62,903 bases of DNA. Source: Spizellomyces punctatus DAOM BR117. Taxonomy: Eukaryota. The DNA is taken from the NCBI GenBank assembly GCA_000182565.2, contig KQ257454.1; one strand, given 5' to 3'. Each line of letters opens with the position of its first letter. The stretch's first letter is position 1. The notes under the pieces were generated by a model, which was given only the letters and a program-made list of their open reading frames with translations, was not told where the DNA came from and searched no databases. Shown here one piece after another: positions 1 through 62,903 of this stretch. A program made the translations under genes and the position numbers.

Positions 1-51
1 CTGTACCATGGACGTAAACGTAATAGGAACCTTAACTGCTGCACACTTTAG

Positions 52-1266
52 CTTTCCATCGAAGTGGACGGGAGGCAGGAGCCTATTATGAAGCGTACCA
101 CACTTGTTGCCAACACTTCCAACATGCCTGTGGCAGCACGTGAGGCGTCGATTTACACCGGAATCACTCTTTCAGAGTATTTCCGTGATCAGGGTAAAAA
201 CGTGGCCATGATGGCAGACTCAACATCTCGATGGGCTGAAGCGCTTCGTGAAATCTCTGGTCGTCTGGCTGAAATGCCTGCGGGTAAGGACCTAGTTGCT
301 GTTGACACGTACAACACATTGCCTAATTTACGTTCTTTGCTGTTTACTAGACAGTGGATACCCCGCCTATTTGGGTGCTAAGCTTGCCTCGTTCTACGAG
401 CGTGCCGGAAAGGTTGTGTGTCTTGGTAACCCGCAAAGGCAGGGTTCCGTCAGTATTGTGGGCGCGTATGTACTGCTTTCCAGCTGTATTTGCTGACGTG
501 AGCTTACCATTGAATAATTCCAGCGTATCTCCCCCTGGAGGAGATTTCTCAGATCCTGTCACGCTCGCCACGCTCAGCATCGTGCAAGTTTTCTGGGGTT
601 TAGATAAGAAGCTGGCTCAGCGCAAGCATTTCCCGTCTGTCAACTGGTCTGTCAGTTACTCAAAGTACATGAAGGCGTTGGACCCGTACTACGAACGCTT
701 TGACCCAGAGTTTGTGAGCATCCGAACAAAGGCAAAAGAAGTCCTCCAGTCTGAGGAGGACTTGTCAGAAATTGTGCAACTCGTCGGAAAGGTGTGATCA
801 TTGTGAATACTACATTTTTCCTGTCAATGACACGTTCTGATCGAATTGGTTTACAGAGTGCCCTCGCAGAGTCCGACAAGATCACTTTGGAGGTGGCCAA
901 GCTTTTAAAGGACGACTTCCTCCAACAAAACGGATACTCCAACTACGATCGGTACTGTCCGTTCTACAAGACGGTCGGTATCTTGCGCAATATGATGTCC
1001 TTTTACGATTTGGCACGGCATACGGTAGAGGCTTCATCGAACCAAATCACTTGGGCAAAGATCCGTGAGCAAATGGGTGACATTATTTACAAGTTGAGCT
1101 CAATGAAGTTTGAGGTACGAAATGATGTGCGTCTTTCTTGTGAATTCAATTTTACAAATGCATTCTGTATATGTAGGACCCTGTTGATGGAGAGGAGGCT
1201 ATCAAGGAGCGGTACGCAAAATTGAACAAGGAGATGGAAGAGCGCTTTAGGAGTCTGTTGGACTAG
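52..1266 (+). CDS. VMA1: V-type ATPase catalytic subunit A, 3' part (spliced; 5' end outside window)
   Basis: Exons encode [103 protein letters not shown] introns; last exon ends FRSLLD-TAG at 1266. Confidence 0.97.
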
Positions 1267-1550
1267 ACGCTTCTCATCTCTTGGTATAGGAAGGAAAATA
1301 TTAGAATTTGTAACATCCGCTTCCGAATACAAAGACCGTATTTGTTAAACAAAAATCATGTCCAATCTCAACATCTATAGCCTTTCATGATAAAAAAAAA
1401 GAAGAAAATTGCAATGCTAAAGCGTCTGAAATATGAGAATCTACCCCTTGCACCCCATTGTGCTTTGCTACCCAACGCGTCCCCCAGCTATCCACCCAGC
1501 CGTAAACTACAATGGACACCATACAATGGCTACCAGCGCCTCTTACAGCT

Positions 1551-2558
1551 TTACCAACCGCGTTTGGCAAACTTTTGTTCCTCTGGCAACAAATCGCAGT
1601 TGATACCAACCATCGCCTCCCCCAAGTCTTCCGATACAGATGCCAAAACAGCAGGGTCATTGTAGTGGGTGACAGCCTGGACAATGGCCCTGGCCCGCTT
1701 GGCAGGGTCGCCCGACTTGAAGATGCCAGAGCCCACAAACACACCGTCCATGCCCAAGTGCATCATCATGGCAGCATCGGCGGGAGTTGCAACACCACCG
1801 GCGGCAAAGTTGACGACGGGCAAACGGCCCAATCGTGCGGTTTCTTTAAGAAGGTTGTAAGGGGCCTGGATTTCCTTTGCGTAAACGTAGAGCTCCTCCT
1901 CCGCCATGGCTTGGACTTTCCGGATCTCTCCCATAAGCTGACGTGCGTGTCGTACAGCTTCAACAACGTTACCCGTTCCAGCCTCTCCTTTTGTCCGGAT
2001 CATGGCGGCACCCTCGTTGATCCTCCTCAAAGCCTCACCCAAATTCTTTGCACCGCAGACAAAAGGCACTTTGAACTTGCTCTTGTCAATGTGGTGTTGC
2101 TCGTCGGCGGGAGTCAACACCTCGGATTCATCAATGTAGTCAACGTTGAGGTGCTGGATGATCTGAGCCTCGACAAAGTGACCGATGCGAACCTTGGCCA
2201 TGACGGGGATAGTTACGGCCTCAATGATCTCCTTGATCATTTTGGGATCGGACATGCGAGCCACACCGCCGTCTTTGCGAATGTCGGCTGGTACCCGTTC
2301 GAGAGCCATGACAGCACATGCACCTGCTTCCTCGGCGATGCGAGCCTGCTCCGCGTTCACCACGTCCATAATCACACCGCCCTAGAGAGTAACAGCAGCC
2401 TTTATTGAGTGTAAAGTCTTAACCGACCAAAAGTGTTCATTGTTCACCTTCAAGTTTTGGGCGAGACCGGCCTTGACAATAAAGTCATTCTTTGCAGCAG
2501 CAGCTACTGCTGCGCCGTTGGTCTCTGGGACGAGGTTTGATGGGGTAGAAAATGTCAT
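1551..2558 (-). CDS. PDX1: Pyridoxal 5'-phosphate synthase subunit Pdx1/Snz (one intron ~2382-2447)
   Basis: [67 protein letters not shown]. Confidence 0.97.
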
Positions 2559-2894
2559 GTTTCTCGGGAAGCTGGGGATCTCTGCGTTGGGGGGCAAAAA
2601 ACCAAACCAAGGCCAAATATAAAAGGACAAGGGAATTTTTACTAATCGCCATCAAAAAATGGAATGAGTCATTCGAATCATTTTTTCCGCAACACTTGGG
2701 GATACCACGTGACTGTGCTGACGTTATCGATTTTAAAGATGTGAGATTTTATCCACCGTTATAAAGTCTTCCAAACAAAACGGGATGAACGAGACAAGAA
2801 GAAAACATGAAATGATAATCCAAAGGTTATATAAAAATATATCGTATACAATTAAGACTACTACTACAAGTACATATCTGCAAACACCTCATTT

Positions 2895-5800
2895 TTAGAT
2901 TGCCCTTTGCTTCCCTTTGGAGGAGGAACTTCCAGAGGAGCTAGACTCCAAGGCAGATTCAATACTTCCATTACGTATTCCAGAAGCAGCCGTAGGTCGT
3001 GGCGCTGTCATGTTCATCTCATATGAAGGGCCCAAGTCGGACTCTGATCGAGGGAACAGTGCGGAAGAAACGGGTCGATTCGATGGAAAGGCTGCGGGAG
3101 GACGGGGAAGGCCTCCCATTAGAAGCGGAGGGTAGTGCTGGTCTTTGCTTCCGCCTGGAGGTGGCGGCCAGTCAGCGACCCCACCCACGGTGGGAGGCAT
3201 TGAAGTGCGCTCACGTGGAGGTGGAGGTACGGAAACAGGATGGTATGGAAATTCTGCAGGGATCCCCAATTGTGACGCACGTTGGTCGTGCGGGTATGAA
3301 TAATGCGAGGGATGCGGGGCCTGTTGCGGTGTCACAAGTCTAGGGTTCTGCTGCCGATATTCTGTCTCCTTGTCATGTTCAGATGAGAGTTGATACCGCT
3401 CAAACAACAGACGATCTCTTTCCCATTCAGCCCATCTAAAAGTCAACAGGTCAACTGATCTGAATGTTCTCGAACCGCTTACTCGCAACACTCACTTTTT
3501 CATGCTAACTGCACTCGACTCAAATTGACCCTCTTTCTTCCCGTGGAAATCCCCTTTTTGCTCCCCTTCGACCTTTCGCGTCTCACCCCACGAAAAGTCA
3601 TCAAAATGCCAATAAGCATACGCTGGCAGTACAAAGTTCCAGATTGGGAGCGAAATTAAATATACAAGCATCCACATAATGTAGACGAATTTCCGCGTGG
3701 TAACAATGATGAGTAACCCTGGAAGACCCAGAATCGCCGCCAGCATTAGGAATGGGACTACTTCAGCGGATTGCGAGACGACGGCAGAAATGATAAGGTA
3801 CAGGGTCAGACAAATAGCGACAGGGAGAACCACCGTTCCAACCAGCTCGAGCTTGGGAGAGAAAAAATGTCAAGTTTCGTCTAACCAGGATAGTCAATAC
3901 TTCCATGTACTCACGAGAACAACAAATTGCATACTGAAGCAGAATGTACCGCACAAATCCCGGACCAAGACAAGCTCCAGCAGATTATGCACCGTAGAGT
4001 TGATCCATCTTCGCCGTTGAGAGAGCAAGACTCTAAATTTTTCAGGGACCATCGTCCAACATATAGCTTGCGGTACAAACACCATCTTCCTGTGAGGGAA
4101 ATTACGCAGCATCAACGTTGAGAGGAAGCGGTCTTCGCCCAGCAGCAAGAGATTCTTCTTGTGTAATGTGTCAACAACGTTTTCCGAGTATTCCTCCACA
4201 ATACCCGGGTTTGTTATGATCGGAACGGTTGCTCCCATATCACCCTTTGGGGCTTTGATGCGGTACATGCAAAAGCACCCCGGAAGACAGGTCACACCTC
4301 CAAAGACAGATTCGAAAGCTTTACCGAGATGGTGAGAAATGTAGTATTCAAACACTTGAATGGCAGATGTGAAACTTGCAGTCTTGTTGGCGATGCGAGT
4401 TTCTCCGCAGAGACCCATGATACTGACGTCGTTCTTCATTGCACTGACCATGTGCCCCAACGAATCCGGAGCCACTTTTGTGTCAGCGTCCTGAGGATCC
4501 GCAATCAGCATATCATTCGCCCAAGGTTAAAGGTGACACGCTATGGCAACATACCACCATCAGTATCGCTTCGTACATATCCGCTGTGGTTGCAATTTGC
4601 TGAATCCGGTAAAACAGTTCATAGTCCAAAGCAGTCATGCGATCATTGAACAAAGTACGACTCAGAAAATTCATAATGATCAGCTGTGAATCGCGCTTGC
4701 CCCGATTGCCCGGCTTTGGCTGCGTGGCTTCAGTAGGTGTCCCGCATTTAACAACCGCGATCATTGGAACTCGATGATTTCCGAGTACGTAGTGTCCAGC
4801 ATACTAGACAGTGAAGCAGGAATCAGTAACAAGCCGGTCGCTCAGAGCCATATCTTAGGACTTTTCGTCGTGCACGTACCACTTTGGCCATGTTATGTTG
4901 CTTGGTACCATCCGCAATGGCGATATAACTCTTTGGTTCTGGCGCAGGTAATCGTGAGTCTTGCTCCATCATCCCAATAATTATGTCAGGAGTGGACCGG
5001 TCATTGCCCGAACCCGTAATTAACCCATCAGCCACGACGAAAAGAAGCTTCTTGTCATCCGGGAAATCCGTATTGGCAAGCGAGTCAAGTGTTCCGCGAA
5101 TCCCCTCTTCCCCTTCTGAGTAGCATGTCACAAGCAGGATAGTGTACAGGTCTGCGTCGCCATTGGGAGAGTAACTCGAGTCGCCGTAGGAACCAGAGTA
5201 TGACCCCGAATATGGTGCGCGGCCATTCGAGCCTACTGGCACCGGCATATTCGTATGCCTTGGTTTCTTTGTCAAGTTCGGCGAGCCGAACCAGTGGAAC
5301 CAGATAGCCATTAAAAACCGGCTTATCACAACGCCCAAAATTATGATCAAGGACACTGTCTGGATCACCATTGAAGAGATGCAGCCTGTCGTCTCCTCAC
5401 CAACGAAGCCAACGCGATACGTCCTCTGTAGGCATTCTATTCCATGGCGTGCGTCCGCGGTTCTGACATAGCTGTAAGTGCCATCCTTTCCCAAATTGTC
5501 GAAAAACAATGGCGTAAGCCGATTACTCGCTTGCTGCGGTCCAGTCAGGTAGTCGGTCAGATTTATCAACGCTATGATGATGTGGTAGTTAAGAATAGAA
5601 CACCTTGCACCACAGCAATACTATAATGCCTTACCTCCATTATAGACAGTCAAAGCGTGTGGAGGCTTAGTTTTGCCATCCACGTTGTTCCATTCCGTGA
5701 AGCGCTGCACCTTTTTCACATTCTGAACCCACCGAATGTCGGCACAGTTCCCAGTGGGACTGATGAGAACAGAGTTTGGAAACGTGCAAGTAATTTTGCT

Positions 5801-6739
5801 CGTATAATATGCCCCACACGACCCATCTGCATTCGCCGCAAAAAGGCGGGAGATGTCAACGCCGGACCAGACTGTGTCCAAAACAAACCCTCTTGCTTGC
5901 AAAGCCGCTTGGACTCCCTGAAAATTGTATTCGTAGCCAGAAATGATAACTGTATTGCTCGAGCCTGGATTAAAAGCCTTGGTGTCCTTGTTGAACATGG
6001 CAACCCGGCCTTCGTTGGTGGAGCTCGGACAGAGCACCCTTTGTAATCCAACGGTCAAGAATGCAACCATGCCACATATGACGGCAATGATCATACAGAG
6101 GGCAACCTGCAATGTGATGATATAGTTATGAGTGTTTGAACGAGATCCATTGTGAGGCAATAAGGCACACGTCACCTTTTCGCGCCAGGCCTGTTGTACA
6201 GCTCTTTCCGTTTTCCCGCAAGCCCTTAGACAAGGTGGCAGGAAACAGCATGTCACAATCCTCGCAAACCAAGGCCATATTTCGGATGAATTATTATCGG
6301 CATAATCATGCACAACTTTGTGAGCACCTTCTGGCATTTGTGACAACGGATTTCTGTGCCGGGTTGCTCCAGCGCGGGCAGCAGGAGGACCTGCGCTCGG
6401 AGAGCGCAATATTGCACGTCGAGTACTCCGCTGACGCTCTGGTCTGGACAGGGTGTGTGCCCTCCGCGCCGATTGCATCGACTTGCGCATAGCTTCTACA
6501 GAATCCGCATCGGCCGCGTAGCGGGCAGGGAAGATGTCAGTATAATTTGGAATGGAGTACGTCGCCGGTGGCATTGGTAACCCCGACGGCCGTTGCGGTA
6601 GTGCCTTTTCGCGGAAGTTTCTACTTGGTGGACTGGGGGCCGGAGTGTACCCAGGGAGGGACGAGTGCCCTGTCGCATTCGAGTCTACCGGAAGTTCCTC
6701 CAGGTCCATCCCTCCGTGAGGGTTGACGTATGAATGCAT
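2895..6739 (-). CDS. Chitin synthase, class IV-like (multi-exon)
   Basis: QAWREKV N-terminal motif, [75 protein letters not shown]. Confidence 0.95.
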
Positions 6740-7182
6740 GATTTAGGTCTGCACTTTATAGTCAGCATATGCAACCGTTATAATCTTGTTTCTCACACAT
6801 ACAACTTACACTAATCTTGAAACCTTTCTCCACAGCTTTAAAAACGCTACAAAAACTAGCTCAGCAGATGCCCTATGCTCCTTGTCACCATTCCCCAGCG
6901 GGGAGGAACTCGGCCAACGCTCAAAAGAAAAAAAAATCCGCCTGCGTTGGGGGGGCGGGTAGGCTGGGCGAAGGGCGAAAAACAGATGACCTGTGCTTTG
7001 CTGCTAAAGGGGCAAGAGGCCTTACTCGCCTTGAACACTTTGGACGTCATTTCGTATCGCCGTTTTAGGTAAATGAAAAATGGCACAGTCATGTAATGGC
7101 GGTGCATTTCATCTTATACGCACGTGACAAGGATGTTGGTTTCCGTCGATTTCGTCGTCGATTTTGTTTTGGGTTTTCAACA

Positions 7183-8036
7183 ATGTCCGCTGCAAGTAGG
7201 CTCACGGGATGGTTCAGGGTAAGCAGGCTGCACACCTTTTATGCACAATGTAAAATACTAAAGAGCGTTTTCTGGCCATAGAAAGCACCCACGGTGTTGC
7301 GAGCGGGGCACCCGTCCCTGCGTGTAAAAGCAGAACCAATTAAAGTCGAAGACATTCCTACTCAAAAAATCCAGCGAGTCATCCGTGAAATGAAGGGCGT
7401 CTTTTCCTCCCCATATACTCCTGTGGTCGGTCTGGCTGCACCGCAAATTGGGCATCCTATCCGGCTGATTGCTTACCGGCTCGAGGACAAAAAGTTGTTG
7501 GAAGAAAGACGCATCGATCCAGTCCCGTTGACCTTCCTAATCAACCCTGTATGATTTATATTTTATTCTCTGATAGCCTGTCTTGGTGAGCCAAAACTGA
7601 GACTTGGGTAAACTTTAGACCCTTTTAATAACAGACAAGGACCCGGAAACCAAATGGTCAGCAGAATACGAGAGTTGTGAAAGCGTGCCCAATTACAATG
7701 CACTGGTAAAGCGAGCGGGGCATGTAAAAGTGGAAGCTTTGGATTTGAAGGGCAACAAGGTGTGAATCAGATCCTTTACGTTTCGCAGCTGGTGCCTGTT
7801 TGAATGACCTTGCTATTCTTCAGGTGTCATTCAGCACGGGGGGATTTTTGGCGAGATTACTTCAGCATGAGATGGATCATCTTGATGGTGTATTGTTCAC
7901 GGATCGCATGGACTGCAAGAGCTTCCGACATGATAAGGTGCGGTTATGTTATGTACGATCTCTGCATATTTCCATCGTTGACTGGTAAACCCCTTTACAG
8001 TACATTGACAAGTATGAGCTGTATACAGGCCGATGA
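7183..8036 (+). CDS. PDF: Peptide deformylase, mitochondrial type (multi-exon)
   Basis: Three PDF motifs on separate exons: VGLAAPQIG, EYESCESVP, ARLLQHEMDHLDGVLFTDRM; ATG 7183, TGA 8034-8036. Confidence 0.9.
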
Positions 8037-8211
8037 GCGGCAATGGCATCAGCATTGTAATTTATCTTTACTAAACCACACAATATACACATGCAAGAAC
8101 AACCTCGGCACTGAACAGCATATCGAGCCTGCTTTGTTTATGCTTAGATACTGGACGCCGTGCTACGTTGCACCGTGTATGCGATACATGCCTCATCTAA
8201 ATGACGCTTCC

Positions 8212-9406
8212 CTAGCCGATGACTATCTTGCCGTCGACTTCATTGAAGTCATATGGAGGAATTTCCATATTCAATGGGGCGGGTCCTCTGAAATTGAAAG
8301 GTCAACCGCATAGCCAGTAATGACGTGTCCCTACATATTCACAGCTCACTTTCGGATACGTCCACTGATATCATAATGAGAACCATGACATGGGCAAAAC
8401 CATCCTCCATAGTCCCCAGCTATTTATGGAACAGATGAGGTCAGAGATCCCTGATGTAACATCTCACGACCGGGTGCGCACACCTTCCCCAATGGGTACA
8501 CACCCCAGGTGTGTGCAGACTCCCAGCATCACTAGCCATTCGGGCTTTTTAACGCGGTCTTCATCTTTTTCAGGATCTCGGAGCTCGCTCAGGGGAACCG
8601 AGCGAGCTTCAGCGATCTCTGTTACCATCAGGTAATGTCAAGTCAGGATACACGACAAACTCAATCAGTGGAACTCCTCACCGTCTGCTGTGCGGTGCCG
8701 AATAAAAACTGGTTTTCCGCGCCACTGAACCAAAGTATCGTACCAATTGTCGATACAGTCGAATCATCTGCATGACATGCCTTTGTTTACCTTTACAACC
8801 ACGTTCTTTGCCTTGGACGAAAATATCACTGGGGGTGGCTCCGTCAAATCAGTTAAGATGTACTTACCTCAGGCACAGATCCCATATCTAGCTCCACCTT
8901 GGCCAAGGCAAGCACGTCCGCGGACGCAGCCAAATTTTCCATGTAATCGGTGACAATATTTTTGGCAGCAACGGCACCAAGGACGCTAAAACTTGCAACA
9001 AGAAGGTACCTCGTATTTCGTGCCGCAATTTCATCGTAATAGTATTTTGGTTCGATGTATTTGGCCTGGTCTTGCGGTGGACGGATAACATCATCATCTG
9101 GTGCAGCCTTTGTTACGGGTGAGCTGAATGCACGCTTCTGATATGAAAACAGGAGTGGAGCTGATGTAGAGTAAATGATTGACGTATTATACTCAATTGA
9201 ATGGACAGCGGTCTACCAGTAAAGTTTGTCTTGGACACCAGCTCAGGAACTTGATAGTATTTTACCGCAATATCGGAAACACATGGCAGATGGGCCTTCT
9301 TTGATGTCGCAAAAGAGGTTGGGATCAACTTCAAGACCACACTGGGTACCCGCTGTGTCCAATGTGTGCGTGAATGCATCACGGAAGGAAATAGCGGCCT
9401 GTACAT
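8212..9406 (-). CDS. RIP1: Cytochrome bc1 Rieske iron-sulfur protein (many short exons; start uncertain; missed by the ORF track)
   Basis: Manual minus-strand translation: [103 protein letters not shown]. Confidence 0.92.
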
Positions 9407-9721
9407 GGCTCCGTTCGCCCCGATCCTTTGATAAAACGAGGTCGAGAGTGTTGAGGACGAGGCAATTCCGATCACGTCCCGTAATGCAGATCATGCTGCT
9501 GTGCCACGCTTGGTCATCATGGCAACAACGCTCGAGCAAGCCCCGGTCCCAGCATCCCCCACCCGCGCGGACGCTTTTCCTTGTAGATTTCTTTGCCATT
9601 TCCTTCCGACAAAACACCTCTCTGACTAGGGCATTTACTCAACCTGTTGCGAGCGTCATATTTGACGCTTAGATCTTTTCCGTTTCTGCTACATTATCAA
9701 TTTTCAACTGTTCCGCACGCG

Positions 9722-10708
9722 ATGGACGCTCACCACCAGCCTCGCGGCATCCTCAAGAAACCAGTAGACCCAACGACTCCATCGCGAGGGTATGCACCTA
9801 TAATTGAGCCGTATGCAATAAGAACCTCTGTAATGTCAAAGAGGAAAACATGAATGAGAGATTGGGAAACGCTCAACCCGCGCCTTCCCTCCCTGTATTT
9901 GCATGACTTGATAGGATACGGTGGGACGAAGACAATATCATGCTCACGGAGTCCCAAAAAGGAAATACGATGAAGATTACAGAACCCAAGACTCCCTATA
10001 TCCGATACGATTCAGAGAATGACATGATACTAGGGAGCACAGGTGCTTTCTCTTCGATGAACCTGTTCAGACTTATTGCCAGTTTATGACCAGACGTACA
10101 TGATCACATTAGGAAACGTTCCACCGATGGAACTTTCCGATGCCATTTACTCTGCCCAACGATCTCCCGGGTCGACTGCGTCGCTGTCTGATACAGAATC
10201 TAGCGGATCGGGTCGACGGCATGTCTCTGTTGATGATTGGGACGATTCGGGAGATGAGAAGGGAGAGATGGATCCTGAAGGTTGGTTAACTATAGCTGTT
10301 TTGCTTTTCTCCTGCGTTATGGGTAAAATTAAATACCTCGTTGTCATACCTACAGAAGCAGAGCGACACAGAAAGTTTGAAGCCCTTCGTTCTCAACACT
10401 ACAACATGAAAGAGGCACTCCGCAAGGGCCGAGAACTCGCCGCAAAGACTACCGAAGGGAACAAAGACACTGCAAATATCGGAAATGGCGTGGGACAGGA
10501 GGACGATGAGGCACCAGAGTATGACAGCCATTCGGATCTGGATGATGGGACGTCATTACCTGGGCTTGAAAATGAGGTGCATGAGCCGACGAGCGGGTTG
10601 GCCAATTTGCGGCTATCTGGGATGCCGGCGGGGCGTGTTGGGCTGGGGTCTTTGGCTGCTTTCAAAAAGCAACGAGAAGCGAATGGGGATGGGATGGACA
10701 TGCCATAG
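9722..10708 (+). CDS. Protein phosphatase 1 inhibitor-2 (Glc8/IPP-2 family)
   Basis: [24 protein letters not shown] and [12 protein letters not shown] motifs across exons. Confidence 0.85.
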
Positions 10709-11001
10709 AAACGGCCTCCGGGCTACGCTGGCAAGGATATTATCATAGCGGATCTACTGGTTTGGGTATTCGCAGCTGGCTGGTATTTTCCTTATCTGCA
10801 TTCCGTATCGCATATACACAGCAATTTCATTGTCCATATACCAATGGAGCGAGTGTGTGATTCTTTCATGCGCGTGCACAATATATTTACAATTCCAATT
10901 GTATAAAATATGTCAAAATAATAGAAGTCTACCAAATATCCGCCCAAAGGGAAAAGAAAAGAAGAAAAATGCAACAGTGAACTCCCCACCCCTCTTCGCA
11001 A

Positions 11002-14000
11002 TCAACTCGGACTCTGCAGCCCTCCCGTAGCAGACGCGAGGGCCTTGACCGTGCCCTGTTTTACGATGTCTAGTGTGGCCTGCCCAGCGTCTTCGACAGC
11101 CGCGGCCGCGGGAGGACTGATAACCGCCACAATAGTCTTCGCGCCGCTTAAAGCGCGCCGTCCGACCTTCCAAAGTTGGAACCAGGACCAAATTGTAAAG
11201 CCGAGGACTACGATGTGCAAATCACGATATCAGAAACATAGCCCCAACCAGTATCGTCAGCAGAACCATAAGTACTTACATGCCAGTAGGTAAGCAATGA
11301 GTTGATAGTACAACTCTTGAAAGAATCCAAGTGCGCGCGGGCGGCCTTCAGCCTGCTGTAACGCCTCTTCAACGATCTTGAGTTGCCGAGATAATTCCTC
11401 ATTGACCTGCTGATTGACAGCGTCCAATCCACACATCATCGCGCTCACATGTTCGTGAGACCTAGGTAATAAAAAACATGCATCGATATTGGGAACAACG
11501 AACCAGAACGATGCGGACCACTTACTGATTATCACGAGTAGTCAGTGCCAGACATAGATCTTCCAGGGTCGTCAATGAATCTGTGACTTTCTCCATTGCC
11601 TGGCGAATCTTCTCTTCAGTGAGCTTCACCCCAGTGACCTCGACGGTCTGTATAAGTGGTAACGAGGAAGGGGTTTGGCCCTCTTCATCCGCTCCCGTTT
11701 GAACAGTGGACGCGTTTTTATCTTTTTCATTTTCCAGGGCATCAGAAACGTTTTGCGCTGGCTCCGGCAGAGCAAGGCGTAACATGAGGGTCTTATGCTG
11801 GTCGATTTGATGCTACTCGAAGAATACGTATAAGAGAGCGTACCGAAAAAGAGAGAGTCCATGGCACGCGCCAGATGCAATTACCTCAATATCAACCTTG
11901 TACCTCTCCACCGAAGGCATCATCTTGTCCAATCTGCCGCCAAGCATTAATAGGCGATCGTGCAAGTCATGCTCTTCAGCAGTCAGGGGCGAGTCGATAT
12001 CCCGGCGCGGATATGTTTGGTCTCCACGATCAAAGGTTGAAATTGCTTCTCCACGTTGTGATGGGGATCTCCCCTTGCTCGAGGATAGCGATTTAGACCC
12101 GGACACCGGACCGACTTCGTCATCCTCCTCACCGGAGGTAGCGGAGGTCACGATCCATCCTGCTAGACGTTTGATCGTGCCTCCCTCTTCCACGACATCC
12201 ACCCGGGCAGAACCATCCATGCCATCTATTCCATCTTGATCAGCCACGCTGGATGTAGCGGAGGTCGATGATTCGTATCCCAGGCGACTTCCGATGAAAG
12301 TACGCTAATGGGTGCATTGCATGTTAGCATCAAAAAGAGAGACTGAGCGGGGTTTGATGGATTGCCTTTCTCACCATTAGCTTCTTCCGGCGGCGTGGCT
12401 TCTTGGTTGCCTCTTGCGAGTCTCCCAACTGGATCCTCGATCCAGTCTTGCTCGCTATATCTCCAGCACTCGCCTTCTTTCCCTTCATCTTCCGTCGACT
12501 CCACCATTGATCCCTACTTCGGCCTCGCGTCGCACTTACGGCATTTTCGCTAGAATCTTCGCTACTACTATCATCCCACACCCATCTCTTGCTTTGATCT
12601 CTTGTAAGTTTCGCTTTAAAATATCTAGCTTTCTTTCGCACTGCATCCCCGTCATCCCAACCAGCAGCCGCCATCCCGGTATCTCCATCTGACTGAACAT
12701 TTTCGTCGCCCTGAGCAGCGATATCTTTGCGTTGTCGGAGGCCAATCGTCTTCATCATGCCTTTAATGCCACGTACACGTCCACGGGGGTCACCGTCATC
12801 CGTATCCGATGCCATACTGTCATCCAGTACAGACTCGCGGTTTTGTGATGGGCAAGCCTGTGCTGCCTCCTGGTGCCCATAGCCATGATCTTCTGGGTGC
12901 GAACCTGGTTCACTAATAGGATGTTCAGGCATATCCACATTATTGGCGACTTGAATTTGGCCAATGCCCCGGTCCACATCTTGACGGTGGGAAACACGTA
13001 AGCCTGGTTGAGACTAAAGTCATTATTGCAGAAACGTAGAGACTTCTCCTCTTGTCCTCATTACCTTCATCATCTCCATCTCCGGGAAAAGGTGAGCGCC
13101 TGCGTGCACCGCTCCTTCCACCTTTGACCAGCACCGGCTCTGATTCTGCATGCGCCATCCGAGGAAACTTTTTGAAAGGACTGGGAGTCCTCGGCTTTCT
13201 CAAAATATCCATTCCATCTCTCGTAGATGACAACGTGCTCGACTTGGTGATCGATCGTTGTGACTCGGCGCTGACGCGGGGAATGTTTGCCGGTGTCACG
13301 AAGGGTGATTTTCCTTTCTTGTGACCCAAATGGTCCATCGAAACGGCAGACAAAAAGCTTTTTTTCCGGCCAGGAACTTGGGATATATTGCCATTTTCTC
13401 CACTAACGACCGATGTGCTCGAGTCTTCAGGTGCACGCTTCTCAAGGATCCGACCCCAGAACCCGGATTTTTTCCTTTTAGCTTGCCCATCAGGAACAGG
13501 GACAATCTCCTCTGCATCTTCTGACTGGTCCAAATCCATCATTTGAGGTGATCCTGAAGATATGTTTGTCTCCATCGACACTTTCGGAACACCTTGTGAC
13601 AGTGCCGGCGCCGTAACACTTGTCTGTTGAAGTTCCTCAAATGGATTTTCAGAGATTTCAGATGGGGAAACCGCCTGCTGAGCCTGCGAAGCGCTCGGTC
13701 CTGATGCGTATACCAGTTTGCCGTCGTCGCTCAGCTCTTGAGCACTTTCCAGACGGCTGAAGGCCCCCGGTTCCAGTCCGGCTGATCCTCCCGCAAGAAA
13801 TTGCGTCAGGAAAGACGGCGAGACAATAATAGTTCCATCCACGTCGAACATGGGCCTCGGTACTTCTCTCGTGGCATCGTCGGCGGCTTCGACGCTCAAT
13901 GCTTGCCCTTGATTTGACTCTTCGGGTGCGGTTCCGTCGGGCGGTGATACGAGCGAACGACTAATAGCCTTACTTCGCCGCGAAAATCGACGATCCGATA

Positions 14001-15369
14001 CCCGCAATGAGTTCTGCCATTCCCCTTTGGTCGGGCGTCGTCGTTTCCGCGCTTTCTTCCATTTGGAAGGACGCTTCTCGTTGTCGGCAAGGACGTCATC
14101 AATATCAGTGTGAGCCCTGCTTAAGTCATTGGCCATGTTGCTCCCCTCTTGATCTTTATTATCCTCTTTATGCTCATTGTAATACTCAACTAGTTCCGTA
14201 TTACCAACATGCCAAGTGTAATATCTTAGTTTCCATTTTTTTTGCTCTTCAGTTGAGGCGCCCGACTTTACAGCCCTCTGCCACATGGCCCTCCTCCATC
14301 GAATGACCTCGAGCGGGTTATATCGCAAATTTGGGGAAGATGTAAGGAGACAGATATGCGAATATCGTGTTTCAAAATATTGCTTGCATCGTGAAGAACG
14401 GTATAAAGTCTGCTGAGAAGCCTGAAAATTGGTTTCAGGTGCATCCTCAACAGGCCGATTGACGTCCGAGGGCTTCCGTTCCACGCTTGCTAATGTAATG
14501 TCAGCCTGGCCAGCCAACAGCGGTACCGAATCCGGTGTAGTGCTCGATGTTGTGCGTCTAGAAGCGTCTGTTGGCAGCGTCGCAACTGTGTGCGGGCTCC
14601 CCTTGACAGGGTCACGCTCAGTTTGCTTTTCTCGGTAATGCTGGGTAGAGAGATTCATCACTTGAAGCACGTATGGATCATCATCCGGAACGTTAGCCAG
14701 AACAGAATCTAGCGGGGAGGAAGTCCCGTCCAGTTTCGATGCAGCACTTAAGCTTTGGTGCGAATCGCGAGACGACTGAGAAATTAGCGACTGCGGATAC
14801 GACGAGCCACTGAGCGGGGACGAGCGGGGTGGGTGTCGAGGAAGACTATCTGCGCGACCCTCAGGTTCAGCTGGGAGTAAGAAAGCTGGGGTAGATTCCA
14901 ATAGCATTGGATAGTACGTGGAATTGGAGCTTCTCATGGAATAATTGGATACGCGACGGGAGCCAGGAGCACTGCTAATAAGAGCACGGTGGTCTCGGAG
15001 CGATGAAGAAGTAATAGGCTGGCCCGCGCTAAACTGTCGGTAGCTTGACCGCTGCGTAGGCTTACGGTATGGCCCGTAACTGCCTGCACTTCCTAGTCCT
15101 CCGTAGGACACTGGCGGCTGCCGCCGACGTAAAGCGGGCGCCGGGTCGCTCTCAGATGTGCCTTCAGTATCCGCAGTACTGTTCTCCAGAAGGTCATCAT
15201 CGTTTTCTCTGGTGGTTACACCAAAGTCAGAATCTGCTATCCCTTCACCGCCGTCGCTAGAGCTGTCGTCCCATTCGTCTGTGTCCAGCTCCGTTGTCGC
15301 TCCCAGTCGTCGACCCTCATACTGCTCCCGTAGTCCATCGTCGGTGGTCTTCTTCGCCTGCGAGCCCAT
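11002..15369 (-). CDS. Large low-complexity protein with C-terminal coiled coil and transmembrane segment, possibly Mtc4-like (multi-exon)
   Basis: 809-aa first exon containing RYNPLEVIRWRR; later exons in ORFs 12330-12977, 11813-12247 and 11522-11785; hydrophobic end ELYYQLIAYLL...VLGFTIWSWFQLWK. Family assignment is tentative. Confidence 0.6.
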
Positions 15370-15589
15370 ACTTCCACTACAGTCATGGTGCTGTCATGAG
15401 TTTACGGAGCCGACAGCTCAACCGTAGGCGGGTCCGCGTCGGAAGGCACGCTGATGGCCTTCAAACGCGGCATCTGTGTCACATTTACACGTGCAGTCAC
15501 GTGAACAAGACGAAATCGAAATCATCGCCTTGTTGCAAAAGTTTATTCCCACCGCGCTACAGGGTCCATTACTAGGAGGGGAACCGTCC

Positions 15590-16628
15590 ATGTCGAGGGA
15601 ATACGACGACAACGACGCTGGACGCAGCGATCGCCGTAGAAGGGGAAGCAGGAGTAGGAGTAGAAGCAGGAGTGGGAGCAGGAGTGGGAGCAGGAGCAGG
15701 AGCCGTAGAGCACCGAAGGAAGAAGTACGATCGCTGTTCATTCGCGGACTTTCTGACTCTACCAGGTAAATTACAGAATGAACCCTGATGGAGAGTAGTA
15801 TAACGTCACTTTCTGTGTGGCTGATTGGATCGCCTAGGTCGCAAGACCTGCTGGAGGCATTTCAGGTGAGTCTCACGTTGCGGTGGAGCCCAATCGTGGT
15901 GATCTGACTTGCCATTCCTCAGACGTATGGTACCGTTACGGATTGCTATCTCCCAAAAGATTATTACACTGGGAAGCCCAGAGGTTTTGCTTACATCCAG
16001 TGAGTTCCTTCATTTGCATTTGACTGGCATACCCGTCCATTACAGCCGTTAGTTGCGGACCGCTAATTTTTCTAATATCAATGTAACTAGATACGGCACA
16101 CAGGAAGAAGCGGATCGGGCGTTTTCAAAGATCGAATATATAACAATCAACGGTCGCACGGTAACAATCGAATGGGCCGCCGGACGCAGAAAAAGTAAGT
16201 GCTAACATTCAAGATGCGAAAGTTTCTTTGCAAAAGCTCTGTATAACATCGCATGCAGCTCCTGTAGAAATGCGTGGGCGGGGCCCCCGTCCCTCCAGAT
16301 ATAGGCCACGAGGAGGGTACGGATCTTGTTTATATTTACAAATCAGTCCAATGTTTACAGTGTACCTAACCTTGCCATCAAAACCCGCAGAACTCCTTCC
16401 CCACGGCGTCGGCGAAGGTCTAGATCCAGATCGCCAGCACGCTCCTATCGCCGCAGATACTCACGATCGCGCTCGAGGTCTCGCTCACGATCTCCTGCAA
16501 GGGGTCACAAAGACGCGAAGAGCGGCTATAACGAACGGAATGGACACCGTGAATTTGCCAAGGATCGTCGGGACGACGTTTCTCGCTCACGATCGCGATC
16601 AGGAACACGCTCAGCAAGCCGTGATTAG
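15590..16628 (+). CDS. SR-family splicing factor with one RRM and RS tracts
   Basis: RS repeats on both sides of an RRM: SLFIRGL (RNP2), CYLPKDYYTGKPRGFAYIQY (RNP1), INGRTVTIEWAAGRRK. Confidence 0.9.
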
Positions 16629-16787
16629 ACGAGTTTGCTGTCGAGTAAATGTGTTCGGTGCGGATGTAGGTATTGCGACCTTATGTAGCAGTAGCATAGT
16701 TGTGAACGCTTGCTGGCTTGGCGTTGCGATGAATGAAGAATCTATTTGGTGTGTCGCCGCCGTGGGATTCTCATGTTCCGTCATCGT

Positions 16788-18518
16788 TCAGGTGCCATTT
16801 GCAAATGCCTTGGAAAATCCTTTGTGCATATCTCTCTGGTATACGCGCTCCTGGCTATCTGCCATGTCTTTCGCGTCTACCCGGCTAGATGCCGCGTTCC
16901 GTACAGCCTGCGCGGCGCCTTCTTTCTGCCGGACTTCCATCTGACGACCATGGTTGGACACAAGTTTTTCGGTAACCTGTAAATTCCGCTCTTGCATCCT
17001 TAACTTTCTTTCAAGTTCTTCGATTTGCCGCCTGAGCTCGTTCTCTCTTTCCACAAGAGTGCCTCTCACCTTTTCGGCCATTACAAGATCCTCCCTAGCG
17101 CGTTTCAGAGCACCTACTGTGCGACGCAGTTCAGAACGAGCTTTGCCTGCACGTTCATTTGTGGAGTTACAGGTCTGCGACAAATGAGTCAGGGCCGCAT
17201 GGAGTGTGCTAAAGGCAGACGCAAGAGCAGCGATTTTGGTGGAGGGTGATGCTGACCTGGATGGAGGGTTCGGTGGAGGTGATATTGGCTGTGTCCTTGC
17301 AGCTGTTCCAACGTGATCGGCAGATGGAGAAGATTCTCCGTACAATCGCTCGTCGGAAGCCACGTCGGAGAGAATCGATCGATGGACTGAATCCGCTAGC
17401 TCATGGAGACGTTGTCTAAGCTCTTCATACTCTTCTTGAATTAATTCCCTAGGGCCACGCCAAAAGCTCTCACTTGCATCGCTTTCCTCAGTCTGTGTTG
17501 TTGCTTCAGACGCTTTGCAACGCTTGTCCCGTTCCTTTATCAAGTCCTGCATGACATTATCTTTAGCCTTTGCCAGTTCCGGGTCTAAATGCGGATTCTT
17601 ATCCGTTGTGATTTCACTCTTAGAATTCTGATGAACATATTCAGCACCAGCAGTGCGTCTTGCAAGACTTTCATAGGCACGCAATCGCAGATCCTTGGCT
17701 TCAGCAAGTTCTTGCGCCATTCGCAACTGCAGGTTAAAGGCTTCCTTGTCGGCCGTCGCCGTCGCCTGCACCTGTTCAAGACGCTCTTGAAGCTGCTTGA
17801 TCTTCTGCTTCATGGCAAATAAAAGTCTGCGATAATCTTTCCGTGGGTCACTAGAGGGTGCTTGGCTGCCGCTGTCGGGAGTGTCATGTTCCTTAGGTCC
17901 TCCAGCGGCATGGGCAAAGAAATTTCGTACGACAACTGGCGTCTCCTCATATCGCTCATCAGTGCAACCCTTTTTGCCTTCTGGAGAAGAGGTACGAGTG
18001 TCGGCGGATACTTCCTTGGGTTGCTCAGCGTTCGTGTATTGTATGGGAATTGGTGAAGGAGAAGTTGAAGTTTCTCCTCGCGATGGCGATACCGGTGAAC
18101 CAGCTTGACGCACGCGGTCCCAAGCAGCATCGTACTTTCGTGCAGCTAGCTTCCTCTTCAGATCTGCAATTTCTTGGTCCTTTGCCTCTAGGAGTCCCGT
18201 TAACTTCACAATACGCTCTCCTTCTTCCAGATGAGATAAATCATATGTCAAGCTTGCATTAGCTTCCGTGCTACGGGCAGCGTGGGCCTTTGTCGTGGAC
18301 CGTGCAAAACGAGATATAGGTGTGGTAGCATGGGCAGAAAGGTATGTCTGCATGTCGATGTGTGACAGATCGTGCCATTTGGAGGTTTGTTTGTCGCGAG
18401 ACTCGAACTCGGGAGGCACACATGCCACACAAGCTGTTGCTGTGGGGACGTGATGAGGTAAACGAGCGATCAGTGACAAATTCAAATTGCACTGCACTCC
18501 CCTCCAAAACCACAGCAT
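16788..18518 (-). CDS. Uncharacterised coiled-coil protein (true start may be the ATG near 18353)
   Basis: 576-codon uninterrupted ORF with several heptad-rich E/K/R/L segments. Confidence 0.7.
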   Translation of the reverse strand: MLWFWRGVQCNLNLSLIARLPHHVPTATACVACVPPEFESRDKQTSKWHDLSHIDMQTYLSAHATTPISRFARSTTKAHAARSTEANASLTYDLSHLEEGERIVKLTGLLEAKDQEIADLKRKLAARKYDAAWDRVRQAGSPVSPSRGETSTSPSPIPIQYTNAEQPKEVSADTRTSSPEGKKGCTDERYEETPVVVRNFFAHAAGGPKEHDTPDSGSQAPSSDPRKDYRRLLFAMKQKIKQLQERLEQVQATATADKEAFNLQLRMAQELAEAKDLRLRAYESLARRTAGAEYVHQNSKSEITTDKNPHLDPELAKAKDNVMQDLIKERDKRCKASEATTQTEESDASESFWRGPRELIQEEYEELRQRLHELADSVHRSILSDVASDERLYGESSPSADHVGTAARTQPISPPPNPPSRSASPSTKIAALASAFSTLHAALTHLSQTCNSTNERAGKARSELRRTVGALKRAREDLVMAEKVRGTLVERENELRRQIEELERKLRMQERNLQVTEKLVSNHGRQMEVRQKEGAAQAVRNAASSRVDAKDMADSQERVYQRDMHKGFSKAFANGT

Positions 18519-18528
18519 TTTCTAAACA

Positions 18529-19320
18529 ATGAGCAACAAGCTGAACGCCAATCCCGTTATATACGAAGTTTCGAAAAACGTCGGTCGTATTAGAAAGCCG
18601 GAGGATGAGGATGAATCAGTTGCCGATCCTTTTGACAGCGAAGAGATATTTGGTACGTTGGCCATTTCGCTTTCACAGCTAGATCTCGCTTGTGCTGACT
18701 CCACAATAGAGCTTATTCGACACATCAACGACCCCGAGCATCCTGTAAGAGCGCCATTGACGTTCGCTGCATTTTCAGATCGTAAAGTGTTCTAAAATTG
18801 TTGCATACAGCTCACCCTTGAACAGCTGAATGTAACCCAGCAAGAATTGATATCTATCGATAATGACAAGCATCATATCTTGGTTCGGTTCACACCTACC
18901 ATTCCCCATTGCTCAATGGCAACGTTAATTGGACTGTGCATCAGAGTTCGGTTATTGCGGTCTCTTCCTGAACGTTACAAGGTGCATTTGTGGACTAATC
19001 GTAAGATTCTATGTCAAAGAGCTTACGCACTCTGACTTGGTAGGTGGATATCCGAGTCTCTGAAGGATCGCATCAATCTGAGCACGCAGGTATGCTTTCT
19101 AAAAAGCGGTCCCTCATCGGTCGGCCTGATACTGATTAGTGTTTTTGGAAATGTAGTCAACAAGCAACTCAATGATAAAGAGCGGGTTGCAGCGGCGCTG
19201 GAGAACAGCCATTTGCTCGAGGTTGTAAATCAGGTATATAACGACATTGCTTTCTGGTCCAATTACTGCGAATCATTTATAAGTTGACCACAGTGCCTCG
19301 CCACGACCATTGACAAGTGA
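18529..19320 (+). CDS. CIA2: Cytosolic Fe-S assembly factor CIA2/FAM96B (MIP18)
   Basis: [61 protein letters not shown]. Confidence 0.95.
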
Positions 19321-19599
19321 AAGCGAACGCCTGTCTCTCGATATCATTTCATGTCCATAATTTTCTGTTTGCATATTTATATCATGCGCTGATATTGCAA
19401 AATATGAACTATATTACATTGAGTTCTGCGAAACGCTTCGCGGCGACTCTCTCACGTAGAATAATTAACCAGAATTGAGCTAGCACTAGTGAACAAGTCA
19501 CAAGGCTGTTAGGGCAATAATAGTATATTGTCAGTATTTCGATCGGAATTTGCCGCGTTGTACAGGATAAGATACGGCAGAGCATTCTGTGGTCGTAGC

Positions 19600-21165
19600 T
19601 CATCCATCGGGATGCAATTGCTGATACTGAGCAATGATATCTTCTCTTGTAAGATTTTTCGCCAAACCTTCTTCGAGGCCCTCGTGGTTCCCATCACTTG
19701 GCGAGAGATCTGACGTTTCTGATCTACCCTGCCGATATGACCGCTCCCACACTCGCAAAGCTTTCTCGAGATCCTTTACATCGAGGTACATTTTTATCAT
19801 GCCTTGCACAGCGCTGCGCAGTACCGGCTTGCCCTTTTCCTGACAGTCCCTTCTGATGGCCTCGAAAAGAGCCTCCGCCTCCGCTACTTCACTTGCATTT
19901 GTGTAAGCAATCAAAAGTGAAGTCCGCAGCTTCATGAGCTTTCCACTCCCAGGTGTGGCAGAGAGGCGTTCTTGAGCGGTTTCAAACATCTCCCTCGCGC
20001 GTTGCAGATTTCCTGCTCTGCCATGAATCGTGATCATCTGCCCATACATTACAACATTTGGGCGGAAGCCCCGCTGATGTAACTCTTTCCAATAATAATC
20101 TGCAGTAGAAGGGTCATTCTTGCCGACGCACATTTTCAATAAAATGGTGTAGGTACGCAACAAATGTCTTGATGAACGATTTCCTTCTCCCGCGAGTGCC
20201 CCGCCCGGCTCTAGGTAGCTGCCAAAGAACTTTTGAGCTTCGCCGAAAGCCTCAGCATTCACCAGGGCAGAAAGGAAAGCATTATCCAATTGCAACTTAG
20301 GGTCATGCCCTATATGCTCCTTTCGGAGGTTTTGAGCACGTCCCTCACTTCCCTTCGTCAAATCCCTCAAATCCAGATTATCCAACGCCGTCTGGTACAT
20401 CGTCTTGATTGTTTCCAGTTGACCAAGTCTGCCGAAAATCTCCAAGGCCCTCAAATAGGATTCCAAATTGGGTCGCACCCCTCGGTGAAGCATATCCCTC
20501 CAGAGTTCTGCACCCCGCTGTAGTTGACCTATACCCCGAGGCATCCCATGCAACTCCAGTAGCGCATTATATGCCTCAACAGTTACTGGCAATTTTCGTT
20601 CAAGCATTTCCTCGTATGCGCGAGAAGCAAGTTCTAGATCTCGCCATTTTGTGCAGCACTGTAGAAGGGCGGTGAACATGAGGGGGGATGGAGAGTACCC
20701 AAAACGACGCAGGTTGGATAGCACGTCTAGAATGACATCGCGGTATAGGAGTGAGTCTGCAAGGAGAAGATGGAATAGTTCGTGATAGTCTTGATATTTT
20801 AGACGAGCGACCAAGTCATTTTCTTTGAGAACAGTGTAAACACGAACGGCTTCCTCCGGTTGTTTCGTCTTCAATAGATCCCGCAAAAGCTCGATTTTCT
20901 CCCAACCGGAGAGATGCCGAAGACGGTCGAGATTTATTTTAACCACACGATAACGTGGTATCTTGGGCGCTTCATCTTCGGGCTCGCGGGTCCGACGTCG
21001 TCGGTGTTGGGAAGGCACTTTTGTGTTCGGCTTCGTCGGCGTTTGCGCGAGCCCAACTGCGGGGCTTGAAGAGAAACTCACGCAGAGGGATGTACACCCC
21101 GTGAGTCTTGCAGGAGCACATGTATGCCGATATATCCTGCTTCCGAGGCATACTGTTCGATGCAT
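19600..21165 (-). CDS. Pentatricopeptide repeat protein, probably mitochondrial
   Basis: Repeated ~35-aa PPR units (PSPLMFTALLQCC, VTVEAYNALLE, RPNLESY, RPNVVMYGQMI); basic, hydroxyl-rich N-terminus. Confidence 0.85.
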   Translation of the reverse strand: MHRTVCLGSRIYRHTCAPARLTGCTSLCVSFSSSPAVGLAQTPTKPNTKVPSQHRRRRTREPEDEAPKIPRYRVVKINLDRLRHLSGWEKIELLRDLLKTKQPEEAVRVYTVLKENDLVARLKYQDYHELFHLLLADSLLYRDVILDVLSNLRRFGYSPSPLMFTALLQCCTKWRDLELASRAYEEMLERKLPVTVEAYNALLELHGMPRGIGQLQRGAELWRDMLHRGVRPNLESYLRALEIFGRLGQLETIKTMYQTALDNLDLRDLTKGSEGRAQNLRKEHIGHDPKLQLDNAFLSALVNAEAFGEAQKFFGSYLEPGGALAGEGNRSSRHLLRTYTILLKMCVGKNDPSTADYYWKELHQRGFRPNVVMYGQMITIHGRAGNLQRAREMFETAQERLSATPGSGKLMKLRTSLLIAYTNASEVAEAEALFEAIRRDCQEKGKPVLRSAVQGMIKMYLDVKDLEKALRVWERSYRQGRSETSDLSPSDGNHEGLEEGLAKNLTREDIIAQYQQLHPDG

Positions 21166-21889
21166 TCTGAAGAACTTCTACCTGAAAAGCTGTGACTTGC
21201 GGGTTCTGCGAATTGCCAGTTGGGCAGAGATGCCATGACAACAGCATAATCATACCTGATTTGGTCAAATGAATGGTCGTTCGTCAGCATCAATCGGAGC
21301 ATCAAACTCATCGGCTCTCGTCCTTCCCCGACGTCAATACAAGGCCAGTAAAAATGGATAGAACTTCTATCCGCAGAGATGTGCGAAAGCATAAGGAAAC
21401 ACATATTGAATAATCTGGGAGCAATGGGCCGCGGCAGACAGAATTCATCGTTAATATAGCATCTTGGCAGCGATATCTTCTGGAGTTAACGAACCAGCCG
21501 TTGTCCTCCACATTGCCAAAGTCAACATGCATAGTATTCTTGGCATTTGAATAGCGGGTAGATCATTAATTTATTGTTTTTAGCAGTATTTACTGAAATT
21601 TAGCCCAAGCAAAGAACTATCTCCCAACTTCTCCTATAGTACCTTGCCATTGGTTCTACTTGCCATACTAACAATGTGAACACCATAAATAATAGCATCA
21701 AGGCAAATAGGGACAGCACATTCATTATCATGCTTTACAGCATAAATATCAGCTGTAATAGCAGAAAGGAACATTGGCAAAACACATTTTTCATCGCTAG
21801 CTTGCTATTCACTAATAAAAAAGTGGATGAATGGTCCTATCTAATCTACGGAGGCAAGCTCCGCCAAGTATTTAATAGGTAACAAGTAA

Positions 21890-24402
21890 TCAGGTGGGAT
21901 CAATCCTTTCTTGACCACGTAGCCCACCGCTTCCAATATCCATCTTGGCACTTCTTGCACCAAATTGCACCGCTCGTTTTGGTTCCGTGCTTGCCCGGTC
22001 CAAGCCGAACCGGGTTAAAGATAGTTGTCGCAAGAGCAGCTTTTCTCCCACACCCCTGGGTAAGCGGGGGTCTGCCTTCAGATGTATGGGCATGGCAGAG
22101 AGACATGCCAGCACTTCCTCTGCAAGATACGGGAAGCGGACCTCCTTGCCGTGATCTGAAATGATGCGGTCATCCCTCCCCAGATTACGATTTGCGATTC
22201 TCTCAACGTCTAACTGAACCTCGTCTACCAATCCTGCCCAGCCTTTTGCTTCAAACGCTGCACGATGTCGACTATATCCAGCAAGCTAGCAAAGCAAGGG
22301 GCCCTTTAGTAAATAAAACAACGAGGGAGTTCCAATGTTGCCGGCATTTTTCTACCAGATCTATGTACCTGCTCATCCGCACCGAGGCCACTGAAAAGCA
22401 CCTTCGCCTTGCTAATGTATGGTTGCCTCTGCTGCACATATGTAGAACCCATCAATAAACAGATGCCAGTCACCAAGAGTATTCCTTTGCAAAAACTCCA
22501 TTGTCTTACCTCCCCTGGATTTGCTATGTGGCCTGTTCGGATGATCTAGTTTCAGTATCAATTTTAATTTTGAACAGGTGACAATTACGAACCAACTCCT
22601 CGAGCGCCAAACCAAAAGGCGATTGCGATACTCTAAGCATCAAAATATCAGTTTTGCTTGAGAACTGTTCAGCAGTGTTTCGAAGCTCTTACCAAGTCCA
22701 TCACTGTATCTAACGGCTTCATCAACTCCATTACCCTTTGTCTTGCCGCAACTGCTTCCGCATAAGGAACATCAATTTCCACAAATCGCCAAGGTCGATT
22801 CGGGAAGAGTTTCGTCAGTTCAGCAACCCCGGAGCGGCCAGTTCGCCGATCTGGCACATTATAAATGGACGAATCATGTGCTTCAGACAATGCAACTTCT
22901 ATCGAAAGTCCACGTTTGCCAGATGGTCGAGATTTGCCCTTTGCTCGCTGTATTCGTGGATTTTCAAATGCAAGATTAAGCAGATCGCAAGGTTCGCCAT
23001 TAGGTAAATAGCGATCCGCCAATGCAGCAAGACAAATGCAATCTAAGCCACCCGAGAACAGAATTGCTAGCCGTGCGTCCTGTATGGAGCTATCGGTCAA
23101 TTAAGATATATAAGCTGACGGCTCCCTGGCTAGAGCAACTGCCTACGTACTTTGTTGTGGGTATATTCTCCACTCGCAGGCGAACGGCTTCCGCTAGTAC
23201 CTGTTCTAGGGTATCTACGGCTTCGTCCATCCGTGGGAACAGCTTCAAAGGCGGTAGTGATAAACCGGCTCCGTCATGCTGGTTCAGACATGCGATTTCC
23301 GGAGATTCAGGTAGTCGCAGGTTGAGGCGTCCAAATGGCGCTACCTATTGGTTGGAAGTTTAATTAACCATACGTTCGACAGGCAGATGATCTTTGAGTT
23401 ACCCACCAATGGTGCCAAATCGGGTACCGCGTGTGGTGAAGTTTGGGCACTCAGTGTTGTATCATATTGCCAGGGATGTCGTGTCAAGGTGTGACGAATC
23501 GGCTTTTGAGATGCAAATGCCATGAGAATGTCCAGTCAAAAAAATCTCCCTTTCAAAACACGTAGCCACTGCACCTTTTGTGTGGCCAGATCTTTCAGTT
23601 GCAAGCAATATAGCCCATCAGCCGGCACCTCCTCCCAACTGGAATCCAAGTCATTACTCGCCAACACGTCATCCAAAGCAGCGACGGATGCAAGTAACAG
23701 CGTCTGTTCTTCAGTGTTCGATCTCCACTGCCATAAGAGCGATCGCCGGCCCAACACATCTCGCCCAAAGTATAGGCGCTTAGTAGTCGCTTGCCAGTAC
23801 ACCATCGCCCATGGACCACGGACGGCAGAAATACATGCTAGTAGCCGGCGTTCAGTGTCATGAACTGTTGCCGATGACTCGACAGCAGTTAGGAGCATAC
23901 GGGAAAAGGCTTCCGTGTCATTCTCGTCCGGAGCGACCTTAAGAGGAAGACCACAAGTGACACAGGTTAGGCATCTTTCAACCAGCAATGATGCTCGTAT
24001 CCATTTCAAACAAACGGGATCGTACCTCAAGGCCACCAAAGACCTCCCCATTAAAGCACAGGACATTGCCCTGCTTATCGACTATCGGCTGTGGAACAGG
24101 TTCTTTACCACGAAGGTGCAATGTCCACCCGTGTAGCTCGGCGTGAAAGCCCGGCTCAAGAGTCCAGGAATGAGAAGCGTGGGCGTTGGGACCTGTTTGA
24201 GAATATAAGAAAATGTCAAGACCAGCAAGCAGACTCCAAAACATTACTTTACCGCGACGTGCATTGCAATGGTGAAGCGCTTCCCACTGCGGTAAGGCCT
24301 GTATTCATGTCAGATGTCGAGTAAAGTAAACTATGCAACGCTCCAAATGCACACCTGGCCTGGAATCTCCCCAGAAGAGAGACAAAAGACGATTCCACAC
24401 AT
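21890..24402 (-). CDS. ASNSD1: Asparagine synthetase domain-containing protein 1 (multi-exon)
   Basis: MCGI start, LHLRG, LCFNGEVFGG, LYFGRDVLGRRSLL, AILFSGGLDC, RNLGRDDRIISDHGKEVRFPYL, PKRAVQFGARSAKM. Confidence 0.93.
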
Positions 24403-24825
24403 GAAAGGTCGGAGGCAAGCGAAAAGCCTTGCTGACGAGAACAGTTTGGCTTTTCCCTCCCATGCATGGCTGTGCCACTCATCTCCATAGCAACAAACCA
24501 CTAATATCATCAAACGTCATTTGTCACAATTAATGAAGGTCACCGTGTTTCATCAAGTCTCAGCCAAAAAAGCGACGGAGGTTCTTGGGGGGCGAGGGCT
24601 TTGAATTTGGGAACCCAGCAGATTTTCTCCCGTCGAACAGAATCTCTAGATTGGAAGCAACGATAAACCAAGCAACGGAGAGGCGTTCGTTTATGTGAAA
24701 ACGTTTGCCTTGTGCGTACCCATCCCGCCCGAGACTTGCTCTGCTTCTCCCACGGCGGACAGTGTGTGCATTGAAGCCGACGTTACCAAATCGCCTGGCG
24801 AGGCCTTTGTTTGCCTGGGGACTTT

Positions 24826-26612
24826 ATGATTGGGACTATCAGCGCCTTCCTTTTAATCGCGTGTCTTCCTTCCATGGCCCAGACAGCAACCCCGCCGTAC
24901 ATTCACTTGTCCCAAGTCGCCCCAGTACCGGGAGGCAATATCGCATCGTTCCCCGTGAAAGGGAACATGTGGAGGGCGCCCGGTACGCCTCTTGAAGGTT
25001 TGTTACCTAATAAAGATGGATTACCGGTAGGTACTGCGGTTCATTATCTCGAGAGTTGTGATTGGGCCATCTTGCTGACATCGAGGGCTAATTCGGCTGG
25101 GTAGGGGATCCTTCAAGATTTTCGGGATGCGTGCAACCAAACAGAAGTTGCTGCCACCATATCTAAACTCAAAGAGATATCAAGCGATATTATTGCTCTT
25201 GTGGACAACGTCCCGTCTGGGATACCGCCGTGCAACGCATCCGTAAAATTTGCCAATTTGGGCCAAGATGTCAAAGGCGTGGTGCTTGCACTTGGACTAG
25301 CAACCGATCGTCCGACGGAACCATTGTCCGTCGCAAACTATCCTGTCTACCGCATAGATGCAGTGACATATTCTCGGATACAGGACGAAGTCATAAAGTC
25401 TACTCCACCCGATCAAATTGTTCGCGCCATCTTGTTTCCGGCAGATCTCACTCCGAACATTTGGCAGTTTGTCTTGATCGTTGTCGTCGTATTACTGGGT
25501 GTCTCATTCGTCACCTCAGTCATCATGCACTTTTGGCTTTTCCGAAGAAGGCGTCTCGCTGAGGGGCAGCTGGGTGCGGGCGGAGCGGCTGACGCGCCAT
25601 GGGAGATGAGAGTGCATACCTTAGATATGTCCGTTGTACAAAGTTTCCCAACCAAGGTATACGATTCAACCGAAGCAAAATTGGAAAGAGAGAGCAAGCG
25701 CAGAGGTAGAAAGGCGCCCAAAGTGCAGATCATTGAGACGCAGAACTCTGACGAAGATTTGGCCGCGTTACCTCCACCTGTTGACCAACCGATAAAGGGT
25801 ATGAAAGTGGAAGGTATGCCTATGGACGTGCCAGGTGGATCCATGGCTACCCTCGTCGGTGAGGACGACAATATCCCGCATCTCTCGCGGAAGTCATCCA
25901 CGAGGTCTGTTCGTACAACTGCATCAGTTCGCACAGTGGAGGGTGGGATATCTGCAGATACATGTGCCATATGCTTGGACGAATATGAGGATGGTGTCAT
26001 ACTGCGAGAATTGCCGTGTAAGCACCTGTTCCATGCAGAATGCATAGGTGAGTATCCTGCATTGGAGTGCGAGCGGACAGGCGATTCATATTAATATTTT
26101 CTGAAATGTGTTTAGATCAATGGCTAACTCAGCAGTCCTCACAATGCCCAATGTGCAAGGAAGACGCAACTCCGGAGCATATCAGACTTGAAATGGAAAA
26201 GCGGGGTATCGGCATCGGTTTTAACCTGCAGGATCTGGAAATGGGCCGATTGCCTACGCAAGAACGCTCTGTGCCAGAAACAGGGTCAGTTCCCGCACAG
26301 GCGGCGCAGGAGGTGGATGCCAACCGGCTTGTGATACCTCCATGGCATAATGTTCGGAATGTACGAGTGTCCGGACAGCAGCCTCTGTTTATCGCGCCTA
26401 CTCTGGTAGACCGCTTAGCTCAGGTATCAAACTCGCCAACATCACCAACAACACCTTCACTGCCCGTCGTACCCACTGTGCTGGAAGAAAATGATGGGTG
26501 GGGGATTGTAGACGGACATGAGTCTATTGACGCCACCGGTGTCAGTAGTCCACTGGACACGATATCAACGGCGCGTGACGAAGAGCCCCCAAAGAAACCA
26601 TTGGGATCATAG
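24826..26612 (+). CDS. Signal peptide/TM/RING-H2 E3 ubiquitin ligase (PA-TM-RING-like)
   Basis: N-terminal hydrophobic signal, [35 protein letters not shown]2 CAICLDEY...[16 protein letters not shown]...CPMCK. Confidence 0.88.
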
Positions 26613-27107
26613 TCGATCATCCATGCTATTCCACAGCAGTCAATAACTAGATATTTTTTGGATTTCATCGATGAGTGCGTAAAGGGGTCTTTTCTTGTAT
26701 ATGCTTTTTTGGGCCATTAGTTCTGGGGGTGTTTGTTTGTAGTAACGATTTGATGTTTAAAAAAGTTTTTGCAACAGTAATGTTTCCAGCCGAGCATGTG
26801 CCATAGCCAATCCCCATAGCCATTCTCGCCATATCTAATCATGTGCAATCACGTTGCAATAGTTTCCTAAAATAGTAAAATTACGTATGTCTTCATTTGT
26901 GGTGATAACAAGAAAATAAATCAAAATCTGCGCCGTTTGGTTTGCCGTTCGTGGCGGTGAGTCGTTGAAAGCTTGGCGCGGGGCGTGACGGACAACGATT
27001 TGCATTTGTCGACGAGAATAGAATTTAAGCTGTCGGGATCAGGTCTTCTTGCATTGAACAAAAACGCATGTGAGGCATTTGGCCCCCTCCCCCTGTTCAC
27101 CTCACAA

Positions 27108-28062
27108 ATGCCATCACCCATTCTCCCCGTTGCGCAGCCCACCGTGATGGTAAGTCGACCTTTTTATTGCGAATTGCGAATTTTAGTGACGCTGACGCTA
27201 TTTCTTGCAGCATCAGGCAGTGCGAACCGCCCTAGGCAACAGACGACTCGTACTCGTCCTGATGGCAATGTCTGCCATGTTCTCCCTCTTTTACCTAGTG
27301 ACACCTGCAAACCTTTCACTACGCGAGTCCCTACAAAAATACAACTCCTGTCCAGAGATGACAGAGTCAGCACCACGATATAACACCTCAAAACTAGCGG
27401 TGCTTGTTGAGCAGCGACCATTGTCAACCATGATTCCGATCCTGCTCCATTATATGGCGACTATGGCAGACGACTGGCCTTTCCAAGTTTTCCACACAAA
27501 AGACAACGCCCACCTGTTTGAAAATTCTGCTGCGATACGACGATACATAAAGATGGGCAAGCTGCAGACTACTCTTATGCCCGAAGATATCATCCTGAAA
27601 ACTCAGCAAGACGTATCGGCCTTCTTGACAAAGAGATGGCTGTGGGAGCAGTTTGAAGCGGAGCACATATTTTTCTTCCAATTGGATGCCATCATTTGCT
27701 CCAACAGCGACATGACGGTTGATGACTTTTTGGGGTACGATTGGATCGGTGCACCATGGCCGCACTTTATTGACGTCAAGGGTGGGAACGGCGGGCTTTC
27801 GCTGCGGAGACGATCAAGATTGCTGAGATGTCTCGACAAACAGACTTGGCAACCGACAGATCTGCCCGAAGACGTGTGGTTTAGTGTCTGTTTGATGTCC
27901 TTCCCGGATGCCGTCATGCCAAGCTTTGAGGAGAGCAAACGCTTCAGTTTGGAAGGGGCCCGGACAGATCGTTTTCTTGGGGTTCACAAGCCGTACAACG
28001 ATATTCAGATATCTGAGGCGTATACAACATGCCCCGAAGCAAGGATGCTGTTTCTGGATTGA
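27108..28062 (+). CDS. DUF5672-type putative glycosyltransferase with N-terminal TM anchor
   Basis: EHIFFFQLDAIIC, DFLGYDWIGAPW, GGNGGLSLRRRS, PEDVWFS, FLGVHKP motifs. Confidence 0.8.
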
Positions 28063-28628
28063 TCAGTTGATGGGGCAGATTAATATGGGCCATACCTTTG
28101 TCAGCGGCGGCTGTATTTAGCTTTTTAGATTTGCAAATTTGCATGTATATCTCCTATTGTATGTATTGATTTGCTGTGCAATATAGATAGCCCAATTGAC
28201 CAAAAAATAGAGAAATAAAACGGTAACGATATTATCGTAATCTATTGGCCTTGGTGGAGCGCAGGCTTGCAACGGAGAATCTTCGCAAGTTTCGCAATCA
28301 CTCATCGTCATGTTGCGACTTCACTGAACTTTGCCGCGCCATCGACAATAGTACTGAAGTCTTCAACAGTGCATGTCTCATCCAAATTCCTCTCAGAGGA
28401 TGCTGTGGAGAGCGAATATCGCATGGGTCTTGGTTGTTCGCCAATCGATTCGAGATCCGTCGTCAAGAATCGTCCAGATGTCGAATCAATGATTCATGGA
28501 TATCCGTCGTCCAGTTAGCCTTTTTCCGTTGCCTGACACGCACAATGTCACTGACACTCCCTCTGTGTAAGTTCCGTGAAGACGGTCATACGGTTCTTTT
28601 GCTCGCGGAAACCACGATCCATTATGGT

Positions 28629-28969
28629 TCATCCGCTCCCTACTCCTGGCAACATTCCCCTCCCGACAAAAAAGAATCTCGGATCGAAATCTACCCAGCA
28701 CCTTTGCTCTTCTTCTCGGAGCGTTGGTGAATAGTAGTTGCACGAGGATGCGAGGAGGCCCAAGATCACAAGCGAACTGTTTACATCAAGGCAAACATGA
28801 GACCTGTCAGATCACGCCGTACACTGTGTCAAGCAAGGACATTAACATACCAATACAAACACGGTTTATGCGTGACAAACATGCAAAGCAAAAAGGAGAG
28901 GATGAAGAAATTTGACGCACGAGGAAACGGTATCAGGAATAAGAATAAAAAGTACTGCATGCACCACAT
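28629..28969 (-). CDS. BLCAP/BC10 family small membrane protein (two exons)
   Basis: MWCMQYFLFLFLIPFPRASNFFILSFLLCMFVTHKPCLYC/SLVILGLLASSC...RCWVDF; resembles the MxCL..L..LIP and KPCxxC pattern of BLCAP. Confidence 0.75.
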
Positions 28970-29166
28970 AGTTTCTTGCAAAGCGCACTTGATGCAAAAT
29001 GACCTTAGCGTAGATGGAGCACGTCGTGGAGATCCTGCGTCTCCGGTCGCTCGTTGCTTGGACGGAGCCGTTTGCAACCGTGTGATCACGTGACGGGATT
29101 CCATTGTTTATATTTCTTTTCAACAGGATTTTTCCCACTGCCAGTTATTTACATTCATCTCCTCCT

Positions 29167-32037
29167 CTAAGCATTAGCCTTTTCGCTGAAAGATGAATTG
29201 AACCGTTTGCACATGGATATGCGGCATCATATAAATACGGACTTGGACAGCGCATATATCACATTACGAAAGAGACTTGATCTCGGCCGACGAAGCTTTC
29301 TGTGCCTCAACTAAAAGACCGCGGATTTCAGCTTTTAAAAGTAAACCATCGTTAATTCACAGTGTTTACCTTTGAGTTTCTTCAATCTTTTGCCACTACC
29401 CGCATTCTGCCGCAGTTCGAGAGACCCACGCTAATACGTAAAAGGAAAAAATTCCGATCAATTAAGACATTTCCCGGACCTGCATAATTGATTCTCACCC
29501 TTCTTCGCTTCTCTTGCGCCTTTCTGTACAAGTACTCTAGCGAGTGAATGGCCGTCCAATTGTCAACCATATCGAGTGGTGGTGCTGCGAACCATTTTAG
29601 CTTTTTATCGTCCGTTGTGTCAAAGCAGTCAACTGCGGTGGAATAATGTCAGTCTCTATAATAATCCTGCGGGATAGTAGAATCAATTGCATACTGGTGG
29701 TCACAGGCAGGTTATCGTATCCTTGGCTGCTCGGCGTCGGCGTCGATTTGGGAGGCTTGGTGAAGTACGGAGTAACGGGTGCTCCAGTATTAGACGTTCC
29801 GAGACCAAGTGTGGATGGTACATACGATTGTGCAGTCGCGGTGTGCGGTACCGTTGGTGTCAAGGGTGATACAATCAAAGGGGTTGAAGGAGTAGCACCA
29901 GTTGTCCATGTTGAAGGTATCGAAGCTGCCGTCGCGCCCGGTGTTGAAGTCGCATGTAATTGGACAGCAGGAGTTTTCAATTGAATTAAACTAGCAGGTG
30001 CAGTCCCCGGTATCTGACCGATAGCCCAATTTTAAATACATCCAGTCGTCACGAATTTGCGACGCTCTTACCTTTCGCGGGGATTGGGGTTTCGGGGTCG
30101 CTGGGCGTTCCGCGATACTTTGAGCATCTTCGCTGCCTTTCCGTGTCCGTCCTTGGTTGGTAGATTCGTCAAATGCGGAATACAGGCGCAAGGGTACAAT
30201 AGGTGTTGGAAAAAGCTCGAGATCCAACTGCTTATGCCGTGCAACTTCCGGTATACATGTAAGCCAATTTTTAATCTTGGAATACTGCTTGGCCTGCTCG
30301 TTGTATCTTGATTCGCAAACATAGACATCGTCCTTTGACGCGCCTTTTGGTCTTCCACGCACATAATCGCGAATATATAACACCCAGCATCGCCCGACAA
30401 TTTCATTAGCGTAGTAATTCTCGGTATGATTTGTTTTAAATACTTCGTTGTGCATAAATTTGGTGTTCGCGCGATGTACAGTTTGCTCCGGCCGTAGGAA
30501 CCAACATGCGCTCACTCCTTCTCGCGGCACGCTGTTATTGAAATGTCAGCATCTTAGACACGTACGCCACTGAAGTTACGTGTACCCACGGATGCTGTTT
30601 CGACCACACCGAGATGATTTGCGCAACAGTTGGTTTCATCGGGTCATTAGGATTAAAGATATACACGAAGTCGCCTATATTGCACGCCATATTAGATACA
30701 TTACTCTTTCCAGGAAAGCGTTCAAGGTAATTGCCTAGAATGGCAAATAAACATGTATCAATACCTGGTTCATAGGTTTGTCCGTCAACAGTGAGCGCTG
30801 GGGACGATACTTTCAGGTCATCCTTCGCGTCATTTCCGTGACGTTTCTTCATGAGCTCGTTGAATAGCATCTGCTCCGTTGACAGTCACTTAGCAAATGG
30901 CGAAGACAATCGGTATCCTTGAAATATCCTCACTTGCAACGCGATAGCGTCTTGGTACACCTCGGATCCTTCAGCATTATATTCCATGGCGTTAGATACC
31001 ATCCGCATGAAATCGGCCTCGAATTCCGCTACCGAATGATATGCCTTTCTATCAATCTTCTGCTGTATTATGTCAAGCGATATTGGATTCTTGATCTGTA
31101 GAATGCAGTCGTTTGAGCCAACAGTGGAGTACCATGCTTGGGCCATATCATACAGACCTCATCGTAATAGTCGGGATATTCGTCCTTGTCTGGTAGCTCT
31201 TGGAACATCTCCGAGATGATGCGGCCCCTACAATGGTACAATAAGACACGGCTTTCTGCGAAGTCAACGGTGCAGCTGCATACTCGTCGTTTTTACGAGT
31301 CGTAATGGTCCGGAGTATGTTTCGAAACTCGTTGACGAGTTTCTGTGCACGTACAGATCAGCATCGCTCAAGAATAACCTGCGCAAAATTTACAATTACC
31401 TCGTTTGACGTGTCTGGGCTGACCGATGCTTGCGAGTTCAGGACTTCGCCAGATCGGTTTGGAAGCTTTTGCGAGTGCGCTGCTAGCTCCAGTTCAAAAG
31501 CTCCCTGGATGTCCACCTCAGCTATCTAGGGTGATAAATGCTAAAGCGGATTTAGAGCGTACCTGGAGAGTCACAGCGTCCTTGTAAACGGTGGAACCTT
31601 TGCGGTTAAACGTCTTCGCATTTTCAATCAGCAGTTCCATATCGGCTTGGAATTCTTCCATGGTCCTGTATTCCCTACGGTCTATCTTCTCTTGAATGAC
31701 TTCCAATGCAATAGGTTGCTGGATGATTTCATAGTACTCTGGGTAGTCGTCACGGGAGACCAACTCTTCAAACAGCTCGCTTATTTTTCGGCCTCTGGAG
31801 AGAGAAGAGGTGTTAGCCATTTCGTCCTTTTGGGTTCTGTCTGTCGTCCCACACGTGTACAATAAGAAAGGTAATGAGGTTAACGTACGTCTTATCTTGT
31901 AAGCTCCGGATGGCGATCAGAACATCATCCATGGCCCTCAGCATGGCATCAGTTTGAGACACCTTATTGGCAGGGGGGCGGCCTCTCCGGGGCCGTGGGA
32001 CGGCTGGACTATCTGACGGAGCAGGACTCGCTGGCAT
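29167..32037 (-). CDS. RSC1/RSC2/polybromo-like chromatin remodelling subunit (AT-hook, two bromodomains, BAH); 3' end approximate
   Basis: PRPRRGRPP AT-hook; DYPEYYEIIQQPIAL...NAKTFN and PDYYDE/IKNPISL...NAMEYN bromodomains; BAH GDFVYI...CWFLRPEQTVH...YVCESRY; C-terminal KWFAAPPLD...HSLEYL. Confidence 0.9.
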
Positions 32038-32418
32038 GCCGAACTGTTCAACGCATTGGAGAAGCACAAGATTTATAAAAGCAGTTTGGGCAATTTTATA
32101 GTTGCTGTGATCTTATTGACAGGCAAGGTGGAATTTTCAGGGTGAGTCGCGTGGTACTTGGATATTACGAAATACGAGCCCCCGTTGCGACATGCGCTCT
32201 TTCAAAGACCTTTCAACCTCTCGCTGTCCTCAACAATCAATCTTTGCTGCATCGCACGACTGATACGTTAACACTCGCCAAGCAAGGCCTGCCACTTTTA
32301 TCACACTCTCAACAGCCCGATCCTGACTCGCTTCACGCTCCTACACAACCTGTCCCCTCGGCACTCACCAAGCGGACCGGAGCTTTGCCTTAAGTTGCGC
32401 CAAACACAGCAAAAGAAA

Positions 32419-34137
32419 ATGACTATTTATATGAGGTAAGTCGATGAATCTTTGCGAACTTTAGGGTTGAATTGGAAGGGACACCGAATCGCTAGGCGAC
32501 ACTCCCTTCGTACTGTTTCATTGTCCGTCACCCTCCATATCACAATGCTGACAGCCGTTTAGGGAAGATGTCGAATTTGTAAAGCCGAATGCTAAAAAGC
32601 ACCCCCAGAGATCCAGCATACAACATTGGTAAGGATACCTGGTTTTGAAGTAATGTCTAGATTGCTATATGTGTGCGCGTTGAGGAACACACTATTGGAA
32701 AACCTCCGTAGTCCCTTGACTCTTGAGCTTTTAGTATGGGCGGATGTACAATGGCTGCTCTTGTACTGGACGTACTGATTTGATATTGACTACTTTTCTA
32801 AATTCCTGAATCGTAATCTTTTTACTCTACAGGCAGCTTCGTGATCTTATCGCTTGTCCAAATAGCAAACATGAATTTATGTATGTGAATCAGAACAACG
32901 TCTATCAATACAACACCGAGCACAAGCAGGTACTTATCAGGCACTCAATTGTCTTGTCTTCATGATGTTCATCCATTTGATGTCCCAGGTCACACCAATA
33001 CTAAAAGATTTAACGTTTTCACCAACTTCTATAACCACTGGGTACGTTTGATATTTGCAGTGACGAACGTACGTAGAACTGCTCGTAATCATTGCAATTG
33101 CCAGCCACGGGTTTCTGGCAGCAGGTGGTCAACGCAGCCAGCTAATGGTTCGGCAGCTTTCAAGTAATTGGTGTGCGCATACCACGGTAGGGGGTTCAAT
33201 CAACAACGCCATGTGCATTTCGCAACATCTTGGAGGGACACGACTGTTGATCTGCAACAACGATGAAACCATCAAAGTTTATTCTCTACCCGGCATGCAG
33301 CGAATAACCTCTGTATCCCTCCCCACCGCTGTAAACTACGCCGCCGTTAGTCCAGATGGGAGGAAAATGGTTGCTGTTGGAGACTCACCACAAGTTTTCC
33401 TGTTTGACATTTCCGCTTCGGACGGATACGCCCGGGTCGCAACGCTTACAGGTGCGTCAGAGACAAGTGGTTGAATGGCTGATGGGCGCGCCTAACTAAT
33501 GTCGCGATTCCTCGTTTGATATAGCAAGCAACGATGCAGGTTTCTCGTGCGCTTGGAACCAATCATCGGAAAAGTTCGCGGTGGCGAGCCAAGACGGATA
33601 TGTAAGCGTATGGGATATACGAAATACAGGCGAGAAAATTGCCAAACTCGGATCAAAGCAGGTTGGTTTTGCGGTGGCATACGGTTATGATTACAAGTGT
33701 TGCATTTGCGAACCTTTTCAACTAGAATCCACAAGTGAAAGGTGCATGTCGATCTGTGAAATTCTCTCCTACAGGCTCTATAGATTTGCTCATGTATAGT
33801 GAGGTAAGCAGTGCGAGACGCACCCCGCCACTTTGTTCATATTGGCTGCTAACGGAATCGTGGTTAGCATATGTCGTATATAAATGTTGTTGATGCCAGA
33901 ACATTTAATGAACGCCAAACTGTTCGCGTTGCTCCATCGTCAAGTGATCAGCACATATCCGGCATAACATTCTCGCCAGACTCCAAGAACATATTTGTTG
34001 GTATGTAAAACACTGTCCCAACGCTCTGTACTTGTTCTAATGAAGGTGCTTGTCATACAGGAATGGAAAGCAACGTATGGGAATTTGAAGTAGATACAAT
34101 GAATCGTCGATGCTTTCCGGAAGGCTCTATTATTTAA
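32419..34137 (+). CDS. WD40-repeat protein of the DUF2415 type (multi-exon)
   Basis: IQHW/QLRDLI, FLAAGGQRSQL, VGGSINNA, LLICNNDETIK, VNYAAVSPDGRKMVAVGDS, FAVASQDGYVSVWDIR. Confidence 0.8.
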
Positions 34138-34466
34138 ACCCCTACCTTGACGCACTTCGCCACCCGCATGCCCCACTTACCACGTTTTTGTTGGGCTTTA
34201 CATGGCTGCAGCATACCCATCATCGTCTTACAATCTTCTACTTTTTGATCTGTGTGGAATCAATTGTACATGAGCTCTTGCATTACATACATCACTACAC
34301 TGACCGAGTAGCAGCACTGGCAGCGCATTCCTGCGGGGTGGATTATCTGATCGGTGATTACCTAAAGCGGTGACTCATTTGACCACTGTACAATTGTGTC
34401 CCAGTCTCCACATTTTGCGATAGGTTCCACTGTACGAGTACATCTTACCCTTAGATTGTTACCCAC

Positions 34467-37400
34467 ATGTGGCTGTTAGTGGGCAATACCGAGTCTTGTA
34501 AAGGTGGGATTGCAGAAGCCGACGTGCTTGAGCAAACTTGACTGAGGCTTGTGCCACAGAGTTCAGCATATGGCTGCAACCCGGTAGATCCTATACCGTT
34601 GGTCGCAAAGGTGAACTTAAATGCGCACACAGATTCACTTCAAGCAGCGTACCCAACTATCTGCAACTATTCCAGATTCCGACATTGTATTAGGAAGTGA
34701 CAAGTCAGTTAGTCGTACACATGCAGTTCTAAGCGTCTCTCCACCCTTGGATGTGGATAAACTCGTAAGTGGCAAGACCTTGTGCTACTTAGTTGAACCT
34801 CGAAATCAACAGCGTTTACAATTCTGGGCCCTAGGTTCACCTGGATGCGCGGACACAGGTGTCGGTGAAGGATGATGCTTCAAAGTTTGGTACGTTTCTC
34901 AATGGAGGAGCCAAACGCATTTGCGGAACAGAAGACATCAAGGAAGGTGACGTGGTGAGGTTTGGCGTGAATGAGTCAGCATTTCGGTAAGCGTACGCAC
35001 ACTATGCATATCCACTTTTGTCTCCTTGTATTGAGGATGGATCAACGTTGACTCGAGTATCTCCTGGTGTAGCCTGAAATACGTCCCTGTCGTACTGTGC
35101 TGTTCTGGGCTGCGAGCGAAACAACGTGGAGAGATTAATGAATTGGCGCGACAGTATGGTTTGTTACTTGGAGAACCATTTACCATTAATGTGACTCCTA
35201 GCTGAATCCTGCCAGATTTCAAGTCCTTCAAGGATTGGACTTCGTCTTGTACACATCTGGTGGTATCGACGCTTAAAATCACCATGAAGGTCGTCCTTGC
35301 ACTCGCACATCACCGTTATATCGTTGGTGAGGCATGGGTACGAGCCTTTTCCAAAGCTGATCCGAAGAATTTTGCGATGCCGGACCCACTCCAGTAAGTT
35401 GGATACCTAATCGCGTTGGTAGTGGGGCGATGGCGACCGACCTACTCATTCTTCATGCCACTGCCTCAGATCACTGCCAGTAGCGACAGACGACTCTTTG
35501 GATTTGAGCAAGGTCTCCTTTGCGCCGGATCCAAGTCGTGCGATAGTGCTGACTGGTCATCAATTCGTCGTTTTCAGTGACGAAGAGGTGGGCAGTGTAT
35601 TATTTCCTTGATACGGTTTGGTATCTTAGCCCTTGTATTTTGCTAGTTCAAAAATTTGCAAAAAGTTGTGACCGCAGCAGGTGGTGAAATTTACAACTGG
35701 TCCGGAATTCAGCAACAGAATGGGATGGAACGCCTGCAAGACGCGTTGCGGGGCCTGCACAAGCCATGTGTCGTGCTCCCTAATGGACAACTTAGCGGAA
35801 CTGTGATGTCGGCCATAACCCTGTATGTCAATCTTTCACTCTTCCAAATTGTCACCTCTATGTATGTTCATAACGAACCCGTAGGTTGCGTCTGAGGTTG
35901 ATCCCTCAAGATGATATTGCAAAAGCAATATTATTTGTCTCTGGTGACCCATATTGCAATAACATGGAATCGCCTGCTACCGAACCAAATGGGTTTACCT
36001 CACCCGTTGGCGATCAACCTCAGTCCGCCATTGAATCAAATCGCCAACCATCGACATCGCAATCGTTGCGAGTACCGAAGGAAGAATCATTAGTACGATA
36101 TATTTTTTTTCACGATGGTTGAACCCGTCATCAGATGACGTGATCTAATTGAATAGGCACCATTACGACCGGGACTTATACCAGTACGAAAAGGTTTCGA
36201 TGACTTTTTGGATAATCTGATTGATGGGACCATAGGATTGTCATCCATCCCCCAAGATACCTCGGTATGTCTAGGTGCAGCAGCATTCAAACCGCTGAGC
36301 TTATGACGATCTGAGCATGAGACACACTAGGGCCAAAGTCAGGTCAAATCTGAACACGATTCGGCACCCAAAGAGCGCCCTTCCGTTGTGTCGTTAGCTG
36401 AGAAGCTTGGTCTTAAAAGCCGTACAGATTCCTGGGATGGTCAAAAGCTGACTAATAGTATAGGCGAGATCCGAGACGAGGAAACGCTGCAGCGATCAGA
36501 TCCATCGCGACGAAAACGGAGGAGAGGCGATGTTAGTGGCGAGTCGGTCAAATGTGTGAACGATCAGAACCGGCCGACAACACCAGACGGCGCTAGCGAG
36601 AAGCGACAAAGGCGAATGGATGAGATCGATTCGATCATCAATCCAGGAGAAACGGCCCCCCATCCGATCCTAGAAGCATCCCCTGGTGGGATTAGTCATG
36701 AGAAGACTAAACAAATAGGTTGCGCTGATACGCTAAAAACTCCAAATGGAGCTCTAAAAGTCCCAGTGCTGTCCAGTATGTCCATGAAGGGCGTTGAGGA
36801 CGCTCCCGAGGATGCTACCAGATTGCTACAGAAGCTAGCCAGGGAAGGACAGTCTCAGACGGAAACCAGCGTCAGTCGGACATTGGAAGATGTCCAAGAT
36901 TTGAAAGGGCTTGTCAGTGTGGAAGTCGTGCCATTAGTTATAGGGCGACCATCACCCCCACCGACCATAGCACGAGGCATTGGACCAAATTTCAAGCGCT
37001 TTCAGAAGGTACGTGCTCATTGACAACTAAGTGGTCAGTTTCTATTAACCCAGGACTGGTGTAGAATCATTACCCGCAAAAAGATATATTACAGCGACGA
37101 ATTATAAGAAACTTACAGCGTGAGTTATAAAGATCATTGCAGTCAAACGTACAAAGTTCTCAACGTTAAACGACTGCTTTTGGAGATAGCGTACGAAAAA
37201 GGCGGGCTGCGAGTACTTGGTAGTGACGGACAGGGATGGTTACAAGCCAAGCTGACTCCTAACAGCAAGCGTAATGAACAGCGTGATAGGCATGTACGCA
37301 CCTTTAACAACCACGAGAGTGAAAAGGAAGACGACGATAACGAAGTTGATGTAAAAGATGACATGGAGAGTGTGATTTTAGCCAATGATGATGCCGCGGA

Positions 37401-37503
37401 GACGAGTGCACCAGATGGTCCACCGACTGTTAATAGGATTAGCCTGGACGAGCATAGTCAGCAAGGATTTCTCCAGTTTGCGGCGAGGCGAAGTAGGCGA
37501 TGA
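34467..37503 (+). CDS. NBS1: Nibrin/Nbs1 (FHA-BRCT-BRCT, Mre11-binding motif)
   Basis: MWLL start, YTVGRK, DKSVSRTHAVL, DDASKFGTFLNG, GDVVRFG (FHA); CTHLVV...TMKVVLAL (BRCT); PNFKRFQK; acidic tail ending FLQFAARRSRR. Confidence 0.88.
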
Positions 37504-37865
37504 CTTGGAAGGTATCTAAAATCTACTATGAAAAAAAACAATGCCCACTGTCCTTTTTGATTGTCGTCGAGCGAGGTTCGATCTGATTACGGCATTCTGC
37601 TGTGCCGTTATTTCCGACCAATAGAATTGCTCCACGAAGTGTGATAAGAAGTCGGGCCACCGAAGCTGCCCTTTCCCAGCCCTTCTTGCTGGTCACTCGT
37701 CATTTTGCATCTCCGTTCAAAAACGAGCTGTTATCGCCAACGGCAATCTCATCTACATTTCACGGCACAAGAGTGTGCATAGCTTTTGCGGCAGGACTTT
37801 CTTTAGCCGCTTTTTGATTATTTCTATCAGTCGCAGTCAACCCCGTCGCCCTCGTCACTCTTCCA

Positions 37866-39156
37866 ATGTCGTTCCCTTTCCAGCCAACGGAACGTTTATA
37901 TGCGAGTGTGACAGGGGGCGGCGAAAGCTTGGGAATATGGGGTCCAGGTAACATAGCCTTCCCGGACTTGGACGATTTCGCATCTCTGCTCTCGGGGGCT
38001 GCACCCTCGACGGAAGCCGGGAGTCTCCCGACACCCCCGCTAGGTGAAAACCTAGAATTAGGTGGAGGACGCCACTCCACTGTTGAAGATTTGGAGGCCT
38101 TCTTGTTGGGGAGCGCTGATATACCTACTGTACCACCGTCCATGGGTATCGCGAATGCTTTCCAGGACACAGATTTTGTTTTTGCCGATGTTATGGCATC
38201 GACAGGCTCGTCGCCACAGACGACCGCAATGAGTGCCACTGTGGAGGGTCAACACTGCCGATCTGCGCTAGATACCCTACCTTCCACTGCGTCAAAGACT
38301 CGGCCGGGGCAACCAATGTCTCCAGTGTCAATAACGTCGAATGATGAAGCACCAATCAGCGAAGTGGAGCCAAAGAGTCTTGGCAAGCGCCGAAAGTTAA
38401 CTGCTGAAGAGAAAGATCAAAGAGCGAAAGAGAGGTAACTAGACAGTAATAAGCAAAGCGTTCTTTGGGATGATTGCACGTTTTGACTTGTGTTGCAAAA
38501 GGGCGATTCGTAATCGACAAGCAGCTCAAGAATCCCGCGACAAGAAGCGCAAGTACATTGATGACCTCGAAGCGACAAACGCGCATCTTTCACAACAGAA
38601 CGTGGAGCTTACCCAACGACTCGAGTCGATCGAGCGCACGAACCAGTCTTTGACCTCCCGCATTGAAGACCTTGTGTCCCAGCTTGCTTCTTTCCGAAAA
38701 CGATTTAAATCTTCCGACGAATCTGAATTCCTCGCGCTTGGCGCTCTTTCATCCGACCCAGCAGCGGTCGCATCCCAGCAGCGGATGTTGTCAAGCAAGA
38801 GGAATTCGAAGAGCCTTGCGACGACTGCGCAAGGCACCTCAGCTTCGAAGAGTTCTTCAACCTCGACCCAGGCTCACCCGCTGGCTGCGATGGTGGTGGT
38901 GACTCTTTTCCAATCGATGGTCTATATGATCACGACATCAAGAGTCTTCTCGCCTTTGACCAGCCTTTTGACCTTGGGTTCCAGGTTGAAGAATTCTGCT
39001 GAGGGTCCGGTCGATCTAAAAATTAATCGTGGAGAATCCTGGCGTCAAATGCGGACAGGGATTGGGCTTTTGCCAGATCTCGATGGGTATTATTCAACAC
39101 AGCCATGCTCCCGGTTAGAGAAATTTCCGGTTTTGCGAAAGATATGGGCGATGTAG
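37866..39156 (+). CDS. HAC1: Hac1/XBP1-like bZIP UPR transcription factor (unspliced form ends 39156; Ire1-spliced form ends 39002)
   Basis: KRRKLTAEEKDQRAKER/AIRNRQAAQESRDKKR basic region plus leucine zipper, followed by twin CAGCAGC hairpins at 38754-38787. Confidence 0.9.
38754..38787 (+). promoter_or_regulatory. Twin Ire1 cleavage hairpins flanking a 17-nt unconventional intron (38762-38778)
   Basis: CGACC-CAGCAGC-GGTCG immediately followed by CATCC-CAGCAGC-GGATG: two perfect 5-bp stems with 7-nt CNG|CNGN loops. Confidence 0.88.
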
Positions 39157-39591
39157 ACCAACGTGAGGCTTAATACTTTTTGATTCACCCGGGCGCCAAC
39201 GAGTCCTTCTTGCTCATTTCTAGGTGTTTGAGGAATAATATTTTTTTTTTTCATGTCTATGTAGTTGGTTTGTTCTTTTAGTTATGGCCCAAAATGGGGC
39301 ATGTAAATAGAGAAATATTCATTATTTTGGTTTATATCATTCCTTGGAAACCTGCTGTGCATCTTTCATTGACAAAGTAATGAATACCAGCATGTTCCAA
39401 TTCTTCATCCCTAGATGCCTCTGTGTTGTGTCATACAGGGGATTCATTGCTCTGGGAATCTGAATTGTACTCCGTCGATCTGAAGCTGGTGACGTGTTCC
39501 TGTAATCGAATGTATCTGTGCAGTGCTATTTGTGCAACTGGGAATAGAGACAGTTCCGTAAGGCTCATCTGATATGCAAATACTCATGTTT

Positions 39592-40554
39592 CTACTCTTG
39601 ACATTGTAGCCATCCTTTCGCAACTAATGCCAGCGTTGCCCCCTCTTTACCTTGCTTCTCATACAACGCCGACAATCTGTCCCCAGAAAGTTTTTGCAAT
39701 GCCACCAACGTGCCCTCCTCAACAGGTTCCACATCTTGGTTCTTATTATCGCTCACCACTGACGATGTCCCTTTTGAACCTTTGCCAGACGGTCTCTGCT
39801 TTGAGCGTTGGTCTAGTAGTGCACTCGATGCCAGACGGAGCCCATATAATGCCCGCAAATTGTCTTTACATAGCTCCAAACCAGAGCAGTAATATTTGAC
39901 GGCAAGATCGAGCTTCCCCAGGGTATACAACAGGTCGGCATAGCGGATGTGATAAAGATGGTTCTGAGGACGTAGCAATAAAAGCTCCTCGAAACAGAAT
40001 GCGGCCTGTTGATACATGCTCTCTCCAATGTAAAGTGATGCAAGTTCGGCCCACGCCTCCACGTCCTGCATAAAAGCGTCCACATACGTCACGAGTCGTT
40101 CGATAGCTTCCGTACGCTTGCCTTGGGAGCTTAACACGGCTACTAGTCGCTTATGGGTCAACACATTTATTTCGTCCTGTTCGAGGGCAGTTTGGTAAAT
40201 TTCGATTGCCTTATCAAAGTCACCTTCGGCTTCCTTCAATAAGCCATACAGCCGTTGTACACGGACGGAGGACTTGAAGGGGAAGCGCTTCTCGATTGTT
40301 GCAAGGTGAGTCTTCGCAATATCAATGTTTCCTGTGTCAAGGGCAGCAACGAACACTTGTTCGAGGACGGCAAACCTCTCGATATCGCCGAAGGAAGCAG
40401 TCTTGAGGAGGTGAGAGCCATGGGAGAGGACCTCGGCAGGATCGTAGTGCGGTGGGAGATCTTCTGCGCCAACCGAGACTGGATCCGCGGTGCCCGTTCG
40501 CAGTGTGGCGAGTTTCTGACGGGCATTCGTAACGTTAAAGTTTGGAGGTGCCAT
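39592..40554 (-). CDS. EMC2: ER membrane protein complex subunit 2 (TPR)
   Basis: VLEQVFVAALDTG, RFPFKSSVRVQRLYG, YVDAFMQDVEAWAELASLY, AAFCFEELLLLRPQN, DNLRALYGL. Confidence 0.9.
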   Translation of the reverse strand: MAPPNFNVTNARQKLATLRTGTADPVSVGAEDLPPHYDPAEVLSHGSHLLKTASFGDIERFAVLEQVFVAALDTGNIDIAKTHLATIEKRFPFKSSVRVQRLYGLLKEAEGDFDKAIEIYQTALEQDEINVLTHKRLVAVLSSQGKRTEAIERLVTYVDAFMQDVEAWAELASLYIGESMYQQAAFCFEELLLLRPQNHLYHIRYADLLYTLGKLDLAVKYYCSGLELCKDNLRALYGLRLASSALLDQRSKQRPSGKGSKGTSSVVSDNKNQDVEPVEEGTLVALQKLSGDRLSALYEKQGKEGATLALVAKGWLQCQE

Positions 40555-40694
40555 TGTTGTTGTCGGTCTACGGATCGCCTTTGGGTTGGACACTCTGAAT
40601 ACCACTTGCTGGCTTGTTGGCTGTGCCACAACGCGCACGTACGCCTTCACCGTTCCTCTTGGCTCACCACCTGAGGTCTGCGTGATTTTGCAAG

Positions 40695-41003
40695 ATGGTG
40701 AACGTTGACGAAGAAGTTGACCTACTCAAGCGCGAAATAAAGCGTCTTGGAACGCAAGATCCGTCTACAGGCAAGACGTCCGTAAAGTTTGGAAAGTTGG
40801 TCAGGGACGACGAATGTGCAAACATTTGTGAGTTTGCAGCGCTCCGCGAGAATGTCGAAAACCCTGTGCTAAATGAACCTTTTATTTCAGTCGAAGCCAT
40901 AGTTGGCACTCTTCGGGCAGCCAAAAAGCGGAAAATAGTCGCTTATGATGGAGAAATACTCCTCCAAGGTCCTCACGACAATGTCGACATAGTGTTACTT
41001 TAA
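40695..41003 (+). CDS. ABRACL: Costars/ABRACL family protein (one intron)
   Basis: MVNVDEEVDLLKREIKRLG...SVKFGKLVRDDECANI/FEAIVGTLRAAKKRKIVAYDGEILLQGPHDNVDIVLL. Confidence 0.92.
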   Translation: MVNVDEEVDLLKREIKRLGTQDPSTGKTSVKFGKLVRDDECANICEFAALRENVENPVLNEPFISVEAIVGTLRAAKKRKIVAYDGEILLQGPHDNVDIVLL

Positions 41004-41167
41004 ATCGACGAACAAAGTCGTAACTAAAGTTAGCTGTTCAACACACCGGGTGCCACGGTCCTTTTTTGCCACAATACTGCTCATGATATGCAGGAAGGCA
41101 TATATTACATAAAGATTGGACGAAATACACAATGTTATACATTCGCTGATATTGGCAAGTCAATCCC

Positions 41168-42279
41168 TCACTGCTCCTTAAGAACTGGTGTGCTGTTCCT
41201 CTGGGAATCCTTCACAATCTCTGGAGCCGACTTCTCAATGTCACATGCCCAGAGAGCAGCGCCAACCGTGCTCGTAGCCGTGAAAACGACGCCCAGGAAC
41301 GGGATCAACTGAAGTAGCAAGGCCAAAGTTCCGAATGCGGTGTAAGCTCCTTTCTGAGATTCAATGAAGGAATGTACTTGATCCGACGTCCACCCTTTCA
41401 GCTGGAAGTACTGTGCATGGAATGCCTGGCCCGTTCTTCGACCATTCAAGATGAAGAATACAAGCGGTCCAATAACCGGGATGAAGTTAAGAGGAAGTGT
41501 CAGGAGATACCGGGCGATGGCGGCAGGAGAAAAGCGATCCATTGTCCTTTTAGCAGCCTTGGCTATGCGCGACTGCTTCTTTGGATTACGGGCTACCAGC
41601 GCTGCCTGGCCGCAATGCACAAGAGTGCGATTGAACAGATCGTCCAGTAGGGGCTCCAGGAACAAAGCCTACCGAGCCAAAGGAGTCATCCTCATTAAAT
41701 GGGCATGTAACTTATGCGTGCAATGTCAAAACTCCAAGATACCTTGACAACCAAAGAGACAACCAACCATGACTCAACCAAGACGAGAACTACAGCTCCT
41801 GGGATGCCGAGAAAAGGCGTAGCGAATAGGGAGAGAAACGCAGCCTGGGGAACGAACTTAGAGACAAAGATTAACAAACGTCCATCGTCCCATGTGCTAA
41901 AGACTTCTCCAGAAGCACCACTAATTCTCACTCACAGTAATAAAGAACATTGCGATAGTGATAGCTAGTGAGGTAAGCGTCGCTTGTGCCACAGCTCCGC
42001 CAATGGGTTTGTACAAGTCCGAATGACTGAAAAAGTACCCGATGCCTGACAAAGATCACATTAGAAATCGCCGCCCATCTCTTCGCCCTCATTTATTGCG
42101 GAAATTGATATACCTTTTATGGGATACACATATGCACCTTTTGAAGCGGTACAAACACTGGAAATTTGCTCCACCATTTCATTGCCAATCTCTCGTGTAA
42201 AGCCTGACGGATCAGATTTGAACTCTCCCATGCGTTTACGCATAATCGCGGTTGTTTCGCGAAGCTCGTTAAAAGGCAT
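41168..42279 (-). CDS. EI24/Rrt8/Lds-like multi-pass membrane protein
   Basis: AYVYPIKG, VPQAAFLSLF, LDDLFNRTL, LTLPLNFIPVIGP, HAQYFQLKGW, YTAFG...LQLIPFLG...STVGAALWA. Confidence 0.8.
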
Positions 42280-42496
42280 GATGGCTGTTGAATTCGATGC
42301 AGAAAAAGCTAGACGACAAGGGAATACGAGAACGCAGGCCTTGATGGTGATCCCATACGCTGGTGACATCATCAGAGGTTCAGTGAGGCTTGGATTGCTT
42401 ATGTTATTGCTGCCGTAAGCTGCCGATCCCTAAACGGGGAAACGGTGTGATCGTCCCTCTGTTGTTCAGCTTGTTGCACAACGATCTACATCAGCA

Positions 42497-43862
42497 ATGG
42501 GAAACGGTCCGTCCAAGATTCCTCTGAACGGCTTAGCGGTTGTCATTACAGGCTGTGATACGGGATTTGGTTATGAAACCGCGCTCCAGCTCGCCGCGTC
42601 AAACTCAATTGTCTATGCAACCTGTCTTACAGCCGCTGGCGTGAAGAATTTTGAAAGGTTGCGGGCAGAGCAGCCAAATCTGTATGGAACCTTAAGGCCC
42701 TACCAGCTAGACGTAACCGATTGGGAAGCATGCGAACGCTTTGGCAAGTTGATTGAAGAGCAAGTCCAAGACGGTTTATTGTAATCCCCGTAAAACAAGC
42801 GTTCTCTGCTCCTTCTTTCACTCAAACTATATTTGAATAGTGGCCTGGTCAATAACGCGGGAATAAATTCTGGATCCTACTTCAGCTGGTCTACCATAGC
42901 CGAAATCCGCAAGGTACTCCAAGGCTGGACAAACTGTCAAGTATGCTATTGACGGCCGCAATCTTTCTGACAGGTTATGGACGTCAACTACATGGGCGCG
43001 GTGCACATGATGAAGGTTAGAAAGGTGACAGTTCCGCGCCTGTCATGTCAAAATTTAAATCTCTTTGGCTTCCCAGGCATTGATGCCTTCTTTGCGTCGA
43101 TTTGTGACCCTCAATCCTACCGGACACGCCCCACGCATTGTTAACATCACCTCTGTAGCGGGGCGAACGGTGGCCCCCATTATTCCAGGTGAGAAGTCTT
43201 GCAGTATCAGGGTTTTCTTGAGCGGACCTCATCATGACTGTTCCTTTCGCGGCGGGTCAAGCCTACTGCGCCTCTAAGCATGCTCTCGAAGCCATGTCCG
43301 ATGGCGTGCGTATGGAGCTGCGGCATTTTGGCATTCGCGTCGCTATTATTGAGCCGTGGTTTGCAAGGTACGTCTGCTGTGTCACTTCTGCGGGGAGAGG
43401 GGTGATATCATCCTGCCAGGGTAAGGAACATTTTCCTCTACAGCACTCCTTTGGTTGTGGGAAATGAAGATGGAAGGTCTAAGCAGATCCGTGAACGTTA
43501 TGAAAGCTTACCGCATCGCGAAGATTATGGCAAAGCCTTTTTGGATCATCACATCGGTCGTCTTAATATCCCGCCGCCAATGACAATGGAGCCCATCAAA
43601 GTTGTACGAACGATCATACGTGCTTTGCAATCTCAAGAGCCAAGGTAAGTTGTTTTGGTTTATCTCAAGAGTCCTGACACTCCTGACCACGCAATTCGGG
43701 TGCTGTAGACATAGATATATCGTTGGGGCTATGGGCGCTGTGTCCATTTTTCTCTACAGTTTTCTCCCTAGTTGGCTTAGCGACAGAATGGTTCGCTTGC
43801 CTGTCCCTCCGGCTGCAACTGTCAAAAATGGCCGACAGGGCTTATTGTCTTGGATTGCTTAG
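42497..43862 (+). CDS. Short-chain dehydrogenase/reductase (17-beta-HSD/RDH-like)
   Basis: VVITGCDTGFG, LVNNAGI, RIVNITSVAG, catalytic YCASK. Confidence 0.92.
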
Positions 43863-43995
43863 ATCCACGGTGCCTGACAGCGTATGATGGCTTCGTACCA
43901 TAGCTATAGTTTTAGACATATGGACTGCCTTTAAACCCTTTGAAGGGAGGATGCGCCTGACCTGTTTACTCATATGATACTCGTATTGAACATCC

Positions 43996-46326
43996 TTAAT
44001 CATCATCTATATCTACTTCTCGTCCTTCAAAAGTTGAACGGAGAGCGTAGAACTCCGCGTCCGAATCAATCTTGGTCGGTGGCATTTGCGCACTGTCCTC
44101 GGTGTCGGCATACTCTCCACCGCCTTTACCAACTAGCGAAATTCCGTTCATCCGTGCAAAAAGGAGCCTGAGTATTTTTTCTTTGTCAACCCACGAAAGA
44201 TCGCTAATGTCCACTTTGACATTAGGATCTAGTGGGGGTGATCCACGCGCCTCATCTTTCTCCGAGACAGATGGGGGACCTCCTATCGGTATCGGTATTT
44301 GTGCTGGCATTACTACGGACGTGGTCGGAACGGGTCGCGATGATTGAATGGGTGAAGTGACTGCTTTACTTGTCAAGATCTACACCGGTATTTAAGGTTG
44401 TCAGCAACATCCTGAAGTCGACGTATTAGTAGTTGGGGACAGCACTGACCGCCTTAAGCCTGCGGTTGTATTCAGCCTGTGCGGCCTTCCTGGCCGCATC
44501 TCGGTCTCGCCGTATTTCTGCACGTACATGCTCAAGCGCGTCCATGAAGAAACGTTCCAGGTCCGTTCGTTGGTCAAGGATATGCTGCGCTAAGCGCTAG
44601 GAACAACCAAGTCTCAATTAGTTCTGCGCACAATGCCTCATGGAGATTTCTGCGGTAAAATTACCTTTATATGCCTCATCTCCAGAGTTTTGCGATCTAA
44701 ACTCTCTTTGAGCTTACCAGCCACCCTTCTCACTTCATCTAGCTCATTTCGCGCTAAGTTGCGAATCATCTCTCGTTCATGCTCGAACTCTCGAACTACA
44801 TGAGATAGCGAATGTTCCATGCTTTGAATTTTTAAATGCAAATCTTTTATCTGTTGGAAGAATAAAAGTCCTCAATATGAGCTTACTGATCATCACAGGC
44901 GCGAGGAATGAAGCCTGTGCGATTACTTCTTTGGTTTGCTGTTTCGTCTGCAAGATCTTCTCCTTTACAATCACATCATGGAAGTCCTTTTCTTCCAGCA
45001 ACTGCTTATTGACGTTAGACAATCGACTATTGGTTTTCCCTAGATCCTCTCCTTCCTGAACATGATACCGAAGTGCCTCCGCCATTCGGATGTTTTGCCT
45101 AAAGACCTCCTTCGTGGTCTCCTTGAGGTTGGCTACTGCCTCCTAATGTACATTGTGATTAATGGCAACCGACTAGCTCTAGCGTTCCACCTGGAAATAA
45201 ACAGCTCCAAAAGAGTCACATATGCCCACCTTGTGGGCCTTTGTAGCAAGCTCGCTGATTTTCCGGTTGGCTTCCTTTTGAAGACGGATCTTTTCCTCGA
45301 AGAATTTGCGCTCCATTCGTGCAACTGTGTCCTTATGTCGACGCTCAGTATCGGCCAATTGCAGCTTCTGTTCTTCAAGTTCTTTCAGGAGTTCATGCCG
45401 CTTTTTCTGATTTATACATCAGTTTCTGACGCATTGCTTGAATGAATTCTCGGAAAGACTTACTCGGAAATCTTTTATTACGGAAAATTCCTGCTGCATT
45501 ACATTGAAAGCCGCTTCCTTCTCGGTCAACAGTACGTTCAGCTCTAAAAGGATACTACATGTTAGTGAGTTGCCGGCATGTCGGCAAACGGAATATTTAC
45601 CAGATATTCTTTGCTCATACTCGTCAACAAGATTTTCCCGGTCTTCATGTGACTTCTCAATCGCCGCCTCTATCTGGCCTCGAAGATCTTTGATCTGTCC
45701 TTCGCGCTTTTCATTCTCGCGATGGAGCGCTGCAATGACTTCCAACTGCCGGAAAATGAGCGCACATCTTCAGAACACGAATCTAATTTGCCATTTGCCA
45801 TGTACCGCATCCTTTTCTTGCTGCTGACATATCTCTTGTAGGGTTTCGTTCGTGCTAACTCTGAAGGTTCGAACAGTAATGGGCAGGTCAGGTTACCATC
45901 CACTTCCGGACTTTAATACATGCGGCAAGCAACCTACAGCCCATCCATTCGATCCCGATATTGAGTCAGGGATTTACTTGTAGCTTCTAATCTACATCAG
46001 AAAACGTTACTCATTAATGATAATGCCAATTCCCACCATTAGGTAACCTTATTTTTGAAACGCCTTACAAACATTCAGGAAACTTATTAGCAGGGCACGT
46101 ACGTCTGCTCCAAAGCAAATTCTCTTCCTGACACAAGCTCGCCTTTCGCATTGAGAACCATGTCCTTAGGTATTGCTACTGCTTTCTTCCGTTTCCCCCG
46201 CTTCTTCTTTCTATCACTGGCTTTGGGGCCGCTTGAGTCGGCGCTTCTTGCAGACGAGTTTTTATCTTTCTCGCTGTTTGCGGCTGCAAGCTCTTTCGCT
46301 TGCGCTATGGCACTAAGGGCGCTCAT
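43996..46326 (-). CDS. BBOF1: Basal body-orientation factor 1 (CCDC176), multi-exon coiled-coil protein
   Basis: Long coiled coil with QQEFSVIKDFR, ILDQRTDLERFFMDALEHVR and KVDISDLSWVDKEKILRLLFARMNG. Confidence 0.85.
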
Positions 46327-46452
46327 GATTGTGTCGCTTGCTGCTGTTAAGACGCAGGTGTACGATCCGACACTTGCAAGCGCGGAGAAAGATGCTTACG
46401 TAACCCAAAATATGACTTTGTGTTGTTTGATGTATTTAATTTTACACTACGC

Positions 46453-46539
46453 ATATATGGACGAGACCTTACAGCTATCTATGATTGGATACTTCGTATA
46501 TATGGACGAGACATTACAGCTGTCTATGATTGGATACTT
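46453..46539. repeat. Two-copy tandem duplication, period 45 bp
   Basis: ATATATGGACGAGAC(C/A)TTACAGCT(A/G)TCTATGATTGGATACTT starts at 46453 and 46498, with two mismatches. Confidence 0.9.
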
Positions 46540-46665
46540 TGGTAAACTTTCCCAGTTCTCCCTGGGTAGAATCACTCCCGTAAATTGGATCATTTGATCC
46601 CATTTGAATAATGTTCAACAACTCGGCTTGATGCAAGATGCCCGTAACGGTTCCTATGGGGTTGC

Positions 46666-49600
46666 TTAAAGGATAATATTCATCTCCAGCGATTCTCCGG
46701 CTACGTCATGGTACATACTGGCACAATGATCGTTGAGCACAGAACTCCAGAGCCGATTTGAACAAAGCAAGCGTCTTTGACCAACAATTATCATGTGCCT
46801 TTGACGAGATTGATCAATCTGGCCATGCAACCTGTCCGACGCCACAAGATGGTACCTACCTCCTAGCACGGGTCAATGCAACGTTAATTCGGCGCGGCTC
46901 ATCAATGAAACCCGCAGACTTAGTCCGCACTGTTGACAGGATAATAATGGACTTCTCCGCCCCCTGGAAAGCGTCAACGGTCGACGTCTGAAGGGTCTGT
47001 TAGCTAATGCCAGGGAAAGAGACTGTAGAAGTGTGCCTGACACCTGAGCAAGGTTCTTCAATACCCCGTCTCGTAACTTTGATGCAATCATTTCGGATTG
47101 GTCTTTGTCTGTAGAAACGTTCATCGGGTTTCAACATCATTGTGCGGATCGGGGTATACCTGACTTACACAGGCAGATAACACCGATGTCACTGGCTTCG
47201 ACACCTTTTTCTGCGAGCAGGTATGTCAACTTTACAACGAAGTCAGCCTCTGCAAGTGGACAAGTAAGTCTTCAATTTCAGCCATGGGCCAACGATTCAG
47301 GTATACCTTCAGCATTGACGAAGCTCCCTCCCCTTTGCCTTATCTCGCATCCGTTTTCCACATCCACAAAGCACAATGTTGGTAAGCCGCTTACCAGAGT
47401 CTTACAATCATCCGCAGATGTGCCATGGATCAGCTGGCCTCTATAGAATAAGGAATCGGCCACCGAGCCAATTATAGGATGACACTAAATGATAGCCGAA
47501 GTCATATGATAGGGGTTGGATTGTATTGCAATTGCTCGTGCATACCCGATACTGTGTGCGAAGAAGAATCGGCTTAAGCCCAGCGGCCGCCAATCTTTCG
47601 AATAGGGTTCTATCTAAGCCTTCCTTGTGTCCACAATTGGAAGAAATAGTTGGTGGGAGCTGAAGCGGGTCTCCAACTAGCAGTGCCTTTCGCGTACAGA
47701 ACCGAGCAAGGGGAAGGAGGGAAAGAGGCTCCGTCATTTGACTGCATTCGTCCAAGATCAATATTGTACTTTTGAAGTCATCGAAGATCTCGAAGTTCGT
47801 CGCCGAGCAGGTTACACCTAAAGAGGAACTTAGTGGGGTATTGCCTGTGCGTATCGTTGAGGATGTGGTACGAACCCACTACGAAAGATTTAGCTAGTAG
47901 AGCTTGATTTTCATTTTGCTTAAATTTGGCAATCGTCGCCCGAACAGCTGCAAAACCATCAGAAGAGAGAACTGGAAAGATGAATGTATGCACCATCTAC
48001 CTCTCCGGTCAGATTCCGTCAAAGACTCATCGAGAAGTTCCCGCAACTCTTTTGCATCTGAACGCATCAAATGAATAAGTAGATCTGAAATTCGGAAATA
48101 TGCGAAAACTGACCATCTTCCTGCTTTGATTGTGCAGTGAATGGTAACAGCAGTTTGGCGATCTTCTTGAGACTTCCGACGCGCACAAACTCCGTGAACC
48201 CAAGGTTCAGGAGTCCCTGGGATGGACGTTGTTATGGCTCTTACTCATTTGCACATGCTTTCATACAACAGGCCTACCAAGAGAATTCGATCCACGGCAA
48301 CGTTGGTCATTGAAGCTATCGTGACCTTGAATGTATCCTTTGAAACTTTGGCGGAGGTCAATATGGATGGGCATGGAATTGATGAATGATCAATCGGAAG
48401 GATGAACATACTACCAATTAGATCCAGTTCCAATATACGATGAAGGAATATTATAAGAACTGATATCAGAAAGCTGCCAGTTGAAAGTGTGAGGTATTGT
48501 TGTTGGCTTGAGGGACAACAAACAACATCCTTGCCTTTTCCCGGAACCAAACACCTCAGCAGGACGTTAGCACACCGAAAGTGTTGCTGTAAGCGTTCAG
48601 TCTAACACTTACCCCATGAACTAGTGTGATAGGCTGATGATCCGGTGTGGAAATGCTATCTGCAAACGACTGGAGGACCCTACGGGCACGACCTAAAAGA
48701 TCAGCGTTCCGTTGAATGGGACGGATCTGCCGCTCGACATCCCACCTCGTTTGGTCTGAATTTAGGCCAAATTCTTTGGAGAGGGCTTCCAGTGTGTCTT
48801 GGTATATATCCAGACAGTCTTGCTTAATCAACGGCGTACTAGCAGCGGACTTCAATGAGCGGGAGCTAGGGCACTTTTTCTGAGCGGATCCAACATCGAG
48901 TAACCATGGAAGAAGCGGTGTCTTCTCCAGGTGTTCCCGCAGGGCGTCTATCATCTGAAGTTCCCCACTCGCCTGAGCACCGCGAATTGCCCAAACCGGC
49001 TTTGCAGTCCCAGAGGCACCAAGAATATCTCGTGTCTTTCGCACATCATATGCATCTAGCGGACACAGCTAGGCTCCGAGTCAGTAATAAGATTCACCCG
49101 GCGACACTGCTCTAAACATACTTCTACTGTATCACTCTTCGAAACTCCAAAGAATAAGGAACGGGCAAGGAACGCTTCATTGAAGTCGCAGGAATCCGAG
49201 ATAATCCAAATGACATCTGCATGGTGAGAATTAATTTAACCCAAAGGGTAGATGACTCTTCAATCAACATGCCTTTGCTGTAGGCCGTGTGATGTTCTCT
49301 TTTATTGACTTTCAAGAAGATGCTGTCGCCCAAGTGCTGGCTAGGTTGATGCATATGTGATGTTTTCCGAGACCATCTGTTGGTCAAAGTGAGGGATTAT
49401 CTTGGAAGATAAGAGGTCCTGCCAAACAGCATAAATCAAGGAACAATTCATACATAAAGGAACAATTTGCATAAAAGGCCACGCCTTTGCTCCGAAGATA
49501 ATCCTCCGTGTCACCAAACGTGGCCCTCTCATTCATTGCTAGGTGAAATTTAACAGCAATAGTTGATAGTTCCACTTGCAAATGTTCCGAAACAGCGCGG

Positions 49601-51114
49601 ATAAAGTGCTCGCGATACAACTTAGGGGAGGCCTACCAACAAATCAGCTCAGAGGCCGTCCATGCACCGATTCCAGACCTCATACGTACAAACCGTGTAG
49701 GAATCAATGCGGAGCGCTTCAATTTCTTCAGCGACAGCCTGGAGCGCACTGTCACTCACAAACTTAATATGTCATAACACCGCAGTCACAGCGACTCCGT
49801 ACGGTGGATAAGCGGACTTCTATTGTCTGCAATTACCTTTTGATGTTGGAAATCGTAAGCTATCAAAGGCAGGATGGACCGCATCATGGCCCTCTCTTCA
49901 GAATTCAAAGATTGTGATGAGCTACCATTACTATTGGTAGCAAAGAGGTAACTAACTTGTCTTTGGGAATATCGCTGGATGGCAACGAAGCTTCACCCGG
50001 CTCACCCAGACGAGAATACGCCGTGCTCTCTTGATGACCTCGATCTACCGTATTGGGTTCCATGAGAAGCCTCCTTCGTTTGGCGCGCTATGGCAAAAAT
50101 CATGAGCCACACGAAAGGTTTCCACGTATTCCCCATCCTTACATTTCGGGCCAAAGTACATCACATACCTCCTGTTCTTCGACGACGGAATTTTCGTGGC
50201 ACAAAAACTGAGTGGAGTCATCGTTCTGAGCTTGGCGAAGGTTGACTAATCCATCTGGGAGACGTCCTGTACAGACCTCGTTTGATCGATGCACCGGATT
50301 CACTTTCATCAGACCGGCCAAACAGGCAGGTGGCGGTGTGGCTAAGAACATGGTTATCAGGTCCGTTGGAGATCGCAGAACCTTTTTGACTGGAGCGGTT
50401 CCACGGGATCCAGCCTTGATTCGGGCGCCACCTCCCAATGACTCTGCTTGGTGTGAAGCCTGGATTCCGCTGCCACCTTGCTTGGGCACATTCATAAGCG
50501 ACCGGCCGCCATTTTCGAGCTTTTGGCGGGGTGGCTTATAAGGTCGCGCTATGTTCAGTCCTCGCTGGGAGACCGAAGAAGATCGAATTGGGGACACTAA
50601 AGGAACAGTTGCTTTGCTATGCTCCTACTAGCCAGTAACACTCTAACAGGTAAGAGCACGAATTTTGATGAATCAACTATAGCCGTGACAAAATCACGGA
50701 CCTCATTCTCCAATTCTTTTCCGTTTCCCGGGCACAAGGGTGCTTCCACCATGCAAAAATAACGGTCAAAATCTATTTCATCACCGGGAACGACACGTCG
50801 CCATTTGTACAGGGTTTCAAGCTTGTTATCAAGATTGTCAAAGAGAGAAAGCTGAGGGAAAAGCAGATCGGGTCTCTGATTCAGCCTCATGGATAGCGTT
50901 TCCTATTGTTTGCTTCTTGCATCATCACAAGTACTACCTTGCGCGATTCTGCCTCAAACGTCACCGTCCCATCTTGCCAGTTTTTGACCTTCTTCTGGCG
51001 ATACAACTTGCGAATACTCCTCAATCAGCAAAAAAGGGTACCTCCAAGGTACTCGATTATAGAGAGATCCTGACTCACTTGACTACAATAAAGCACAGAA
51101 AATACTGTGGTCAT
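46666..51114 (-). CDS. ZGRF1: ZGRF1-like protein: N-terminal DUF2439 plus UPF1-like SF1 helicase (many exons)
   Basis: [36 protein letters not shown] Walker [53 protein letters not shown]. Confidence 0.88.
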
Positions 51115-51460
51115 TTTCGAGATGAGATACGGCACCAGCGTGTGAACGATCTCTCGACCAGTCTAATATAGCCTAATGTGTATACATTACATTCAGATTG
51201 GTCAGCATCCAGTAAGCACGGAATTGTCCTGCTACGGGAAGTCATATCAATGATTTTCTAATGACCTCCAAGTGTGTCCTTTTGGGAATTGGAATGCATT
51301 GTTTGAATCTACTCCACAGCATCCTCTGAAGGATTATTCAGAATTGCCTATCACACAAGGGCAGGCATCCTCATATATAATAGGGAAAGTATCAATTATG
51401 CACCTGAGGATGTAAGGTAGACCTGTCCTTTGGTATTCGCACGCAATTGCGAACTTGGAT

Positions 51461-51473
51461 TTTCGCGACGCGT
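51461..51473. promoter_or_regulatory. Adjacent SCB-like and MCB elements upstream of ZGRF1
   Basis: TTTCGCG (reverse complement CGCGAAA) directly followed by ACGCGT, about 350 bp upstream of the ZGRF1 ATG. Confidence 0.4.
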
Positions 51474-51540
51474 CTCGTCGTCATACCATATATAGCTATA
51501 ATCGTCATATAGCCATGTATGGCTAGAGTATGGCGCAGCG

Positions 51541-51610
51541 TGTAACAGTAGTTAGATTATGTAAGCCCCGCCGCGCCGACGACCTGTCAAAGTCGTTCGG
51601 TTCCGCGGCG
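51541..51610 (+). repeat. Candidate 6-bp target-site duplication (TGTAAC) and start of left terminal inverted repeat
   Basis: tgtaac|AGTAGTTAGATTATG; Polinton termini typically begin 5'-AG (often AGTAGT) with 6-bp TSDs. The partner end is not in the window. Confidence 0.6.
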
Positions 51611-51991
51611 GCCCCGTAATTAGAGGACTAATTGTCCCTTTATTGCATAGCGCCAATCACTTCCGATTGGTGCAAGAGGGACTGCACCGGTGGAGGTCGG
51701 AAATCTCATGCCGATGCTCCGCCGAAGGAGGGAGCAAGCATAAAAGAGCGCTGCTCCACAGTCCCTCAAGAGGGAGGAAAACAGAACTAGCCTAGTTAGC
51801 AACTCGAGTGCTGCAGAGGGCGACAGAACGGAACAGGACGGGTTTTGCATCAGCTCCATCTATGGTAACAATTTTTTGGATTTTTTTGCAAAGTGAATTT
51901 TTGGAGGACGGATGGAGTGGAGCTTTGGTATCAAAAATTCCGGGGATTCAAAAGTTCAAAATGAGCAAATTTTCTTAGAAGTTGCACATCT

Positions 51992-52198
51992 TTAAATATG
52001 TTGCCGATGTATCCATTGGTTGCATACATCTCCACATTGCATACATGCATACATGCTTCCCTTTAAATCCATTTTTGACAGCGCCCCTTGCACGGATGAA
52101 GTCCAGTGCAAATTCGCTTCGGAGTTCATTCGCCTAGCTCGCAGCATTCATTTTTGGTCTGAACCAATGCTGCCAAGAGTAACAGTAATAGAAACCAT
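51992..52198 (-). pseudogene. Small viral ORF (68 codons) with Cys/His cluster and one in-frame TGA
   Basis: MVSITVTLGSIGSDQK*MLRARR...YACMQCGDVCNQWIHRQHI; TGA at 52148-52150. Confidence 0.4.
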
Positions 52199-52268
52199 TC
52201 CAAATTAGTTCTTATGAGACAGTTTTTTGACATGTCTAGGTCAAGTTTTTGAATTCACAAAAATGTGC

Positions 52269-52529
52269 CTAGTCAAAGACAACTTCAAATATGGGAGGAA
52301 CGAAGGGTTTTGTTCTTTGTAAGGCACAAATGTCTATATATGATGAACAACACCGATGTCTTATGCTGATAGTTCTGTTCTTTCTAGTGCAAATCTCATA
52401 ATCACTTAAACAGGTATCGCATGATGCGATGCAACATTTTAGACATTTTTTAATCATCCCGATAATGGTAGCCCCACAGGTTTGACATTGCCAACCAGCC
52501 AAAGTAGCGGCATGCAATTTGTCAGGCAA
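52269..52529 (-). CDS. Small Cys-rich (putative Zn-binding) viral protein; start uncertain
   Basis: CQTC, CLKC, CDTC pairs within 86 codons; the ORF track start is not ATG. Confidence 0.45.
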   Translation of the reverse strand: MPDKLHAATLAGWQCQTCGATIIGMIKKCLKCCIASCDTCLSDYEICTRKNRTISIRHRCCSSYIDICALQRTKPFVPPIFEVVFD

Positions 52530-52723
52530 TTTGCTTCACTCTTTTGATGCTACTTTTGAAAAAGTAGCACATTAACTATTGTCTAAGTAAAAAATCTTCA
52601 TGATAATCCACATTATGGTTGGGGTCATATTTCCACATACATAAATGTTCCTTTAGGTTTGATGCGTACCTTTTTCTGTTGAGCGCGAGTTCTTCCCATC
52701 TTTATGGGAGCGGCTGGTAAATC

Positions 52724-53743
52724 TCACAATTCTTTTTCCACTTGTTTCTGCAATCGGTCCTTTTTCATCGCCTTTTTCTGTGGGGTCTGTGGGGCTGTTT
52801 TCTCAAGAGGGCGCTCGTTAGTTTTTATCAAGTCGTTATAATTGAAAATTCTACCAGGAATTCCTGCTATGACATAGCGGTGAGATTGTAACTCGTGGGT
52901 TGGACTGTAGACTTTTTCAATCTCATATATCTCACTGGAAAAGTTCTCTTGATGGGATTTCTTGAATACTCTGGTCTCATGTCTGACATGAACCCTATCA
53001 CCGACTGCAAAGATTTCAGGCTCTTTTTGATGCACTTTCTGCCAATACTTGGAAAGGTTCTCTAAAGCCTCGTATGGTTTTTCTACTGCTTCTTTGGGTG
53101 ACATTTTGATGCCACGGTGTTCTCAATGGTTTACCATGTTGACAAGTTCCCCAAAAACAGGAAGCCATTTATGACTTCATTGCTGGGTTAATATGCGACC
53201 AATTGCGGCTTTCAAGGTCTTAATCATTCGTTCGGCTTCGTATGCCATGTACACTATCTTGTGGTCAATAGCGTACTTTTCCATCAACTGTTTCCACTGA
53301 CCTGATTTATATGCTCCTCTGGCATCAGTAATCATTCGATTGGGTTGCATCTTGTATTTTCTCAAACATTTGTTCAATATAGACTCCATTGCGTTGGTGA
53401 CACTCGGTTCATCAACTCTTTTCAAAGGCTCGGCAAAAACCATTTTTGAGAACTTGTCCACACAAACCAAAATATGCGAGTTTCCGCCATTTTGTCTCGG
53501 GTGTGCATCATCGCCTAAAGAAAGCCAATTGCATTCCCATACGTCAAAAGGGGCAAAGGTTCTAGCAACATTTAGGTTCAGCCTCTTCTTCTTCCGATGA
53601 ATTTGGTGTGTTCGTTCATTCTCTAGGAATGTACGGACTTGTTTAAGAGTAATCGAAACTCCCTGCTGCTTGAGCATTTTGACCAAGGCGGGAGCTCCTG
53701 TGGGAGCTCCGGGGGAGTAATACAATCTTTTCAGTTCATCCAT
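52724..53743 (-). pseudogene. Retroviral-type (rve) integrase of Polinton type, disrupted
   Basis: LKRLYYSPGAP, WECNWL, ILVCVDKFSKMVFAEPLK, MITDARGAY, AERMIKTLK, HRGIKMSP, FAVGDRV...FKKSHQENFSSEIY; one frame with TGA at 53177 and 53123; may extend past a further TGA (52724) to ~52625. Confidence 0.9.
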
Positions 53744-53755
53744 ATCGCTTATCTC

Positions 53756-56700
53756 TTATGTTACAAAATGAAATTTGGCACCATCCATGTCTGTTGCTGC
53801 TTCAACAAAGCATTTGCTTTGGCATGTTGTGCATGGTACATTAGGTACTGTTGTATAATGTGTCCTACAGGATGTACATCTAAATGTCGCCCTCTTTGAA
53901 CTGAGTTCAGTGTCGCTCCCCCCTTTTGGGGGGTCGCTGTTGTTGGGAAACGGAGTTTGCATCCCAGCGCTGTTGTTGGGAAATGGAGTTTGCATCCAAA
54001 AATCCACCACTTGTCTTTCTGCATCATTGTGTTTATTTTGCTTTCGGCGATTTTCAGATATGTCTAGGGGCACTAAGTTTGTGTAATGATTGCTTCCGCC
54101 CTCGTTTTGTGGCACAACATGGTCGATTTCAAAGTTCCAGCGATAATTGTTCCATGTCATACCACGAAGGTCCTTGGATTTGTTCAAAAGTAATTGAATA
54201 TGAGACAAGAATTCTTCAAATGTACATCCTTCCACCCAAGACAATGATTTCTTCAATGATTCCCTCCATACTTCATTGGCAAGGTTATCAACCAACGTAA
54301 CATTGGAAAATTTGATATACTTGTTATGGCTGGAATGACTTACAGCGGTATATAACATTTTTTGCAACATCTTATTTTTCTCGTGAATTAGAAACCGTTT
54401 GTCAAATGTCTGACCTTGCGCCTTGTGAATAGTTGTGCAGTACCCGGAGAGAAAATATTTCTGAAAATCGTTCTTTGGCACCACACAACGGATGTCTTCC
54501 AATATGTTCGCCCTTCGACAAGTTACGTTGTCTCTATCAAAATCATAAACCTCCCAAGGTGTCATTTTGACGACACCTTGCTTTTGAATTGCCTTCCTCG
54601 AAATCAAAGGCGAACCTTTGACGAATATACAGTCTTGTGTTTTTCTCCAATCTTGATTATTCTTGCTGAATGGTATCTTCGAAGAGGTGAAAAACTTCTT
54701 TTTCAATCGAATTGCCTCATTTTTGTCTCTCTTCATATGGAGGTCATTGATGTAGTGACACATACGATTTGTAAATGCGATATTCAATCTAAAGTCCAGT
54801 ATTTCACTTTCATTCTCCACATACATGCTGTCTGGGAAAACAACATCAGTTCCTTCATTTAGAATCGATGCGGTCAGTTTATGCATCTCATTTGTTGGGT
54901 CATTAAGAAAACGATGGTTTTCCGTAAGCCTGATGTAATTGCCATCAGCAATATCTGCCACAAGTTTGGTCTCTAGATAGTCATCAGAAAGAATGTTTTC
55001 CCATGGTTCAACAGGAGGTAGTTGTTTTGAATCTCTGACAAGGAACACCCGACATCCCATTTGCTTGTAAATATATATGATATTCCATAGATAGGAAGGG
55101 ATTTGGGAAATTTCATCTATAAGTAGAACATTCGGGATATTGTTTTTCAGATGGGCAATTTCATCCCCCTGACCGATTTTCAATCCTTTGTGAATTGTTT
55201 TTCCTTTAACCCTATTGGCAGCGGCATTCGTTGGTGCTATGACAAGAACCTTTCTGCCCTGCTTGATGAAATATTTTTCAAGTCCTTTCAAGAGAACGGA
55301 CTTGCCGCAACTGCCATCTCCTTGTATCCTGGCAGATTGACCAACTCTGATAGCATCCAAAAACATTTGTACCCCATCGTCGCCTTTGCAAATACGTAAA
55401 TCGACTCTGTTTATCCAACGTTGTCGGACTCCAGTGTCGGCTCGTCGTGCAGTATTGATGTCCTTATGCAACTCTGGTAAGTCCTCTGGAATATGATATT
55501 TCCATAAGTGATTTATGAAAGCATCTTGCTTCCTTACGACAATACAGTCGGTTTTGACGGCCAAGACTTTATCAATTCCACCGACCGTTTCCTTAATCAT
55601 GTCGTATAAGAGACAGTTTGCATAATCCATGATTTGCTTGCGTATTGGGCGATGGGAGTCAAATGTTTTGACGTTTTGATACGCTGTTGTTTGAAACAAG
55701 TCAAGACCGTGTAAATCACGAAAAAACTTCTGTGTTATTGCAGCGTTCCATTGACCTTCGGCTTGCCATTTTTGAAAATAGTCTACGGCTTCTTCCTGTG
55801 TCGGGAAGAATACAGATTTGAAGTATCTTTTACTGAATTTCATCCCAAACAGTCCTACAAGACCGTTGATTGGTAGTTTCGCACCCTTGCTTCCGAGTGC
55901 TCCTACCATCAGATTGATGTACTTGCAGAAATAGTTTCCAGGGAGGGCACGGCTAGCAAGAATCATGTGTGTAATCTCATGCTGGATGTTCTCTTTGCAT
56001 AACTTATCAACGATAGCATTGACGTACCATCCATCGCCTTCGCAAGGTATGACATTCCTTGTCTTGACAAAGTACAAACCTGCCATTTTACCAAAGTCAC
56101 TTTTTGCAGCATCGTAAGGCTCAACAGTATCAAAGAACGAGAATACCGGATAGGGGAGAGGCATCTCATACATGCTGGTACGATAACACTTGGGTATGTC
56201 AATCGCTACCAAGTTGAGACGTTGATTTCTCTCATCATTTGTATAATCTCATAAATTGCCGTAGAAAATGCTTGGTTTTCCTGAAGTTTCCAGGATATGT
56301 AAAAGTTCATTTGAAAGCATTGATTTCTTTAGGTTGGGATATGTTGCCTTCAGCAACTCCAAGGATATAGCAGGTAATGATTTATCTTGGAATGGAATGT
56401 CCAATTTTTTGCAGATATCCTTTCTTTTCTTAAAGTCACAATCCAAGCGTACTTCGTTACCGCCATGCAGTATTATCCTTTCGATGCAACAGTTGCTATG
56501 TTTGCTAGATAGTTGAGTTTTTACCTGTGGAATCTTCTGAGTTTGTTTGATGTATTCTAAGAAGACTGATTCCATGACAAAAAAGTCCTTGCAGTCTTTG
56601 AGCAGGTAAATGGTCCTCCACCCATCAGTCGAACTTTGTACGTTGCCATCCACTTCCCGGTGCAAAATGTTCTTCACAATTTCTTCGACATTGCCTCTGT

Positions 56701-58153
56701 CAATGAACACATAATCTTCTTCGTACTCTTCTTCATCTTCATCTTCTTCTTCAGTCTTCCCCTTGGAACCCCGTTTCCTTTTTGTGTCAGCGTGTTCCGA
56801 TTGCACTCTCTGGGCTGTGGTTCTTTCTCGCAAGGATTTTTGCAATTTCTCGTCGCATATTTCCGAGAAATGATTGTTGTAAATAAAACCATACAAAGGA
56901 GGTAATGTCCACTTGAACTTCCAGTCTTTACCGACATCTTTCTTCATGCGTTTCGACAAATCTGCAATATCATCCTGCAAATACTGCATTCTAGACACAA
57001 ATGCTTTACAAAGGTCGATGCAGTAGTATGAACCCACATATCCCAATTTGAGCATTTCTTCGTTCAAATTGTTCAAATGTTTCAAATTGGCACCATTATC
57101 AAGTGAGTCTATCTTCATCGCATTCATTAGCCATTTGTCATCTAGAATTTCTCGACATCCTTTCCTTTGAGCCCGTTTGCTTCCATAAGCCCAAACATTT
57201 CTCACAGCATTGATTAGACATTGACCTTCTGGAAGACTGTCAGGACGAATAATCATTCCATCCTCTTGTTGCTCGTCAAAGAGCATCATCTCATCCAGTT
57301 TCACTCCATTGGAGAGATTAACGCGGGATAACACAACGGTTTCGAGAATGATGAAATTGTCATTGTAGTCAGACTCTGTATTCAAGACCAGTATACCATG
57401 TTCTGTTTCGTACGCTTCAATCAATTGTTTTGTTTTCTCCAAAGTCAATTGACCTCGGACATGTGGGAACACATGGTTCATTTGTCTCGACAATGATTCT
57501 CGGAAGCATGCATTTTCAACATTGCTGAATTTTTCCTCAAACTCATCCTCTTTCCATGCAATGTCATGCATCCAAGCATCTCCTTTCTCTGCGCGTAGTG
57601 CTTGCACTTGCACATAGCGAGAATCTTTTGACTTGGCAAATCTGTTTCCTTCTGTATATTGGCGTTCTCGATAAAATTGTGAATCATTATGCTCACACCA
57701 GTAGAGAAGATGTACCCATTCAATAGCATAATCAGCAACCGTTTGATTGGAGCGACGCGTCTCGGCTGCCTGTTTGGCAGCCGCAGAACGCCTGGCCTTT
57801 TGAGCGGCCATTTCGCGAGCGAGATCCTGATCATGCTCCATTTTTTTGCGCCTCAGAGTAACAGTGGCCTTACGAGCAATGGCTTGTCTCTGTGGGGCAG
57901 TACGAGTTGCCTGGGCCTTACGAGCCGCATCTCTTCTTTTTTCTTGTTCTTCAAGTAGGAATAGGGGCAAACGCTCAATCATCAAGTCTTCAAGGGCCAC
58001 TTTTCGTTCCCTTGTCCAGCCCTTGCGGTTGAAGTCACCGGCAACTAGTTTCCTCATCATCTTCACATAGTTTTTTGTCCCCACGCGAACGTTTTTATCT
58101 TCGATGGGATTGAATATCAAGGTCATCGTGTTGCAATGATGTAATGACAACAA
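53756..58153 (-). pseudogene. Viral replicase fusion: N-terminal region, pPolB-like polymerase, RecD/Pif1-like SF1 helicase, HNH nuclease, Zn ribbon; one in-frame TGA at 56249
   Basis: The 634-aa and 818-aa ORFs are in frame. PolB-like motifs AIDIPKCY, KLPINGLVGLFG, VKTDCIVV; helicase GDGSCGKS, IAPTNAAA, IDEISQI, QLPPV, LTENHRF, TIHKAQGQT; HNH IDHVVP...NHYTNLVPL...N. Confidence 0.88.
53935..53997. repeat. 33-bp tandem duplication inside the replicase C-terminus (MQTPFPNNS x2)
   Basis: CGCTGTTGTTGGGAAA(C/T)GGAGTTTGCATCC starts at 53935 and 53968. Confidence 0.9.
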
Positions 58154-58747
58154 ATTAACTTTGTTCTTTTTCTATCTTTAGCTTTATATGATATTTTTTT
58201 GCTTTCAAACGCATTTAGATTTACAGAGATTTACCACGCGGTACTGGTGGTGAAACGGCGAAGGTCGTTTGCCATTTATTAGCAAATTGATATATGCATT
58301 ATCTTTAAAGCCCAAATATATATCAATGTCCTTTTGGGTTCAGAAATCTCCAATCGGCGTTTCGGAACCGTCGAGTTGCTTTTTATATAGGCGCCACTTC
58401 ACCATTTGCTGTTTACACCCAGGATGTTTTCCCATTGTTACTTTTTAGTATTGTATTGTAAAAGGTAAATTATTTTTATCTTTAAACGCACATTTCGATG
58501 CTGTTTATATCACCAGTCAACATGCTCTGTGCTATTTATAGTAACGTGGCGGCGGTCGCCAGAAGATGTGTGGGTTGAGCTCGTTGCCATTTGCGGCTAT
58601 AAAAGAGGCGTGTCGGTTAGACATTTACCCTTGTACCACAAAGTTAGTTTACAGTTTACGGTAACTTCTGTGGTGCCAGCAGTCGAACTTCAAAACTTGG
58701 TAAGTTCTAATCTGGAACATTCGGAGCTCACATGCGCACCTAATAAC

Positions 58748-59806
58748 ATGAAATCATTTCAGCAATATCTACAAATCGCGAAACTCGTCATGACCAACGC
58801 TCCGACCATCCAGAAAACCCGAGCGCGTAAAGCTCGTCGTGCATCAATCAGCAAAACAGGACATGAGAACCTGAAAAGACCTGCCGACACAATAATCAAA
58901 ATTTTGAATAAATTTGAGAATGATAACTCCATTACTGAGACGGAGCTGGAACTTCTTCAATCGTTGGGAAACCTGTGTGTCGAGACCACATTCATTGCGT
59001 CACGGGGGAAGATATGTATGAGATACATTGATTATGACTTACTTAAACGTGAGTTTCAAAATCAAATGGAGCCCACGATTGCTGAGGATTCTACCAATGG
59101 TGGAGAGGATACAACACTTAACCAACCAGAGCCTCCTAACGGGGATGAACCAACTGACGGTGTGACAGACGGCGACAACGACAATGACGAGGAGGGTGGC
59201 AATGGCTCTGAGAGTTCTTATCATCCGATGAATGACGACGAGGATGACGAAGGGTCTGACGATACCTCTGAGGATGAAAATGCTCCTCAGAAAGACCATT
59301 TTTTTTCGATAACAAAGTTGACGAAGCCTTTGTTAAAAAGCAAAAAGTACATATCCTTTGGAAAAAGGTGTACAATCAGTTTTGAGGATTTGTGTACGAA
59401 GGCGCCAAATAGGAACAGAAAAGTTTTTGCTTCTTTCCAAAAGCACGGAACATCGGGTGAAGACCATAGTAAGGCTCTTAGGATGATTAACATTTTGATG
59501 TCGAAATCGAAGAAAGAACAACAAGCTCATAGGTTGACCGACCGAGAAAAGAAATACATCAAAATGTTCGAGATAAACCCGATAATTCCATTGGTTCTGT
59601 ACAAGTCACCAAGACTGATTGAGGAGTCAAGTGTAAGCGACAGAGCCCTTCTTAAGCAGTGGTTCGATGCCAATCAGCAAGACATTCCTGCAACAGCATT
59701 GAAAGATGTTTTTTGTGATTTTCTGGATGCCATGAAGGCTGGAGATTGGAAAAAGACGGAAGTGTACTTTCATAAGATGGGAAAACCTAAAAAGAGGTCT
59801 GAGTAG
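58748..59806 (+). CDS. Uncharacterised viral protein with long acidic linker (about 352 aa)
   Basis: Intact ORF; first ATG at 58748 (MKSFQQY); D/E-rich centre; TATAAAAG at 58598-58605 upstream; divergent from the replicase. Confidence 0.75.
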   Translation: MKSFQQYLQIAKLVMTNAPTIQKTRARKARRASISKTGHENLKRPADTIIKILNKFENDNSITETELELLQSLGNLCVETTFIASRGKICMRYIDYDLLKREFQNQMEPTIAEDSTNGGEDTTLNQPEPPNGDEPTDGVTDGDNDNDEEGGNGSESSYHPMNDDEDDEGSDDTSEDENAPQKDHFFSITKLTKPLLKSKKYISFGKRCTISFEDLCTKAPNRNRKVFASFQKHGTSGEDHSKALRMINILMSKSKKEQQAHRLTDREKKYIKMFEINPIIPLVLYKSPRLIEESSVSDRALLKQWFDANQQDIPATALKDVFCDFLDAMKAGDWKKTEVYFHKMGKPKKRSE

Positions 59807-60000
59807 GCCATGTTACATGAAATTCACGCACGCGTGAAGTTTGTGTGACAGTGTATATAGTTGAATTTCATAGCTTTTCATGTATATATGTCTTCATATG
59901 TCTTCATTGTTTTGTCGTTTTCAAAAAAATTAAACCCCAAAAATAACCCCCCCCTGGCTTAGCGGGCAAACTCAATTCACAACTTGTTCACTTCATCACA

Positions 60001-60174
60001 TCAGATGTAAACCACTCTTCTAACAGCACGAGGGCCATATCGACGCTTTCGAGTAGCCGCTGCTTTTCTTGCTCCGATAATCCTTCGATTTCTAGCACGA
60101 GCGGCTGCCTTCAACCCCTTGTTGGGCATCGCCACTATGTTGACGAGTTTTCTATGCGTTGCTTTCTTAGCCAT
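60001..60174 (-). CDS. 57-aa very basic protein, candidate virion core/DNA-condensing protein
   Basis: MAKKATHRKLVNIVAMPNKGLKAAARARNRRIIGARKAAATRKRRYGPRAVRRVVYI; no acidic residues; directly downstream of the MCP gene. Confidence 0.65.
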   Translation of the reverse strand: MAKKATHRKLVNIVAMPNKGLKAAARARNRRIIGARKAAATRKRRYGPRAVRRVVYI

Positions 60175-60208
60175 TAATATAATTCAATATGAGGTTGTCC
60201 TATCCATA

Positions 60209-60345
60209 GCTACTTTTAAAAAAAGTAGCGTCAAAAGAGCTCTTTTGATGCTATTTCGCTATGGAGTTGAAGGGGAACTAATAACTTAGAGTTCGCATGA
60301 AAGGCGAACTCGCTCTTTTTGATGCTACTTTTTCTAAAAAAGTAG
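60209..60345. terminator. Cluster of palindromes/hairpins downstream of the MCP stop
   Basis: GCTACTTTT-AAA-AAAAGTAGC; perfect palindrome TCAAAAGAGCTCTTTTGA (60231-60248); GAGTTCGC-N7-GCGAACTC; CTACTTTTT-CTA-AAAAAGTAG. Function is inferred. Confidence 0.55.
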
Positions 60346-60348
60346 TGT

Positions 60349-61697
60349 TTAAGCCGGAAGCAATCGCACACCGTCACGGTCGATGCACATCTCATGGTCT
60401 GTGGTCCAGAAAACATGGAATGTCTTGTCCTTGAAAGTTGGGATAGAAGCACCGGTGAAATCTGGTGCCACTTCCGGAGGATTGGGATACTGAGAGACAT
60501 TGATGAGAATATGTCCATCAGCTAGAGTCTGAAGTCCTCCGCCAATCATGTCGGGAGTTTGCTTGAAATTTTGTCTCCATGACCAATGCTGTATCTTTTT
60601 GCCTTCTAGAGTCCATCCTTTCAAATCAGTCATCGTTGGCGCAAACTTGATGTCGTTAAAGTCCTTGTTCCTTTGCGAAAGAGCATACATCTCAGGGTCT
60701 ATAGTAGAGACCACTCCAGAGTGTTCGGAACCATTGGAAATCGATTTACCTTCAGGGAAGCATTGTGTGCCCACTTGAATAGAAATAGTTCGAATTGCTG
60801 CATCATCTGAATAATTCAATTTGTCTACATCGGTCCGTACATTGTCAGTGGTGACCAACATCAAAGACGAAACAGAGGACTGTTCACCTGTCACAAGCGA
60901 CAATTGCTGTATGCGACTGTCTTGTCCAGCAAACTCCTGACTCCAGACCACTTGCATGGGGATGGTCAAGTATTCGTTTGATTCCATCAATGACAGGATT
61001 TTGTTGTAATATTCAGCGACTGGTTCAGCAAACTGACATATTAATTCATTTTCAACTATCTTGAAAGACGTGATTCCTGTGGATGTGGGCAAATTTTGGT
61101 AAGGTCCGTCTCGGCAGTCATTTCAATCTGAACGCCGCCTTTCACTAGACAGAGAGGGAAAGCAACTTCGTTTTGGAAAAATGACAGCGATGAGGCTGTG
61201 ACAGTGTAAGCGTTGTTTTGAGCGACCACGGCTGCACGGTTGGTGTCCTCGCTGGAATAATATTCGCATTGACCCAGATGTTGCTTGGTTTCCCATGATG
61301 TCGTTGCATTTTCGTGAGCAGTAAACAAATTGTAATCATTGAGGTCCTCCACTATCCTTCCGTTAATCAAAACAGATTGACGCCTCCATGCAGCATCGGT
61401 TCCGGATTGGCATAGACGGTATGTAGCATCTACAGCAACGGCTGGCGAGCCATCAGCCTTTAACCCTACTAGACGATATTTGTGCAAAGTTTCATTCACA
61501 AGCCAAAAAAGTTTGTTGTCGGCTATTTTAAATGAGAGTTTCCCTCCTGCTCGGCAATCACCACTTCCGTTTGTCAGCTCGAAGCGGACCTGAGAACTAG
61601 GTTGAAAATTAAGAACAACTCCGTTCTTTGCATTTCTTTTATAGGTAAAGACGCTTGGGACTCGTCAAACCTCAGTTACCTGAATTTCTGAAGACAT
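60349..61697 (-). pseudogene. Major capsid protein (double-jelly-roll, PLV-like), about 450 codons, with an early TGA and one frameshift
   Basis: ATG 61697 (MSSEIQVTEV*RVPSVFTY...GGKLSFKI...VLINGRIVEDLNDYNLF...FPLCLVKGGVQIEM); frameshift near 61092 into LPTSTGITSFKIVE...ISIQVGTQCFP; beta-rich; adjacent to the ATPase. Fold is inferred. Confidence 0.75.
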
Positions 61698-61733
61698 TTT
61701 GGTTTAACACACTTCTAGAAAAAAAAAATGCGG

Positions 61734-62411
61734 CTAGGAAAAACCGACTCTAAAAGGTCGTTTCGAACTCTGTAGATTGATGTGGACGAAATGGAATGGC
61801 TTCCTGGTATTCTCCATAACAAATTTTTCGAATACATCCTCGGGCAAAGCGAGAGATAACCCGGCTTCGACCATCTTTTTCAACTCTGATTTCAAAGGTC
61901 GAAATATAATCCAGTTTGTTGCATTGCTACAGATGGCAGGACTGTTGTGATAGAAATATTGACTCGACAGAATACAGGTAATCCCAGCATGCCTTCCACG
62001 GGTAGCCAACTCATCGAGTGCTTTCTTATGCCCTTTTTGCATATTATAGTCATCGATGATAAGAAGCAAATCCCGTTTTCTTCCGCTGCGAATGAACTCT
62101 TTCAATTGTTCCTTGTGGATATAATTGAGTATCTCGTTGCTGATTTGGTCAAATAAATGAACCTTTTTGCTCATTCTTAATGGATTCCAATTGGTGTCGT
62201 GCGGATTCGGTGTTATTATTATAGTATTCGAATACTGCTTTTTTAGAAACAATTTGCATATCATGGCTATGTTCAATGTCTTCCCACTAAATCGAGCGCC
62301 ATTGTAAACACAGAAGGCATACTTCCTAGGAAGCCTCGGGTCAGTATTGTCTTTTATGCGTCCAGAGACTTGACTAGGCAAAGGGGCGATGGTAATAGGC
62401 TTTTCCTTCAT
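61734..62411 (-). CDS. A32/FtsK-like genome packaging ATPase
   Basis: Walker A GARFSGKT, Walker B LLIIDD, ATRGRHAGITCILSSQ, PAICSNATNWIIF. Confidence 0.92.
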   Translation of the reverse strand: MKEKPITIAPLPSQVSGRIKDNTDPRLPRKYAFCVYNGARFSGKTLNIAMICKLFLKKQYSNTIIITPNPHDTNWNPLRMSKKVHLFDQISNEILNYIHKEQLKEFIRSGRKRDLLLIIDDYNMQKGHKKALDELATRGRHAGITCILSSQYFYHNSPAICSNATNWIIFRPLKSELKKMVEAGLSLALPEDVFEKFVMENTRKPFHFVHINLQSSKRPFRVGFS

Positions 62412-62456
62412 CGTGCTTGTTTTTTATTTGCTCTGTATCTATAATAACATAGAAAG

Positions 62457-62903
62457 ATGAAAAAGTTGATTCTCGACAGCAGCAGGGCTACAAATGGGGA
62501 CAAAAACCAGCCGAGATGGACTCTAGCAGAGCCCATAGCATGTGATAGGATTCGTTACAACTCCATCATCCTGCCTCTGTCATATGACATCGTTAACGCT
62601 AGAAACAATACTGTATCCTTTTATGACGCCGGGATGGGTAGCACCCCTAGGACTTTCACAATTCCTCCTGGAACATATAGCCCTGATGATTTGGTCGATG
62701 CCTTGAATACAGGATTCAATTCGACGGGGACTCAGTCATATACAGTTGATTATTCTCATGTAAATGGTCAAATCACCATAACCGGTTCCACAGGACCATT
62801 CAAGGTCCTCTATCCTCAGACCACGGCAAGTAAACTACTTGGATTGGTTCAGACGCAGCAATCTGACCCCGGAAAGTCGATAACCTTTTCGAATCCTATC
62901 GAT
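62457..62903 (+). CDS. Minor capsid (penton) protein, truncated by the window end
   Basis: MKKLILDSSR...IILPLSYDIVNARNNTVSF...FTIPPGTYSPDDLVDALN...KLLGL; open to the end; pattern typical of PLV/virophage pentons. Confidence 0.75.
   Translation, partial: MKKLILDSSRATNGDKNQPRWTLAEPIACDRIRYNSIILPLSYDIVNARNNTVSFYDAGMGSTPRTFTIPPGTYSPDDLVDALNTGFNSTGTQSYTVDYSHVNGQITITGSTGPFKVLYPQTTASKLLGLVQTQQSDPGKSITFSNPID

Follow-up and report, generated by a model that had tools for sequence, protein, structure and literature searches.

The window analysed here is a stretch of 62,903 nt from contig KQ257454.1 (assembly GCA_000182565.2) of the chytrid Spizellomyces punctatus DAOM BR117. It contains a bZIP gene whose features are collected in Table 1. 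With exon 1 and exon 2 joined, the unspliced translation is identical over 407 of 407 residues to XP_016609543.1/KND01504.1. This protein carries the NCBI title 'transcription factor HAC1 [S. punctatus DAOM BR117]', a name that comes from the depositor and not from experiment. The product matches the Pfam families bZIP_1 (6.2e-10) and bZIP_2 (7.3e-9); together with the full-length identity, the bZIP_1 match bears out the assignment of the host gene to HAC1 made in the initial annotation. The N-terminal region encoded by exon 1 contains 25 D+E in 189 aa, with acidic and hydrophobic motifs. Neither exon 1 nor the spliced tail described below matched any Pfam family.

Table 1. Elements of the S. 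punctatus HAC1 locus, in window coordinates; Ire1-related assignments are predictions
Feature	Position	Strand	Basis
HAC1 exon 1: N-terminal region and start of the basic region	37866..38434	+	Translation identical to XP_016609543.1
Conventional GT..AG intron, 67 nt, interrupting the bZIP basic region	38435..38501	+	Removal gives the annotated protein exactly
Exon 2 up to the predicted 5' Ire1 site: bZIP domain and linker	38502..38761	+	Pfam bZIP, coding bias
Outer exon-exon helix A, 10 bp	38724..38733 with 38799..38808	+	MFE and centroid structures
Exon-exon helix B, 8 bp including 2 G-U	38736..38743 with 38789..38796	+	MFE and centroid structures; outer helix in the Rfam alignment
CAUCCG in the 5' exon, predicted ES1-like zipper strand	38750..38755	+	Pairs with CGGAUG 38782-38787 after cleavage
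Hairpin 1: 5-bp stem, loop CAGCAGC, predicted 5' Ire1 site after G38761	38754..38770	+	Sequence, folding
Predicted unconventional intron, 17 nt	38762..38778	+	CNG|CNGN rule on both loops
Hairpin 2: 5-bp stem, loop CAGCAGC, predicted 3' Ire1 site after G38778	38771..38787	+	Sequence, folding
3' exon in the spliced +1 frame: acidic 74-aa tail and stop	38779..39002	+	Translation, stops, coding bias
Unspliced-frame reading: basic Hac1u tail, 130 aa	38779..39156	+	Stop 39154-39156; conserved in chytrid orthologues
Hac1u hydrophobic segment LAAMVVVTLFQSMVYMITT, removed by splicing	38881..38937	+	Kyte-Doolittle; conserved in orthologue alignment
Hac1u C-terminal motif ..FPVLRxxW.., adjoining the stop	39109..39153	+	Alignment, orthologue C-termini

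Exon 2 contains two hairpins with identical loops. In hairpin 1, CGACC (38754-38758) pairs with GGTCG (38766-38770) around the loop CAGCAGC (38759-38765); in hairpin 2, CATCC (38771-38775) pairs with GGATG (38783-38787) around the same loop (38776-38782). All ten base pairs are Watson-Crick, and position 38770, the end of the first stem, directly adjoins position 38771, the start of the second. The perfect abutting hairpins that the initial annotation had described, with no spacer between their stems, are therefore present as stated. So is the excision it had proposed: cutting after CAG in both loops removes 38762-38778, which is 17 nt. Both borders of this predicted intron accordingly lie in 7-nt CNG|CNGN loops on short stems. 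The region also carries a perfect 11-nt direct repeat (38757-38767 is identical to 38774-38784), so that 12 different 17-nt deletions, starting anywhere from 38757 to 38768, yield one identical product. We considered spliceosomal excision of the 17 nt and rejected it, as GT..AG ends occur in 0 of the 12 equivalent deletions.

Strict hairpins, with five Watson-Crick pairs and a CNGCNGN loop, occur four times on the two strands of the 62.9-kb window, against a mean of 0.44 in dinucleotide shuffles. The pair at HAC1 is the only one in the window with a distance of 15-70 nt, and none of 300 window shuffles contained any such pair. Relaxing the definition to 4 bp with G-U allowed, a CNGNNGN loop and a distance of 15-30 nt produced pairs in 42 of 300 shuffles, and it is thus the strict features that matter. 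A bacterial-type promoter and terminator scan of 38700-38850, which has no bearing on a eukaryotic gene, returned no match.

Removal of the 17 nt alters the reading frame and supplies a new C-terminus. The predicted spliced coding sequence is 1053 nt long and encodes 350 aa with no internal stop. Translation of 38781-39002 reads ADVVKQEEFEEPCDD...FDLGFQVEEFC*, with the stop at 39000-39002; the acidic tail that had been quoted on first inspection, ending at 39002, is exact on this translation. The tail has 19 D+E and 3 K+R in the 73 aa counted from 38781. Six stops interrupt the +1 frame between 38511 and 38724, after which it stays open from 38727 until 39000. Coding bias per codon changes frame at the same place: upstream of the junction it is +0.245 in the unspliced frame and -0.50 in the +1 frame, while downstream the +1 frame is the best of the three (+0.252, with +0.038 in the unspliced frame). 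Past the +1 stop, the lead returns to the unspliced frame (+0.128). A search of the spliced tail against a set of 5.8 billion proteins, for longer proteins, gave 18 candidates, none with E <= 10. Against a further set of 155 proteins, which does not include the Borealophlyctis model P0161 discussed below, the best hit (P0050, E 0.13) was unconvincing.

The predicted RNA structure places the hairpins on a long stem formed by the two exons. Both the MFE and the centroid structure of 38720-38812 (93 nt) contain the twin hairpins together with helices A and B, with an MFE of -36.1 kcal/mol, a z-score of -3.74 and none of 200 shuffles as stable. Pair probabilities, computed in a 251-nt context, were 0.99-1.00 for nine of the ten pairs of helix A and 1.00 for seven of the eight pairs of helix B, so that the exons are tied together by a 10-bp and an 8-bp segment in the manner of an S1 stem. 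Nine of the ten arm pairs reached 0.91-0.94 (0.93-0.94 for four pairs of hairpin 1, 0.91 for all five of hairpin 2), and the outermost pair of hairpin 1 reached 0.48. A shorter, 61-nt fold of 38740-38800 had a z-score of +0.67, with 148 of 200 shuffles equally stable and the twin hairpins absent from the MFE structure, because this segment truncates the flanking helices. The structure is predicted to change upon cleavage. The zipper helix between CAUCCG and CGGAUG has a probability of 0.05-0.08 before cleavage, and it appears both in the cofold of the cleaved exon ends (-16.6 kcal/mol) and in the fold of the spliced product, in which the restored motif lies outside any 7-nt loop.

The same region is recognized by the Rfam family RF04247 (bZIP non canonical Hac1/Xbp1 intron). 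The match, which is the sole Rfam match in the stretch, runs from 38736 to 38796 on the plus strand and covers the full model (1-72) with 30.9 bits and E 4.3e-4. This score misses the curated gathering score of 41. The alignment has both loops and the outer helix of the model intact in the chytrid RNA, and the score is low because the 5-bp inner helix, one pair of stem 1 and the 4-nt spacer of the model are deleted here; by its consensus, the cuts would lie about 22 nt apart.

All of the computational tests that we ran agree with the reading of this gene as a HAC1 orthologue with an Ire1-type intron of 17 nt, and we predict from sequence, with high confidence, that 38762-38778 is an Ire1-processed unconventional intron. 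The RF04247 match, the CNG|CNGN loops, the exon-exon stem and the frame switch lend computational support to the original reading of the site as an unusually minimal Ire1 substrate. In the mechanism that we propose, the modeled mRNA fold consists of the 10 bp + 8 bp exon-exon stem bearing two abutting 5-bp arms, each with CAG|CAGC in its 7-nt loop. Cleavage by Ire1 behind G38761 and G38778 during ER stress would free the 17-nt intron, while the outer stem would keep the exon ends together. The second copy of CAUCCG, in the 5' exon, could then capture the GGAUG strand of hairpin 2 in a zippering step, and a tRNA-type ligase would join the exons. Splicing would shift translation into the +1 frame and replace the 407-aa Hac1u, with its basic tail and hydrophobic segment, by Hac1s, a protein of 350 aa whose acidic tail is of the activation-domain type. 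A 17-nt intron could not pair with the 5' UTR to impose a yeast-type translational block, so ribosomes most likely translate the unspliced mRNA, by analogy with XBP1 and hacA.

Hooks and Griffiths-Jones (2011) is reportedly the main survey of Hac1/Xbp1-type introns. Apart from that survey, to which PMC6222058 refers, the shortest Ire1 intron that we found in print is 19 nt. According to the relevant passages of three papers, Candida albicans HAC1 has an intron of 19 nt whose borders with the exons carry two hairpins (PMC6222058), the introns of Aspergillus and T. reesei measure 20 nt and that of N. crassa 23 nt (PMC13703316), and the lengths for XBP1 and bZIP60 are 26 nt and 23 nt, respectively (PMC11077094). 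These values agree with the 19-26 nt given for short introns in the initial annotation, and 17 nt falls outside the range that the cited passages define. The accompanying claim that 17, 20, 23 and 26 nt cause one and the same frameshift also stands, since each leaves a remainder of 2 on division by three. No paper joining Spizellomyces and HAC1 was found; among the matches listed, those on 17-nt introns included none about Ire1, and those of a broader search included no chytrid work. The accessible text of PMC10512342, which concerns a chytrid and HAC1, does not mention intron length.

The closest fungal counterparts are the hacA/hac1 genes of Aspergillus, Trichoderma reesei and Neurospora crassa, which, in the passages of PMC13703316 concerned, likewise combine a short intron of remainder 2 with a conventional intron and a long conserved second-exon ORF in the unspliced form. 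The chytrid intron differs in being 3-6 nt shorter, in having no unpaired spacer between the arm stems (the Aspergillus arm geometry lies outside this comparison) and in its chytrid rather than ascomycete host. C. albicans HAC1, as described in part of PMC6222058, shares the very short class and the two border hairpins, but its 19 nt leave a remainder of 1 and hence cause the other frameshift; the chytrid intron is 2 nt shorter. At the opposite extreme, the 252-nt intron of Saccharomyces cerevisiae HAC1 is also an Ire1 target whose splicing creates a new C-terminal activation segment, but it is long, blocks translation by 5' UTR pairing and acts with a 3' UTR targeting element, according to a section of PMC11077094. 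A 17-nt intron appears too short for a block of the yeast type, and regulation in the chytrid would have to differ.

The architecture resembles the bifurcated stem-loop of metazoan XBP1 (S1, S2, S3 and ES1 zipper), which in the parts of PMC4687415 that deal with it has a central exon-exon stem, extendable with bulges, and two arms with 7-mer loops. Its junction consensus, C(C/U)G|CAGC, is close to the chytrid CAG|CAGC. In XBP1 a new exon-exon helix forms after cleavage and the restored motif leaves the 7-mer loop (Peschek et al., PMC4687415, same parts), as is predicted for the chytrid RNA. The 5' zipper strand has a different source: in XBP1 it is freed from an arm stem, whereas the chytrid strand is a single-stranded repeat of the CAUCC of the intron. 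The introns also differ in length (17 nt vs 26 nt), and the chytrid gene showed no detectable similarity outside the bZIP domain in the tests made. The S. punctatus intron looks like a new, extreme case of the known Hac1/Xbp1 switch and not like a new type of system.

Conservation was assessed on protein sequences from chytrids. The peptide SDPAAVASQQR, whose codons span both loops, recurs unchanged across three chytrid orders, in S. punctatus and S. 'palustris', in Phlyctochytrium arcticum (Chytridiales) and in Rhizophlyctis rosea (Rhizophlyctidales), while its flanks diverge. These four are among 12 chytrid proteins compared; one further protein carries the spliced junction and seven depart from the 17-nt spacing. 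The protein with the spliced junction is the Borealophlyctis model P0161, the only public chytrid orthologue model that is not in the unspliced form. Its stretch PAADVVKREDTDEPYD agrees with the predicted junction and tail in 9 of 14 residues (E 0.001; 2 of 2000 shuffles reach the score). Past its first 14 residues, the spliced tail showed no significant similarity to P0161 (1466 of 2000 shuffles equal or better). Between the two Spizellomyces species, the dual-coded stretch has one difference in 74 aa, compared with six in 51 aa of the stretch that codes for Hac1u only (Fisher p 0.018); compared with the rest of the whole protein, p is only 0.06.

These data bear on the alternative that no splicing occurs, that CCCAGCAGCGG is a small CAG-rich duplication in coding DNA kept for the peptide it gives Hac1u, and that the 407-aa protein is the sole product. 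Selection on the Hac1u protein could indeed also account for the identity of SDPAAVASQQR, the Hac1u tail is conserved as protein, and the acidic and hydrophobic motifs near the N-terminus could activate transcription in place of a spliced tail. The Rfam score lies under the threshold, and all the orthologue models except P0161 are unspliced. This last point is uninformative either way: an intron of 17 nt without GT..AG ends is one that gene predictors are unable to model, and unspliced annotations are to be expected whether or not splicing takes place. A fortuitous duplication, moreover, leaves several observations without a reason, namely an Ire1 loop consensus that occurs twice in perfect 7-nt loops and as a pair is absent from every window shuffle, a significantly stable exon-exon stem, a codon bias that changes frame at the junction, a +1 frame that opens just upstream of the site, and a +1 peptide conserved in Borealophlyctis. 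We regard this explanation as very unlikely.

It is slightly less probable still that the mRNA is a genuine Ire1 substrate with a different excised length, in which one loop pairs with a distant site or only a single cut is made, giving a longer intron as in Basidiomycota and Saccharomycotina. Four of the seven off-spacing proteins (Powellomyces, two Geranomyces and Thoreauomyces) keep the first-loop part alone, followed by a stretch variable in both length and sequence and then a conserved IQHG[CS], an arrangement that a longer intron would fit; the remaining three are two Gaertneriomyces proteins with SHPEVV and a Polychytrium protein without the signature. Large changes in HAC1 intron length among related yeasts, described in a portion of PMC6222058, are also compatible with this idea. 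In S. punctatus, however, no CNGNNGN hairpin other than these two exists in 37866-39400, even when stems of at least 3 bp with G-U pairs are allowed. The two identical loops lie inside a single exon-exon stem, and only the removal of 17 nt links the upstream frame to the frame of best bias with its open 74-codon tail. We also tried to derive intron lengths for Geranomyces, Powellomyces, Thoreauomyces and Gaertneriomyces from the peptides and discarded the attempt, as several placements of the second loop fit the codons. Least probable of all is RIDD-type decay, in which Ire1 would cut the hairpins and HAC1 mRNA would be degraded without religation and so down-regulated: Ire1-dependent decay in other organisms does act through single stem-loops of this consensus (in the part of PMC8674358 concerned), but two sites joined by an 18-bp exon-exon stem and a predicted zipper form a layout for ligation and not decay (by the account in sections of PMC4687415), and an open, codon-biased and conserved +1 frame would be purposeless.

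Among the branches of the unfolded protein response, the Ire1-Hac1/XBP1 switch is the most conserved. If 38762-38778 is the 17-nt Ire1 intron that we favor, a natural substrate of two abutting 5-bp hairpins would put a lower limit on the RNA requirements of Ire1 and the ligase, and would offer a compact RNA for structural study of an Ire1 oligomer on two sites together. It would also account for the annotation of chytrid HAC1 genes in the inactive form alone, since RF04247 misses the element at its curated threshold and gene predictors cannot model the intron.

The unspliced protein has features of its own. Its 130-aa tail contains 6 D+E and 16 K+R, and includes a hydrophobic segment with a 19-residue Kyte-Doolittle mean of 1.75; the maximum in the spliced tail is 0.38. 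The hydrophobic region would be lost on splicing, as is that of unspliced XBP1 in the pertinent passages of PMC11077094. In most chytrid orthologues the FPVLRxxW motif is confined to the final 10-11 residues, and in S. punctatus it follows the hydrophobic segment at a distance of 72 aa. Hac1u therefore has both XBP1u-type features for which we looked, a hydrophobic region removed by splicing and a conserved peptide next to the stop, at a distance that would let the hydrophobic region emerge from the ribosome first; in XBP1u the distance from the hydrophobic region to the C-terminal peptide is 52 aa (part of PMC6624018). The likeness described here is one of layout.

We tentatively suggest, as a possibility that we do not favor over its negation, that chytrid HAC1 combines the smallest workable Ire1 cassette (34 nt, abutting hairpins and a 17-nt intron) with an XBP1u-like Hac1u, in which a hydrophobic segment is followed 50-90 residues on by a conserved stop-adjacent peptide. 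Should ribosomes pause at that peptide and the hydrophobic segment recruit the mRNA to the ER, animal-type, translation-coupled delivery of mRNA to Ire1 would predate the split between fungi and animals, and the mechanism of budding yeast, with its long intron, translational block and 3' UTR targeting, would be a late invention. The hydrophobic segment and the C-terminal motif make it possible to test, in a genetically tractable chytrid, the old question of an ancestral as against an animal/plant origin of translation-coupled ER targeting. Related bZIP proteins of other early-diverging fungi have an aromatic residue and Pro-Pro directly before the stop, some 51-54 residues past a hydrophobic segment, and these C-termini would fit an ancestral translation-coupled delivery.

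The two hairpins at 38754–38787 match the sequence reported in the initial annotation exactly, and hairpin 2 abuts hairpin 1 directly, without a spacer, as had been claimed. The Ire1 rule, by which cleavage occurs 3′ of the G in the CNG of a 7-nt loop, removes 38762–38778 when applied to both loops, which is the claimed 17-nt intron. Because CCCAGCAGCGG is present twice at a distance of 17 nt, 12 alternative 17-nt deletions give the same product, and none of these 12 has GT..AG ends. In the whole window, on both strands, four hairpins combine a 5-bp Watson–Crick stem with a CNGCNGN loop (0.44 expected). The HAC1 pair is the sole strict pair spaced 15–70 nt apart, and no such pair occurs in 300 dinucleotide shuffles of the window. 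A looser pair definition was satisfied in 42 of 300 shuffles, indicating that the signal is carried by the strict features. Within the HAC1 gene (37866–39400), a search for CNGNNGN hairpins with stems of at least 3 bp and G-U pairs permitted returned these two only, and no other partner site for either loop.

The exons of the gene, joined with the 17 nt retained, encode a 407-aa protein (Hac1u) identical at all positions to XP_016609543.1/KND01504.1, “transcription factor HAC1” of Spizellomyces punctatus DAOM BR117; this chytrid, or a strain identical to it, is therefore the source of the window. Publicly, the gene is annotated in its unspliced form. The Pfam domains bZIP_1 (6.2e-10) and bZIP_2 lie directly past the conventional intron.

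Features of the HAC1 gene and codon log-odds scores by reading frame
Feature	Coordinates	Details
Exon 1	37866–38434	
Conventional intron	38435–38501	GT..AG, 67 nt
Exon 2	starts 38502	
10-bp helix around hairpins	38724–38733/38799–38808	
8-bp helix around hairpins	38736–38743/38789–38796	
Hairpin 1, loop	38759–38765	stem CGACC/GGTCG, loop CAGCAGC
Hairpin 2, loop	38776–38782	stem CATCC/GGATG, loop CAGCAGC
Hac1u hydrophobic segment	38881–38937	
Hac1u C-terminal motif	39109–39153	FPVLRxxW, adjoining stop
Codon score, upstream of junction	38503–38760	unspliced +0.245; +1 frame −0.50; third −0.103
Codon score, past junction	38781–38999	unspliced +0.038; +1 frame +0.252; third −0.65
Codon score, past +1 stop	39003–39153	unspliced +0.128 (best); +1 frame −0.018; third −0.315

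The reading frames change character near the predicted junction. The +1 frame, which is read after splicing, contains six stops within 38511–38724 and the next only at 39000. Using a codon log-odds score trained on eight long ORFs of the window, we found that the best-scoring frame switches at the predicted junction. Translation of 38781–39002 gives the acidic tail quoted in the initial annotation, with its stop at 39000–39002, and the spliced coding sequence amounts to 350 aa (Hac1s). The spliced tail has 19 D+E versus 3 K+R in 73 aa, whereas the unspliced tail has 6 D+E versus 16 K+R in 130 aa and holds a hydrophobic segment (Kyte–Doolittle mean 1.75 over 19 aa). Twin hairpins, 17-nt cut distance and acidic tail all stand as first described, and a 17-nt Ire1-type intron in a chytrid HAC1 is supported.

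The Rfam model RF04247 (Hac1/Xbp1 intron) aligned at full length to 38736–38796 (E 4.3e-4). At 30.9 bits it does not reach the gathering score (41), as the inner helix and spacers of the model are deleted here. With the flanks cut, the 61-nt fold is unremarkable (z +0.67). Over 38720–38812, the minimum free energy (MFE) and centroid structures alike place the twin hairpins inside two helices, with an MFE of −36.1 kcal/mol (z −3.74) and an equally good fold in 0 of 200 shuffles. In a 251-nt context, nine of the ten arm pairs have probabilities of 0.91–0.94, with values close to 1.0 in the outer helices. This is the same bifurcated stem-loop as that of XBP1, in which, according to the excerpted text of Peschek et al. 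(PMC4687415), a central exon-exon stem extendable with bulges carries two short exon-intron arms. The zipper of that system is likewise predicted for the chytrid RNA: after cleavage, the 5′-exon CAUCCG (38750–38755) can capture CGGAUG (38782–38787), and the two exon ends cofold with the zipper at −16.6 kcal/mol. The rejoined CAGCAGC motif is predicted outside any 7-nt loop.

This computed fold, together with the reading frames and the conservation described below, underlies the mechanism that we propose. Ire1 would cleave both loops and release the 17-nt piece; the exon ends would be held by the outer stem and then by the zipper until a ligase joined them, and translation of the joined mRNA would yield Hac1s, its acidic tail replacing that of Hac1u. 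We infer cleavage, ligation and stress dependence from the intron family. In budding yeast, the intron pairs with the 5′ UTR and blocks translation (PMC11077094, in part). In contrast, the 17-nt intron is too short for such a block, and Hac1u is thus probably made.

Excerpts of the cited papers give intron lengths of 19 nt for C. albicans HAC1, the smallest value of the range stated there (PMC6222058, after Hooks and Griffiths-Jones), 20 nt for Aspergillus and T. reesei and 23 nt for N. crassa (PMC13703316), and 23 nt for bZIP60 and 26 nt for XBP1 (PMC11077094). Our literature search found neither an Ire1-related 17-nt intron nor a link of Spizellomyces or chytrids to a HAC1 intron; an earlier mention of either is possible. 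The HAC1 intron is a new and extreme case of a well-known kind.

Orthologues were compared as proteins, with loop conservation read from peptides. They were found in Spizellomyces ‘palustris’ (94% identical), Powellomyces, two Geranomyces, Thoreauomyces, two Gaertneriomyces, Phlyctochytrium arcticum, Rhizophlyctis rosea, Borealophlyctis nickersoniae and Polychytrium, and all but one are annotated unspliced. Both hairpins together encode SDPAAVASQQR, in which PAA codons always give CNGCNGC and QQ codons can give CAGCAG. No residue of this peptide differs among S. punctatus, S. ‘palustris’, P. arcticum (Chytridiales) and R. rosea (Rhizophlyctidales), while its flanks vary in sequence and length. 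The 17-nt spacing is thus also fixed in these species, provided that the loops occupy the same codons. The Borealophlyctis model (P0161) is a frame chimera: at residues about 264–320 it follows the spliced frame, entered at the predicted junction (PAADVVK...), and returns to the Hac1u frame ~55 residues later, probably a gene-prediction artefact that happens to expose the +1 peptide. It carries PAADVVKREDTDEPYD, which matches the predicted S. punctatus spliced junction and tail at 9 of 14 positions (E 0.001; 2 of 2000 shuffles), so the +1 peptide directly past the second loop is conserved between orders. Farther along the tail, P0161 has no significant similarity (1466 of 2000 shuffles score as well). 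Comparing the two Spizellomyces species, we counted 1 difference in 74 aa over the stretch read in both frames and 6 in 51 over the part that belongs to Hac1u only (p 0.018); with the remainder of the protein as reference, p is 0.06.

Other orthologues speak against this reading. Powellomyces (P0158), both Geranomyces (P0159, P0005) and Thoreauomyces (P0160) retain only SSDPA[AV]V, from which a stretch variable in length and sequence leads to a conserved IQHG[CS]; in this group the intron may extend farther, with its second Ire1 loop at another position. Gaertneriomyces has SHPEVV, and the Polychytrium protein contains no loop-peptide signature. Hence, either the 17-nt form is not general in chytrids or these genes differ in ways invisible in proteins. 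The public model of P0160 (Thoreauomyces humboldtii, 1614 aa) joins the orthologue to a helicase-like ‘Tripartite DNA replication factor’, probably a merged gene model.

The Hac1u tail is itself conserved at the protein level, and we consider this XBP1u-like unspliced protein a more promising lead than the intron. Nine chytrid proteins, across orders, combine the hydrophobic segment with FPVLRxxW beside the stop, 72 aa past the segment in S. punctatus. The layout resembles the hydrophobic region and arrest peptide of XBP1u, whose pause site is placed by the excerpted source at the penultimate codon, 52 aa past the hydrophobic region (PMC6624018), and also plant bZIP60u, with stalling ~50 aa past it (PMC11077094, in part); pausing on Hac1u is hypothetical.

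Several bZIP relatives (P0032, P0040, P0082, P0134, P0010, P0033 and P0037), among them proteins of Calcarisporiella thermophila and Rhizophagus clarus (‘HacA’), terminate with an aromatic residue and Pro-Pro before the stop. In the three measured (P0032, P0040 and P0082), this end lies 51–54 aa past a strongly hydrophobic segment; it may act as a stall signal during termination. In the N-terminal region of HAC1 (37866–38434), acidic-hydrophobic motifs are kept among chytrids (WGPGNIAFPDLDDFASLL, DFxFAD) and could form an activation region of both Hac1u and Hac1s, as in plant bZIP60. The convergent neighbour of HAC1 (39592–40554, minus strand) encodes an EMC2-like TPR protein (PF22890, 6.6e-25), one of the subunits that make up the ER membrane protein complex.

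Follow-up and report, generated by a model that had tools for sequence, protein, structure and literature searches.

The window analysed here is a stretch of 62,903 nucleotides from the chytrid fungus Spizellomyces punctatus DAOM BR117, and its right-hand part holds an endogenous polinton-like ("MELD") virus. About 11 kb of the element are visible within the window. Pfam matches and homologues together define its module set: an rve integrase, an SF1-helicase/HNH replicase, a capsid candidate and a genome-packaging ATPase of the A32/FtsK type. A replicase fragment is 100% identical to SPPG_03309 of S. punctatus DAOM BR117, which provides the link to the host, and the family is multi-copy in this genome, where the paralogue contigs are about 80-85% identical in nucleotide sequence. 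The initial annotation ended the element at position 61931, which is too short: paralogue contigs, diverged as they are, still align to 62569 and 62776. The element therefore continues to at least 62776, and probably extends past the right end of the window.

On the left side, a CpG-rich repeat of about 400 bp (51411..51808, assigned to neither strand) lies just before a drop in GC and CpG content and has several diverged genomic copies. Diverged contigs cover 51485-51808, and the alignments have loose ends before 51411/51485 and behind 51802/51808. The observed/expected (o/e) ratio of CpG is about 1.0 over the repeat; from about 51.9 kb onward it is down to 0.55-0.65. The repeat may be the terminal region of the element or else a separate repeat. 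No inverted repeat pair was found within the window, which does not include the right end of the element.

Genes of the element

The integrase is a pseudogene of the retroviral (rve) type on the minus strand (52628..53743; Pfam PF00665, E=1.3e-8). Its rve domain supplies the integration module of a polinton-like virus (PLV) or MELD virus, though the gene is broken. The homologues, one of them from Powellomyces hirtus, are 47-53% identical.

The replicase follows on the same strand (53759..58126; Pfam AAA_30, AAA_19 and HNH_4) and is cut by a TGA at 56249. In its homologues a single ORF of about 1300-1380 aa joins an SF1 (Dda/RecD-like) helicase and an HNH endonuclease to an uncharacterised N-terminal half. 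Such fused homologues occur in Gaertneriomyces and partial ones in Geranomyces, and one homologue (P0013) matches a Dda-like helicase in PHROGs; the N-terminal half matches nothing in Pfam or PHROGs. The replicase also carries a 33-bp tandem duplication (53935-53997). The initial annotation had described the two copies as differing by CG/TG, and their single difference is indeed ACG in one against ATG in the other.

The packaging ATPase (61734..62411, minus strand) is recognised by Pfam PF04665 with a score of 24.7 bits, above the cutoff of 22.8. It is a complete ORF ending in TAG, and it departs from its homologues at only 3 of 128 conserved columns. Both the Pfam match and the 75-84% identity to the FtsK proteins of Powellomyces MELD viruses identify it as the packaging ATPase of a PLV/MELD virus.

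Adjoining the ATPase, at 60349..61697 on the minus strand, is a major capsid protein candidate, delimited by a phmmer match to the paralogue P0029 (SPPG_05487, on another S. punctatus contig; E=3.9e-114) and by tblastn mapping. The frame is broken twice, by a TGA at 61665 and by a frameshift within 61086-61092. Its ESM Atlas neighbours are viral clusters (scores 0.94-0.95), with 10-12% Capsid_N, Capsid_NCLDV and DJR-like domains. The candidate has no match in Pfam or PHROGs, a PDB profile search returned 0 hits at E up to 10, and an AlphaFold2 model of the paralogue P0029 from an alignment of four sequences was poor (pLDDT 40.5). The capsid assignment is thus best treated as a lead.

Three further frames belong to the element. 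Downstream of the capsid candidate, the frame listing includes a small, very basic ORF of 57 aa (60001..60174, minus strand), which could conceivably encode a DNA-binding or core protein. The element's sole long plus-strand ORF (58529..59806) is an open frame whose product, without assignment, has an acidic stretch. A second plus-strand ORF (62457..62903) is open at the window end, where the element runs on. Neither of these plus-strand ORFs, nor a Cys-rich ORF at 52272-52529, nor the flank ORFs at 48.5-51.9 kb matched Pfam or PHROGs. As to terminal stops, the ATPase ends in TAG, the capsid candidate and replicase in TAA, and the integrase and small basic ORF in TGA.

In the part of the element within the window, Pfam and PHROGs searches of the ORFs found no domain of a protein-primed PolB or of an adenain-like protease, and no DNA methyltransferase gene. 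No minor capsid (penton) protein was recognised in the window, past whose end the element continues. With neither PolB nor protease in the window, and with a replicase that is an SF1-helicase fusion, the element, as far as it lies in the window, does not qualify as a Polinton/Maverick in the strict sense. Scans of viral contigs with the ATPase, replicase and integrase alignments, and of metagenome contigs with the ATPase and replicase alignments, found no relative.

The closest known viruses are those of Powellomyces, which belongs to the same host order, Spizellomycetales, and whose MELD viruses have been published from third-party assemblies (Starrett et al., Virus Evol 2021, PMC8502044). 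The FtsK proteins of Powellomyces chytrid fungus MELD viruses 1 and 4 are 84% and 75% identical, respectively, to the ATPase described here, and MELD virus 4 is reported to have an SF1-helicase replicase in place of PolB (PMC8502044), as does the S. punctatus element. The Powellomyces viruses are assembled viral genomes on contigs of 18.6 and 21.2 kb, whereas the element in the window is an integrated, broken copy in another genus. A PLV integrated in S. punctatus, in the middle of a large contig, has also been reported (Bellas and Sommaruga, Microbiome 2021, PMC7805220) and is echoed in a preprint (10.64898/2026.06.19.733378). Host species and kind of element are the same, and the reported PLV could be either the copy in the window or a paralogue on another contig. 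CpG-biased decay is not mentioned where these two sources describe the S. punctatus PLV.

Premature stops and missense changes

The initial annotation held that the provirus was inactivated almost entirely by CpG transitions, that every premature stop was a TGA one transition from CGA, and that five motif-breaking missense changes also lay at former CpGs. The codons that it named (six TGA, five missense) are all present on the minus strand. For the present analysis, frames and in-frame stops were defined by alignment to homologues, which covered 2266 homologue-supported codons. These codons contain five in-frame stops, and all five are TGA: three in the integrase (53177, 53123 and 52724), one in the replicase (56249) and one in the capsid candidate (61665). 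Context-free models without a CpG effect predict a TGA share of 0.225-0.248, so that five out of five has P=5.8e-4 to 9.4e-4. The sixth TGA, at 52148, sits in a short frame that has no nearby Pfam match and no homologue evidence; with no demonstrable gene there, it cannot be called a premature stop.

A position one transition away from CGA is by itself uninformative, because this is true of any TGA; what counts is the residue that the homologues carry. Arginine is found at three of the five sites: in all five homologues at 52724, the distant P0010 among them; in all four close homologues at 53123, where P0010 has Gly; and at 61665 in the sole covering homologue, a same-genome paralogue. At the other two sites no homologue has Arg. 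The residues are G, G, K and D at 53177, and D, C, I, T, Q and Q at 56249, which lies in a variable linker. A CGA ancestor is only possible at these two sites, and the claim for every stop is backed by Arg at three of five.

The five motif-breaking missense changes fared better, since all of them affect residues that are invariant in the homologues and all fit CpG transitions. The first catalytic Asp of the integrase has become Asn (AAT at 53528; D in 5/5 homologues). The replicase helicase has lost the Walker A Gly to Ser (AGT at 55310) and the motif III Gly to Arg (AGA at 55034), each G in 6/6 homologues, and the motif VI Arg to His (CAT at 54335; R in 3/3). In the ATPase an Arg invariant in 7/7 homologues has become Cys (TGT at 61929). 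Further CpG-type changes are R>Q (53345), R>H (52988) and A>V (52739) in the integrase, R>H (55493) and D>N (54275) in the replicase, and R>H (60511) in the capsid candidate.

These changes form part of an excess of CpG>TpG/CpA among the lineage-specific changes, on both strands. Where the homologues are all identical, the window has 66 departures, 49 of them single-step; CpG transitions account for 12 of these 49, compared to 1.9-4.2% under the null (P from 1e-10 to 6e-7). These departures have built up along the entire branch that separates the element from its nearest homologue, which is about 50% identical in the case of integrase and replicase, and so some may be older than the integration. 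As a control, each intact homologue was taken in turn as the focal sequence: changes of Arg to C, H, Q, W or stop account for 7 of the 66 departures of the window and for 3 of 240 when homologues are focal (Fisher P=0.0011). Both strands are affected, with coding-strand C>T accounting for the stops, R>C and A>V, and coding-strand G>A for D>N, G>S, G>R, R>H and R>Q. In a hand tally of the 12 CpG-type changes, the base 5' of the mutated C was T in four, A in three, C in three and G in two.

The disabling lesions are therefore strongly biased to CpG>TpG/CpA on both strands, as argued by the 12 of 49 departures, the Arg control and the five TGA stops. "Almost entirely" nonetheless goes too far, given the capsid frameshift, which is no CpG event, and the 37 of 49 single-step departures that are not of the CpG type. 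Decay is light overall, and CpG is not its exclusive target.

Composition, copies and expression

Comparison with the window flanks revealed the CpG depletion and TpG/CpA excess that were to be expected, though the depletion is mild and uneven. The CpG o/e is 0.82 in the element and 0.95 in the rest of the window, while TpG is 1.18 versus 1.12 and CpA 1.31 versus 1.15. When 2-kb windows are compared (five from the element, 25 from the host), the difference in CpG has a one-sided Mann-Whitney P of 0.016; three of the five element values (0.84, 1.0 and 0.88) lie inside the host range of 0.81-1.15. These values, like the CpG richness of the repeat on the left flank, count against decay at CpG. 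Depletion is strong only at 51.9-53.4 kb, and this integrase end, where the CpG o/e is lowest (0.55-0.65), also has the most CpG-type lesions (6 of 16). The footprint is thus graded along the element.

Differences between copies are likewise CpG-enriched: among the 40 of 356 differences listed, ten are CpG<->TpG/CpA. The window retains the CpG in eight of these ten, and so the other copies look more decayed at those sites. Differences between paralogues fall largely on third codon positions. The element is nearly silent in the one RNA run sampled, about 6% of which was read: depth per orientation stays at 0-0.32, while a host gene at a distance of 5 kb reaches 6.24.

Proposed cause and rival explanations

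The probable explanation of these data is that an endogenous PLV was silenced after integration and has since decayed mainly at CpG, likely through deamination of host-made 5-methylcytosine (5mC). In this model, a polinton-like virus would integrate into the S. punctatus genome and become silenced, after which the cytosines of CG sites on both strands would turn into T much more rapidly than the remaining sites. Changes of CGA to TGA would give stops, and a C/G pair across a codon border would give D>N, G>S and G>R, so that a single process could yield most of the recognisable knock-outs: three to five TGA stops, the integrase catalytic Asp, the three helicase motif changes and the invariant ATPase Arg. 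The most likely cause would be methylation of CG by the host followed by spontaneous deamination. That the element is or was methylated we infer from this mutational footprint, and 5mC in Spizellomyces is reported to be confined to transposons (PMC12695648).

The alternative that survives best, improbable as it is, accepts the CpG bias as real and places its source outside host methylation, either in the viral lineage (viral methyltransferases, other methylated hosts) or in a methylation-independent mutability of CpG. The long branch over which departures are counted leaves room for a viral-lineage bias, and a preprint (10.64898/2026.06.19.733378) credits many PLVs with DNA methyltransferases, although the windowed part of this element has no such gene. 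Against it, intact homologues taken as focal sequences are nearly free of Arg>C/H/Q/W changes, and the CpG-type changes in the window strike residues at catalytic and invariant positions, which are indispensable to a replicating virus. The mild overall depletion counts in favour of this alternative, as does the indirectness of the case for methylation; however, the host flanks are not CpG-depleted (o/e 0.95), arguing that CpG is not generally hypermutable in the S. punctatus genome.

It is very unlikely that chance and selective reading have made an ordinary decaying insertion look CpG-driven. The lesions do leave some room for such a reading: any TGA is one transition from CGA, two of the five stops lack Arg support, 37 of 49 departures are non-CpG and one lesion is a frameshift. 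The frames and stops, however, were set by homologue alignment rather than picked, and the TGA share (P<0.001), the CpG-type departures against a 2-4% null (P<1e-6) and the homologue control (P=0.001) all exceed what chance would give.

Still less probable is an enzymatic genome defence resembling RIP, which would deaminate repeated copies in place of passive 5mC deamination. The usual thresholds for RIP are a TpA/ApT of about 0.89 or more and a (CpA+TpG)/(ApC+GpT) of about 1.03 or less. The element has 0.60 and 1.38, both negative, and its TpA o/e is lower than that of the host (0.58 versus 0.70), so that there is no TpA excess and RIP was rejected. The element does resemble a RIP target in being repeated, mobile fungal DNA inactivated by C>T mutation: its family is multi-copy, its paralogue contigs are diverged, SPPG_05487 lies on another contig, and Dikarya are known to have both RIP and RIP-like hypermutation (PMC13297926). 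Unlike RIP, the changes in question are restricted to CpG and of low density (as in the nearly unaltered ATPase), without a clear base preference 5' of the mutated C, and the third-codon-position differences between paralogues suggest that these stem from separate viral lineages and not from duplication of DNA.

Recoding or read-through of TGA in a functional element, suggested by the fact that TGA alone interrupts the frames, can be dismissed, since the positions of the TGA codons are occupied by ordinary residues in homologues (Arg at three, varied at two), the integrase catalytic Asp, helicase motif Gly/Arg and ATPase Arg are lost as well, the capsid candidate is frameshifted, RNA is almost absent, and the integrase frame and small basic ORF themselves end in TGA.

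Decay of a silenced PLV through host 5mC hence remains the favoured explanation, and its proposed mechanism is the one known from 5mC-driven repeat decay, in which methylated CG becomes TG/CA with CpG loss and both nonsense and missense changes. Precedents are CpG-depleted methylated vertebrate DNA and DIM-2-dependent C>T change in fungal repeats (PMC13297926; PMC8016269). In contrast to these, decay here strikes an inserted DNA virus, the host is an early-diverging fungus with dominant 6mA and transposon-restricted 5mC, and depletion is much stronger in old vertebrate repeats. In the unicellular opisthokont Amoebidium appalachense, host 5mC is associated with silent integrated DNA viruses, the endogenous giant viruses (PMC11244446); that paper concerns silencing, and its text contains nothing on deamination, CpG depletion, pseudogenes or stop codons, while for the S. 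punctatus element it is the mutations that point to methylation.

The initial interpretation thus holds for CpG-biased lesions on both strands and fails for their exclusivity, for the stop at 52148 and for Arg at two of five stops. Its expectation that the ancestral virus can be reconstructed fails too, because of the two non-Arg stop sites, the capsid frameshift and the part of the element outside the window.

The process itself is already known, and the locus is a fresh instance of it with no new mechanism. It joins three published facts, namely that chytrid genomes contain PLVs, that Spizellomyces restricts 5mC to mobile DNA and that 5mC is mutagenic, and it allows the consequence of decay to be read codon by codon. 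It also offers a cheap, sequence-only marker of the endogenous virus copies that have undergone methylation and of its duration, and it cautions against regarding such copies as reactivatable defence elements. A broader proposal, which we hold only tentatively, is that residual, transposon-restricted 5mC acts as a one-way mutagenic inactivator of endogenised PLVs in a 6mA-dominated early-diverging fungus, leaving a graded footprint that is strongest at the integrase end. If true, CpG decay could provide both a clock and a silencing map for DNA-virus endogenisation in chytrids, and could account for the broken, non-reactivatable state in which such elements are found.

Layout and relatives of the element

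The host part of the window carries long ORFs with PPR, EMC2-TPR and RING domains, as befits eukaryotic DNA, and the GC content drops from 0.48 to 0.42 at about 51.9 kb and stays down to the window end. The genes recognized within the element are an rve integrase (53743-52628, minus strand), a replicase in a very long frame with AAA_30/AAA_19 SF1-helicase and HNH domains (58126-53759, minus), an unassigned ORF (58529-59806, plus), a small basic ORF, a capsid-protein candidate (61697-60349, minus), an A32/FtsK-type packaging ATPase (62411-61734, minus) and a further ORF that is open at the window end. Because the alignment of diverged paralogue contigs persists to 62776, the element is cut by the window edge and not biologically. 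Between the host DNA and the viral GC drop sits a repeat of about 400 bp (51411-51808) that is rich in CpG and has several diverged genomic copies; it may represent an end of the virus, a promoter or an independent short repeat, and the window copy retains the CpG in 5 of the 6 visible CpG-type differences. ChIP-seq run X16 shows peaks at 46000-46563 and 49948-51639, with 16-78x depth per orientation versus about 1-4x elsewhere; the peaks stop just short of the virus, which itself is at background depth.

The element belongs to a known virus group, since the S. punctatus genome has already been reported to contain one integrated PLV-related element (PMC7805220), A32 ATPases have been described in presumed viral regions of many chytrid genomes (preprint 10.64898/2026.06.19.733378), and a Powellomyces data set yielded six MELD virus genomes, one using an SF1-helicase replicase (PMC8502044). 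The packaging ATPase shares 84% and 75% identity with the 'FtsK' of Powellomyces chytrid fungus MELD viruses 1 and 4, respectively, and homologues of the integrase and replicase come from Powellomyces, Gaertneriomyces, Geranomyces and Logan assemblies. The top homologue of the capsid candidate (P0029) is SPPG_05487 of S. punctatus DAOM BR117, on a different contig. The candidate has no match in Pfam, PHROGs or a PDB profile search, and its structure model is poor (pLDDT 40.5); the one pointer to a capsid identity comes from its ESM Atlas neighbours, which point to viral capsid clusters, and the assignment is a lead.

Roughly the first 900 aa of the replicase, its N-terminal two thirds (56249-58126 and 55500-56212), are conserved across Spizellomycetales elements but have no counterpart in Pfam or PHROGs; any primase or polymerase function assigned to them would be a guess. 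At the other end (53759-54030), this copy reaches about 90 residues beyond the end of all homologues, after the HNH domain. In this extension lie a 33-bp duplication and a tail rich in Cys; it may have arisen by loss of the natural stop or as a lineage-specific addition. In the public annotation, 53756-58153 holds SPPG_03309 of Spizellomyces punctatus DAOM BR117, a gene model of 1021 aa that is identical (100%) to a fragment of the replicase and covers only 37% of the read-through frame, so that a broken viral gene appears to have been annotated as a host protein.

Premature stops and lost conserved residues

The initial annotation proposed that the provirus was inactivated almost entirely by CpG transitions, with CGA codons turned into TGA. 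Exactly five in-frame stops occur in the 2266 codons of the four homologue-supported genes, and all five are TGA; a further TGA, at 52148, lies in a short frame that has no support as a gene. Context-free models with present codon usage predict a TGA share of 22.5-24.8% among new stops, giving P=5.8e-4 to 9.4e-4 for five of five, and the expected share climbs to 0.62 with a 30-fold CpG rate. In the integrase, the close homologues have Arg (4/4) both at 53123, where the distant integrase homologue P0010 has Gly, and at 52724, where they run about 25-35 residues further, marking that TGA as premature. The TGA at 61665 in the capsid candidate corresponds to Arg in the same-genome paralogue, which is 86% identical over that half. 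The TGA codon may have derived from CGA at the remaining two sites, 53177 in the integrase (homologues G, G, K and D) and 56249 in the replicase (D, C, I, T, Q and Q), the latter in a variable linker of a protein that is otherwise continuous (1300-1380 aa).

The codons named in the initial annotation, stops and missense changes alike, are all present as written, and the five motif-breaking changes indeed fall on homologue-invariant residues: integrase D>N at 53528 (D in 5/5 homologues), helicase Walker A G>S at 55310 (G in 6/6), motif III G>R at 55034 (G in 6/6), motif VI R>H at 54335 (R in 3/3) and ATPase R>C at 61929 (R in 7/7). The ACG versus ATG difference between the copies of the 33-bp duplication was likewise found. 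Contigs from 2020-dated runs match the window with zero differences over 51924-52919, 53291-53761, 53819-55014 and 55045-55462; they span 52148, 52724, 53528, 54335 and 55310, and the remaining lesion sites fall outside.

A broader test took every column that is invariant among the homologues and changed in the window. Such departures number 16 in 109 invariant columns of the integrase (6 CpG-type), 27 in 346 of the replicase (4), 3 in 128 of the ATPase (1) and 20 in 239 of the capsid candidate (1), where two at the frameshift junction are probably artefacts. Among the 66 departures, 49 are one base change away, and 12 of these are C>T or G>A at CpG, against a null of 1.9-4.2% (P from 1e-10 to 6e-7). 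Changes of Arg to Cys, His, Gln, Trp or stop make up 7 of 66 departures in the window versus 3 of 240 when each intact homologue serves as the focal sequence (Fisher P=0.0011); without the capsid, which has no focal control, the window count is 6 of 46 (P=0.0007). The stop-identity, conserved-column and focal-homologue tests thus agree that the CpG bias of the lesions exceeds chance. The CpG-type changes lie on both strands, and a hand tally of the base 5' of the mutated C in the 12 changes (T 4, A 3, C 3, G 2) gives no clear preference. Two window-specific ATPase changes, V>C at 62310 and T>C at 62256 (each conserved in 7/7 homologues), need two base changes each and fall outside the CpG-transition explanation.

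Extent of the decay

The bias stands, and several points weaken the "almost entirely": the capsid gene, as assembled, has a frameshift within 61086-61092, adjoining short T and C runs, 37 of the 49 single-base departures are not CpG-type, and CpG depletion is mild. The window shows no excess of departures over intact homologues (integrase 16 versus 11-24, replicase 27 versus 4-72). The decay of this copy is light, and ordinary divergence between lineages accounts for many of the differences. Base composition agrees mildly with CpG decay. The CpG o/e is indeed lower in the element than in the host DNA of the window, at 0.82 versus 0.95; 2-kb windows give 0.63, 0.84, 0.76, 1.00 and 0.88 in the element, compared with 25 host windows averaging 0.95 (sd 0.08, range 0.81-1.15; one-sided Mann-Whitney P 0.016). 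The depletion is centred on the integrase end (51.9-53.4 kb, o/e 0.55-0.65), where most CpG-type lesions are also found. The further proposal that the ancestral virus can be reconstructed is unsupported as stated, because the ancestral residue at two stop sites is indeterminable, an indel accounts for one break, and the element extends beyond the window.

A paralogue search, with reads placed at 80% likeness, found diverged copies with 95 differences in 497 bp at 60472-60968 and about 96-100 in about 565-600 bp at 61890-62569. Many of these differences are three bases apart, that is, at third codon positions, which argues that the paralogues are separate viral lineages and not duplicates of a dead copy. 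Substitutions between copies are CpG-enriched, as had been anticipated: among 40 of the 356 tabulated differences, transitions account for 30 and CpG<->TpG/CpA changes for 10. In 8 of these 10 the window retains the CpG, and hence this copy is not the most decayed.

Mechanism and significance

TGA read-through is rejected in view of the lost catalytic residues and the frameshift. RIP is also rejected, because TpA/ApT (0.60) and (CpA+TpG)/(ApC+GpT) (1.38) were unfavourable against the usual index thresholds, TpA o/e is lower than in the host, and the density of mutations is low. Deamination of 5mC is an established mutagen of methylated fungal repeats (PMC13297926; PMC8016269). In one RNA run, depth over the element is 0-0.32 per orientation, whereas a host gene at 46.6-47.1 kb reaches 6.24. 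We propose that the virus integrated and would then have been CG-methylated and silenced, as transposons are; deamination would have produced CpG>TpG/CpA changes, and several genes would have lost function independently.

Earlier publications already cover the element family, its occurrence in S. punctatus, the restriction of host 5mC to transposons and the mutagenicity of 5mC. None of the papers listed by the literature searches states that endogenous PLVs decay by CpG transitions, and a term search of the Amoebidium giant-virus paper (PMC11244446) returned 0 mentions of deamination or CpG depletion. The locus is no new type of system; it adds a clear-cut new example of a known process.
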